Below, in pieces: positions 1-64,000 of a stretch of DNA of 64,000 nucleotides. Both the position numbers and the translations under genes were made by a program. The notes below the pieces were generated by a model, which worked only from the letters and a program-made list of their open reading frames with translations, was not told the origin of the DNA and ran no database searches. The first letter of the stretch is position 1, and each line of letters begins with the position of its first letter. The stretch covers positions 1,116,001-1,180,000 of the forward strand of contig MU053758.1 in NCBI GenBank assembly GCA_013239625.1. The letters run 5' to 3'. Source of the DNA: Lama guanicoe. Its lineage: Eukaryota.

Positions 1-2289
1 AGGGCTCCCTGAAGGGACCAGTGGCAACCTCTCCAATGGCAGCCTCAACACCCACCTCAGACCCACCTCTGCCCGCCTTCCAGCTGCACCTGGTGTAGCC
101 CCCACAAACGAATCTTTGGCCTTGCCTCACTTATCACCTAGACCAGGCTGGGGGACCCCCAGGATCTCCTATTGTCTGGCCTCCCAGAGAAGGGGGAGTG
201 CTGAGGAGAATGGCAGCCCCCCTCTTCCCCCTGCTTTGGGAAATAAATATCCTTGGAGATTAGATCTAATCCCTGAGCTGAGATCAGTAAAATAGGAAAG
301 TTTTGTCAGGTCAAATTAGACCTGTAATCCAGTGTGGCCCCATGGCCATGTTCCCCAACAGGGCACAAAGGTCCCTGGGGGCTCCGGCAGGTGTGTTTCA
401 CTTGCTTGACTCAACAAGGACAAATTTCTGAAAATGTGCACATTGCATCTTTGTATATGGAATATCATACTTGGGCTGGTTTTAAGAAGGTGCATTAAAA
501 GGGGGAGAGTGCTATAAAGCAATAAATCATCCTCGTGGGGGTAATCTGTTTCAGGGATAATCATAGTTTCTAGCCTTATCTCAAACTCCCCTCCCATCCC
601 TGCTCCTCCAGGAAATAAATCTCCCGAAGGTCAGGGGTTGGGCCTGACTTTCCAGCTGGTCCCTCCCAGGACGGGGAGGGGGTTGGCGCCTCCACAACCA
701 CACCTGGACCTGGTGACGTTCTTGGAAGGGCAGGCCACATGGGCGTCCACTGAATCCTGCCCACTGGGGCTCCTTCTCAAGTGTGGAGCTGAGATAGCAG
801 GATTCTGCGCCTCCCCGGGTCGCAGACATCAGAGAGGCCTACATTTTGGAGTGGGCAGAATGAGTGCTTCCCACACAAGCCCCCTCCTGTACAGATGGAA
901 ATGGTGAGCTGGCCCTTGGTTACTGTCCCTTGGGCTAGTGCTTCTCCCAATGTCCTTCCAGGAGCTTCCCAAGACCTGAGCTGTAAGTTTTCAGCCTCTC
1001 CTGATGTCTTCTGGGCTGGACATTCCACACTCAGATAGACCAGGCTTTCAGAGAAGGTGACAGAACTAGAAAGCTGTGGGTGCCTTCCTGGGACAACTGT
1101 GTATACCTCTCAGAGTGGCAGGGGAAACTTACAAAACAATATCTTCAATTCACATAGACCCCTGGGGAGGTGATAACCTCATAGCAAGTCTGCTGCAGCT
1201 AAAACCACAGGAAGTGCAATAAATGGGTTTTCTCTCACATTTGCCTGCCCCAGGGAGAGTGGGACAAAGGCAACTGGCTACTTTAAGAATTTCTTAAAGA
1301 CAATACTTCTGTTTCTCACTTGCATTTTAAAGCTTGCATTAAGTGCTTACTATGTCAGGTCTGAATCATTGATAGATAATTCTAGGCTCAAGGAGCTAAA
1401 ATTCTGTAAGGAAGGCAAATACACAACTATATCATTGCAGTACTATCTATGTACATATATATATGTGTGTGTGTGTATACATACATCATCGGTCATGGTG
1501 TATAGCATGGTTAATAGAAGCATGTGAATAAGCCCTGTAGGAACAAGAAAATTCCTGGTGGAGTAGGGGGCATATTGATTCAGGCTTTGAGGGATGAATA
1601 GGAGTTTGTCTTGATTTACACAGGGAGTAGGGAAGCCATTCCTAATCTCACCTTCTCCAGCAGCCTCTGTACCCAGGATGGAAGGCAGAGAAAGGCCTAG
1701 TGTGTGCATTCAGGGAGGGCTGGGAGAGGAGGCTGCTGAGGCTGGAGGGGCCCCATCCCAGGAGGGCCAGGCAAAGTGGATCCCTGTATGGACCATGGGC
1801 AGCCTTTGAAGGACTGTCCACCTGAGGCTGAGGGGCAGGGGGCCCTAAATAAGATGGAGGCAAACACAACCTAAGAGGCCATGAGAAACTGAGCCAGGTA
1901 GAAGCAGGCTTGGTGATGATGGGGCAGGTCTGAGACTTGGTTAGTTAGAATTTAAAGTTTAACTTGGAGGGAGAGCCAGGGAAAGTGAATTATATGTCTT
2001 TTCTGTCCCCAGTGCCTTGCTCTGAGCCTGGCACATGACACAGTTCACGTACACACATACCCAGTCCGTGGAGGAAGGTAAGATTTCAAGGCCCTGGATG
2101 CCTACCTCTCCGAGCGAGAAGGAGGGGATGAGGGTGCTTGAGGTTGTGCTGGGTTTGGAGAGCCTGGCCTAAGGAGGGGCTGATGCCCCCGCCCCTGCCC
2201 CTTGGGAGATCTTGAGGAAAGCCCTTCAGGTCAGGAGAACCACAGCCCCCCACCCAGCACCTGCCTGAGGCTTAGGGTGGGAGCAGACA

Positions 2290-2985
2290 GCTTGGGAACC
2301 GGTCTGCCAACCAGTTTAACCAGGGACTGGTTTCGACTCCAGAGTTCAAAGGAACTGAGTGCACCCCGTCCTTCCCGGGCCAGCGGGAGCAGCGGCCCTT
2401 AACCCTTTCCAAATTGTGCCTAGGGCAAAGTCCAGGTGGCAGTTCATGCTGGAAAGGGGTCTGGCCTCCTTGGGGCATGAAATGGGTGGGGCTGACCTTG
2501 GCTGTAGTGGTGGGGTGCAACCAGGCACCTGAGAGGGGGGAAACTGAGGAGAGAGGCTCCCATGTCTCTCCCCCCCGCAACCCCCTCCCCCCCCAGACTT
2601 CCCCTGGGATTTCCTCCTCCAGGCTAGGCGGTCCCTGGAGGACCCTGGCTTCTGGGTGGGTACGGGGCGCTGGGATTGGATTTCTGGGGTGATGAATATT
2701 CATCAGCCAAGACGGCTCCTGCTTCTGTTTACTTAGCCAGGAGGGGCTGGGTTTCAGGTTCACCTTGACTCCTGGAGCTGCAACAGAGCAGGTACTGCTT
2801 CTGCACCTGTTTCTCCTGCACCTGCCACACAGCTGCTCCTACCCAGCTCTCCTGGCCTGAGTCTTGCCTGGCGCGGCACCCCGGAGGTACCGCCACCTCC
2901 CAAGTCTCCCTCCAGGGCAGCTCCTACACTCAGCTCCTTCTCTAGGGAAGCTCTCGCCTCCAGCCCGGAGCAGTCGGATTTACAG
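2290..2985 (+). promoter_or_regulatory. Probable PRR15L promoter and non-coding first exon (epithelial TF motif cluster; candidate donor CAG|GTACAG at 2985/2986)
   Basis: GRHL-like AACCGGTC 2297, AACCAGTT 2309, ACTGGTTT 2326. HNF4 GGGCAAAGTCCA 2423-2434. FOXA TGTTTACTTA 2726-2735. Several CACCTG/CAGGTG boxes and local CpG enrichment. Exon limits are inferred. Confidence 0.5.
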
Positions 2986-5900
2986 GTACAGGCGGAGGGT
3001 GGGCAGGTGGGGAAACCAAAGAAAGCACAGACTCTTGTCAGGGCACCCAGTTCTGCCTCCATGGCTGACAAGCCCAGCTGGAAGAGGGAACCAGGCATGC
3101 CTGCCAGCCCCCATCTCCCCCTAGGTGGGCAGGCAGAGCTCTACTCATCCCACTGGCTTCTTGGAGTCAATCCAGGCCTCCAGCAGAGCTCCTTCTGGGA
3201 AAGTTTCACTCCAGAGCAGTTCACTATTAACTCTTGCTGAACTGGGGCCTTCCACCTCCTCCCCCTCCAGCCTGGAGGACATTTCTGGCTGTCTGGTAGG
3301 AACATCTCCCTGTCCTATCCAGGGTACCGCAGTCTTATGCAGAGTGAAGAAGCACCAAAGGGACCCTGCAGAGAGATGGGGGTCTTACGACACAGAAGCT
3401 GACTTGCTCCCTCAACCCCCTTCCACTCTTCCACCTCCGCCCCAGTCAATGGTTAACTTGTCCCAGCTCAGTAGGGGCCCAGCCCAGGCTGGGCGAGGCT
3501 CTTAGAGCAGCGCACAGAACCCAGCTGACATGGTGGGGGCTGTCCTGGGGTGCCCACGTGCATGCCAAGGTGCTGACCACTACAGGCGCGGGTTGGGGGT
3601 GGTGGTGACAGGCTGTCCCAAGGCCCTTTGTGGGTTCCCAAGCTGTGCAAATAATGGAGGTGTAGCTGGCATCCTCAGGGCTGATTCCTATCATCCCATA
3701 GATTGTAAGGCCCCAGGGCAAGGGCCCAGCCCTCAGCTTGGCCTGCTCAGGGCTCTGCACAAGCAGACATGTCATCAAACTCTAGGTCTGTTCAAAACCC
3801 CAAGTACCTCCCCTCCCCCGACCCCCCAGCCTCCTGTGATTAGGCCTGGATATGCAGTTGTAGGCATCTTGCTCTTTGCAACTTTGGATACCTGGAAAGT
3901 TTGGTTAGCATATCTCTTTTTTTTTTCTGAAGCAAATCAGATTTTATACTATCTTAGGGGTAGTTCACTATTTAAAAGAATCTTATAGCTGGGTTATTTT
4001 GTAAAACAAAGAGTAGTCTACTAATGTATCTGTTCTGCAAACTCAGACTGCATAGGTCAGGCTTGCCTAAAGGGCTTACATGTGCTCACATGTCCTCCTG
4101 GACAGAAAGGACAGGAAGGCCTGGCAGAAAAACATCCTGGACAGACCAGAGTTCAAGGCCAGGAGCCAAGGGCACCGATGCCTTGGTGCCGTGGTGAAGG
4201 CCCCAGGGCAGGGTCCCAGGGCTATTCCAACCTCTCTTTGTGGTTTTCTGACAAGTTCCTTGTGATCTATCGCTCCCTTTACTCCAAGGAGAGTGGATGC
4301 TAAGTTCAAATACCTGTGAAAGCGGGTATATTTTAACTGGCATAAGCAGAATTCATGTTCTGTCAAGGAGCTAGGCAGTTTGGTGGTTACTGTCATTCAA
4401 GAGCAGGATCCTCCACTCCCCAAGTTCCTTGGCAGCCCTTGATGGGCGGTGGTCGGGCTGCGGGACTTGCCCCAGACCAGGTGGCAACTGGGGCACCCAC
4501 AGGCCAAGCAAGTGCCCCGTCCCTCCTTCCTGGCCCTCCCCACAGCTCCTTCCAGAAACCCATTCTGGAACACCAAGTTCCGTGCAAGGCTGTGCTAAGC
4601 CCAGATGGGGCAGGCTGCCAAAGCAAAGCTCTCAGGCTGTCCCCTCGGTGCTCACCTCTCCAGGGTGCCCTAAAAGTATTTATCTGACCACTCACTCCTC
4701 CTTCACTTTCTAAGTGGGAGCTGTACTAGATCTCCCTGGGAGTCTCTTGTTACTTGAGTTCAGCTCGTGGGACAAGGTGGGATCTGCTTCCTGGACAAAG
4801 AGGTGGGAAGGAAACCCCTGGGCGTGTGCTCTGGGCAAGGAGATGGGTGTATGCAGCGACAGGGGACCACAACAGCAAGGGGGCATGGATGCAGGCACTC
4901 AGATCATTTCAAGCCTAGGTCAGCATCCTGCTTTCATTTTTCCTGAATTTGATATGCTCCCCCTCTAAAAAAAAAAAATCCATACTCATTATGGAAAATC
5001 TGAGAATCAGATAAATAGGGAGGAGAAAATATCTCCTCCTCCTTCTGCACAATGAAAACCGGTGTTAATTACTTGTTAGATTTCTTTCTGGTCTTTTTAG
5101 AAAATTTAATTCAGATCATCAGTTTTTACAAGGAGGTGATACACCTGCCTGGGCTTGGGCCAGCTGCCCAGCTCGCTTTTTGGTGAACTGTGACTATTGT
5201 ACCCTCTTCCTCAGGACCTTCTCAGCCCACACCAGGGTCCTGAGAACCAGACCACCAACCTCTCCAGGCCCAGAAGTGTCTCCATCTCTAGTCACTCTGC
5301 CTGCTCTGTCATTGATCTTAATTCTTTTAGTCTACTGTCTCTTGTTCTTGAGACATCCAGGCAACTTCTCCTGCCAGAACTTCCACTAGCTCAGACGGCA
5401 ACTTGGTGGAAATTAGTAAAAGGTGAGGCCACATCTGTGTCAGGATTCATCATGTCGTCTGTGGATTTCAGCCTGCCTGCCCCACCTCTGTGGGGTATCC
5501 TTATGGAGGATCCAGCCTGTGATAACCACATCCCACATGTACCTCTTGGCTCCCCCAGATCTCTTTTCAAATTTTCAGATCCCCTTAAAACCTCTGTCTT
5601 CATAGAAGCTGTACAGTGAAAGGGAGCCATCCCTCAGTAATTATTACATTACCATAAGGTTTACTGTGCAAAGCATGCCTACCTCATGGGCAGAGATTAA
5701 CATTAGAACTAAATGTTAGGCTGGAAGGGACAGGGGAGGACACTGAGGTCCAGAGAAACAACTTGCCAGAGGTCATGAGGCTGGAACAGTTGCCAGGACC
5801 TCCCACTCCCGGTCTCAGGTTCCTCCCCCTTAGAAAAACCCCAGCTGCTCCTTTAGTCCCGCTGGTCATCACTGGGAAGCCCAGATTACTCTGAACAACA

Positions 5901-6421
5901 TAAATATTTAATTTCGTAATGAATTCCAAGCAAAATGCTCAGAGTGTTTCTGTCTATCCGATACCAGCTGGTATCTGCCCACTTCTGGTAGCAGGGCCAG
6001 GAGGTGTAGCGGGAAGATCTGGGGAAGGTGTCCAAGGCCTGGTTGCTATGTGCCCCGGGCAGGCTATTCACCTTCCTGCAGCCCCGACAGGCCTGGAGTC
6101 TCAAAGCTGCATGACGGTGTGTGGTTGTCCCATTGTCCCCTCCACCTGGCTCAGATGGATTCCCCTTGGGTGTTTTCTTGGCCACCTCTTCCCCAGACCC
6201 TCCCTCTCCTCATATTTTCCAAAAATATTGCATCACTTACCTGAATCCTGGGTTCATTTGGCCCCTCCTTCAACTCTTTCAATCCTGGGCTATTAAAAGA
6301 GCCCCTGGTTAGGAGACAAGAAAGGGCTGCTCCAAGCGACCTGCCCCTTCTCCCCACTGACCCCTTTTTCTCCCCAACCCCTATTCCTGTAGAGCGCCCC
6401 ACCCTCAGGTCTGGAAGCGCC

Positions 6422-6724
6422 ATGACCGAAGTTGGTTGGTGGAAGCTGACTTTCCTCCGGAAAAAGAAATCCTCTCCCAAGGTTCTCTATGAGATCCCCG
6501 ATACCTATGCCCAAACTGAGGGCAGCGCGGAGCCCCCGAGGCCTGACGGCGGAGACCCTGACAGCCACTTTAACACCCGCCTGGAGAAGATTGTGGACAA
6601 GAGCACAAAGGGCAAACACGTCAAAGTCTCCAACTCGGGCCGCTTCAAGGAGAAGAAAAAAGTCCGAGCCACGTTGGCGGAGAACTCCAACCTCTTTGAT
6701 GACAGGGAGAGCAAAGGACAGTGA
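6422..6724 (+). CDS. PRR15L: Proline-rich protein 15-like (ATAD4), complete single coding exon, 100 aa
   Basis: Translation [34 protein letters not shown]...[36 protein letters not shown] matches the PRR15/PRR15L family. Kozak GCCATGA. Polypyrimidine tract with AG acceptor at 6391-6392. Lies convergent to PNPO, as in human. Confidence 0.96.
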
Positions 6725-7543
6725 AGGGGGCCAAGGAGGATGCTAGCCACCTCCTCGCTCCCTGCCATCAGCCGGATCTGAGACAGGAGCTTGCCACGCT
6801 GGCCTTTTTTGGCCACAGCTGAAACCGTTGGGTAGTTGATGCCTGCTGGCGGGAAATATCTGGTTCTAAGTTTGTATTTATGTGCTCCAGCTTTCTGGAA
6901 GGCCTGAGAGATCCCAGGCCCTCCCACCCTCTCCCACCACACACAAAGGCACTCCAATTCAAGGATGAAAAGTCCCACTCAGGAAGGACAGCCCTCCTCA
7001 AAGCAGTGGCAACACCGGCAGGGAGGTGGCCATGGCAAGGAATGGAGAGGGGGAGCCGGACAGACCTCCCCACCTCCCCTCCCAGGGCACAGGGTCAAGG
7101 GTGAGTTTGAATTGCTGCTCCTTCTACTTTCTCTACCTGTGACTGTTCCTTGGATCAATTCTGAGAGTACATTTTCCAGAAGCCACGTGATAGTGGGTGG
7201 TTTCCTGGAGCTGAGGCGGAGGTGCTGAACTTGAGCTCACCTCCTAACTCAAGTGGGAAACTTCCTGGAACTTTGCTCTCAGAAGTGCAGCGGGGAGGGG
7301 ACCCTGCAGAAGGCCAGATGAGGGACCCCTCGGGTTCCCGCACATACCCTCAAAGGGAAGCTGTACTGTCCCCAGGGGTCCAAACGCGAAAGGGGGTGGG
7401 GGAGCTCTGGCAGGAGCTAAAAGCAGCCAGTTCTCCAACCCCTCCTCCCCCTACTAGTATTTAAGACGGATCAGCCCCAGAGATGAGTCCTGGAGCCTTG
7501 AATTTTGTTTAAAAAAAATAATTGTAGGTTCTTCTCTTTTTGT

Positions 7544-7549
7544 AATAAA
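7544..7549 (+). terminator. PRR15L polyadenylation signal AATAAA
   Basis: AATAAA ~820 nt after the stop, preceded by a U-rich/TGTA stretch and followed by T-rich sequence. Confidence 0.7.
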
Positions 7550-8639
7550 CAATGCTGCAAAAGCAGAGAAACTATTTATGCTCTTGTCTTGCATTTACTG
7601 AGATGCTGTTTTTCAGGCCTTTACTCCCTTCATGTAAGTAAAATGGAACTTTGTGCTTAAACTTCCTTTCCAGCATGAGAAAGGGTCTCCAGGTGTAAAA
7701 TGTAATACCTGGGTCACTAACTTCACCACCAAGCCATCTGTAGTATCTGGGGATGGAGAGAGCAAAGGAAGGAGCTATGTGCACCCCAGCAGTCAGTTCT
7801 TTCTGGTCAACAGAGGGGCCATCAGGGGCTCCAAGAGAATGGAGCAGACAGACGTTTGGTGACTGACCCCACAGACTCAGTGGTTCTGTTTGGGATCAAG
7901 ATTCAAATTCTGGTTTCCCCTTCTGGAGCTGGCTGATTTGAGGAACTTTGAAAACAAACAAACAAACAAAAAACCTCCTCTGAGCCTCAGTTTCCTCTTC
8001 TGTAAAAGGGCCTGTAATACTACCTGAGTCACAGGGAGTGGTCAGTAGTAAGTGGTCCATAAGCAGTCCTATAATAGGAGCCCAGCGAACACGGATTTTC
8101 TTCCCTTTCCTTTATGAAGGATCTCCACCATAGCCCACAGCATCTGCTTAAGGACGAGAAGAGAGCTTACTCCCTATGCTGTTAGGGCTAGACCTTCCTC
8201 AAGCTCCAGAAGCTGGGAACTGGAAAAAATTGGCCAAATCTCTGGAGCTCCTGGTGCGAAAAGGGAGAGAGCAAGGTGACAAGTAAACAGTGTGATCCAG
8301 TGGCTTCCAGGTCAGCTCCTCGCAGGCTGCTGGGCCACCCGCCCCAGGGAGCGTTAATCAGGAAATTTATTACCCAAACAAACAGACCTGTACAAGGGGG
8401 CCTTTGTTAGGTGGCCTCACCCAGGCCAGAGGGAACTCTGAGGATGAGTGAGGGAGACCAGGGGCCCGAGGGATGGAAGGCGGGCTCAGGTGTGCTACCT
8501 TCCCTGAAGCCTCTCCCCTATCCCTCCCTACCACATGGAACTTTCTAGGGTCCCACCAATTACTCAATCCATACAGCCTCCTGTGGAGGAGCTGACTTTC
8601 CCCGGCCTCCAGCCCTGCCTGGGGTCAGCAGCTGACACT

Positions 8640-8880
8640 CACAGAGGGCTCACAACAGGCCAGGCCCTGGGGCGATTACTCCATGAGGTTCCTCATTTAA
8701 TCCTCTCATCACCCGAGACAGGTGGCTTCACCATCGCCATTTTCCAGGTGACTTAGCTCTAAGGCTTAGAGAGGTCAAGTCATTAGCCCCAGGTCAGGGC
8801 TCGCAGTGGCGGAGCTGGGACCGAGGCCAGAGCTGTGCACGAGACCAGAGTTGCGCACATGACCGCTGCGTCACACAGCC
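8640..8880 (-). repeat. MIR SINE (further MIR fragments near 7890, 13000, 14950, 15300, 15850, 26700, 31450, 37050, 48550, 57750, 63000)
   Basis: ctcatttaatcctc..ccattttccaggtga..aggcttagagaggtcaagtcattagccccaggtca core. Confidence 0.7.
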
Positions 8881-9741
8881 CCTTCCACCCTTGATTTTTA
8901 TCTGCTTAGGGAGAGGAAACTGAGGCTGAGAACAAGGAAAGGAGCACAGTCATCTTCTGCAGAAGGGGAGGTGGGGTGAGAGGGGGTCATGCCTGGGCCT
9001 TGGGATCCTGGGAGGTGGGCACCATCGGAGGGGGCTGCCCCGACTTGGGAACCAGCTTCAAGGCTGAGTGTCTCCTAAAACCCCAGATTGTAGGGACCTG
9101 CCACTTCAGCGCATTCTGAGGTTCCCTGAGGCAAGTGGGGGATGAGGCTGGGCCCCTGGGCCACTGACCTGTGGTTCAACCTCATATTGATGCCACATGG
9201 CCACCGTTACCCCTCTTCGGTGAACGAGTCTGCAGGCCCCTCTGCCCCTTGCAGGCGAGCCCGCTCCATATCCCAAAGTGATGTCTGCCAGAATCTTCCA
9301 GGAAAACTCCACATATATTCCTAAGCTGGGGGACGGATGGTGGGGGTTGGGGGCAAGTACTAAAAGCCAGAGGGAGATCTGGCTGCCCAGGGAGTCAGAG
9401 CCAGGCACCTGCAAGCTTTCACGAGGCTGGAGGAGGAGGAATCGAGAGTGCAAATACGTGCAGGAGCCGGGAGAGGCTACGGGTTATCGACCACAGTTTC
9501 ACTGGGACAGGACCCAAGTGGGGGAAGGGGGAGGCAGGAGGGGCCAGCCAGAACGGCCCTGCACCACCCAGAAGGGGCCAACCCTGGGCATCGGGCTCCC
9601 CCTGCTGGACGCCCAACCTCCCCTGAGGGGAGAAGCCAGGTGGGAGGAGTTGCTTAAATCCCCCAACTCCCCTCCTTCCTGAGGGTTGGGGGACAAGACC
9701 AGGTTAGACTGAACATCAGTATCATGCAAGGCTGATGAGTT

Positions 9742-9747
9742 TTTATT
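9742..9747 (-). terminator. Probable PNPO polyadenylation signal AATAAA
   Basis: TTTATT on + strand, ~1.9 kb downstream of the PNPO stop. Confidence 0.55.
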
Positions 9748-10249
9748 ACAAACTTGGCACAGTGATTGTCAGACAGAGAAAAGGAAGGGAACAGCTGAGA
9801 CCAGGCTCAAAGCAAGGGGGATACCCAGGCCCCAATAACACAAACAGGACAAGGTAGGCACGCTCTCCTGCAGGTGGCCACAGGGTTAGCATTGGGCTTC
9901 CTGCACACAGGCTTAAGGGGGGTCAACACCCAGGGGGTGGCCCTTGGAAGAGGCAGTCAATAACAGCACACGCCCATACAGTAGAACAAGGCACAGTTTA
10001 CAGGGTAGCAAGTTCAATGCCAACGTGTACAAAGAATAGTCAGTTCTCTGATCCCGGCTTAGTCATAGCAAACATTTGTCCAGCCTGGCTCCTCTCTGCA
10101 GCCTGTAGGCCACTCACCCAGGTTGTCCCTAGTCACCAGACCTGTGCTCAAGGAAAGTAAATACTACAGTTCAGCCCAGGCCTCAGCAGGGAGCTACTGA
10201 AGAATCTAACTGTGAGGGTGGGAGGTGGTTGGTTTGGAGGTTAGGGGTA

Positions 10250-10550
10250 GTGCATCTGGGGGCGAGAGTCGGGGGTCTTGTTAAATGCAGAATGGGATTC
10301 AGTGGGTCTGGGGTGGGCTCCACCCCAGAGTGATGCTGGTGCTGCTGGCCTGTGGACCACACTGCAGTTAGCAAGGATCTACTACCAGGGGACTCAACCT
10401 TGGCTGCACAGAATTCCCTGGGGAAACTTTTAAATTTCCGGAAGTCCAGGCTGCACTCACACTGGTTAAATCATTTCTGAGGGTGGGACTGGGCATCAGG
10501 GTTTTTTAAGCTCCTCTGGTAATTCCAGTGCGGATGAAACCAGTGATCTG
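10250..10550. mobile_element. Two adjacent MER5-family hAT elements in the PNPO 3'UTR
   Basis: cttgttaaatgcaga..gattcagtgggtctggggtggg..gtgatgctggtgctgctggcctgtggaccacact, then ctcaaccttggctgcaca.. Confidence 0.65.
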
Positions 10551-10989
10551 GGAGTCGTCATTGGTAGAGGTGGGAGTGTCAGAAAGACATAATCTCTACT
10601 ATTTAACTTTATACCTGGAAAGTATGTATAATATACATACACATAAACATACATATATATATATATATAGCTTTCATAAACAAATATGGAAAGTAAAGCA
10701 TGATTAAAATCTTTCTGGCCCATAGGTACCAGCACAAGTCCCTTTAACAAAACATCCTGACTGACAGTGGCAGAACACATTACCTGACCTATTCCCTCTT
10801 GAGCAGCCCCAATCATTTGAAATCTCTTCCCATATTGAGATGAAATCTACTTCTACACAACTTCTACCTAAGGGTCCCTTGGAGCTGCAGAGAATCAATT
10901 TAGTCTCTTTTCCACACTGCTGTGCTTCAGGTAATGGAAGGCAGTTACCAGCTGGGTAAGAGCTGTAAAAATATCCTATTAGTAAATGA

Positions 10990-11420
10990 GTTAGTTAAGG
11001 TTCTTTTAGTTGTAACCAACAGAAATAGATTCTGGCTTGTTTAAGCCAAAAAAAAAATTTTTCTTTCTCTTTTAGAGATAGTGGGTGTTTTGAGGTAGGA
11101 GGAGGAATTGCACAGCCCAGACATGGGAAGGAGAGATCCAGGGGCCACATAGGGAATTGCAAGAAAAGCAACCAGAGGCTGTTGCTCCTTAGCTGCCATT
11201 ATTGGCTTGGCTACAATGACTCCCATGCTCTGAGTCTCTCCACTTCAAATTTCAATTTGGTGACAAGAAAAACCGATTGGCTAGATTGGCTCAGGTGCTT
11301 ATGCTGGGACCAATCGGCTTTGGCCAGTATGACTTTTCACGTGATTGTTACCCCAGCCGTCGAGGCTGCTGGGGGCCCATCCTCTGTCATCAGAAAAGGG
11401 AATCACACCAGCTGCTACCC
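10990..11420. mobile_element. Old MaLR (MLT1-like) LTR fragment in the PNPO 3'UTR
   Basis: gttagttaaggttcttttagttgtaaccaacagaaa..ctggcttgtttaagccaaaa; gattggctagattggctcaggtg. Confidence 0.5.
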
Positions 11421-11659
11421 CTAGAGGGAGCTATTCCAATAAACCATAGTCAAGGTCAAGAAAATATTATGGGATTATTTTCCATTTGTTACACTCCACT
11501 AGACCAGCTGAGTACAGAGAACTTGGACAATGAACTCTGAAGAGCTCTGAATATAAGAGATGGGAAGGGAAATGGGTTGAGCTTAGAAGGGCCTGGCTTC
11601 CGATCCCATACCCTCTCTTAGCACTGCCCCAGCTCCAGTCAGCACCAGCAGGTTGGGAG

Positions 11660-11869
<210 letters not shown>

Positions 11870-12067
11870 CTAGCCAGGTCAATTTGCCCTCCGCCATCCT
11901 TACCCACCCCTCCACGCCATCCCAGGTCCCCTTGAAGGAAGTTGCTGGTGTGCATCTGACAAAGGTTGCCAGGGAGGAGGAGATCTTTAATTCTACAGAC
12001 AGGGTGGCTTCAAGTAAGCATGAGGGTTCCAATGTCCCTTTCTACACAGCCACGAGGTGTCACTCAC

Positions 12068-12138
12068 CAGTATTGTGGCTTTGGCACCTCTTGTTCCTGG
12101 TAGAGCTGCTCCAGTTCCTCATTTTTCTTTCTCAGATA
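12068..12138 (-). CDS. PNPO: PNPO exon 6
   Basis: [23 protein letters not shown](W), 71 nt, AG/GTGAGT boundaries. Confidence 0.96.
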
Positions 12139-12456
12139 CTGTCCAGGGGAAGGAGATGGAGAAAGGGCCAGACCCAGTCAATGATTCATTTAATCACCAC
12201 TCACTGAGCATGTGCTCTGTGCCAGGTGCTGGGGATGCAGGTGAGCAAGGCCAGCTGGGCTCTGTCCTCCGGGAGCACAGTCCAAACGGGAAGGTCAGAC
12301 AGACATGGGAGGCCAGTTCCCTGCTCCGCATACCCACTCCCCCAGGGGAGACAGTCCATTTCACTTTGCTGGAGAGAGAGGGCCCTGGCATCCTCTGGGG
12401 ACAGCCTCAGGGGCTGAGCCAAGGCCTTCACCACTCAGAAGAGGAGCCCCACTCAC

Positions 12457-12585
12457 CTCCCGATCAGGGATCACGGAACTCTGACGACTGACCACAGCCC
12501 CAATCTGGCTGCTCTTGGGGCGGGAGTGGAAGTAGCACTTGGCCTCCTCCTCGGGTAGCTTCTTCACGGAACCCTCCACACGTAC
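12457..12585 (-). CDS. PNPO: PNPO exon 5
   Basis: VRVEGSVKKLPEEEAKCYFHSRPKSSQIGAVVSRQSSVIPDRE, 129 nt, AG/GTGAGT. Confidence 0.96.
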
Positions 12586-12834
12586 CTGCTCAGGGATGGC
12601 CCTGGTTAGATGGCATTCAAGGCTACCTGCCCTCCCTTCCAGCACAGGCCTCATGCCTCTGTCTTTCTCTTCATTCACTGCCCCACCATGTCTGACTCCA
12701 ACTAGCCCAGCTAAGTGAGAGCTATTTGAAAGGCAAGATGTTTGCCCACCCTGGGGCCCTCCACCAAGCTCATCCAGAAACTCAGGCCCCCCTACCCCAG
12801 CCCACCCCAGGCTGTCCTGCAAATGCTCACTCAC

Positions 12835-12888
12835 CTGACGGTTTAGGGGCTCCCAGTAGAAGACAAGGGAAGCAAAGGGATTCGAGTC
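12835..12888 (-). CDS. PNPO: PNPO exon 4
   Basis: DSNPFASLVFYWEPLNRQ, 54 nt, AG/GTGAGT. Confidence 0.96.
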
Positions 12889-13551
12889 CTGGAAATGAAA
12901 GAGAATCCACAGGTAGCCATCAAGACGGGAAAGAGGATGATCCAGCGTACAGGGGGAAGGCGGGGAGTCTGCACTGCACGATGCACTCACTGTAACATCT
13001 CATTTAAATCCTCAAAGGAAGGCCTTCTGTTACAGGTGTGGAGACAGGCTCAGAGAGGTTAAATAACATGCCCAAGTTCACACAGTAAACGGTAGAGCTG
13101 CGTCAGATGGCCTCCAAAGTGAGCCCTGCCCTTTCTCTCACCCATAGATTTTCAAGTCCTCCGAAATGCACGTCTGGCTGTATTGGACTGAGGGAGGGCC
13201 ACTCATTTTGGATGCATTAGTTGAACGCATATGAGGAGCCAACTCTGTACTCGACACCCGGAGAGCTGCGAGGGGTAAAACAGAGATACCACAGGTGCAG
13301 CCGCTGCCCCCACAGAGCTTACTGTTTAGCAGCGGACACAGGCATTAATCATAATCCCATCAAGACACGCACAGTTAGGAACTAAAAAAATGGCAGAAAG
13401 GAAAGTGACAAGTTATAATGACAGCAAACAGTTCCAGGGACTGACTCAGCACGGGAGTCCAGAAGGCTCTGCTGAGAAGGTAGCATGGGGGCTGAGACCC
13501 GAAGGCACAGGCGCTATTTAGGTAGACAGATGGCAGAGGTGGGGGTGGTTA

Positions 13552-13848
<297 letters not shown>

Positions 13849-14114
13849 TCAGAGCCCATTGCAATGTTCCTGTTACCGCCCCTCCTCACAGGATGCCTGT
13901 GTACCCTCTACCTGCGCCCCCTTATTCTGCACTGTCTGGGCACTCAGGCTACCCATTCCCACCTTCCTAGTATTTTAACTATGTCCTCAGTACATGTCTC
14001 ATTAGAAAGTGAATTATGACAAAGTTGTGAAATAAAGGTTCATATCCCTAAAAAAAAAATTCCCACTGAGGATTTGTCCTGGGGGTACAAGTATGACACG
14101 ACTGCCTAGGGCCC

Positions 14115-14503
14115 TATTATGAGCTGAGCTGGGTCCCCCTAAAATCAGTTTTGAAGCCTCTACCCCCAGTGTGACTGTATTTGGAGATAGGGCTTTTAGG
14201 GAGCTAATTAAGGTTAAATGAGGTAATAAAGGTGGGACTCTAATCTAGTAGGACTAGTGTCCTTATAAGAGGGGGAAGAGACACCAGAGAGCTCTTCCCT
14301 GCACACACAAAGGGAAGGCCATGTGAGGACACAACAAAAAGGTGGCCATCTGTAAGCCCAGAAGAGATGCCTCACTAGAAACCAACTCTGACAGCACCTT
14401 GATCTTGGACTTACAGCCTCTGGAACTGTCAGAAAATACATTTCTGTTGTTCAAGCCATTCAGTCTGTGGTATTTTGTTATGGCAGCCCAAGCAAACTAA
14501 CCA
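14115..14503 (+). mobile_element. MaLR solo LTR (MLT1A/B-like) in PNPO intron 2
   Basis: Typical MLT1 blocks (gtgactgtatttggagataggg, aaggttaaatgagg, gcaccttgatcttggactt, gtggtattttgttatggcagccc); near-TSD GGCCC/GGCTC. Confidence 0.85.
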
Positions 14504-15101
14504 GGCTCAAAGGGCAAGTGACCAACAATAACGCAATCAGCCAATGCTTAGGGGTCACAGAAGGTGCAGTTACAACAGGCCTTCTGCTCAAAGCACTGGG
14601 GAATGTCCAGGGGCACAGGACAAGAGTCTTGTCTTCAAGGCCTTATGCTCTAGTGAGGGGTCAGGGGGACAAGAAGAATTGAATAAGAGGCTAATATAAG
14701 AGATGTCTCAAGGGGTTTATGATTGGTTGTCAACTGAATGATGTGCTAGATTTCAAGAGAGTGAGACAGCTTTATGGAAAGGTTCCAGGAGATCTATCTC
14801 TTAAAGAGCAGATAGGGATTGTAGAAATGGGGAGATGAGGGAGACAATGGTGTGGGGGGGGTATGCATCAAGGACAGAGATGATTGAGGCACTACATTTT
14901 ATCACTGAAATGGAACTGAGTGAAGTCTGGTCTTTGGTTTACAGGTAAGGATACTGAGGCCCAGAGAGGACAAGTAACTTACCTAAGGCCACACAGCATG
15001 TTAATAATAGAGCTAGAATCATAAAGTTGTCATTCATCAAACTGGGAGCTTCCTAAGTTCCCTACTTCATCTGTACCTACCCACAGAAGGGGCCACAGCT
15101 A

Positions 15102-15254
<153 letters not shown>

Positions 15255-15929
15255 TCATTTAGTAAATACATATAGTGCTTACTGTGTATGTAGTACTGTT
15301 CTAGACCCATTTCAAATATTAACTCATTTAGTCCTCATAACAATGATCTCATAACAAAAAACAGTACCCAGCAAGTAGGTTTTGTTAGCCTCATCTTGTA
15401 GGTGAGGAAACAGGCATAAAAAGGTGGATAAGTTGCCAGGTCCCACAGCTAGTGATGGACAAATTAGAGTTTCATGTCATGGGTGTCAAACCTATCACCT
15501 GGAGAGCCAAAGGAAAAAAAAAAAAACCCAACAGATTCCTAGGCTCCACCCTGGAAATTCTCATTCAGTAGGTCTGAGATTTAAGAAAAAACTGCATGTT
15601 TAATAAGCATTTCTGGAAATGCTCACACAGATTTGGTTAGCCAGATTCTGGGCCCCAATTCCAAAATATTTCTCTTAGTTTCTCTCCTCAGGAGGAAAAG
15701 TAGTATGTGGGGGACTGAAGGCAGTAAGAGCCAAGAGCTGTCTCCTCCCCTCCTGCGTTAGTCCTCCTCCCCGACGTGTTATTTATTTATCAAACATTAT
15801 AAGCTGATTGTCACTGTTCTAGGCACTTCACAAATATCAAAGTCCATAACATCTCCGTGAGGGCTGTACTATCCGTTCACAGGTGAGGAAACTAAGGCCC
15901 AGAAAGGTGAGTAAGCCGCCCAAGGATTG

Positions 15930-16770
15930 CGAGCAGCCACCGGCAGGATTCCACATAGACCGGCCCCCTTCCCGAGTGCGCGCCCTGGCCCCCTACGACA
16001 AGCTACCTCTAGAGTCCATCTTCATCCTCATTTCCTCAGAACCCCTCCCCCATTGATTGTCTTTAAACTCCCCTTCTCCCACGGAGGTGACCCCAAGCGC
16101 CACGGGATGTACCAGAAACCTCGGAGTAGGGGTTCCTCCCACTATCTTCCCCCCGGAGATGAAGGGTCCCCTGTGCCCTGCCCCTGCGGAGGCCCTGCCG
16201 AGCGGTGGCACCTCTCGGTCCCCGAGGTAATTCTTGCGCATCGGTCCCAGGTCCATGACAGCACCGCGGCTGCACAGGTAACGGAGGTAGCCGGGCCACA
16301 CAGCGGGTCGCCGGAACGTCACGATGACGCCCCGGAGCACGCACGTCATGGGGCCGCCGGCCACGTGACCCGGCGTCGCTCCGCTCTGGGTTCGGTTGGG
16401 TTCGGAACCAGTTTCTCAGCCGGGGAATCTACCCGGGCAAGGAAGAGTTTACCAGTCACCAAGCCAGGCCAATACCTAAGTCTTCGGAGCCAATGGGAGC
16501 CCGGGGTCAGTGGAGGGAGCCAGGCACGGAGAGGCCATTGGTCAGAGTTTTCCCGGAGCGAAGCCAATTAGAGCGAGAACGGAGGAATCCGGCAGCCAAT
16601 GGGTGGCGCCTCCGGGGGCGGGAGCAGAGAGACAAGGAAATGCTGTCACCGCCGTTAACACGCACGTGGAGGTTTGTTAAAGGTATAAGGATTGCAGCAG
16701 CCCAGGCGGGGGGCAGGGGATGAGCCGCTGGGGGCTTGAGGGGAGCGGTCACTGTTAAGTGGCCGGTCCC
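15930..16770. promoter_or_regulatory. PNPO CpG-island promoter with five CCAAT boxes and two CACGTG E-boxes; likely bidirectional
   Basis: High CpG density; CCAAT at 16469, 16490, 16564, 16596 and ATTGG at 16537; CACGTG at 16362 and 16663. Confidence 0.85.
16212..16349 (-). CDS. PNPO: PNPO exon 1 coding part
   Basis: [46 protein letters not shown], 138 nt, donor GAG|GTGCCA. The seven exons sum to 786 nt = 261 aa + stop. Confidence 0.95.
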
Positions 16771-18721
16771 TAGTAGGTACCTGAAGGCCAGTTTAGTGCA
16801 GGAAGTACCCCCTCAGGGAGGCTGGTGGCCTGGAAAGGACAAATGGAAAATGGAATTAGGGGCCAGACTGAGGCAAGGTGATGTGGAGATACAGGAAGGG
16901 GTGATCTGGTGGGGGAAGAAATTGGGGTTTGAGAGTAGGAGAGATTGAAATGATTTGTGGAACTCCTGGACAGGTGCTGTGGTGTGTGTGTGAGTGTGGG
17001 GAGGTACTCTGGATCTGAGGAAGTGCAGGAAAAGACTATGCGGTGAAAAGGCAGATGGCTGAAAGGGAAGGGGAAGAGGGAAATTTGGCCATCCCAGAGC
17101 AGAACTGTCTTCCTCTTCCAGCTCTGAACCTCTTCTCTCCAGCCTCATATCTTTAACTCTGGTCAGAGCATGCTGATCCATTTCCTCATGGTTTCCCCTT
17201 TTGTGGTTGCAGTGGAGTTCACACTAGCCAGTGTTCTGGAAGATGGGATGATTGCCCTCCAGGGCCACCCCCATCTTTGCCAAGTTTCCCCTTTTTCACA
17301 TTTTGCCCTTTCTGGGTAGTTGGAGTCTAATTCCCAGGTCAGTGTCAGCCATAGCAGAGGGCAGAGGGGAGCAGGTGGCTGGGCAAAGCCACTTCCAGGC
17401 TGTGGACTCAGGGCTGAGAAATAGGACACCTGCCAGTGCCCATTCCAGCTTTGACCTGGTTGGGGCTGCCTTGGGTCAAGGCCTCTCTATAGTCCTGATT
17501 TCCGCCAACAGCAGGAAGGAGAGCTGCAAGAGCCACCTAGGCAGGCACCCCAGGACTGTGCCAGGTAAGGGGAACTTCCTGTCCTGCCCAGGTGTCTGCA
17601 TTACAGCTAAGCTTCATAAAGCCCTACATTAGATACCTATCATCCTTTGTTATGTGCATGTAGCTTGAGCCAAATAGAATCTGAAAGACAAATTTGTTGC
17701 AAAGAAATAATACACATCTCAAGGCTTAATCATGTTGATCTATGGATTCTCCACTGGCTGGAATTTTTTGTGTTGCTATCATTTTTCTCCATCAACACGA
17801 CTGAGAGAGAGTTAACAGGACTTTTTGAGGTTGTCTTTCCACACATGAACATTGCTCCCCTCCTCCAAGTCCCTTACACTTGAACTTGGGTGAGGAGTAA
17901 TTGTGCCCTTCAGCTCAGACAGTTTTGTTCATGGGACCACACTCTTAGCACTGCTGGACTATGCTACCCTGGACCCAAGATTCTAGGGCACCAAGACTAG
18001 GATCATTTGAATGGTTTGCTTAAAAGCCAAGAGCCAGTATAGCAGGGATAGACATTTGTTAAAGATTTAGACCAGGCACTGAGCTAGGTCTGAGAATACA
18101 AAGATGAAGATGACATGGTTCCTGTGCACAGGAGCTTACAGTCTATAGGAGGAGGCAGATCTGTAAGCTAGGAAGTTACAGGAACATTAACAGACGTTTT
18201 TGCAAGGTAAAGGGGAGCAGAAAGGAGGAACCGGTTTCCAGGATTCACATAGTCAGGAAAGGCTTCTTAAAGGGAGCAGATGAATTCGTCTTAATGAGTA
18301 AGTATTCTCCAGATGGACAATGGAACAGTCACGCCAGGAGGAGGGAACAACTCAGTGTGATTCTCTGGAGTGAGATACTGCTGGCCTGTGAGAAAACAGC
18401 CCAGACATGTAGGAGGGGCTCGGTGTCTGCTGAAGATCAGCAGGTGGTGAGGGCCAGGCTTTTAGGCAACTATTCTAAGTTTTTATCCTGTGTTGCAGTC
18501 GAAACATAGTGTCTAATTCCTGGTTTTTTAAGGGTGGATAGAGAGAAAAAGTGCTAGATTCGGACAACCTCTTCCATCTTTGGCAATCAGTGAGGAAATT
18601 TGCAACTGGTATTCCCCCTTCGTCTTAAAGATAATAAGTAGGCTGTGTTGTGCTTTTCTAGCTAGTGGGATTTGGTGTCTAGATCACAAAGCGGCCCCGC
18701 AGTGCCAGCAAGAGGAGGGAA

Positions 18722-18752
18722 CACGCCCTCTGGTTGTGCTGCGGCTACTGCA
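18722..18752 (-). promoter_or_regulatory. Candidate CTCF site
   Basis: Minus strand reads TGCAGTAGCCGCAGCACAACCAGAGGGCGTG: a core close to CCASYAGRKGGC plus a TGCAG upstream-like motif. Confidence 0.5.
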
Positions 18753-19057
18753 GCAACCCCGGCAAGGGGTTTGTCTGCGTGGGAGAAATGAATTTTACAT
18801 TTTACATTTACTTCTTACACGCTTTGCCCACCCCACCACCTCCCAACTTTGTAAAATTACTAATCTTTCCTTGAGAGTCTTCAATGAATAGAAGCTATAT
18901 TGCAATACTGCATTGTACAGAGAGGCACCCCAGTTTCTCAAAATGCAACAAAAGGCTGTGTGTGCGTTTAGGGAATATGCCTGTCCTGTTCTCTTCTTTT
19001 TTTTTTTCCCCATATTTCATATCATGATTCCTTCATCTATTCTATTCTCTCTCTCTC

Positions 19058-19250
19058 TCTTTTTTACATTTAAAGTATTTATATTGAAGTATAGTCAGTT
19101 TACAATGTTGTGTCAATTTCTGGTGTACAGCACAATGCTTCAGCTATATAGGAACATACATATATTCATTTTCATATTCTTTTTCACCATAAGTCACTAC
19201 AAGATACTGAATATAGTTCCCTGTGCTGTGCAGTGCCAACTTGTTTGGTC
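19058..19250 (-). mobile_element. Cetartiodactyl-type L1 3' fragment
   Basis: tattgaagtatagtcagtttacaatgttgtgtcaatttctggtgtacagca...gaatatagttccctgtgct. Confidence 0.85.
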
Positions 19251-20943
19251 TGTTCTCTTCTAATGCCTTTGCATTTATGTTCTTAAGTCACCTTTTAAGC
19301 TGATTGTTTGATTGATATATTTCAATTATATCATAGTGATTGGATTTGTGTTTTGGGATGTGGCTCTGGTGACCAGGTGGATGAAGGGGAAGGAGGGCGA
19401 GGCATTGGCAGGGAGACGTTGGACGACGCTGCGGGCTTGTCTAAGTGGGAGCTGGGAGCAGACAGCCTGATGCCTGAGTTTGGGGCATGTGGGGTGGAGA
19501 GGAGGGATTTGATTCACCAGGATGGCTTTAGGGGAGTGCGTGGTGCTGTTCTTTGAAGTGGGGGTGTGTTGGAGGAGGAGGCTTAAGGGAAAGATGAAGT
19601 CTCCATCAGACCTGACTGAGGATTTATGGGATAACCAAGTTTGATTGGGTTTGAAAAGCACTTCTCGAGCTGGGGGAGTGGTCTGGGCTGATGAGATGGT
19701 TTAGGTGTCACTGGAAGCCACGGGGGAGGATGAGAATGTCTGGGAAGGGAAGAGGGCCTGGGAGAGTGGCAGTGCTGCCCCTGCAGTGCAGCACCCAGCT
19801 TTCCAGGGGGCTGACGGCAGGTGGAAGGGGTGTGCTGGGGGCCCAAATCTCAGGAATTCTTGGGCCCAGCCTTGGACAAACTCAGCTTAGAACCTCAGGA
19901 TGCACAGATGGGTGGGTACCTGGTCCCCTACCAGCAGATGCCTGAGCCCTGAGTATGGCTATAAGGGGACCCAGAGGGAGAAGCAGAGGCTGACCCTTAC
20001 CCAAGTGTCCTGCTTGTGGTCGTGTGGTCAACCCCTCACACGATCCTTTGTATGTGTTCACAGATTGCTTCTCAAATATGTCTCGTCGTTTTCATATATG
20101 TTCCCCATTAGAAGCGCCTTCGTGGGAGGAACTACTTAGTTTCTCTGGCTTCTCAAAATTCCAGCTAGGAAATTCTCGTCTGAGATGTTTATGCATAAAC
20201 TGCTTTTCTTAAGCTTCTCTGTACCTGGTGAGTGGGGCTCAGGGTTTTTGTCACCTGGTGGGAGCAGGCTGGCCGGAGGGATGTTAGGCTTTCCAAGGCT
20301 GAATGAGCTACTAGAGCATCAGTCTTAGTCCTGGCACTGGCTAATCAGAGAGTGGGCCACCGGCAGAAGGAGGAGGCCTGATGGGTTCTCAGATGACCCA
20401 AAGGATATGACCTGGCGGCTGCTTTGCTGCATTTGAGAAATTCGGGTTGATCCGTTTGGCCTGACCTGTGGTCATTTTTCATTTCCTCTTGCCCAAGATC
20501 CCTATGAACAGGTATTCGATGTTCCTCTCCAAGTCCTGATTCTTTGCCTCCCCCTCCATGCTTTGCTTTCTCTTCACCCACACCTCTGTTCTTTAGTCCA
20601 TCCTCCCAGGCTCACGTCCTGTGCATTACTCCCTGAGGACCCCTTCACTAGGAAATCTAGCTGTCACCTGTCCTGAGATTATTGCAGTTCCTTTAGTAGC
20701 TTCATCCCAGCCCCAAAGACCTTGGTCAGGTCACAAGAGGTCTCTGTCCCAAGGCAGTGTCTGACCCCCAAGTTAGGTTCCCTAGGCTCCACCACCCCGG
20801 AGACCTCAGCCACATTCCATCAGCCACAAGCCCCTCATGGGTCCAGGGGCCTGAGATGCTGCGGGTGCTTTCCATCATTAAACTCAAGTGTGGGGCCTCA
20901 AAGGGCCCTCCAAATGTGATTGTCAAGGTGGACTAAGCAGTTT

Positions 20944-21361
20944 TGTTACTGAGTCCAAACTCGTTCTGCTCGCCACACGACAGGCTAGTAAATCAGGAGA
21001 GGAGGTATTGAGGCAAGGAGTAGTGACTTTATTCAGAAAGTGGGCAGACCAAGAGGATGGAGAAGCATCCTCAGAATACAGTCAGAATACAGGCTCCTTT
21101 TATAGAAAAAATAGGGGAGGGGGTGTGGTTGATTGTTGCAAACTTCTTGGTGTAGGAATTCTGTACTTGCAGCTGTCCACGTGGGCCAGCTCATGGTGCT
21201 CCTGTAAAACCACCAATGAAACAAATGTTATTCTCTATTCTGCAATTTGTTATCTTTATATGAGTGCAGAGCTAGCAAGACTAAGCCTAGAAAACAGGGG
21301 ACACGATTAAAGCCAAAGGAACAGATCTAATACGCAGTCAGATCTGTTCTTTTCTATTACA
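20944..21361 (-). mobile_element. ERV1-type solo LTR, 418 bp
   Basis: TG...CA ends; perfect 4-bp TSD GTTT (20940-43 / 21362-65); minus-strand TATAAAA (21098-21104) and AATAAA (21028-33). Confidence 0.8.
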
Positions 21362-23567
21362 GTTTGAAGGAAGGCTGAGCTTTATTTTCTAGTTAAGGGA
21401 GAAAAAAAGTACTTTGCCTGGAAGTGCCTTCAGGAGAGGGGGATCTTCCTCAGCCTCCTTTTCTTTCAGGTTTGTAATCCTAGTATCTGGGATGGATGAG
21501 TCGCATCTTTGAGCATCACTGAGCAGATAGGAGGGGGTGGTGAGGGAGATGACCTTGGTGTACAGGACCCTGGAGAGGGAGGGGTGGGAGAAGGGAACTC
21601 TGGCTTTGTGGTTCCTACTCTGGAGCTGCTGGGGTGGCCTGCCCCAGGCTTTCAACCAGGGCCGACCAGGTGTCCTGGGGAGACCTCTGGCCTTGGGTGA
21701 GTTTGGGCTGCATCACACTGTCAACAGTCCCTGCCCCCTGCAACTCTCAAGTAAATAAAAGATGGATTAAAGCAGATGAGGGTTAATTTGCCAAAAGGTC
21801 TCTCCATTCTTTCGTGCAAGGCACAATACATTCTCCCACTCCCTTTCTAACTCAGGCACCCCCGGGGAGGCAGAGATGGTCAGGCATAACCTTTGAAGCC
21901 GTGTGTCTCACTGGAGAAGGGAAATCCCGAGTGCCAGCATACTGTCCTGCCTGCTGGGGTCTGGCATCTCATTTCCAAAGGATGCCAAAGAGTCAGGTCA
22001 GTTTCTGCACTTGAAGCATAAAGCACATGACTTAGAATCAGCTCCCAGCAAAGGACAGTTCTTTGCTCCTGGGAGCAAAGCCAGTCAGGAACATGTGGCA
22101 GGAAGAGGTCAGTTGTTAATATTCCCTCCTCTCCACCAATCCCGATCCAGAACACAGCAAGACAGTGTTCTAGCCACACAATTCATGCATGAAGAGTGGC
22201 TAAATATACCCGTCTTCCTCCTCCTGCCAGTGCAGCACTGAGATGTAGGGCTGCTGGGCTAGTTAAGAGACTTCCATGTCAGGGTAGATTCAGTAGTTGG
22301 TCTGGTATCACCCAAAGGGCTTAAATATGGCTAGGACGGGTCTCCTTGCCTGTTAACAAAGAAGTATTGGGGGCAGAGAACCCATGACCCACCCAAGATC
22401 CATCTCCCTTTTATTTCTTCAGCTGATGTGAGGGTGGACCAGCCCTAAGGAAAAGCTGTTTGCTTGCAAAAACACAGGCGGCTGGTGAGAATGAAACAGA
22501 GTAAGGGGATGGATGGCTCCAGACAAGCCTTGCCACTCCTGCACAGAACAGCCACGCTGGCTGTGTCCTTTTGAGGCTGATTAAGAGGCGGCGTTAGAAG
22601 AAAAGCACACACTGTTCTCTATATGCTTGAGAACAACTCACCTCTCCCTTTAGCCCAGATGCTTGTGGGGCCCCTGCTAGGCTTAAATACAGGTACTGAG
22701 CTAGCTCTAATCTCAACCTGCGTAACATCACAACCCCTGACCTCCTAATAGCTCTGCCCCTCAAAATATCCCTGCCAAAATTTCAAATCTGCAGCACTTG
22801 CTAAAACCACAATCGGCCAGCTACCCTCCCTGGGGTGCTGGGGTGAGGGGAGAGAAGAAAAACCATCTGTGGCCAGGGTTCTCTCTTGAGTAGGGTTGGG
22901 TTCCAGCCTGGCCCTCCACCTTGTACAGGGATCTTGGGAATTGTGATTTCTCCAGACTCTTTACCCCTCTGGAAGTGACTGAGGTGAGATCCCTTTGGAT
23001 TTCTCTCCCAAGCATCTTACTAACAGGCTATGAGGCCTAAGCCCTCCTCCAGGGGTTGGAGAGTTGAATGGAGGAATTCACTTGCCGGTAAGGAAGGCAC
23101 TGCTGTTGACTTGAGTCTATGGGCAGAGTATGCCTGCTTTGATCTGGGCAAAACTGGCTTAGAGAAGAACAAAGCAGGAATGCCTGTACCAGGCCCTGTC
23201 CGCTGAGGTCCCACTCAGGTGCTCTGGGGGCCTGTGCCAACGCCATGAGGTCCATGTGGCTGAGGCCCTTTCAAGCTGTAGCCTGGATTTGCCAAGGTCA
23301 GGAGGGCAAGTGTGAGTTGCTCCAAGAGACCAGGGCTCCCTCCTCTGGAGTCCCGTCTCTGGGCTCTTCAAGGGAAAAGACAAAAGGAAGCTGCACTGCT
23401 ACGTTGCAGACTTTGCCTCAGGCAACTAAATTTATTAGCAAGAAAAAATTTTTGTCAGCCCAGTGCTGACCAACAAAGTACATCGTTAATAAAGGATAAC
23501 AAATCTGTCACTTAATTCATAAAACATACCTCAAGCAGTTACAACTAAAAATAAAGTTGGATTTTTG

Positions 23568-23573
23568 TTTAAT
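23568..23573 (-). terminator. Probable SP2 polyadenylation signal ATTAAA (alternative AATAAA at 23431-23436)
   Basis: TTTAAT on + strand ~1 kb after the SP2 stop, with upstream TGTA repeats and a downstream U-rich tract on the minus strand. Confidence 0.6.
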
Positions 23574-24562
23574 TTAAAAGCCTCAAAAATAACAAGCAAT
23601 ATGTTTTTAAACATGTAGTAGACACAACTGTCTATTATACAATATACACTGTACACAAGTAGAGCTTGGGCTGGCTGGGGTGGGGGAGATGAGGGGGAGA
23701 GGGACGAGGTTCAGGATGGGAAGATGTTTTATCTGAATCCAGATCTGAGTTGAAATGCTGTGTCACTTAGAAAAGAGAACTGCTGAGTGAGAAAAAAATT
23801 CATATGCTCATCATTGCCCCCCAAAACCCTAAAATGAAAGCAGGCATGGGGGAGGTGAGTAACAAAGGACAGAAAGAAGGGAGCAATTAAATAAAATTTC
23901 TTTAAAGCACACACAATACACAGTGTTCATCATCGGAAGTAGAGTATAAGGCAACGTTCTCCATAGAAAAAGGGGGAAATCAGGGAGTCCGTGGGTAGCT
24001 TTCCTTTTTCAATAGAAAGTTGGAATGTGCTGGAGGAGAACTGGCGGGGCTGGGCATGTGGAGTAGAGGCGGCCTCTGGAGCCTCTCCGGAGGTGGGGCT
24101 GGATGCCAGCGGGGCCCTGGGTACAGGGGCGGCCGCAGTGGCTGGTGGGGCCAGGGAGGTGCAGGGGAGGGAGGGGCATGGCACGATGCGACTCCGGCAG
24201 TGTTGGGAGAGGGGAGTTGGGGGGGGCTCACTTTGCTCCTCGACGGAGTGAAATTCATGTTTTTCCTTTGGAAATAAGGGTTCCCACTCGTCCTGGTTTA
24301 GAACGTCTCATTGGGCACGGCCAGTGTCCGCGGTCTGGGCAGGCCGGGAGCTTCTGGTGAGAGGGGGGGCCAGGGCATAGCCAAGGGGCTTCAGAAGGAG
24401 GAGAGTGTGGGGCAGCAGAGCCCCTTCCTGTGGGGACAGTCGCAGAACAGGAGAGGGGGCCAAGGGGGGGCCCATGGCAGCCGTGGGCCTCCTTTCTGCT
24501 AGGGGCCCAGGCAGGACACAGGCGGGGGTCTGCACCTGCGGGGCCTCCCGCCTCAGTTGGCC

Positions 24563-24663
24563 TTACAAGTTCTTCGTGACCAGGTGTGTCTTGTAATGCT
24601 TGGTGAGGTGGTCACTCCTCATGAATCGCTTCTGACACTGGGCACACTCGAAGCGTTTGTCCC
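24563..24663 (-). CDS. SP2: Transcription factor Sp2 exon 7 (zinc finger 3, TAA stop)
   Basis: (G)[32 protein letters not shown], 101 nt. Confidence 0.97.
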
Positions 24664-25399
24664 CTGGGAAGAGGAGATGCCGGTCACTCCCACAGCCCAC
24701 GAGCCCAGACTGTCCCAGCCCCGAAAAAGGAGGCACGTGTGTGAGGGGCACCCGTGAGGCCATGTCATCTGCTCACACGATTGCTCCCCATGGTCTACTG
24801 ATCTGAACCTTTCTCCATTCCCACCCCTGCAAACCCCCCACAGCACTTCCCAGCCCACTCTGTCCATCCCTTGCCCCCCCCCAAACGCCGCACTCCTGTC
24901 CCCGCACCCGGGACGCTTCTGGTGTAGGCTTTCACCTGCTTCTTCTGATCTTTGTCCCTCTGACTCAACGTCCTCCCCATCACACCTGCCAGCCTGAGAA
25001 CTAACTTAGCACGAACCACACCCATGGGGCCAGGTCAGCTGCTCTTTTTACTCTTTAGCCGGCAGGGAGTGGACATGACCTTCCCCGCCATACCAGCCGG
25101 AGCTCTGGGTCTTGTGTCCCCAGGACAAGGGTCTGCTCACTGGGGGCACTGGCCATAGCAGAGCAGTTCCCATAGCATGTGCCGTGGGCCACTGGAGAGG
25201 CCAAGACAATCTCAGGTGGTAGACGGAGGAAGATTTTTCTATTTTATAGTTTTGTATTTATTTGCTAGTACATTAAAGCATTAAACTATGATCTCAAGCC
25301 TGTGATGTCAAAAATAATACTGTATTGGACATCAATGAGTAAAAACAGTGAAATGATTTACGGAAAATCATTTGGTAAATAATAGTAGAAAGGCAATGT

Positions 25400-25625
25400 G
25401 GGACGGTGATTAAGTATGTGAACTTGGGAGCCAGAGGGCCTGGGTTGCACCCAGTACCACCAGTCACTAGCTGTGTGACCTGGCCCCCTCCATGCCTCTG
25501 TAAAATGAGCATAATCAGAGTCCCCTTCCCAGAGAATCGTTATGAGGATTAAATGAGTTAATTGGTAAAACGTGTAGCACAGTGCCCGGCACACAATTGG
25601 CAGGGTTTGTTACGTAAATAACTGT
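25400..25625 (+). repeat. MIR SINE
   Basis: cactagctgtgtgacct..ctgtaaaatgag..gttatgaggattaaatgag..cacagtgcccggcacac. Confidence 0.75.
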
Positions 25626-25942
25626 GGCGATGGCAGAAGTCATCAAGGCTGGGCCATGCAAGCGAGCTCACTTTGGGAGCAGTAAAGGAATGCAATAAAG
25701 GAACGGCCTGAGAGAATTTCCTGGGTAATTCTGCACCCCAAGAAGACAGTCTATAGCTCTTGCTCAGGGAGATAGTTCATTGGCAGGGCCAAGAATCAAT
25801 GTCCTGAGACAGTGGAGTGGGGGTGGCGGAGAGGCTGGGAGCAGACCCGGGTGGGTGCAGGCGCAGGTAGGGGTGGGAGCGAGGAGCAGGCCCATGTGGG
25901 CCAGAGGGTGCTGCAGGGTGCGGCAGGGTCGGGGGAGCAGAC

Positions 25943-26136
25943 CTGTGTGGGTGCGGGCGTGCCGCTGGAGTTCGTCACTCCGCGTGAACCTCTTCCCACA
26001 GAAGAACCAGTTGCAGACAAAGGGCCGCTCTCCGGTGTGCAGGCGCACGTGAGCCCGCAGCAGGGACGTCTTACGGAAAGTCTTGCCGCAGTCGGGGATG
26101 TGGCACACATGCTTCTTCTTGCCCTGTTCTCCGGAC
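25943..26136 (-). CDS. SP2: SP2 exon 6 (zinc fingers 1-2)
   Basis: [64 protein letters not shown], 194 nt; has the Sp2-specific Leu in ZF1 (TSLLRAH). Confidence 0.97.
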
Positions 26137-26368
26137 CTGGGAGTTGGGTTGAGGGTGGGTGGAGGGAATGGGAAGCAGAGAGAGCGAGGAGGCAGAAGAG
26201 GGGGCACAACAGGATGGAGAGAGGATGTGGGGTGAGGTCAGAGAGCACCAGAAGGGGGAGGAGGCCAGGTGGCATGGAGCCGCTACCTTGTCCCCTCTCC
26301 ATCCCAGGCAGTGCCTGGGGCACAGAGCATATGCCAGGTTGGCCACCTGGCCCTTCTCCTTGAATTAC

Positions 26369-26543
26369 CTCTTGTCCCCGTCCTTGCAGTTGGGACATGT
26401 GCAGGCCATGCGGCGCCGCTTCTCCCCGGGCTGGGCCTCTCCAGCCAGGGCCTGTTCCATCTGCAGCTGGATCTGGGTGGGGCTCAGCCCACTGATGGTC
26501 AGGTTGTTCCCAGAAACATTCTGTACCGTCAGCTGCTGCTGCC
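26369..26543 (-). CDS. SP2: SP2 exon 5 (Buttonhead box)
   Basis: QQQLTVQNVSGNNLTISGLSPTQIQLQMEQALAGEAQPGEKRRRMACTCPNCKDGDK(R), 175 nt. Confidence 0.97.
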
Positions 26544-27046
26544 CTGTGGGGAGGAGGAGGGCACAGTCCAGAGTGAGGAAGCCCAAAGGGGCAGAGGAGG
26601 GAGCCTGACTCCCTTCTTCCTTTCTGCATGTGGTAAGGATGAAAATCATAGTAGCTAATATTTTTGAGAACTTGCTATGTGCCAGGCACCATCTTAGAGA
26701 GCTTAAATGTATTAACACATGTAACCTTCCTAACCCCGTGAAATAGGAACTGTCACCCCCTTTACAGATGAAAAAATAGACTCATCTTTGGTCTGCACCA
26801 AACTATTCTGAATTATATGTTAGTTGGAGAATTTTCCTGAGTATAGGTAAGGTCAACACGTGTCTTAAACTATCTCACGGGGCTACTGCAAGGGCTAAGT
26901 GGACATGCTTTTAAGCTGGAAGGGACCAGGCAGCCGTCAGGCATAGCCTCACTGTTGTAACTGGGAATCCCAGGCTGGCCCGCAGTTCCCGTGTCCGGGG
27001 TGCACAGGCACACTGCCCACGCCCTGGCCCGGGGGCCTTCCCTCAC

Positions 27047-27359
27047 CGCCAGTGTTGGTGATGGTGACAGGGACGCCCTGGACCTGGACACCATTGATGT
27101 TGATGGTCTGCATGGCCTGGGCCGCCGCTGCCAGCTGAGCTGCATTCAGGCTGATGATGCTCCCAGCAGGTGCAATCTTTGGCAGGGGACGCTCTTTCCG
27201 GAGAATCGCAGCCGAGTGCTTTTTGCCGGTCCCACTCAGATGGGCAGCACGGGACGCAGGGCTGCTACACGTGGTGGTAGAGGTGGTTGCAGCTGTCGCT
27301 GGGGGGCTGTCCTGGACAAGGACCGTTTGTACCTCACCTGAAGGCGTACGGATGTAGAC
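27047..27359 (-). CDS. SP2: SP2 exon 4
   Basis: VYIRTPSGEVQTVLVQDSPP...ILRKERPLPKIAPAGSIISLNAAQLAAAAQAMQTININGVQVQGVPVTITNTG, 313 nt, AG/GTGAGG. Confidence 0.95.
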
Positions 27360-27679
27360 CTGGGAGGGGTGAGAGAGGAAAAGTCAGTGCTTCCGGAGAG
27401 ACCTGGCTCCGCCACCCTTCAATGTAGTGTCACCTCGATGCCCAGGTGAGAAGTGGGAGTGCCTCTCGTCCACCCAAGTCTTCTCCAACTAGCCCAAACC
27501 TACGCTCAACAAAAAGGGGTGATGGTGTCCCTGTACTAAACCAACAAATGTTGACTGTTGATTGGAAACAAAACACGTAATTTACTTAGCATGGTAAAAT
27601 ATAATGCCAAATCTCTGAATTGAAGAATTAGAAGGAAGCTATATGATGACCTCACAGAAGATACACTGTGAATGCTCAT

Positions 27680-30370
27680 CAAACAAATGAAAACAGCCTT
27701 TAGGACTCACAATTCAGATTGGCAATGATGGAAAAATAAAATATAACGCTTTGTTGGTGAGAAAGCAGAGAAAGAGGGGCGTGTTGTCACATCAGGGTGT
27801 GACGTGGTCTAGGCTTGCTGGGGAGAAGTCTGGGAATGTGTATCCAAAGCCTTAAAAATCTGCATGTTAGAGCCAGAGACTGACACATGCCACAGCACGG
27901 ATGAACCTAGAAAACAGTATACTAAGTGAAAGAAGCCAACTGCGAAAGATCACCCATTTACATGAAATGTCCAGAATAGGCAAATCTATAGAGATGGAAA
28001 ATGGATTCGTGGTTGCCAGGGGTTGAGGTGAGGGTGAAATGAGCAATGACCACTAAAGGGGTCTTTTTGAGGGATGAAAATGTTCTAAAATTAGATAGTG
28101 GTGATGGTTGCATAACTCTGTGAATATGCTAAAGCCCACTCACTATGCTGTGCACTTTAAAAGGGTAAATTTCATGGTATGTGAATAACTCAATAAAGCT
28201 GATAAGAAAAAAAAAAAAAGGGAGAGATGGGAATGTGTCAAAAGGGGTACAAGAGCCAACCTGAAAGCTCAAGTGGCCAAAGCTGGAACAACGTGAGCAA
28301 CAAAATAAATAACACAGTATTGGATTGTAACCCTGAGTATAAAATAAATATACATGAGTCCCTTCTGATATAAATAAGTGATTGAATAAATAAATAAATG
28401 GAGAAGAAGCAAATCTTCCTTACAGAAGATTTCCAAAAAATATTACGTAGATGTTTTCCCTTCCAGGATACAGAGCTTAATTCTTGTCCCCACTCCCACC
28501 CCTGAAGATGGGAGACTTAGCAACTTGCTTCCAAAGAATCAAGAAAGGGAAAAGTAACAACTTGATAAATGAAGAAACTTGGCAAACACCACCTTAACCA
28601 AGTGATGACAGTTAACATCAGGGACGTTATGTCACCAGGGATGTTGTGTGGACATCATGTTTCCCTCGTGTAATGCGACGTGAAGGGGCATTTCACCTCT
28701 GTGGTAGTCTTTCCAAAACCCATAATCCCAGACTGGAGGATATTTTATAGGATACCTGACCAATGTGTCTCTATACTGTCAAGATCATGGAAAACAAAGA
28801 CCGAGAAGCTATCCGACCAGAGGGACCTGGGGAGACATGCCCACTGAGTGCAATATGGTATTTGGACCAGATCTGGGAACAGAAAGAGGACATGAATAGA
28901 AAACTGGTGACGTCCAATCAAGTCTGGAGTTTAGAGAACAGTAATGTGCCAATGTCAGTTTCTTAGGGACACATGAACCCCAGTAATACAAGATGTTTAA
29001 CAAGGTGGCGCAGGGTGTGGATCCCAGGTGAGAGGTGTAAGACCCTCTGTACTACCTTTGCAACTTTTCTGTAAATATAAACTTATTCTAAAATAAAAAA
29101 TTAATTTAAAAAATTTCTATCACAGTAAAAGATACTAAAACAAGTAGGCAAAAGTCTGATGAGGAATTGAAGGAGGATTAATAAAATGGCCGCACTTAGG
29201 CTAACAGATTGCTTATTCCTATGCTTGCCCTTAAAACGGTCAACTGACCTGGCTGACCCGGTTGCTAATCACAGTTCCAGCTCCATTGTTAAAACTAAAG
29301 CTATTGATCTTACTGTTTCTACTTTATTCCAGTAATCAAAAGCCATAATCATGGCTTAGTCTCTGAGTCAATCTCCAGGGAGAAGGTCACAGGACTTTAA
29401 CTTTACAAAATAGCCTGAATTACCAAGAAGACCACACCTTGAGTGCTTAAAGAGATAAAGAGATCTAATTGTTGGCCTCTATAGAATTGGTCACCTGGAG
29501 GCATCATGTCGCCATTCTAAGTCTTCTGATGAGAAAATGATTCTGTTGCTTGTTATCAATGCTTTATTGTTTGAGCTATGGCTATATAACCCCTCTCCAC
29601 CCCATCCCCAAGGTGGATTCACAGTTTTGAAGGCACTAGCCTGCTGGGAGTCCCCTTTGCCCGGCAAAGCAATAAAATTGCCTCTTTTCTTCTAAGCTCC
29701 AAGACCTTGTGTCTGGGTTATTTGGCTTGTCAGGAACGGGGCCGATCTTTCAGCAACAGAATGAGTTATTTACACAGAAAATATCTCCCTACAAAATACT
29801 AATCCATTACAAAGAGAACAAAGTAACTTTATGGGGCAGAAATCTGCCAAATATCACTTTAATCATCACCAGTAATGAGACAAGTCAAAATCACGCACCC
29901 CCTTTTAGGATGCAGTGAGAACACAGCATCACTTCTGTGATATTTCTGCAAAAAAAACTTGCATGCAGTCATGAGGAAACACCACACAAACTTAAATTGA
30001 GGAACTTCCTACAAAGGCACGTAGCATTCTAAGTGTCAAGGTCATGAACTTCAAGTGAAGACTCAGACTATTCCAGGTCAAAACAGACTAAGGAGATGTG
30101 ACAATTAAGTGCAATGCATGACACTGGATGAGATCCTTTTGCCACAAAGGAAATTACTGGGGCGAGTGTGAGAACTGAATGGGGTCTCTGAATTAGACGT
30201 TATATGCTTCTTGGCTAATTTCCGCTGTTTGATGGTTGCACTGTTATGTAGAATGTCCTCCTTGCATGTAAGAATTACACACTTTCTATAAAACATTCAA
30301 AAAAATTGGGGGCATGGTGGCAACTTACACTCATGATGCAGGGGAAAAAAGTTACTTGTTTAAAAAAAAT
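27680..30370 (+). mobile_element. Cluster of nested ancient L1 3' fragments (L1MB/L1MC-like)
   Basis: L1M 3'UTR motifs (gatgaacctagaaaac..ctaagtgaaagaagcca, aaatgtccagaataggcaaatctatagaga, tagatagtggtgatggttgca, ctctgtactacctttgcaacttttctgtaaa) and A-tails; boundaries approximate. Confidence 0.8.
29168..29758 (+). mobile_element. ERV1-type solo LTR, 591 bp, nested in old L1 within SP2 intron 3
   Basis: TG...CA ends; perfect 4-bp TSD GAAT (29164-67 / 29759-62); TATATAA at 29583; AATAAA at 29671. Confidence 0.82.
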
Positions 30371-30550
30371 CCTGCTGTGATTTTGATTGGGGTTATTTTT
30401 AATCCCTGGATTATTTAGGGCTGTGTTATCTCTTAATAAATACGCATCTCATCCCCAGTTTTCAGATACATGCCACTTTTGCAAATCGTTGCTATTTTCT
30501 GCGTATCTGAAGTTTCTGTTACTAGAACATTTTCTTTTCACCATATAGAA

Positions 30551-30740
30551 CAGGGGTCAAAACACTTTTTCAGTAAAGAGCAGATAGTAAATGTCTTAGG
30601 CTATGCGGGTCTTGAGGCCTCTGCCTTGTGGTCCAAAAGCCGCATAAATGGGCATTTCTGTGTTCCAGTTACACTTTATTTACAAAAACAGACAGAAGGC
30701 CAGATTTGACCTCAGGGCTGTGGATTGCCAGTCTCTCTGG
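30551..30740. mobile_element. MER58A-like hAT DNA element
   Basis: caggggtcaaaacactttttcagtaaagagcagatagtaaatgtcttaggct...ctttatttacaaaaacag..ggccagatttg. Confidence 0.75.
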
Positions 30741-32150
30741 TACAGAGTATAATACATTTTTAAAATGTGTGTATCCTTTGAGCCGCTTTTAGGATTTAAT
30801 GATAAGACTGGAAACAGCCTAGATCTACAGCTAATAGGGTTTTAGTTAGATAATAGACTGTACCTCAGGATATCATTAAAAAATAATGTTGCTAAATCTT
30901 TCTATGTATGTCTGATTATTTCCTTAGGAAGACCTGATTTTAAGCCCTGCCTCCATCAGTCTCAAGACCTGGGACATCAAAGAAGGGAGAGGAGGCACTG
31001 CGGAGGATGTGGCACCTGAGCGGGTATCACCTCAGTCCTGCACCATTAAGGTAGGTCTGATAAGGGAACCTATCACACATGTTGTAACAAATTAAAGGAT
31101 TCATGGAAAATCAGCTGGCGGTATGTAATATGCCAGAGGAAGGAGGCATTTGAGGGCAGGCCTCAGATTTTCTCGTGCATGACTTCCACGTCCACAGCTC
31201 AAATTCAAGGGCACTTCTGCCAGAAGACTGCACAGCTCCCTGCTGTCACTCACTCTGATGCCTCGGTTCTCTCTACAGACACCTGGATTATAAATTCCAT
31301 GGCAGGAGCTGTTTTTTAATATTAAAAAAAAAATCCTTGTACAATTTTAGTTGTAGCCCCTTCCACATGTAAGACACAATGAGCCCAGGTGGAATAAGAG
31401 AAAAAGTAGAGGCCAGAAATCTGAGTTGGATCCTGGCTCTTGTCATTTGTGCTCTATGGGATCTGGATGTTTGACAACTCCTCTGAGTTCCAGGCCCTCC
31501 CTCTGCAGCATGGGCCCAATCTCCGGCCTTTACTAGGCTCACACAAAGCATAAAACCTGCCTTGCAGAGCCAAATGAATCTGAGTATTACAGCACCTTAA
31601 TAAATGCCAAAAATAGGAAGTTCTTGTTAAAGTTAGCATCCCAGATGAATCTCGCCTAAATGTTCCTTCTATAAAGCTAGGCTGCTTCTTCCTGTTTTTT
31701 TTTTTTCTTGTCATTAACAATGATCAGCATTTTTCTCATTAATTTTCTTACTTTACATCAAATTCTATGGTTCTGACTGGAATTTTTTCATTCCTGCTAC
31801 CATTCTGGGTATGTAATTCTAGAATAAAAAATAAACTTTATTATTAAAAAGTATATATCCACCCCCTACCTATGGCCCCACTAAAAGTCTCCCGTAGAGG
31901 TTTCCAAAATATAGGCATACAGGTATGCTGCATCTGATTTCTAAAGATAAGTGGTACCCCACTTTTGAATTGGCAGAAATGGCCATTTACTACCCACCCC
32001 AAAGGACACTGACCACTGCAAACGACTGACTCCCAACACTCAGGTCAGACTGGGAGACGCACCAGCATCATCGAGGAAAGCAAGCCGAGGGGAATGGAGC
32101 GGCAGAGCTGAGGAGGAGAGGGAGGCGCGTGCGGAGGGTGCGCGTGGTAC

Positions 32151-33125
32151 CTGAGTAGGCGACGGCTCGGCAGCCTGGATCTGAAAGTTCTGGGAGGGCT
32201 TCTGGGGGACGGTGGGGAGCGTGGCGGACGCCGCCTGCACCACCCGCAGGGCCTGCTGGGGGATCTGCACCACCTGCTGCTGCTCGGCCTTGGGGGGCAC
32301 CACCTGGACCTGCTGGACCACGGCTGGCTGGCCCCCACCAGGGCTCTGAACGATGAGCAGGTTGTTTCCCGCCTGGATGATGTTGTCCGCAGTGGTCTCG
32401 ATCAGCACCGTCTCCACCTGCTCAGCCACAGCCACAGGGGGCTGGGAGGCAGGAAGACTCTTCTTCCTGGCTTTCTTGTTAGTCTTGGACAGTGGGGCAG
32501 GGGGGCTCTCCGCAAGGAGCTGAGTGGGGGCCCCGGTGTCGCTGGTGTTCACGAGGTTGTTGACAGGCAGAGTAAGTGTCACGTTGCCACCCCCACCTGT
32601 CAGCTTTACCACATTGGCCCCGCTCTGCACAGGGGTGGTGGTCGTACTTGACTTCTGGACAGGGGCTGGCTTGATGGGGACAGGCTTGTGACTGGATGGT
32701 GAGGGGGTGATGATGGCTTGGTTGGTGCCAGGGATGATCTGGATCTGGTTGGTGAGATTGGGCTGTACCTGGATGGTCTGGGAACTGCTGGCCTGAATCT
32801 GAGGGACCGCCTGGTACTGGATGCTGGCATTCGCTCGGGACCCCTTGTTGATCATGGTGGGATTCTGGATAGCGAACACCAGCTGCCCCCCGGGATAGGA
32901 CGCACTCAGTTGTGACCCCTGAATCTGAAGTATGTTTCCTTTGGAGGACAAGATTCCAAAGCTATTCTTGCCGGGACTGAGAGGGAGAGGGGCGGGTTTA
33001 ATAGGGACGAGCTTCCGTGGTGTGGGCTGGGGGGGAGCAGGAGGCGTCACTGCAGCTTCAACAGCTGGAGGGCCAATTTTGCTACATGTTGCGGCAAGCA
33101 GGGCTAAGGGAGATGGCTGGGAGTC
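32151..33125 (-). CDS. SP2: SP2 exon 3 (Sp box and Gln-rich domains)
   Basis: DSQPSPLALLAATCSKIG (Sp box) ... QIQAAEPSPTQ, 975 nt, AG/GTACCA. Confidence 0.97.
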
Positions 33126-33892
33126 CTGCAAAACACCAAGCGGAGACGCAGAGTGAGACGTGAGGGCCTGCTGCCCAGCACCCCCGCCCTTTGGGAGCCT
33201 CTCCTCTTGGCAGGCTCCTCCTCACCTGGCAGGCAGGGAGCCAGCATACTCCCCCTGCAGTGGCCCCTGTCTCTCCTTCCCCGCTGGTTTCTCCACTGAG
33301 TAATTAAGGGGGAAAGGGTGGGAAATGTCTTTCTCAGGAAGGAACTCCCCAGAAGCATCCTCTGACAGGGTGAACTAACAGCCTGAGCTGACCACCAGCC
33401 TTGTTTCTAAAGGGGATGTAGAATCACTTTCAGCTCGTAGACGGAGCTCTGGTAGCCCACAACATCAACTGAGGAAGCACTGAGGAAGGGAGGGAGGGAC
33501 AGAGAAAGGGAGGGGAACAGGAGGAATAAGCTCTCTGGAAAAGTGTTTTCCAGTGCTTGGGACGTGACTTTTCTGACTCGGCAGGGCTGCTCTTTCCAAG
33601 TTACAAGGAAAGAGCCTCTGGTCTGTGGGGTCACAGCCTCTGTTTTCCTTTTATGGCCAGCAGGGTCTAGTGGAAGGGCCCTTGAGTTTCATCCTGCTTT
33701 TCCCCCTGACCCAACTGTGGCCCTTTAGGTAAATGGCCCTTCATTTTTTAGTTCAGAAAAAGTGGAAAACTGAACCCTCCTCTGTGTAAGCAGAGTGAGC
33801 CAGGACAGTTTCAGTTGTGGGTTAATGTCAGCTGCAGTGAGCCCTTCCAGGCCGATGCAGCCCCCAACCCTCAGAACACACTGCCTACTTGC

Positions 33893-33969
33893 CTGGGTGG
33901 TAGAGGCGGCAGGCTGAAGGTAGTCACTGGGACTGACAGCGGCAGTGGCAGCCATGCTGGTCTGTGGAT
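33893..33969 (-). CDS. SP2: SP2 exon 2
   Basis: (D)PQTSMAATAAVSPSDYLQPAASTTQ, 77 nt; CAGCAG acceptor and non-canonical CAG|GCAAGT donor. Confidence 0.92.
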
Positions 33970-35266
33970 CTGCTGGAAGAAAAGAGATGGAGTAAGACCC
34001 ATGATGCCCCAAAAGAACCAAAGGAACCCAAGTCCTTTTGCCTCAGATTTCCTTTTTGCCTTATTTGCTGCTGCTTCCCCAAGAGAGGTTAATAACCTTT
34101 CCCTACACTTCCCCACTCAAGGTTAGCTACCCTACAACTTTTTCAGTAGACGACCTTCTTCTCTCCGCAGACTCAGCCATCAAGGGCTGCAAGGACAGCT
34201 GGTCCTGTCTCCACTGGACTGTCCCCTCCAGCCATCATAAAGTCTAGGAGAACAGTGAGACTATACTAAAACTGTATAGAGTAGCAGTCACCAAGCTGTG
34301 CCATCTAATGGAGCCCTCTCTGGTGGGCACTGCTGACTCTCCCTAGCTAGACTGTACGGTGGGTGGGGGAGCCCCCAGCTAATCCTGTAGCTCTGACCCA
34401 GGCTTCTTGCTCACTCCTGCTGTAGCCAGATGCCAAGCCAGCCTGGGAGAGAAGCATCACTGGGCTAGAATCCCTGGCAAGGAGGACACACCCACTCCAT
34501 GCAAAAGTCTTGAGTGCTTTCTACTCAGCCTTCACCACAAAGGTGCAATGGCTCGTGTGTCAACATATGGGTAATTGCTTTAAATGAATTTACAGTTTTA
34601 CACATGACAAGATGCATGATCCCACAGGTATCACCGAGACTAGGACAGCTAATAACTGAATATAATGAGAAGAATGAAAATATAATAAATCCCATTTTTG
34701 CTTAAATGTACATATATTTCTATATATGAATATAGCAGGATAAAGTCTTAAAAAAAAAAGCTAAAATGCAAAAAGCCATAATCTCCTGGTGGTAGATTTT
34801 TGCTTCACTTTTTTCCCCTTGTTTTTCTGTATTTTCTCATTTTGCCCACAATGAATACACTCTATTGTACTTTCGTTTTAAATAAAGGAAAATAAAGAAC
34901 GTTGAGGAAGTAATGAAGGGAATCTCTACCCTGAACTTAAGTCTGATCTAAAAGAATACAAGATAAGTAAAATGGAAATCAGGAGAATTTGGGGGGAAAG
35001 AATCTAAGCCATGTTATACTTTATAAATTACTAAGAAAAAGAACACCGGCAGAGAGTCAGACTTGTATCTTAGACCTTTGGAAAGTAGGTTTCAGAAAGT
35101 ACAGAAACAAGAAGGATATTATTCAGAGACTCAAAGAGGCAGTGGCTCAGGCATGGAGCCCCTGATGGGCATCTGGAGAGAAGAGAATAGACAGAGGTCA
35201 GGGGGAAGGTGGAACCACCCACATTTTGGCTGGTCTCTGGCTTCTCTCTTTGGGAGAATGATTCTT

Positions 35267-35451
35267 TTTTTTAACATTTTTTTATTGAATTATAGTCATT
35301 TTACAATGTGTCAATTTCCAGTGTAGAGCACAATTTTTCAGTTATACATGAATACACATATACTCATTATTGCATTTTTTTCCGCTGTGAGCTACCACAA
35401 GATCTTGTACATATTTCCCTGTGCTATACAGTATAATCTTGTTTATCTATC
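35267..35451 (-). mobile_element. Young 5'-truncated L1 insertion with 15-bp TSD
   Basis: L1 3' end in reverse (ttttttattgaattatagtcattttacaatgtgtcaa...) flanked by identical GGGAGAATGATTCTT at 35252-66 and 35452-66. Confidence 0.9.
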
Positions 35452-35689
35452 GGGAGAATGATTCTTAAATGGGAAAAAGTAAAGAAAAGGTAAAGGGGGA
35501 CCTGCAGCCCAGGACAGGTGCTCACCAATGCCTTAAATGGTTTCCAGGCCATAAGGCCACAGAAATTGCACTCGGGAATGGGAAGACACTTTGTAGGCAC
35601 ACTTGCAAACTGTGTGAGGAGCCAGAGGGCAGCTCTGGGCAAAATCACATAGGTAGATCCTGAACTATTACAGACACTGATCCTGAGCA

Positions 35690-37830
35690 AAATCCTAGAA
35701 AAAATGACTAAACAGCACTACAATTAGTGAGGTAAGGACGCAGTGATCACAAGAAATAAGCATGGGGTTGCCAAAAACAAGTCATGCTGAACAAATCTGT
35801 TTCTTTTTTAATGGGGTTCTGGACCACTACATCAAGAGAATGGTATACACTACATATTTTATAACAATAAGGCATCTGACTGAAATGTTCTTATGAACAA
35901 GGAAGGAAAGACATGCAGGCAGGATGGCAGTCTGGTCTGGGGGCTAAGCTGAACATGCTTCCACCTAAGTGCTGAGATCCAGGCCGTCCTGACGAGTTTG
36001 CTGCTGCGAGGTCAACCAGGGTCTCATACTAGGGGTGAGTCCCAGGACCAGGGTCTGCAGGCTTCTCCTCAGAGGCTCTTGCTTTCTTGGCCAGAATGTT
36101 TTATTCTTGTGTTTTCACTGTGATGATCATCTTTTTAAAAATGAACATATACTAAAGATTGCTGGGTGACTTACTTAACCAAGATTTGCACATTTCTGGG
36201 CCTGTGTGTATGTTTACAACTCTGCTGGTACCAAGTGGCACCACTCTATGTGGGCTAATTAAGACAACTTAATTCTGCATATCTAATTCATGATACATCT
36301 GTGCAAAGGGAGAGATGACATCTCCTCAGAAGCCTGGGAGGACCAAGTTGCTGGGCACTAGGCACTGCAGGGTAGGCGTGTGGAACTCAAGGAGCCAGAT
36401 GGGGGCCCGGATGTCAAGTCTGTGCTGGGTTTATGCTGATAGCAGTGATTTGGGATCAATCAACCACTGTCCCCCTAGAATGATGCTGACTAGAATTCTA
36501 CTGGCTTTTTTGTAGATATTTAATTAATTTTAGAGAAACTAGATCTATGAGTTGATAAACAGATTTACGTGCATTTAGCAAGGTTGCAGCCTTATAATGA
36601 AAACAATCTAAGTTGACTCAAAAACATTTTCCCTTTAGAGCAGTGGTGTTTAAACTCTTTGGACCATGAACCACACTTATAAAAACAATTTACATCAAGA
36701 CTCAGTGTGCGTACACGCACCCACACACACTTCCCTGTCCTGTGCTCATGTAATAAGAATTTCCTGAAACAAAATTTGCCCTTGCTACATGTGATAGCCT
36801 TTTTTCTACTCTATTTCATTTTTTTTTAAATGCTGGCTATGACTCACTAAATTGGTTTTGTGCCCCAGAGGCTGGAAAACGTGGCTTCAAAGTAGTCTAT
36901 CCACCACCCAAGTTTAGGAAACCATGCAAAAGACCTAGAAGGCAAGTTAAATTTATGGATGTCACAAAACTGAGGATTGTAAACACAATGGATGTCTGTA
37001 TCAGGGTTCAAAGAGATCTTTAAAAAACCAGTATGTGCAGTGGCTTAAGAGCATGAGGCTCCAGACCTCAATGAGAATTCAGACCGTGGGATGGCTGGGG
37101 ATTCCTTTCCCAGCCTCACTGCCCCACCTGTAACACAGAGGTAGTGTCATCCTTACAGGATTCTGGGAGGCGTCGGCAATATGAAAAAACATTGAGCACA
37201 CGGGCGTAATCAATAAATGGTGTTTAAACTTTGAGATTGAGTAAATACTGCACTTGGGTTAAGGCAAAAAAAAAAATCACACGCATATAGGACAGGAAGA
37301 CAGAGCTTAATAATGGTTCTCACGTGAAAAAGCCCCAGTGGTTTTGACTCAAAGTTAAATGGGAAGCATGAGAATCTAGATGTGGTTGCCAGAAAAGCTA
37401 CTGCAATCTTGGGCTGCATTTCCAAAAGTTCAATCAGAGAAGAAGAAAATAATAGTCCTAGTCTGCTTGGCACTCGGGCCCCATCTGGAGTGTCAGGTTC
37501 CGTCCTGAGGGGCATTTTGAAAGGAGGATTTTCAACTGCAGCTTGTTCAGAGGAGAGCAGCCATGCTGTGACCCGGAACCAGAGCAGCGATACCCACCAG
37601 GGTATTAACTCCCCTTGTGGGCTCAGTGGTAGAACCAAGATATCAGGGTGGAAATTTCAAGAAGGCAGATTCCAGTTTATTAGAAGGGAGAACTTTCAAA
37701 AGATGGAATCAGTTACCTCCTGAGGTAATGTTCTCCCTTCTCTGGAATCACTTAGCCAGAGGCGGGATGTGTGTCTCTGTCAGAGACAGGATGTCTAGAT
37801 GGGGTGGGAAGTTGGACTAGATGATCTGTG
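35690..37830 (+). mobile_element. Fragmented L3/CR1 LINE, interrupted by hAT and MIR insertions
   Basis: Degenerate CR1 RT motifs: aagcatggggttgccaaaaacaagtcatgc (HGF..KSC-like), aaatttatggatgtcacaaaactg (KFADDTKL-like), gtggttgccagaaaagctactgcaatcttgggctgcatt. Confidence 0.65.
36640..36885. mobile_element. hAT-Charlie-type non-autonomous element (related copy near 48638-48880)
   Basis: cagtggt..aaact ends and a shared internal tttacccttnctac..tttcta block in both copies. Confidence 0.5.
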
Positions 37831-39049
37831 AGATTTTTATAATTCTCAAGCCATGCTGCTGATAAAACCCCCAGAGGAGTTAGCTGCTGACAGGGCTGGA
37901 AGGGAAGGCAGGGGCTCTCCCAGGAGGCTCCTCTGGGCTCAGGTTGGCTTAGCTAAAAATGGTGGATGACTCTCCCTCAGACATCTCTGTTATGAAAAGG
38001 GAGGACACCAGAACAGGACAGAGTGCAAACAAAATGAAAACTGACCCAGTGTTTACTCACCTTCCTTTCCCATCTCCCCCTCTCACTCTGCTCTCATTAT
38101 CACCCTGGACTGTCTGGAGACCAGGCTGGGCTGGGTGTCTCTCCAGTTAGGAAGTTACAGCAGAGTACCCCCTGATGCAAGCCGTGGAAGGCTGGCACTC
38201 CACTCACACCGCCTCGCACGATCTCAGTTGGTTTCCTTTTCCTCCTCAGCGGGCCCTTGAAATACTCTAGACCTCAAACCAATGTTTGTAAGTATCTCTC
38301 CTAAAGACACTTACAGCTTTGTGGCCCCTGAGCTGTGGACCTGGGCAACCAAAACAGAGAATAATCTCCCTGCCATTGCAAAATGATATCCTGGGATTAA
38401 CCATGAAAGGGAAAAGACAAGCAGTTCCAGTTGGTGTTTGGAAATGAAAACTGCAATGGTGTTTCAAAGGTACTTTAGAACCTTATTAATTTGGAGCCTG
38501 ACATTTAAAATGTGTAATTTGGACATAAATTGTGCTTTCCTTTACACTATTCAAAGCGAGGCTGAACAGTGTATGAAGACTGCAAAGGGATGCTTTGGCA
38601 TAGTTAGGTAACTGTTTAATACCACTGCCACTGTTTTAATTGTACCATTTGCTTTTAATAGCAGTTTATAATCTGCTAATTGAAACCTACATTTAGCAAC
38701 ATCAGTAAGTGGGGTCACTGCATATTCTTGGAAGAAAAGACTGCATTTCCTTCAGAGTTCTATTATTCAGACTTTTCATTAATTTGGGTCGGCTAAAACT
38801 TTCCCAACAGTCCCTTGGCTGGTGAAGTTTTATGCTAATTTACTACACATGCAATAGTAGCTCTCTTAGGCTCCCAGGAAAATTTCCAAGGCTATCAAAC
38901 AAGGCTTCTAGACATGGGTGAAAGGGTGTCCACTGCCTGATGGGACCACTCCTGACTTTCCTTTTCCCCATACTGGAAGCCAGTTTAATCCCCAAACCAG
39001 GGGAAAAGCATCCCCTGAGGGTCCAGACTCTCACTGTACATACAGTTCT

Positions 39050-40500
39050 TTCATCTCCACCTCCACCCTCCAGCTACATACAGCCTACTCCTCCTCCCTC
39101 CCAGGCCAAACTTAGTAGAAAAGCTGCTAGCACTTTCTCATGTGCTCACTTGGACTTTCATCCCAGTCTCTGCTGATACTGTGCTTGTCCTGGTCTCCAA
39201 GGACCTCCTCCTTGTTAAACCCAACAGACTGTCTTCAGCAGTTCTTGGCCCTTTGACCAGCCCCTCCTCCTCCAAACCTCCATGGATTTTCTCTGACCTC
39301 TCTGGCCCCCTCATCCCTTTTTGGGCTCCTCTTTTGCCACCCCTTCAATACTGCTGTTCCTCAGCATCACCTTTCTCACCCAACACCCGTTCCCTGAGTG
39401 TGCCCACTCACAGGGCTTCAGGTACCTTCCACAGGCTGACTCCCAGGTCTGTATCTGGCCTGGAGGCCCCGGGCTCTAAGTGGCAGACCAGTAGCTCCAG
39501 TCCTCTGTGGGCCTTCCACTTGGGCTGGCCGCAGAACTTCCAATGCTCAGCTGTCCCCTTTGCCCATTCTCTCCCTGGCTTTCTCATCCCCAGCCACCAT
39601 GGGCTTCCTTCCACATCCATTAAGAGCTTCCATCTCTGCCGCTGCCCTTTGTCTTGCTTAGAGCCCCTTCTTCTCTCTCCACTAGTTTACATCTACTCAC
39701 CTTTCTGGTCTCAGCTTTGTTTCTTCCCAGCAGAATCTGCTGAGAGCCCATTATGTAACAGGTATGTCATGTCCTCAGAGAGGCTGTCCAGGCCCCCTGA
39801 GATGAGGTTAACCCCTCTGAACTCACCACCCATTAAATAATCATGGGCTTAATGTCTCTCTTCCATACTCATACTGGAACGGTGGCCCAGGTCCATTTTC
39901 ATTGGAACTGCTACCCCAAGCCTAATGCATAGCACAGCGACACTTCAGTGCCTGCAGGTTGAATGAATAATGAATATTTGTGGTTAAACCAGGCTCTCTT
40001 TTGGTTCAATCATAAGGAAACCTGAGTGCCATCCTCGCTCCCATTCAGTCATCAAGTCCTCTCATGATTCTACCTCCTAAATACAAACCTCTTTCCAGAA
40101 TACTCATTGCTATGCATTTGCCTTAAGCTAGTGTTAACCACCTTCGGCTCAGCCTGAAATACTGCCCAAAGCCTTCAAAATGGCTTCCCAGCCTACACTA
40201 TTTGGTCTTTAGAATCTTTTAAAATGTCAGTCCCACCCAGCTATTCCCTTGATTAAATCCTTCAACAGCTTCCAGAAGATCTTATGATAGCCTTATAAAG
40301 ACCAAAACCATCTGCCCCTCCCCCACCTCTCCCACTTTACCCTTTGCCCTTCCACAGACCACAAAGCGTTCTCTCTCACTTGGAGCCTAAGCAAACTCTC
40401 TCCCATTTGTCTAGCCAACTCCGGTCCTTCTCCAGAGCTCATTTAAAACTCATTTACTCAGAGAAAGCCCTTTCTGATCTCTTCCCTCCTGCCCGCCCCA
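39050..40500 (+). mobile_element. Highly diverged L2 fragments
   Basis: L2-like pyrimidine-rich blocks and a gttgaatgaataatgaat tail near 39960; boundaries approximate. Confidence 0.5.
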
Positions 40501-41379
40501 CAAGTCAGGGGCAAGTGTCCCTGCCATGTGCCAGTGTACGTGCCCCATGGCTCCCCTGACAGGGCAGGGAGTGCGTCTCTGTCCTAGGGGTCTTTCCGTG
40601 GGCTGACTCAGGGAGCACCACATAACAGGAAGAGGCCTCAGATGGGACCCCAGAGCCCTGGCCATCAGACTATTGGCTGTTGCACTGGTCTTTCACTTGA
40701 GAATATTACTCTTGAGACAAAGGGGATGAGAGAGAAGGGATCCAAAGAAACATCACAACAGTGGGCTCTGGGAAGGAACTTGGCTCAAACTCCACAGCCA
40801 GGTCTTGGGCTGGGCTTTTTTTGCCTCCTGGTTCCTACCATCCTGGCTATGGCTTTCTTGGCCGTCTGCTATGGTGTTTCTTCTAGAGGAATTTCACTCC
40901 ACACAAACAGTCCTTCTGCTGGCTATTTTGGTCAGTTCAGTTGGGCCTGAAGCCAGTTAAACAGTTTCCAAGCCCAGGCTTTTCCAGTTGCCTAGCCTGA
41001 AAGAATTCAGAGCTGGTAAGGGAAAAGCAAGCCACAGCTAGTTCTAGAGAACAAACGTGCACCTCAAAGGGAGTTGACAAATGGGCTTGGATGCAGAAAG
41101 CAGCTAGAAAGACTCCAAATTGCTCTGAGCATTTCTGAGAAGCAACTTGCCAATCATCATAATAACCATATAACAGTAAGAGGAATTTCATTGACTTTCA
41201 TGAAAGGAGAAGAGTTCTGGGTGTGGCGAATGCCCCAGGCCAAAAGAGGAAGGCTGGTAAAGAAGGGAGATCTTGTCTCCACCCAGACATGTGACTGAGC
41301 CATCCAGTCTTCCCTCCTCCCAACTCCGACCCCCGCCTCGGCCCATGACCCTCATTTGTGTCCACAATTTCATCAGGAA

Positions 41380-42838
41380 GTTAAAATTCCCTTCATCAGC
41401 TAACATCCATTATTTCTCTCTTTTTCAAGCAGAACTCCTTGCAAGAGTCACCCATACTTGCTGTCCCTCGTTTGTTTTCTGCCAGTCTTTCTTGAACCGG
41501 CTCCAACCACGTGGCCCCCTCCCATCCACACCACAAAAACTGCTCCCACCACTAGTGACCGCCCTGTTGCCAAGTCGAAGGTTAATTCTCAGACCTCAGC
41601 TTCTGTGCTGACCTACAGTTGGTGCCTCTTCCTCCTTGAAACACTTTCTTCTCTTGGCTTCCAGGTGGGCCTCCTACCCCTCTGGCTGCTTCTTCTAAGA
41701 CTCCTTTGCTGGGTCCTTTTCTCCTCTCAAATTCTAAATGGTTGGGCTGCCCCAGGGCTCAGCTGAGACTTATTTTTCTTCTGTCTACACCTTTTTGCTG
41801 GGGGATTTCATCCAATCTCATAGCATTAGAAATCAATTATATATATATATATTCCATACAATGATGACTCCCAAACTCATATCTTCAGACTTGTATCTCT
41901 GACTCCCTACTGACATCTCCACTTGGGTGAATTAATAAGCAACTCAAATCTACCAAGCCCCAAACAGGGCTCCTGATATCTCCCTAATTCTGTGCCTCCT
42001 TCAGAATTCCCCACTGCAATGAATGGAACTCTATCCTCAACTCTAAGACCTTGGGAGTCACCCTTGACTCTTCTTTTTTCCACTCTACACTTGTCAGCAA
42101 ACATTTTCGGCTCTACCTTCAAAATATATTCAGAATCTGCTTTCACAACCACTTCCTGTTCTCACCCAGAGTCAGGTCCCTGTCATCTCTAGCCTGGATA
42201 ACTGTGAAAGCCTCCTGACCATGTCCTTGCTGGTCTATTCTCACACTCATTCAGAAGAAGATTCATCAAACTTAAATGAAATCATGTTACTCCTCTGCCC
42301 AGAGCCCCCCCCAATACATCCATTTCCCATTCAAAGTAAGAGCTAAAATCCACACTGTGACACAAAAGGGCCCCATGTGACCTCTCTGACATATCCCCTA
42401 TTACTCTCCCTCACTCACTGCTTCAGCCACACCGCCTCCCTGCTGTGCCTGAATAAGCCAGGTGTGGCCCCTCTCCCAGACCTTAACACCTACTGTTCTC
42501 TCTGCCTGAGTTCTCACCCTCAACCCCAGGCTCCCCACCCCAGACTGAGCATAGCTCAATCCCTCCCCTCCTTCAGGGTTTTACCCAAACTCCCTTCCCT
42601 GACGACCACCCTATACAAACCCACCCCTCCCATTCTCCCTATCCTCTATTAGGTTTTTCTCCCTAGCACTTCTCATTGCCTGATATCTACTAGTTACTTA
42701 TTTACTGTTTCCCACTAAGATGTAAGCTTCCTAAAGGCAGGGACCTCTCTCTGCCTTACCTACTGATGTACCCCACTCCCCAACCTGGCACAAAGTAGGT
42801 GCTTCATAAATATTTGTTGAATGGATAAATGAATGAAT
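41380..42838 (+). mobile_element. L2 LINE 3' portion
   Basis: Pyrimidine-rich L2 body ending in gtaggtgcttcataaatatttgttgaatggataaatgaatgaat. Confidence 0.8.
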
Positions 42839-45800
42839 CCTGGAGGCTGCAGAGCCAAGGAGCCTAAATGGAGTTTAAGAACCAAAAGCGAAAACCTGCA
42901 GATTTGCAATATCCTGCCACTGGGCTGGGATCCACTCACCAGGTCAGCTCAGCCAATCCAGTCCCAGATGGAACTCAACCCTGCTAGTCACCTCACGTGG
43001 GGACAAGAGCCTGTGTGGGGGCCAGCAAGGTCCAGTCCAATCTTTCTCCCAAACAAAAATCTCAAAGCACACATCTCATCACCACACATGGGACGCCACA
43101 CTTCGATGCTTCTTTCGATTAACATGTCCTGGGGAGAAGTCCTTCTCTGGGTGCGTTAAGACAATGGGGATACCTGCTATCTGAATAGCTCTTCTCTGTC
43201 TCCATCCCAAATCTCGCTCCTGAAAACGTGACTGTGTCATCTGCTAGTTTCATCCTATTGTACCGGAAGGGACTCTGGAGAAGTGAGTGCGGACACAAGG
43301 CAGCAGGGGATGATGTGAAAACTCTTCACTCTGACAGAAGCAGTCCCAGAAACAGTACAGAAAATACTGGGCCTCAGAATTCTGTGGAAAACAGGAGGAA
43401 AAAAGAAACCAAGACACACTTTCTCCCCCCTAAAGAATATCATTATGTACAAACACACGCTTTCTCTGCTTTGGCACATTTATTTGTGAGTCATTCTGCA
43501 CATTCATCCACAGCTATGAGGCTACGATTGGTTCTGAAATGAGTGGTGACTTCATTTCCCCTGGGAAGGGAAGGCTGGCTCACCATTTACTTTCTCGCTG
43601 GCTGGGAAATGTTTTGGCCTGTTTTGAGGCTAATCTGAGAAGACTTCCAGTTAGACATTGGCCAGGGGCAGAAATATTCCACATCCAATCACACAGCTGC
43701 GCCTGCTGTCTCTTATTCCCTATTTACACCCTCTGAAAGGCGGTTTTGTGATTCTACCAAGTCCCCTAGAAGAAGTAACAAACAGCCCAAAGAGGAAGCT
43801 GTAGAAAGAGGACATTTGGAAGCGTGCAGGCCAGTGCCTGCTGGTTCCTGAGCCACTTTCACTGCATGGCAGAGGCGAAAGACGCCACCCAACAGCCTCA
43901 GTCACGGCACAGGGCCAAACTGGCATCTCAGTGTGGTGGCGCTTCTGGCTAGGGACAGCATGCATTTCTGACGTTGAAACAAACTACATACTGCTCAGGA
44001 AAATGAGATGGCCAAAGGAAGAATTCAAAGAGTTGGGTCTGCAAGCATGCTCTTCCTGTGACACAGTGTCGACATCTCAACACTGCTTGGTGCTGCTCAC
44101 AGGGTAAACTGAGAAGCATCAAAACTGGGCTTTTTACACTCCTCTGCTCCTGAGCATGCCAGCTTGAAGCCCATCTTGGTGAGAAGCAATCCTCTATGCT
44201 CTATGCCTCAGAGCACCCGGAAAGAGAGCTTCCTAGACCTGCAAGCACTGCCTTAGCGTGCTCCTGGGCTCTCTTCTCAGCCTCGAATGAGGCAGTAGAA
44301 AAATCAGTTTTCCATTTCTGAATCCTGTCAACTGGAACAAATCCACCAGTACCACCTGGGAGCATCTCCACAAGAGCAATCTCTAATTTCTTTCCTACTC
44401 AAGCTGACAGTGCCCTTGAGTTAGTAATGCCCCATGTTTTTACCCACTTGATTCATCTTTCCGCCCAGCTCTCAGATAACTGATAGCAAAGTGAGACCTC
44501 CCCACCCTGAGGGTCTCCTAAGATAATGCTGCTAGACAAAAAAAAAAAAAAAAATCTGATCATCGGGAGGAAGTAGTTCTTAAGACGGAAATAGACTTTC
44601 AACTATGTTTCAGAAATATACAGATCTAAGTGCTGGTCCTATGAAGAAAGAAAGAAAAAGAAAGCTTTTTCCCCTTCCTTCAACAGGTCTAGAAGTCACA
44701 CGAGGAGTTGTATGTGGCTACAAACAAAAACAAAGCAAAAATGAAAAATCAAAAACATCAACAAGTGCATCCCATACTGATATCCATTTCTCAGCCCACC
44801 TTGGTTTGGTGCAGCACGGAGGCCAAGTGTCCTGGTTTAGAACTTCCTGGGAAGAAGTTCACAAATCCAGTCAAGCTGCTCAAAGGGACATTCCAAACTT
44901 ATCATCCAATAAACTAATAAGAAAGTACTGGAGCTTCTCCAAATAGATTTTGCTCTGGGTCTGCAGCCTACAAGCTTTCAGTTTGGACAATGCAATCATT
45001 TAAACTTAAGACGTGCTCGCAGCTCTGCATTTTCTGATGCTTTGCACAACCCTTTAAAGCAGTGTTCCTCTGCACCTTTCATTCTGTGACCATTGCCCAT
45101 CTCCTCCAAAATAACTCCTGTTTTTCGATCTTTGGCAGCAAGGCATCTGATTTGTGTGTATACAGAGAATAGAGGGGATGAAGATGAGTCTTAGAAGAAC
45201 AGGCTACATTTCATCATAGAAATGGAGGCGAGCAAGGTCTAGGAAGTTGCTGAACCCAAGCCAATACCAGAGTCTACTAGTTAGCTGCAACAAGCTTAGG
45301 ATGTCTTCAAAAAGGCCCTGATTGGGCAATACTTGCTTAAAGCAAGCTTAGGACTTATCACATAACTATGGCAAAGAACTGTTTAGGCTACAATAGACCT
45401 TGCAACTTCTCCAAAAGGCTGCTATTAACCAACACAAGAACTAGGAAGTTCAAGACCAAGATATCAAAATGAGCTGCCCTCTCTGCTGTTATGCCGTAAG
45501 GCTCCTTTAGCCAGACATTTGTCAGAATCTTCTTAAAGCTTCTTCTCTTCTCTGACAAGCCTCCAGAGACCCAAACTTCATAGAATCTGAGAGAAAAGAG
45601 CCTGCCACTTTATGTGCTGTCAACAGTGATGCCAATTGCTTTTTCCTGGAGTTAGTTCTCTATGCTGAGCAGATGAGGCTCTGAAGATGAACTAATTCTA
45701 CTTGAGTCTCCTTGGCAAAAAGACTGTCTTTAGCAGCCTAGCTTAGGGGGTTCATAATTGTCAGACTAGCTTTTTCCCCCCATTGTTGCTGCTTTTAAAC

Positions 45801-47039
45801 AAAGAGGTTAAACCTCTGTAAAACCAAGTGGAAGAACCAGAATTAGAAAACTTACCAACCACCCCAGCCAATAAGAATCCATTTCCAATAGGTATTAATG
45901 CCTATAGAAGCCATTGGAACACTGACATCATCAGCCCAACTAATAGGCTGTCTGACAGATTGGCCCCCTTCGTTGCACACAAGAATTTAAAACAAAATAA
46001 GACACTGCAGTTATATTCATTATTGCAGACAACAGGTTTCCTTGTAATACCATTCAAAATTACTCCTATGGTGTGGAATCTACCATCATCCCCTTCAAAG
46101 CTTCTCTGTGAGGTGACCAATACCCTAAACTTTCTAGCCCTAAAAATCTTATCCAAAATACCAACTCAACACTTAGCCCTCCACTGTGATACTTAATGCC
46201 TTCTGGGTACAGCATGCAAGTTTTAGACCGCGCATACCAGTGTACCTTGCAACAGTCATCACCCTTCTATCTGCAATGAAACCTGTGTAATGGGGGACCA
46301 TGGACCAATTCACTGCTTAGAGCAGATTTATTGACTGTTCCCTCCCTTTCTCTAAGAAAATAACAAATGAGCAAGAAGTAACCTCAGAAGAAGAAAAAAA
46401 CTTCGGGAGAATGCATACTGAGAACAGCCAGACTGAGTCCCTCTGGATTAAGCTAATTAAGAAACAATTAGACACGACAGTAACACTGGAATCAAAACCA
46501 AGGAATGCAGTGAGGACAGGTTTCTCAATTGCCCAGAGGAGAAGACACAGTTCCTTTTCATCTAAAATTAGAAAGCCACCAGGAACCTAAGCCAAGAAGC
46601 ATGGAAAGGAGGCTGAGAACCGTAAGTCAGCAATGGGGTTTGGAGATGGGGTATCCATTTTGTTTTATTTCTTCTGTCATCCCTTAGGTTTGCTCCTGGC
46701 CTTGGGGAGTCAGCAGTCCGCCCCGCTCCCAAGGATGTCAGGCAACAGGCTTGAAGTTCTGTCAACAAGTTCTTAAACGTCTCACATGCTAAGAGCTTGG
46801 AGATATCTAGCTGGAGGTTCAAGGATGTAAGTGGAAATATTAAAAGGTTTCTGCCCGCAGTCTAAGGCGAGAGGCCATCTGCCTAGGGAGTGCCCTCGCG
46901 TCCTGACACCATCCCTCGACTGGGATACATTGGTAATTAGGTTGGCTTCCACGCCCAGCAGTGCCCATGTGGTTGGCGCCGTTGGAATTTCAAGCATTCC
47001 CCCGCCCACTTCTGCACTCGGGAGAGCCCTGAATCGCTG

Positions 47040-48050
47040 TGGGCACCTAGAGTTTAAGTGAAAGAGGGTCCCCCGAACATAGGGCAAGCGCAAAGGGCGT
47101 CGACCGCCTCCTCAGAGCAGACACAAGCAACGTCTCCAGGCCAACGACCGGGCAGAGGGGGTGCCAGGCCCGCCACGGGTGCCCGCTTCTCTCGCCAGCC
47201 CCCGGAAGCGCCGCCCTCCCGCCCAGCGGGCTCCGAGGGGGCGGGGAGTCGAACGCCCCCTTCCGGGTGCCTCCGCCTGGCTGGCCAGCCCCGCTCCTCC
47301 TCCGGGCGGGAATCCTCCCTCCCCGCCCCTCCCGGAGCCGGGCCCCGGCGCCAGGCCCGGCCCCAAGGGGGAACCCCCAGCCCCGGCTCCCCCTCCCTGC
47401 GGCCTCTGCCAGTCTTCCCGACCCTTGAGAGCCGGGAAGACCCCGCCGGCAGCGGCCAGGACCCACCGCTCATTACGACATCTTCCTCCCTGGCCTCCGC
47501 CGCCTCCGCCGCCACCGAGAGCCTGACACCGCCCGCCTAGCGCCCGCCAATCCCGGAGCCCGCCACCGCCCGAGCGACGGCAGCATTCACCAATAAGAGT
47601 TCGGTACATTGGGGACCGACAGCACTACTAACCAATCAAAGAGAAGCATCTAGAGCGACGTTGGTTTGGCCAATAGACCCGTGAAATGTCACTGATGGAC
47701 GGTAGAGAGCACCAACCGGAAGCCTAGTGTAGAGTGAACGACATGTTCGCCAGCCAACTGGCGGGAGGTAAAGTCCCGCCCACAAGGTGGTTGATGGACA
47801 GCAGCAGGAAGCTAGATGGGGAGGGGCTTAGCTGAGGAGTGGTTTTGCATTGGTCGTGGTTGACCTTCCACCCACCTCTAACCCAGAAGATGAGTGATAG
47901 ATCTGCCCTAAAGCCAATCGGCAGTCCTCAGGGTGAGGCCGAAAAATGCCCTATAAATAGCACCTACTTTGCGCCTCAATCCTGTGTCGCCCCGCTGAAG
48001 CGGGGTCCTTCTGCTCTTCGGCCTCTAAAACCAGTGCCTGGTGAGTGGAA
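47040..48050. promoter_or_regulatory. SP2 CpG-island promoter with CCAAT array; bidirectional architecture
   Basis: Dense CpG and GC boxes; CCAAT at 47547, 47590, 47632, 47670, 47914; plus-strand TATA-like CTATAAATAG at 47951. Confidence 0.88.
47467..47473 (-). CDS. SP2: SP2 exon 1 coding part (ATG AGC G)
   Basis: ATGAGCG|GTGGGT inside the CpG island; joins exon 2 to give MSDPQTSM. The exons sum to 1842 nt = 613 aa + stop. Confidence 0.88.
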
Positions 48051-51000
48051 AGCGACCAGTTTTTTATTTAGTCCCTCGCCTTTCATCGCTTCTGGAGAGG
48101 GAAGTGAGCCCTCAGGCGACTTTGTACTGCGAGGCATTGGCGTCGGACACAATAGTTGGGGCTACGTGACACTTCGAAGAGAGAGGATTATTCTCACCGT
48201 CTCAGTTCAAACCCCCTCTTAATCCTCACCTCGTTACTGCAGCGACCGCCTAACATGGGCATCAGAATCACCTGAAGCTCTCTAAAAGTCGATTACCCGG
48301 GCTGCCCCTCGTGTCTAGGGCACGCCTGGAATATGCATTCTAACCAGAGCCTCGGGTGGACTGACATGGTTTGTGCCCCACTTTCCTCCTTGAATGAGGT
48401 GCTGTGAGTACAGGACTTGGCAGTCGCTACCTGGATAGGTTTACCTTTTCTACGGATGCGTAACTTGAGAAGGCTGCCTGGCATTAGTGAGAAGGAATCC
48501 GCTCTGGTTTCAGACCAGCCTGGGTTCGAAACTTAACACACAGCCTACTTAGAGAGAGGCAGGGTACCGAAACTCCACGCGCTTTATGTCTTCATCTGTA
48601 TCTGTAAAATGAGGCTAATCACACCTACACCTTAGAACAGCGGTGGTTTCCTTTTTTTTTTTAAATCTTAACCCCACGATAAGAAATACATTTGCATGCT
48701 GACCCAGTACACATATACTCCCATGAGAGTGAAGTTTCGGAGAACAGTATTTACCCTTCCTACGCGAAGTGCACCGATATTTTCTATCCTGTCATATCTT
48801 ATTCTTCCCTCCCTCCCTCCCTCGTTCCTCCTTTCCTTTCTTCCTTTTCTTGATAATGACTGGCAGTTTGAAGAACACTGTTATAAAGGGTTGGTGTGAT
48901 AAAATACAGAGCAGAATGCCCAATACACTGTAATTGTTGAAAAAATGTTAATAGTCTCTTCCCAGTCACCCCTCTCAGATTTAGCCTCTGAAAAGACAAG
49001 ATTTCAAAAGACAACACTCCTCTAGTTAAGATCCTTCACTGGCTCCCTGCCCCCTTCTGAATAAAAAGTCCATACTCCTTTCTAGCAAACAATGTCCATG
49101 TGCTTTCTGTATTTTTATACTTTATCTCCCTCTGCCACCCTATTCCCTTTCCACAAACCCTACGTTTATGCCTCCAGGAAAGATTGCACAGTTCCTAAAC
49201 ACTTTTGCATCTATTTCTCTTCCTACTCTATCCTTTCTTTCTCCTGGTAAACTATGCATCCTTCAAGAACCTGCTCAAGGTCTGAACTCACGCTGAGCCA
49301 TAGCTTTTTCCTTCTCTGGACTGCTGTTGGCACATGCAAAGAGCTTCACTCAGTCCCACGGCATTACACACTTATTTTTACTTCTGACTTCCCTACTAGA
49401 CTGTGAGCTGCCAAAGAGGTTTCAGGCCAGTACTAGAGGACTGGCAGGAAATGTATGCTGAGTTAAAGAATGAATATTTGCCTACAATTACATCTACATA
49501 TGACCATCCATTCTGTTCCCAGGCCACTTTTCAAGTTAAGATTGCTTCACTGTCAAGCCAAGAACTCCACCCGGTTTCAATGACTCAGCTATATTGGGGT
49601 GCATGGATTTTTGAGGGAGGAGGTGGAGTTGAACATCGTGCTGGGCGGCTGCCAAACATCTTGGACGAAAGCTGGGGCAGCTGTGCTTCCCCACCCCAGA
49701 GGCCCCATCATGAAGACAGCAGAAGTGGAAAAAAAAAAAAAAAGTTTGCATGTGTGTGGGTCAGGGGACAGGGTGCAAAAACTTAGAAGAATCTGGCAGC
49801 AGTTTTGAGTTACTTAAATGGTTCGTTCCTTTTAAAAGCTGCCATTTTTCTTGTTTTTACCAGAGGCACAGACAGGGAAGGGGGTGCCTTCTAAGGAGAG
49901 GACCCCCTTATATGTGTGTCAGGACCTTTGGAGTCTTTGAGCCTTATTTACGACACCCTAAAGCCTCCACACAATTTCTCTTCTCACAGATTGCTTCTGT
50001 CAGGGTGGTCCCGTACTCCACAGAGAGAAAAGAGGCCAGGCAGCCAGCCCCTAATGCCAGCTTTCTCCTGGCCACACTTTAGACTCACTAGAGAGCTTTT
50101 ACTATATTCTAAAGTCTAGGTCACATCCTTGGCCAAGGAAATCAGAACCTCTGGGGGTGCAACTCTGGCGACGGTATTAAGAAGTTCTTCAGGTGATTCC
50201 AACAGGCAGCCAAATTAGAGAACCGCTCTTTGGCCCAGAGAATCTTCCACTGGGGGTGCTCAAGTGAACAACTATGAACAGTCTGTACCCTCCACCTCTC
50301 CCCACTCCTATCCGTCCCCTTCCAGAATTTCTCCCCTGCCCACCCTACCTGCTTCAGTCTTCTTCGTAGAGCAGGGGCCAACAAGTGGTTCCAGCCATGT
50401 GTCTCAGTGTCAACTAGGAGAAACATCTCTTTTCCAGGTGTATCTGGGGACAATTTCTCCCTGGGTGATATTTCCCTTCTTGTTTCCAACCACTTTCAAC
50501 CTCTTCCTGGTCTAGGTTGTCACTTTCTCCCATTTCTAATTTACAAAGTTACTCATTCCCCACCCTTAAAATCCTTACATTTGTCTTGTCCACCATGGCA
50601 CTTTCCACTCCCACCACATTGCTTGATATATAGTTGGTGCACAGTAAATGTTTGTTGACTGACTATTCTTTTAACATTTTTCATATACTTATCCCCTTCT
50701 CTTCCAGGCCCAGCTTCCTCCACCTCCATGTCACTTCTTTACCCCCTTCCCTCTTCATTTCCCCATGTTTTTCTTGCTTCCTTGTCCTTTTCTGCATGTG
50801 GCTGGCCCTGTCTAATTCATCAGTACCAGAGAGTGAGCATCCATCCCTCAGGAGGCTGAGGGCACCAGAAGGAGGGGTCGATGTATACAAAACCACAGTC
50901 TCTGTCCATAAGAGGCTCATTCTGGGGCCTCCTGTGAAAGGACCCACATGGGGCAGCTGGTACTGGATGTCCAGAAACTAGATGAATATCAGTGTTCCAG

Positions 51001-51704
51001 CCCTTGACTCTCTGTTGGTCCTCACTCATAGCTACAGCCCAAGCTTTATTGTTGTTTACTTTTTAAGAGTTAATAGCCAACTCAGCCTTCTAAAGCCTGC
51101 TCATTCTACCTTAAGGATTTTCCCAGTAGCCTCTGCTTCTCCCCTTTTCCTCCTCGGGTTTTCTACATTCTCATCTTTTCACTTTCCACAGAGAAATCAA
51201 AGTTGCAGACTTTTCAAACCATCCCTGACACTCTTACATGCCCAGGGAAGGATCTGATGGGACATACACCTGGTTTAAATAATCATTTTTTTCCTTCCAG
51301 TTCCATCTGTGATCCTCAATCTTTCTGAGCATAAAAAATTAACAGAAGCTATGAAATGTGACTCCCTATTACACTTTGGCAGCTACTGCACTCCATCCCC
51401 AGGTGCACACACACAGCCACCCCTCCTTCTCCACTGCCCAGGGATGCCCTTCCTAACACTGACTCATCAGCTCCCTCTGCCCCCCTGGTCCCCTGCCCAG
51501 ACCGATGGCTGTCCACCAACTGCCCTGGAATCTTCCAGCAAGAACATTCCACCCATCCTTCCCCACAGGGTTCTTCCTTCTTCCCTGGTTCTTCCTACTC
51601 CCAGTCTACTTGGGATGAGGTCTGTGGAGTCTCAGGGAGGAAGGCAGCCTCCCCAGGAGCCCTTTAGGATTGAAGGCACTGGTGCATCCCTCAGCCTTTC
51701 TGTG

Positions 51705-51723
51705 TAGCCACCAGGAGGCGCTC
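51705..51723 (+). promoter_or_regulatory. Candidate CTCF site
   Basis: TAGCCACCAGGAGGCGCTC, close to the consensus TGGCCACCAGGGGGCGCTA. Confidence 0.65.
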
Positions 51724-54700
51724 AAGGCATTTCCAAAAGCGAATGCTGGGTTTTTAACCTTACTGGAGCTGAAAGGCAAGAACGGAAATGCAGTTGAACA
51801 AGCATTTGTTGAGTGCCCACTGTTTGACAGTCCCATGCCCTGATTTACATGGAAACGGAGTATGTTCTAGCCTCTACGAAGACTCCTTGAAAAGACTCAT
51901 TTGCCTCTTCAAGGAATCATTTCCTGCCAACCAGCTTGTCTTCCCGCCTGTGGTAACAGCATCCTCTCTGCACCTCAGCCTTTCCCCCGTACTCAGCCCC
52001 TCTCCACCCTTCCCTACCTTGGGACCACCGCTCCACGTCTGCTTCTCTGAGCCCAGGCTTCCCCACAGCAGACTGTCCCTAGGGACAAAGAGGGGTTGTG
52101 AATTTCCATGGGCGGGCACTGTCTCCTTTTCTCTTCTGGGTCTCTGACCCCCTTCTGTCAAAGCCCCATCTCAGTCGCCACCACTAGCCTCCTGCAAGTT
52201 CCCCAAACACCCTGAGTGCGGAGGGTGTGGATTCGGTGAGACCATTATCTGGGATGCTGGGCTCAGGAGCATAACTTCCTCACCTGGATGCACCGACCCA
52301 GCTGGCAGAGACTCGGGAAGTGGGTGACGGTGGTGATAACAATAACAGTAATAATATTAATAGTAACATTGGGACCCACAAAACAGCTGTGAAGTTTTCT
52401 CTAATGATCCCTTATATTTATAGATCTCCTTCTCCTCCTTGACTCTTCAGAGCCATTACCCAATGAACCCTCCTAGCTTCCCTAAGAGGGACAATTAACC
52501 CCTGTATTTTATGGCCAAGGAAACCAAAGCCCTGAGAAGGTGAGGGAGTTGGCTGAGGTTACACAGTGCATTCATGACAGCAGAATTTGTAAAGTAGCAC
52601 CCTCTCCTTCCTTTCCTCTATATCCAGGCCCACCTAAGTGTGCCCATATACACACACAGGCACATTCTCACTGTCCCCATTGCCGGAGACCTCAACATCT
52701 GGGTAAAGCTGGACCTGGAGTAAAGGATGGTTCCATGGATAACAAGGAGGGCCATCCCAGTCAGGATTGAGGAGGTCTTCTCAGAGCCAGCCAAGGCTCT
52801 AGGGAAATCTTTCTCTGTTCTGTTGGACATGCCTCATGTCTGGCAGTGTGCCAGTTAAGACCAAGACTCTCCAGACTGTGGGACTCACTAGGAAAGAAGT
52901 GTGGGATATTGGGGGGGGGCATGCAACATGTCCCCCACTGATAGTGCCAGGGATGTGTTCATCCCGAAAACCAATATGGGTGAGGAATCCCAATAATCCC
53001 TTCCAGCCACAGTATTGGAAATGACAACGTGATTCCAGTAAGGAGAGGAGATGTGGCAGTCCTAGAGAGGAAGGAAAAGGTCTCCTGAGCAAGAATGGCA
53101 TTTGTCTGGTCTACAGAAGAGGACAGTGCGGACAGGAGTGAGGGAGAGGGGGAGAGAGATGCTGCTGGCACCCGTGCCTGAACTCAGCTTCGAGTCTTCA
53201 ACAGGAAAGTCTAAAGAAATAAGGAGATGCTTTTTTCTAGTCTGAACTCAGAATGGAAAGGGGGAATTTTTTTTCAGCAGCAGGAGGGAGTAAAGTTATC
53301 TAATCTAAGAGCTTCCTGGTTATAGAAAGTAATGCCCTGGAGCAGGTGAGGGATGAGGTCAAAGTGGGATGACATGTGGCCAATAAGCACATGGGTTCCA
53401 ATTGGCTTGGATGCCAGGACTGGGAGAGTTATATGTGGGTGAGTCCCTGCTTGGAGCAAACAGCAGTGGAAACCAAGGTGACCACAGCCTTGCCATTCTG
53501 GATTCTTCAAGTCACCCATCCTTCTTGACTGGCTACCACCCACCAGTTCCACTCCTGACTCTTGTCTCACCCCTGAGCCCGTAGGCAGGCCCTGGGACAG
53601 TGCCTCCCTCAGCTCCTGGTTTCCTGGCTGAAACTCCAAGGCTCCACATGGCTGAGATTTTACTGGAGCTCCCAGCTGGGTCCCACCTTTGATCTGGCTT
53701 CAAAAAATAAAAAGCAGTACCAGCAGAGTAATTTGCCCAACCTGCTGGGGAGGAAGGCAGGCTGGAGGCAGGTCCTGACCAGCCCAGCCCACTCCTCCCG
53801 GAGCCTGTAGTCTGAACAGGATTGGGGACCAAGGGAGCAAAGCCATTCTTCCTCTCTGACTTTCCCCCTAACCCTGCTGGAGCACTGACCTCGAGTCAGT
53901 CTTCCTTCCTTTCCCCGCCTGCCAGTCAGCAAGAGAAAGGAGAAAAGGACGGTACAGCTGCACCCCCATCTTCTCCTCAGTACCAGGCTCCCCACCCCAA
54001 CCTCTTCCCTGCTGGGCTGGTTTGGAGCAGTGCCCTGCCTGGACGGGCAGTGCCCCTGGCCCAGTCCTGGGGAGTGCTCACGGACCACTCAGGGTGGGGC
54101 CTGGCGATGGGCAAATCTCTGTCCACCTGGCTGGGCACCTGAGACATTACTCAGCTGGCTGTCTCAGTGCCAGCTCCGGTCTTGGGAGGCTGGACGAAGG
54201 GGTGGGGAACAGAAGACTAGGCTGGAGAGAGGGTGGGTCAGTCTTTTATGGCGCTTCCTTCCCATCCTTCTCCCTGTGGTACTGCAAGCCTGGCCCAGGA
54301 TTTCCATCTTCTGGCCGTGGCCCTGCCCCCTCCTAGTTCAAAGGCTCTGGCTCCTCACCTGTCCCAGGATGCTTACCAGGCCCTTTTAAGTGGTTAGCAG
54401 TGCACCCCTCCCCCACCCAGCTGAGGTTTAGGGCTTCTCCATGCAGGTGCAGGGGATGTGGGGGGCCAGGGTGGTCGGGTGCAGAGTCCAGAGTTGGGGA
54501 GGAGGCAGAAACACACCCCTGAACCAGCTGAACTGCCCCCAGTGACGGTGAGCCTGAGACTTAGAGCCACTGACCAATAGATAACCCTTCCAAGAATGGG
54601 GAAGGAGACAGAGGTCTGGCCCAAGGGAGAACTGGCAGCTGAATTTGGTGGGCAAGAACTGAGGGTATGGGGCTGGGATCAGGTACCTTCCACTCATGAG

Positions 54701-56584
54701 ATTCCCAGCTCAGCCTTTTGGCTCATTGGCTGAAATGAGAGACAGCCACTGAGCTCAGGGGCCTTCTGTGTTTCTGTGTCCATATTGTGCAGTCCTTGTC
54801 TCCCTTCAGGTAAGACTTCTACCCCACATACACACTCTGAAAGTACTCCCTAAATATTGAGACTCTTCCAGAATTGGCCAGAACCCACCCACACTCCTGA
54901 CCCCACTTCCCCACTGTGGCCCTTTCCTCGCCTGGGAAAAGGGATCATGGGCGCCTGAGCCCCAGTGTCCCCAGAGGGAGGCCCTTCTGGAAGTTGTCCC
55001 CCTCCCTCCCCCTCCTTGCCCCAGGCACCGCTCCCTGACCTGGGGGCAGAGAAGAGTCCAGGGTGGGGGAGGAAGTTGAGAGTCACCTTGTCTCCAAGTG
55101 GGGCGGGGTCCACACCATGTTAACCATCTTTCTGGCAGCTCCAACCTGTTCTATTGGTGAGTAATTTTTTTTTCCTAGAGGAGAAAGGTGAAGGCCTCGG
55201 TGGGGAGTTATTCTGGCTCTGAAGTGTCCTTGCAGCCTCCCCAGGCCCCTCCAGGCCTTGTGCAAGAGCTGTAAATCTCTCACCGCCCACGGGCCTGGGT
55301 GGGGGTGGGGGGCTGCTGCTGAGACTTTCATGTTGGGAGGTTTTATGCATTTGCTCCTCTGACAGGCTCCACAGCTCCCGCCTGGGGCCTCTCCCTAGCC
55401 TGTAAAACTCCAGTCCCATAAATCTCAGCTGCCCCTCTAGGGGCCAAACAGCGTTCCTCCCACTCCACCCCCTACCCATAAGCATCTCCCCCAAAGAGAC
55501 AGACAGCTGACCCAGAGCAGAGGCAGGGAACGAGAAGGGCAACACTTGGGTGGGGGGTTTTTGAGGGCCGCCCTCTCCCCTGTTCCTCTGTATCAGCTGC
55601 TGCCGTGTTGGGCTTGGACCCTGTAAATAAATGATCTGTTGTGGCAGCTTCCAGTGCTGGAGGGGCTTCTGTTGTGTGTTGGGGGGCGGTCTCTGGTGGG
55701 GAGGCTCTTGGCCTCCACTGCCTGCCAGCATCCACCTGAGCCTCCTGAGACAGGTGGCTGTCTGTCTGCCAAGCCCCCAGGTGTAGTCAGAGGTGGCAGG
55801 CAGCCCAGTGACTGCCGCTTTCCTGGATCAAATGGGGAGCCTGAGGGACGGGGAATGGGGTAACAGTGGCTGAGACCTGGAGGGTCAGGAATGACTTTCA
55901 TGGTCCAGTGGGTTCAGTAGTAAAACAAAGCTCCTAACTTCCTAGTCTGATCAGGGAGGCTGGACCCTCAGCCAGGACTGATAGAGAAGGAGGGTCAGGT
56001 TGCAGTCCTTGGGGTTCTCCCTTGGAGGGAAAAGACTGTTCGGAGGCTCCCTCCTGGGGGAGAGGATACAGCCAGCCTGGGGCAAGGAATGGGTGTGGGA
56101 GCAGGTTTGCCAGGAATGTGAGGAGCCTGTGCTTGGCTCTGTCCTTCCTAGAATCAGAGTGGGGAAGAGAAGAGCAACCTTCCCACCAAAGATTGAGAGA
56201 GGAAAGGTGAGTGATGGGTTGCACACAGCCTCTAGGGCAGAGAACATGCAATTCCGGGTCTCACTGACCCTCCTGGCTTTTGGGGGCCTCCAGCAGCCCA
56301 GGCTTAGAAGGATTGCCTTCTAAATGGGAGGGACGGAAGACGGCCAGCCTGGTGGCTCTGTGCTGGTCTCTGGCTGAGACCCCAGGTGGACATAATCTCC
56401 AGGAGGGAGCAAGCAGAGCTGTGTTCAGCAAGAGCAACCTCAGAGAAGACCTTTCGGAAACCCAGGTTCTCTGCCCCAGAAGCCATCTTACCCACCCCTC
56501 CCCCATCCTGCCATGTCCAAATTCAGCCTGACTTACATCCAGTCTCTTCACTCCACTGCCAGGCTAAGAGAGTGCAAGTGGCTA

Positions 56585-56780
56585 TGATTATTCAACACTT
56601 AACTACCTGCTAGGCACTGCTCTAAACACTTTACCTGAACTTAGACCCACTTTACAGATGAGAAAGCTGAGGCACAGAGAGCTTAAGTAACTTGCCCAGG
56701 ATCACCCAGCTGGATAATGGCACAGTCAGGAACAGCCTGGCTCCAGAGCCTGTGTTCCCCACCCCTGCTCCCGACTGCAG
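56585..56780 (-). repeat. MIR SINE
   Basis: tttacagatgagaaagctgaggcacagagagcttaagtaacttgcccaggatcacccagct. Confidence 0.8.
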
Positions 56781-59700
56781 AAGTCAGAGGTGCGATCATG
56801 GAGACCAGAGCAAATGGCATCCTCTGCACCTCCTCTGGACTCCCACAGAGGCCAGCAGGGGCGGTGTCCTCTTTCTTCAGGTTAGGAGCAGTGTGGCCTA
56901 ATGTTCTAGTCCTGTCTGGGGGCCCTCTGCCTCCCTGGGGATGCCCACCTCGGAAGCAGAGTCAGCGTCAGGCTGCTGACTCGCACTGGGTGTCCTGCTT
57001 CCGCTGGCGCCCAGCAACCATCGCGAAGCTACACTAGCGAAAAGTGAAACTGACTCAGCCGGTTTCCCGCCCCCCACTGAGGGAAATGGGGAGCAGCCTT
57101 GGCTGGACAACAACCAATTAGGCACTGTTTATTATCCACACTGACGATTGTCATAATCCTCAGAGCTTGGCCAGGACGAAGAAGAGGAAATGGGATTGGA
57201 TGGGAGTCCGAGAGGCCTTCAGAGTTCATCCCAGCCATCCCCTTGCTTCTGGATGGGAGAACTTTCCTTCAAGTGAGGCCTGCATCCATGAAGTCAGAAG
57301 GTCTCTGTGTCTCATGAGAGTCCTTCGGCCTCAGAAAGGATCTTCTCTTGTCCTCAGGGAAGAGGAATCCCAGGTCTGTTTATTCCCTGGATGGACGAGG
57401 TCGCCAGGGAGCTAGGCTCCTTCTAGGATGTATATGCAATCATGGAGGCCTCTGGTTGGGGCCACCTGGTCATTGGCATCAGGGGTGAGGAAGTCACTGA
57501 TTTTTCAAGTGCAATCTGACTTACCTCTCAGACCATCCATCCCCTCCACCAGACTGAACACTCCTCAGGAAAATCTTCCCAAGAGAGGGCCAGGCCTCAT
57601 CCTCTACCCTTTCCCTCGGGTGCCCAGGGTGGAGCTTCGTCCACAGTGGCTTCCCCCTGTTGTCCATAGAACAAGGATTCTGGCCTTGGCCCAAAGTGGG
57701 CTGCACTCTGGTTGGGAAGGGCAACCATTGCCTGTCAGAGCCTTCACTTCCTCATCTGTAAGATGGGGTAGTAGTAAGACCAACCTCGATGGTCGTCATG
57801 AAGATTCAGTGATAAAATGTGTGTCTGGCCCTTGGTAAGAGCTCAGTAAGTGAGAGCTCTTATTAGCAATTTGGGCAGCTGGCAAAAGGGAAGAGACTCC
57901 TTCCTGGGCAGCAGCTTTCTGCCTATCAGAAACCAGGAAGGGGTATGGTGGTTTCTCTGCCAGGGTGGTGATGGTCTCAAACCCAACAGAGATGCTCATC
58001 CAGCATGGGGGTGGAGGGTGGGGGGTGTGGGCGGGGATGTATACAATGACCTCTCCCAGACCATGGATCCCAAAATCACCTGAAAGAAGGAGGAGACAGA
58101 AAGAGGTGGAAATGCATCCAAGCTGAGCACACATCCGCTTTCTCGGTCATGGATGGAGCTATGCCCCTGCGTTCAGAGTGGTCCACAAGCTGCTTCGCAT
58201 ATTGATGCTGCCTCTCCTCACTAGGAAGGGGTCCTTGAGTTTGATGGATGCTGTGAGGAAAACGAGGCGCTGCCTCCGCAGCTGGTTCTGCCCTGAGTAA
58301 GGACCCTGGGTGGAGCTGAGCAGGTTGACACTTGGCATGGAGCCAGGGCTCTCAGGTGGGCGGGGCAAGCAAGTGGGAGGAGGGGACATTACGAAAGAGG
58401 TGGGACAGACCCGCTGCACTCTGTATTGGGCCTCCAAGGAAGAAGCAAGTGGGAAGGGGAGGGTTCCTTAGGAGGAGGCGCTCAGAAGCTCTTGGGGAAA
58501 TCTTAGGGGAAAATGTTCTCTCTTCTTCCCTCTTCAATTTCAACTTAAAAGTCGCCTCCACTGGAAAGGAAGCCTTTCCTATCTGCTGCCATCACTCCCT
58601 GGGCTTACCTTTGGGGTGATCTGTTTACAGGAGTGGAGAAATGAATGTGCCTGCCTTACGTCGCCCTCCTCCCTCCCCACTGCTGTTGGCTATGCTTGCC
58701 AGTGGGCAGGTCCTGTACCCAGCACTGGGAGTAGGTCCAGATGGAGACTGTTTTAGGGAGCTGTTGGTTAGATAGGGGAGACATGGTTCTAGACCACAAA
58801 GGTTTCCCAGTCTGAGAGGGAAGACAGAACACATTCCTGATTCATCATGAGTCCAGAAACAAGGACAGACAGCAAATACATGGAATTCTTGACTTGGTGA
58901 TAGAAAAATGGGAAGAAAATCTGGGGTGGGGGCTTCCTAGAGGAAAGTAGGTGAAGTAGATTTAAAGGGAGACGTCAGTGAATGCCATTTATCTGTAAGC
59001 TATGGCCATTTATCTGAAGAAAAAACTGCCTGAGACTTCATAGTAAATCTAAGCTAGGAGTCCAAATCTCCCATTTTTCCCAGGCTAGGGGGCGGGCTGG
59101 AAGACTGGAAGACGGGCAGGGATGGCGTAGGAGTGGGAGGGGGAATGTGTCATTTGGTGAAGTTGCTCCCTGGCCCATGGATGACCCAAAATCACTTAAA
59201 TTAAAAAGAGAGAGAGGCGAGTTGAACAGGTCCCCGTCTGGTGAGTCAGGGAGCTGGCTGGTTGTCTGATCCTATGAGCCAAATCCTCAAATCTCTGGGG
59301 CTTTAAAGGCTCCCTGTGTCCGGCTTTGACCGCCAGGTAGGGATCTGCCCCCTCCCTGACCTCCTCCTCTTCCTGCCCTTTTGCTGCTCTCTGACCTCCA
59401 ACCTTGGGGCCCCAAAGGAATCATTCTCCCTGGAAGGCTGAGGTACTTCTCCCCCTACCCAGATTTGGGGTAGACCTGAATAAAAATGGCAGGATGAAAG
59501 TGCCATGCAGGTGAGCACAGGGCAGGCAGGGCCAGAGGAATCCACGCTGTCTGGCTGATGGGAGGCCTGGCCAGTGCTGGATCCCACCCCAGCAGCCACA
59601 ATGGAATTTAATCGCGTGTAAGAGGGTGCCAGGAGCAGGAGTTTGTAGTGTGGGAGAGATGGAAGATCCACATGGGTCCCCAGAGCCCCTTTATATGGAT

Positions 59701-60830
59701 GCTAATTGCCATTAGAGGGAAACACTGCAGGGGACAGGATCTTTCAACCCTTTAGGGACACCAGGGAATCCCCCATCAGCCCCAAGCCAGGCCAGCCCAG
59801 AATGTCTCCTCAGGCACTTCCAAATCAAGACCCTTGAACTGTCCAGTGGGAAGGACCCCTAAGGCGGCATCTAGGCTATCTGCCTGTCCCCAGGCACATG
59901 CACAGAAGCACGTCTCCTTGGCAGAGCCAAAGACTCCATATGTCCCAATTCAAGACAGACAAGAAGTGGGATCTGTGCTCCCTGCTTTGTTTGGGGACAG
60001 GAAGGGAAAGGGTATCCCTTGAGCCCCTGGACACTCTCCGCCAGCCCACAGGAGCTGGCACCACAGGCCTGCGCCTGACTGGCGGGGGAGGCTCAGAGCC
60101 TGGCTGAGCCCCAGTCTTAGAAGGGGGGGAGACGGTGGCGAAGGGGTGGGATGTCTCTTCCGCCTGGTAGATTAGGACTCTGAGACAGGAGAGGGCCTGT
60201 CACCAGGCCCATAAATAAAGCAGCTGAGTCTCTCCCTCCATCTGTGTTTATCTGTCTGGCCTTGAGTTTCCGGGAGAGGCGATGTCTCGGCACCCCCAGC
60301 ATCAAACGCCAGGCGCAGAGGGGAGGGGGGCAGCCTCTTGCCTCTGCTCTCTACCTCTGTTTCTGCTTCCTCAAATCCCTTCCTCTCAGTCCCTCTCTCT
60401 TTAGCCTGGTCACTGACTCCAGGAGGCCCTCCGAGACCAGGGGGATGGAGCAGGTAGGGTGAGGAGTGTGGCCTGAAGTCTCCACCAAACAGCTCCACCA
60501 TCCCTCCCCATTGGTGCTGACCCTCCGTGGACTCCAGAAAGGGGGCCCGAGACCCTGACGGAGGTAAAGGGCAGCAATCAACAGGCTGCTGGGGACCTGA
60601 GTGTATGAGACCCTCCGCAGCGACAAGCAGCACCAGGAGAAGGAGGCAGGCCTGCTCCTTAGGATGGTGAGGGACCAAGAGGGGACTGGCAAGCAGAGAG
60701 CCGGCCCTGGGAGAAGACTGCATCTCCCCTCCTGCTCCAGCTGACTCTTCCTCTCAGCATCCTCCTCTCCTCTTTCTTCCTCCCTGGGGCTTTGAAGCCC
60801 CAGGCTGTTCTTGGAACCCAAAACATGCCA

Positions 60831-61017
60831 CCAGAGCTTTTTAAAGTGTAGTCCCCAGACCACTTGCATTGATATCACTGGGAAAGGGAAGGAGGAATAC
60901 TTGTTTAAATGCGTGTTCCTGGGCTTTCACAGAATTACTGAATCAAGAGGGGCTTGAGACCTGTTGTTTCAATGAGCATCCCAGGTGATGCTGGAGTAAC
61001 TGAAGCTTGAGAACACC
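60831..61017. mobile_element. MER5-family hAT element
   Basis: aaagtgtagtccccagaccacttgcat..ttgtttaaatgc..actgaatca..cccaggtgatgctg..gcttgagaac. Confidence 0.65.
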
Positions 61018-64000
61018 CCCTTGTGCTAATATGAAGAGAGGCACTCCTTTCCACCACATCCCCAAGGCCCAGCTCAGTGCCTGAGATGTAGTAAGTGCTC
61101 AATAAACGTTCATTGGGTAAATGTATCTCCAGACAGTGACTTCTCCTTCTTCTACTCCAGGCCTTCTTCCCTGACCTCGCCAACAACCCCAACTCTCTAG
61201 GGAGGGGGTATTCCAAGTTCCTGCTTTCTGCTGAGGTGGTAATACATCAGCCAGACCCCTCCCCCACCCAGTGTCACAGGTCTTTAAACAGAATACACCT
61301 GCATTCATCACTGGCATTCACAGAAACACCCTAATGGCAGGGATTTTAGGCTCATGGGCAGGTAGGTGGGGAGCACTCACTGGTGCAGGTGAGGCCCCTC
61401 AGAGTCGCCATGGGGAACCACCTCCATCACCCACCCATGGGAGCAATGGTAGGGGACAGGGCTCCTGTGCTGAGGGCAAGGAGTGGCAGGAGCCAGAGAA
61501 GGGGCAAGTCATAGAGAAGGAAAAGTAGAGAAAGTATGTCAAAGAAGAGCCACAGCTGGATGAGGTCTAAGGAAGAGGAGAGCACACCTGTTGCACAACT
61601 CAGGTCAGTGGCCCCTGCAGTTTTCCAAAGGCCAAGGCATCCCAGTCAGGAATGTATGAGCATGTCAGTTCTCTCTGAGCCTCAGTTTCTCTGCATGTCA
61701 AATGACCATCTCTGGACTCTTTCAGACATGGAGCCCTCTCCTTGGCCAGCCTGTGTTGCCGCCTCTTTGTATCTGGTTTGCCTTGCATTTCATTGATTTT
61801 CCTAAGCTGGACCAATACATGTAGCATACAAATTAGTAACAAGTGGTGGGGTTCCAAGGTAAGGAGTCTCTGAACTGAAGATGGAAGATGTGGATGAAGG
61901 ACACTTAGGAAGATGCTCACAGCTCCAGTGGTCCCCCCTGCCCCCTCCACCAGGCTTACTCTGACAGCCTTTCCAGCTCTGGAGGGGAGAGGGCAGTCCA
62001 GTGCACTGCAGGCCCAGGAAGTCTAGGAGGGGAGTGGGCAAGGACCCAGGCGTCTGTGGGTGGTGAGGGCCGCTCTGGTGATCAGGGTTCTCAGGCTCCC
62101 CAGGGCAGCAGGGAGCCTGGGAGCCAACTCCAGGAATGCACTAACATGGCAGGTGGCAAATACTTGCCCTGGGGCCATAGGGAGGGATGAGGGAGGCAGG
62201 AGGCTGGGAGAGAAGGAGGAGGCAGATGCCAGGCCAGAGTTTCCTGAGGAAGGAAGAGGCAGAATTCCTCCTGGGCCTGAGAGGGAGACAGCAAAATCTG
62301 CCATGCTGGCTGTGGCCGAAAGTTGAAGGAGAAGTTGAGAAATCAGCCAGTGAAGACCTGCGAGAGGCAAGCTGTCTGGGTCCCTCCTCCCCATAGAATG
62401 GCTCCTGCTGAACCAGGCTTGGGGCAAGTAGAGGAGGCAGAGTCCTTAACCCTAGGAAAAAGTCCTAATCTGATGGTGGAGACACGGTCCCACCTTGATG
62501 GTGGCCTCTGTCGTAAGGACACAGCCCAGGTCCTTGGGAAGCCCCTACCTAGTCCAGTGGAAGAGACCCAGTCCTTGCCTGCAGCCCAAGGTGGAGGTGG
62601 GGGCACAAAGGGATACTACACACACTCTCAAAATTACTTAGGAGTTCTTTCAACAATGTATCGACAAAGCCAGACCTAGGAGACAAATAGAGCCTTTCAC
62701 AGATGGAGGGGACCCCAACATAAAGGAGCAATCAGCTCAGCAGGGTTAACCAGGGGAGGCTTCCTAAAGTGGATTTTGAGTGAGATTTTGAAGATAGAGA
62801 AAGACAGGGGTTAAGGGCTCACCCTCTGTTGACCTGGAGCAGGGAAGGGTGAGAGCTGGCGAGGATAAAGAGGGGGACAGTGATCTCAAAGGCCTCTTGG
62901 CAGCAACACTGGATGGCCCTGGTCCAAGGAGGGGACTCCATGTCTAGAAGAGCTTTTTTCCATAGATGGTTATTTGATATTCAGGGAAATGGAGCCTTAG
63001 AAAGAAGTGACTTGAACAAGATGACCCAGGAGGTTAGGGGCAGAGTTGAGACCAGAGACCAGATTTTAGGGCTCCTAGTCCTGTACTCTTTCCCCTCCCC
63101 CAGCTGGCATGCTGATAACCTAGGGCTATTGTCAGAAGGTTCCAAGAGCCCTGCCATCCTCCAGGTGGGCTGTTGGTACAGGGGAAACTACCTGAATCTC
63201 TTAAGGCCTCTTTTTCCCCATCTGTACTTTGGGCTCTTTCATCTAAGGAAGGGAAAGTCCTTTGCAGGAAGGTCCCAACTGAATCCAAAGTATTAACAGG
63301 ACTTTCTAACAGTTTTCCTGTAGCCAACACGGGGGAATGGAGAGAGGGAGGGAGGCCAGCGGAGGCTGGGGCACCCCTAGCTGATCCGGCACACCTTGCT
63401 TCCAAACAAGCCAGATCTGAAGGTTTTTGAGGGAAAAAAAAGAAGACAAATTTGCATTTGATTTGCATATCAATTGTGTGAATTCCAGTCCTGGCCAAGT
63501 GCTCTGGAATCTCCCTGGCTCCTGCTCCCTCCTCTGTGGTTTCCCCACCTGCCTGAGAGCCTCCTGGTTGCCAGTTGTGTGGCCACAGATGGGGAAGAGG
63601 GGGGTTCAGATGTTGGTCGTCGGCTTCCCCAGGACCAACAAAGAGCCTTCAGCGCGCCAGCCATGCTCCAGGCCCTCCTGGCCTCACTCCCCTGGGGTGC
63701 CCAGGAGGCCTCCCTGAGGCCTTGTGGGAGGCTCCGGGCTGGCTGAGGGATGGCTCTAATCAGGCTGAGGGCCTCCTACAGCTCTGCCTTCCCCAACCAG
63801 GACCCCCTCTGAGGGTAACCCAGCGGGAGTCCCTCGGGCCCCCCTGCCCGCGGGGGCCGGTGAGAGTGGTCCCTGCACCCTCAGCCTCCTCGCCCTCGGC
63901 AAGGCCGGGCTCTCAGTGGCAGTGGGCCGGCGAAGGGCTGTCCCCTCCCACTGGAGCCAAATAATTGCCTCCTGCTTTGTTGTGTGGTGTCTGGGGCCCG

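Follow-up and report, generated by a model that had tools for sequence, protein, structure and literature searches.

A probable homotypic DECA-CCAAT cluster in the SP2 proximal promoter of Lama guanicoe

The SP2 locus and its promoter

We analysed a 64,000-nt stretch of Lama guanicoe DNA (hereafter the window) whose gene at this locus is SP2, read from the minus strand. Published mouse Sp2 cDNA primers match that strand in the downstream exons at 18/23, 20/21 and 20/21, and the CpG-rich SP2 promoter harbors an array of decamer-CCAAT composites (Table 1). Mapping the mouse -87/-38 fragment of a bioRxiv preprint (10.64898/2026.02.16.706105, hereafter the preprint) onto the window, with no indels relative to mouse assumed, places the putative SP2 transcription start near 47524 and hence -150 near 47674. 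Relative to SP2 the boxes are inverted, and the decamers lie on the start-site side of their boxes. Elsewhere in the window, an open frame at 6245-6721 (+) reads like PRR15L, which we presume it to be. Human PRR15L lies near SP2 in gene order (PMC10045734).

Beyond the array, a forward CCAAT at 47914 is followed 38 bp later by a TATA-like box and then by a splice donor at 48041. This arrangement suggests that a divergent transcript has its core promoter and first exon in 47895-48046, and human SP2-DT is listed at the matching place in gene order, between SP6 and SP2 (PMC10045734).

Table 1. Features of the SP2 locus and promoter array in the window
Feature	Positions	Strand	Remarks
SP2 downstream coding exons (exon 2, large Sp-box/Q-rich exon, buttonhead box, three C2H2 fingers)	24586..33975	-	translation, Pfam zf-C2H2
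SP2 first coding bases (start codon 47473)	47467..47473	-	splice donor next
CCAAT box without decamer	47547..47551	+	among five boxes published for mouse
Unit 1: decamer CGAGCGACGG, 9 nt, CCAAT	47571..47594	+	counterpart of unit modelled and EMSA-tested in mouse
Reverse-strand CCAAT, no decamer at 10/11	47608..47612	-	abuts decamer 2
Unit 2: decamer GGACCGACAG, 9 nt, CCAAT	47613..47636	+	motif scan
Unit 3: decamer AGAGCGACGT, 8 nt, CCAAT	47652..47674	+	published 10-bp unit; phase break here
Unit 4 (candidate variant): decamer TGATGGACGG, 9 nt, CCAAC	47693..47716	+	beyond published -150/+1; box overlaps CCGGAAG 47716-47722
Unit 5 (candidate variant): decamer TGAACGACAT, 9 nt, CCAAC	47735..47758	+	beyond published interval; box overlaps CAACTG, abuts GGCGGGA (47760)
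GC box / E2F-type site	47774..47781	-	
Orphan decamer TGATGGACAG	47792..47801	+	best consensus match (1 mismatch); lacks a box at 10/11
Possible sixth unit: TGATAGATCT (GAnnGAT variant), 9 nt, well-flanked CCAAT	47895..47918	+	
TATA-like box (47952) and consensus splice donor, intron from 48041	47952..48046	+	

Composite units: published core and distal extension

A preliminary description of this DNA had reported six boxes and six decamers, all of which we confirmed: CCAAT at 47547, 47590, 47632 and 47670 and CCAAC at 47712 and 47754 (gaps of 43, 42, 38, 42 and 42 bp), with decamers starting at 47571, 47613, 47693 and 47735 (9 nt to the box), at 47652 (8 nt) and, as an orphan, at 47792. It had overlooked reverse CCAAT boxes at 47608 and 47849 and the GAnnGAT-11-CCAAT unit at 47895-47918, which is 160 bp away from box 6 and does not fall on the 42-bp grid. 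Units 1-3 show GAnnGAC followed at 11 (10-12) bp by CCAAT in the same orientation, the definition of a DECA-CCAAT site, whereas units 4 and 5 both carry CCAAC in place of its perfect CCAAT and are filed here as candidate variants.

Three further observations concern local sequence context. All five unit decamers (47571-47744) contain a CpG, and four of the five have nCGAC where the DECA consensus has nTGAC, such that CpG methylation could alter binding there. The reverse CCAAT abuts decamer 2 (47608-47622), so binding of NF-Y to this box and of PBX:PREP to unit 2 may be mutually exclusive. A reverse TGACA half-site directly precedes decamer 4 (47685-47702).

The proximal half of the array matches what has been described for mouse, where the Sp2 promoter interval -150/+1 contains five CCAAT boxes, of which two are separated from a DECA motif by 11 bp and one by 10 bp, these elements being conserved almost absolutely among mammals (the preprint). 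The corresponding interval inferred in the window holds exactly five CCAAT boxes (47547, 47590, 47608 reverse, 47632 and 47670), the reverse box probably being the fifth published one. With the same gene, five boxes and 11/11/10-bp composites, the published units would map onto 47547-47674, and units 1-3 agree with the published account in a comparison made by description. The mouse proximal unit, tested by EMSA and modelled with AF3 as a 50-mer (-87/-38), agrees with unit 1 in motif and offsets (GAgcGAC, cGA at nt 10-12, CCAA at nt 29-32), but has C at nt 34 where the plus strand of the window has A, a difference of species or of numbering. Spacers of 10-12 bp are tolerated in the preprint's models, and the 11-bp geometry is confirmed by PMC7793273 and PMC11802806. 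The core of the array (units 1-3) is thus already known in mouse, and the proposal of composite PBX:PREP and NF-Y sites at the SP2 promoter is borne out by published work.

Occupancy data from mouse point the same way. ChIP peaks for Sp2, NF-YA/B/C, PBX1 and PREP1 are reported at the Sp2 promoter (the preprint), as are Sp1 and Sp3 peaks (PMC4368557), and a promoter walk places Sp2 at its own start site (PMC3439921). Among the rows listed in PMC4368557, this promoter is row 6 of the tag-sorted Flag-Sp2FL peaks and row 4 of those for zinc-finger-less Flag-Sp2NT. Published data therefore uphold both the earlier idea that Sp2 binds its own promoter (PMC3439921, PMC4368557) and the idea that it does so without its zinc fingers. 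In Sp2-knockout cells the signals at this promoter fall from 5.38 to 1.42 for NF-YA, from 19.3 to 9.25 for NF-YB and from 4.65 to 1.83 for NF-YC, losses of 3.8-, 2.1- and 2.5-fold (PMC4368557). Knockdown of NF-YA is reported to leave less Sp2 protein.

The promoter element is real and non-random. In 47000-48400, GAnnGAC-11-CCAAT occurs twice against a mean of 0.0016 in 5000 dinucleotide shuffles (0/5000 reach 2), and GAnnGAC-10/11-CCAAY occurs five times against a mean of 0.0086 (shuffle maximum 1; 0/5000 reach 5). Five of the six GAnnGAC-10/11-CCAAY composites of the 64-kb window lie in the array, with 0.45 expected from 200 block shuffles, and among 40 spacer lengths tried in 47500-47950 only 11 (four times) and 10 (once) are present. 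The sixth composite is a lone GAnnGAC-11-CCAAT in SP2 intron 1 (40672-40694, -), of a kind for which shuffles give about 0.1 per window. The relaxation to CCAAC was chosen post hoc, and the chance figure for the distal units allows for this: two or more of the three distal decamers would be followed at 10-11 nt by CCAA or a one-mismatch CCAAT with a probability of 1e-4 to 3e-3, according to how much latitude is given. Of 100 GAnnGAC sites elsewhere in the window, one has CCAA at this distance of 10-11 nt. Chance is therefore an unlikely source of units 4 and 5.

Neither the distal CCAAC units (47693-47758) nor the 42-bp period was found in the literature covered, a scope outside which the preprint's figures and supplements and Voelkel 2018 (JBC) fall. 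The preprint's main text, in the portion available, gave no match for CCAAC, tandem, periodic or helical turn, and the available parts of PMC10270685 and PMC2833205 hold nothing on CCAAC or feedback. We slightly favor a reading of units 4 and 5 as weaker, cooperativity-dependent members in which the T-to-C change in the box would be offset by better PBX half-sites: by the consensus of PMC6023610, TGA half-sites occur in three of three cases among the two CCAAC units and the orphan and in none of the three CCAAT units, small numbers in both groups. The final T of CCAAT is the one base that NF-YA does not read base-specifically and is the usual point of departure in non-canonical sites, and the MVM P4 promoter has a functional CCAAC site bound by NF-Y, although NF-Y "in general requires a perfect match" to the pentamer (PMC5216769). 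Weak distal sites would predict that ChIP peaks shift toward the start when Sp2 is lost. In mouse wild-type cells the peak-to-TSS distance, as tabulated, is -82 to -165 (mean -114, five Sp2/NF-Y rows), which lies between the array centers of about -86 for the CCAAT boxes and about -143 for all five units. In the knockout it shifts toward the start for all three NF-Y subunits (76, 37 and 22 bp), a comparison in which both resolution and the definition of distance are too uncertain to carry weight (PMC4368557).

Two other accounts of the distal half deserve consideration. It is conceivable, if doubtful, that only the three published units are composite, the distal decamers being TALE-only and the CCAAC pentamers being kept for ETS, MYB/E-box and E2F sites. 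A CCGGAAG element overlaps box 5 and needs its C, and box 6 coincides with CAACTG and GGCGGGA; from their consensus patterns we take these three to be ETS-type, MYB/E-box-type and E2F-type. Gabpa and Elk4 motifs are enriched in Sp2 peaks (PMC3439921), the orphan indicates that decamers can stand alone, and the preprint counts three composites only. A TALE-only reading nevertheless leaves the exact 11 bp and the continued 42-bp step of both units unexplained (at the P of 1e-4 to 3e-3 given above), and NF-Y tolerates a change of the final T (PMC5216769). Alternatively, the forward CCAAT with its TATA-like box and donor, together with the position of human SP2-DT, could mean that units 4-6 mainly serve the divergent plus-strand transcript and not SP2. 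We regard this as unlikely from the layout, in which units 4 and 5, about 200 bp away from the TATA-like box, continue the SP2-proximal grid, and it is compatible with a DECA-CCAAT cluster serving SP2, not exclusive of it.

Spacing, helical phase and origin of the period

Compared with nulls that set a minimum gap of 30-35 or draw gaps uniformly from 30-50, the box gaps are more regular (P ~0.002-0.01), but the surprise is overstated because CCAAT pairs have a known helical preference that neither kind of null takes into account. The anticipated 42-bp periodicity is present, lag 42 being the top autocorrelation lag of 95, but it drops to rank 42 of 95 once motifs are masked. Since the free positions are also no more similar to one another than in shuffled sequence, the period resides in the motifs alone.

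The boxes had further been described as phased. This holds within each of two trios but not across the array, as continuity is broken at the 38-bp gap: at 10.5 bp per turn the box phases are 0, 34, 34, 257, 257 and 257 degrees, and the second trio is turned by ~125-150 degrees relative to the first. An arrangement with all boxes on one helical face is rejected by these phases, and, to judge from the 38-bp gap, the boxes need not keep phase.

If a 42-bp unit had been duplicated in tandem long ago and had since decayed, the origin considered in the preliminary description, the regular period would be accounted for. Of the 10 unit pairs, units 1 and 2 have the most free positions in common (11 of 24), and LTR12-type repeats show that CCAAT arrays can arise in this way (PMC4982600). 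We nonetheless consider such an origin improbable, and the earlier suggestion of an ancient repeat went unsupported: linker identity is 0.283 versus 0.258 shuffled (reached by 3890 of 20000 shuffles), identity at core positions between units is 0.256 versus 0.249 (8635 of 20000), the masked lag 42 ranks as given above, and TRF reports no such array in the window. Saturation could have erased a duplication signal. A different use of the period would be mechanical, with six NF-Y bends adding in one plane to wrap the promoter into a single closed loop. Four of the five gaps are 42-43 bp, NF-Y bends DNA by ~80 degrees (PMC4982600), and in a toy model six bends reduce the end-to-end distance from 92 to 20-29 nm. 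The rotation of the second trio at the 38-bp gap and the sensitivity of the toy model to the assumed helical repeat make a closed loop very unlikely. At 10.5 bp per turn a perfect six-by-42 array self-clashes in this model (0.1 nm) and the real array does not (9.9 nm); the clash is absent at 10.4 or 10.6 bp per turn, and we draw no conclusion from it.

A packing model and its relation to known systems

We put at about 0.72 the probability that the array is a homotypic DECA-CCAAT cluster in the SP2 proximal promoter on which Sp2 stabilizes activators of its own gene. In this model PBX:PREP would bind the decamer of each unit, NF-Y would bind and bend the box that follows GAC at 11 bp, and the N-terminus of Sp2 would form a bridge between the two, by which means Sp2 would stabilize activators on its own promoter. 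Mouse data show this at the level of the whole promoter, and in vitro work shows it for unit 1, with a TALE dimer, NF-Y and Sp2(1-94). Better decamers would compensate for weak boxes, which would need Sp2 to be filled.

The spacing could reflect how such complexes fit side by side. Counted from the initial C in the previous box, the decamers start at +24, +23, +20, +23 and +23, and NF-YB contacts reach +17 (PMC4982600). A decamer would then need to start beyond +17; at a 31-bp spacing it would start at +12, and 42 bp would be the first of the in-phase spacings to fit. Head-to-tail composites at 42 bp would have enough space between two NF-Y trimers for a TALE dimer. Whether the period came from selection on site packing and not from duplication is, judged from the motifs and their spacing, an even call. 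The genome-wide pattern argues against a general packing rule: double boxes associated with Sp2 have their peaks at 26 and 36 bp, and in Sp2/PBX3 modules the 43-bp class is "much less evident" (PMC4889920). The window has nine further pairs of same-strand CCAAT boxes no more than 65 bp apart, none with a decamer and none spaced 41-43 bp, and these provide no test of the rule.

A feedback loop of this kind would rather probably be positive and steady SP2 expression. Among CCAAT-containing Sp2 targets, some promoters are activated and others repressed (PMC3439921), and an effect of Sp2 on its own transcription, or its sign, was not found in the available literature on Sp2. At its most elaborate, the model becomes a five-unit close-packed lattice of TALE/NF-Y/Sp2 hexamers with 42 bp as the packing unit and PBX:PREP as the missing partner of the 43-bp class, in which it takes abundant Sp2 to fill the distal CCAAC units, so that graded occupancy reads Sp2 concentration; we offer this version as speculation that is more probably wrong than right.

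The two CCAAC units and the packing reading form a plausible extension of the published core. If true, the array would extend from three to five units, Sp2 bridging would rescue imperfect NF-Y boxes that CCAAT-only motif scans would miss, and the 42-43-bp CCAAT spacing, a question left open in PMC4889920, would have a steric reason. Such an extension is relevant to NF-Y/TALE specialists and does not amount to a new kind of system.

Several known arrangements resemble the array in part. A motif-only scan of metagenome contigs gave 0 matches to three linked boxes. LTR12 repeats carry NF-Y-bound CCAAT boxes at distances of 24 and 41 bp and owe them to a repeat-family origin (PMC4982600), whereas the SP2 array lacks similarity outside its motifs; the two are set apart by description. 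Zebrafish TALE/NF-Y elements place a DECA TGATTGACAG ~20 bp from NF-Y sites and are not an array, in a paper whose available text makes no mention of "sp2" (PMC6023610). Approximately 40% of Sp2-specific promoters have two CCAAT boxes 30-50 nt apart, a share to which imperfect boxes are expected to add; these tandem boxes are pairs with a mean spacing of ~35 bp (PMC4368557), in contrast to the run of five composites at SP2. In spacing, the SP2 array belongs with the helical CCAAT direct repeats, which peak at 31, 41, 52 and 63 bp (PMC4982600) and include a 43-bp class (PMC4889920). The partner of that class was left open in PMC4889920, and in the SP2 array each 42-43-bp gap holds a decamer.
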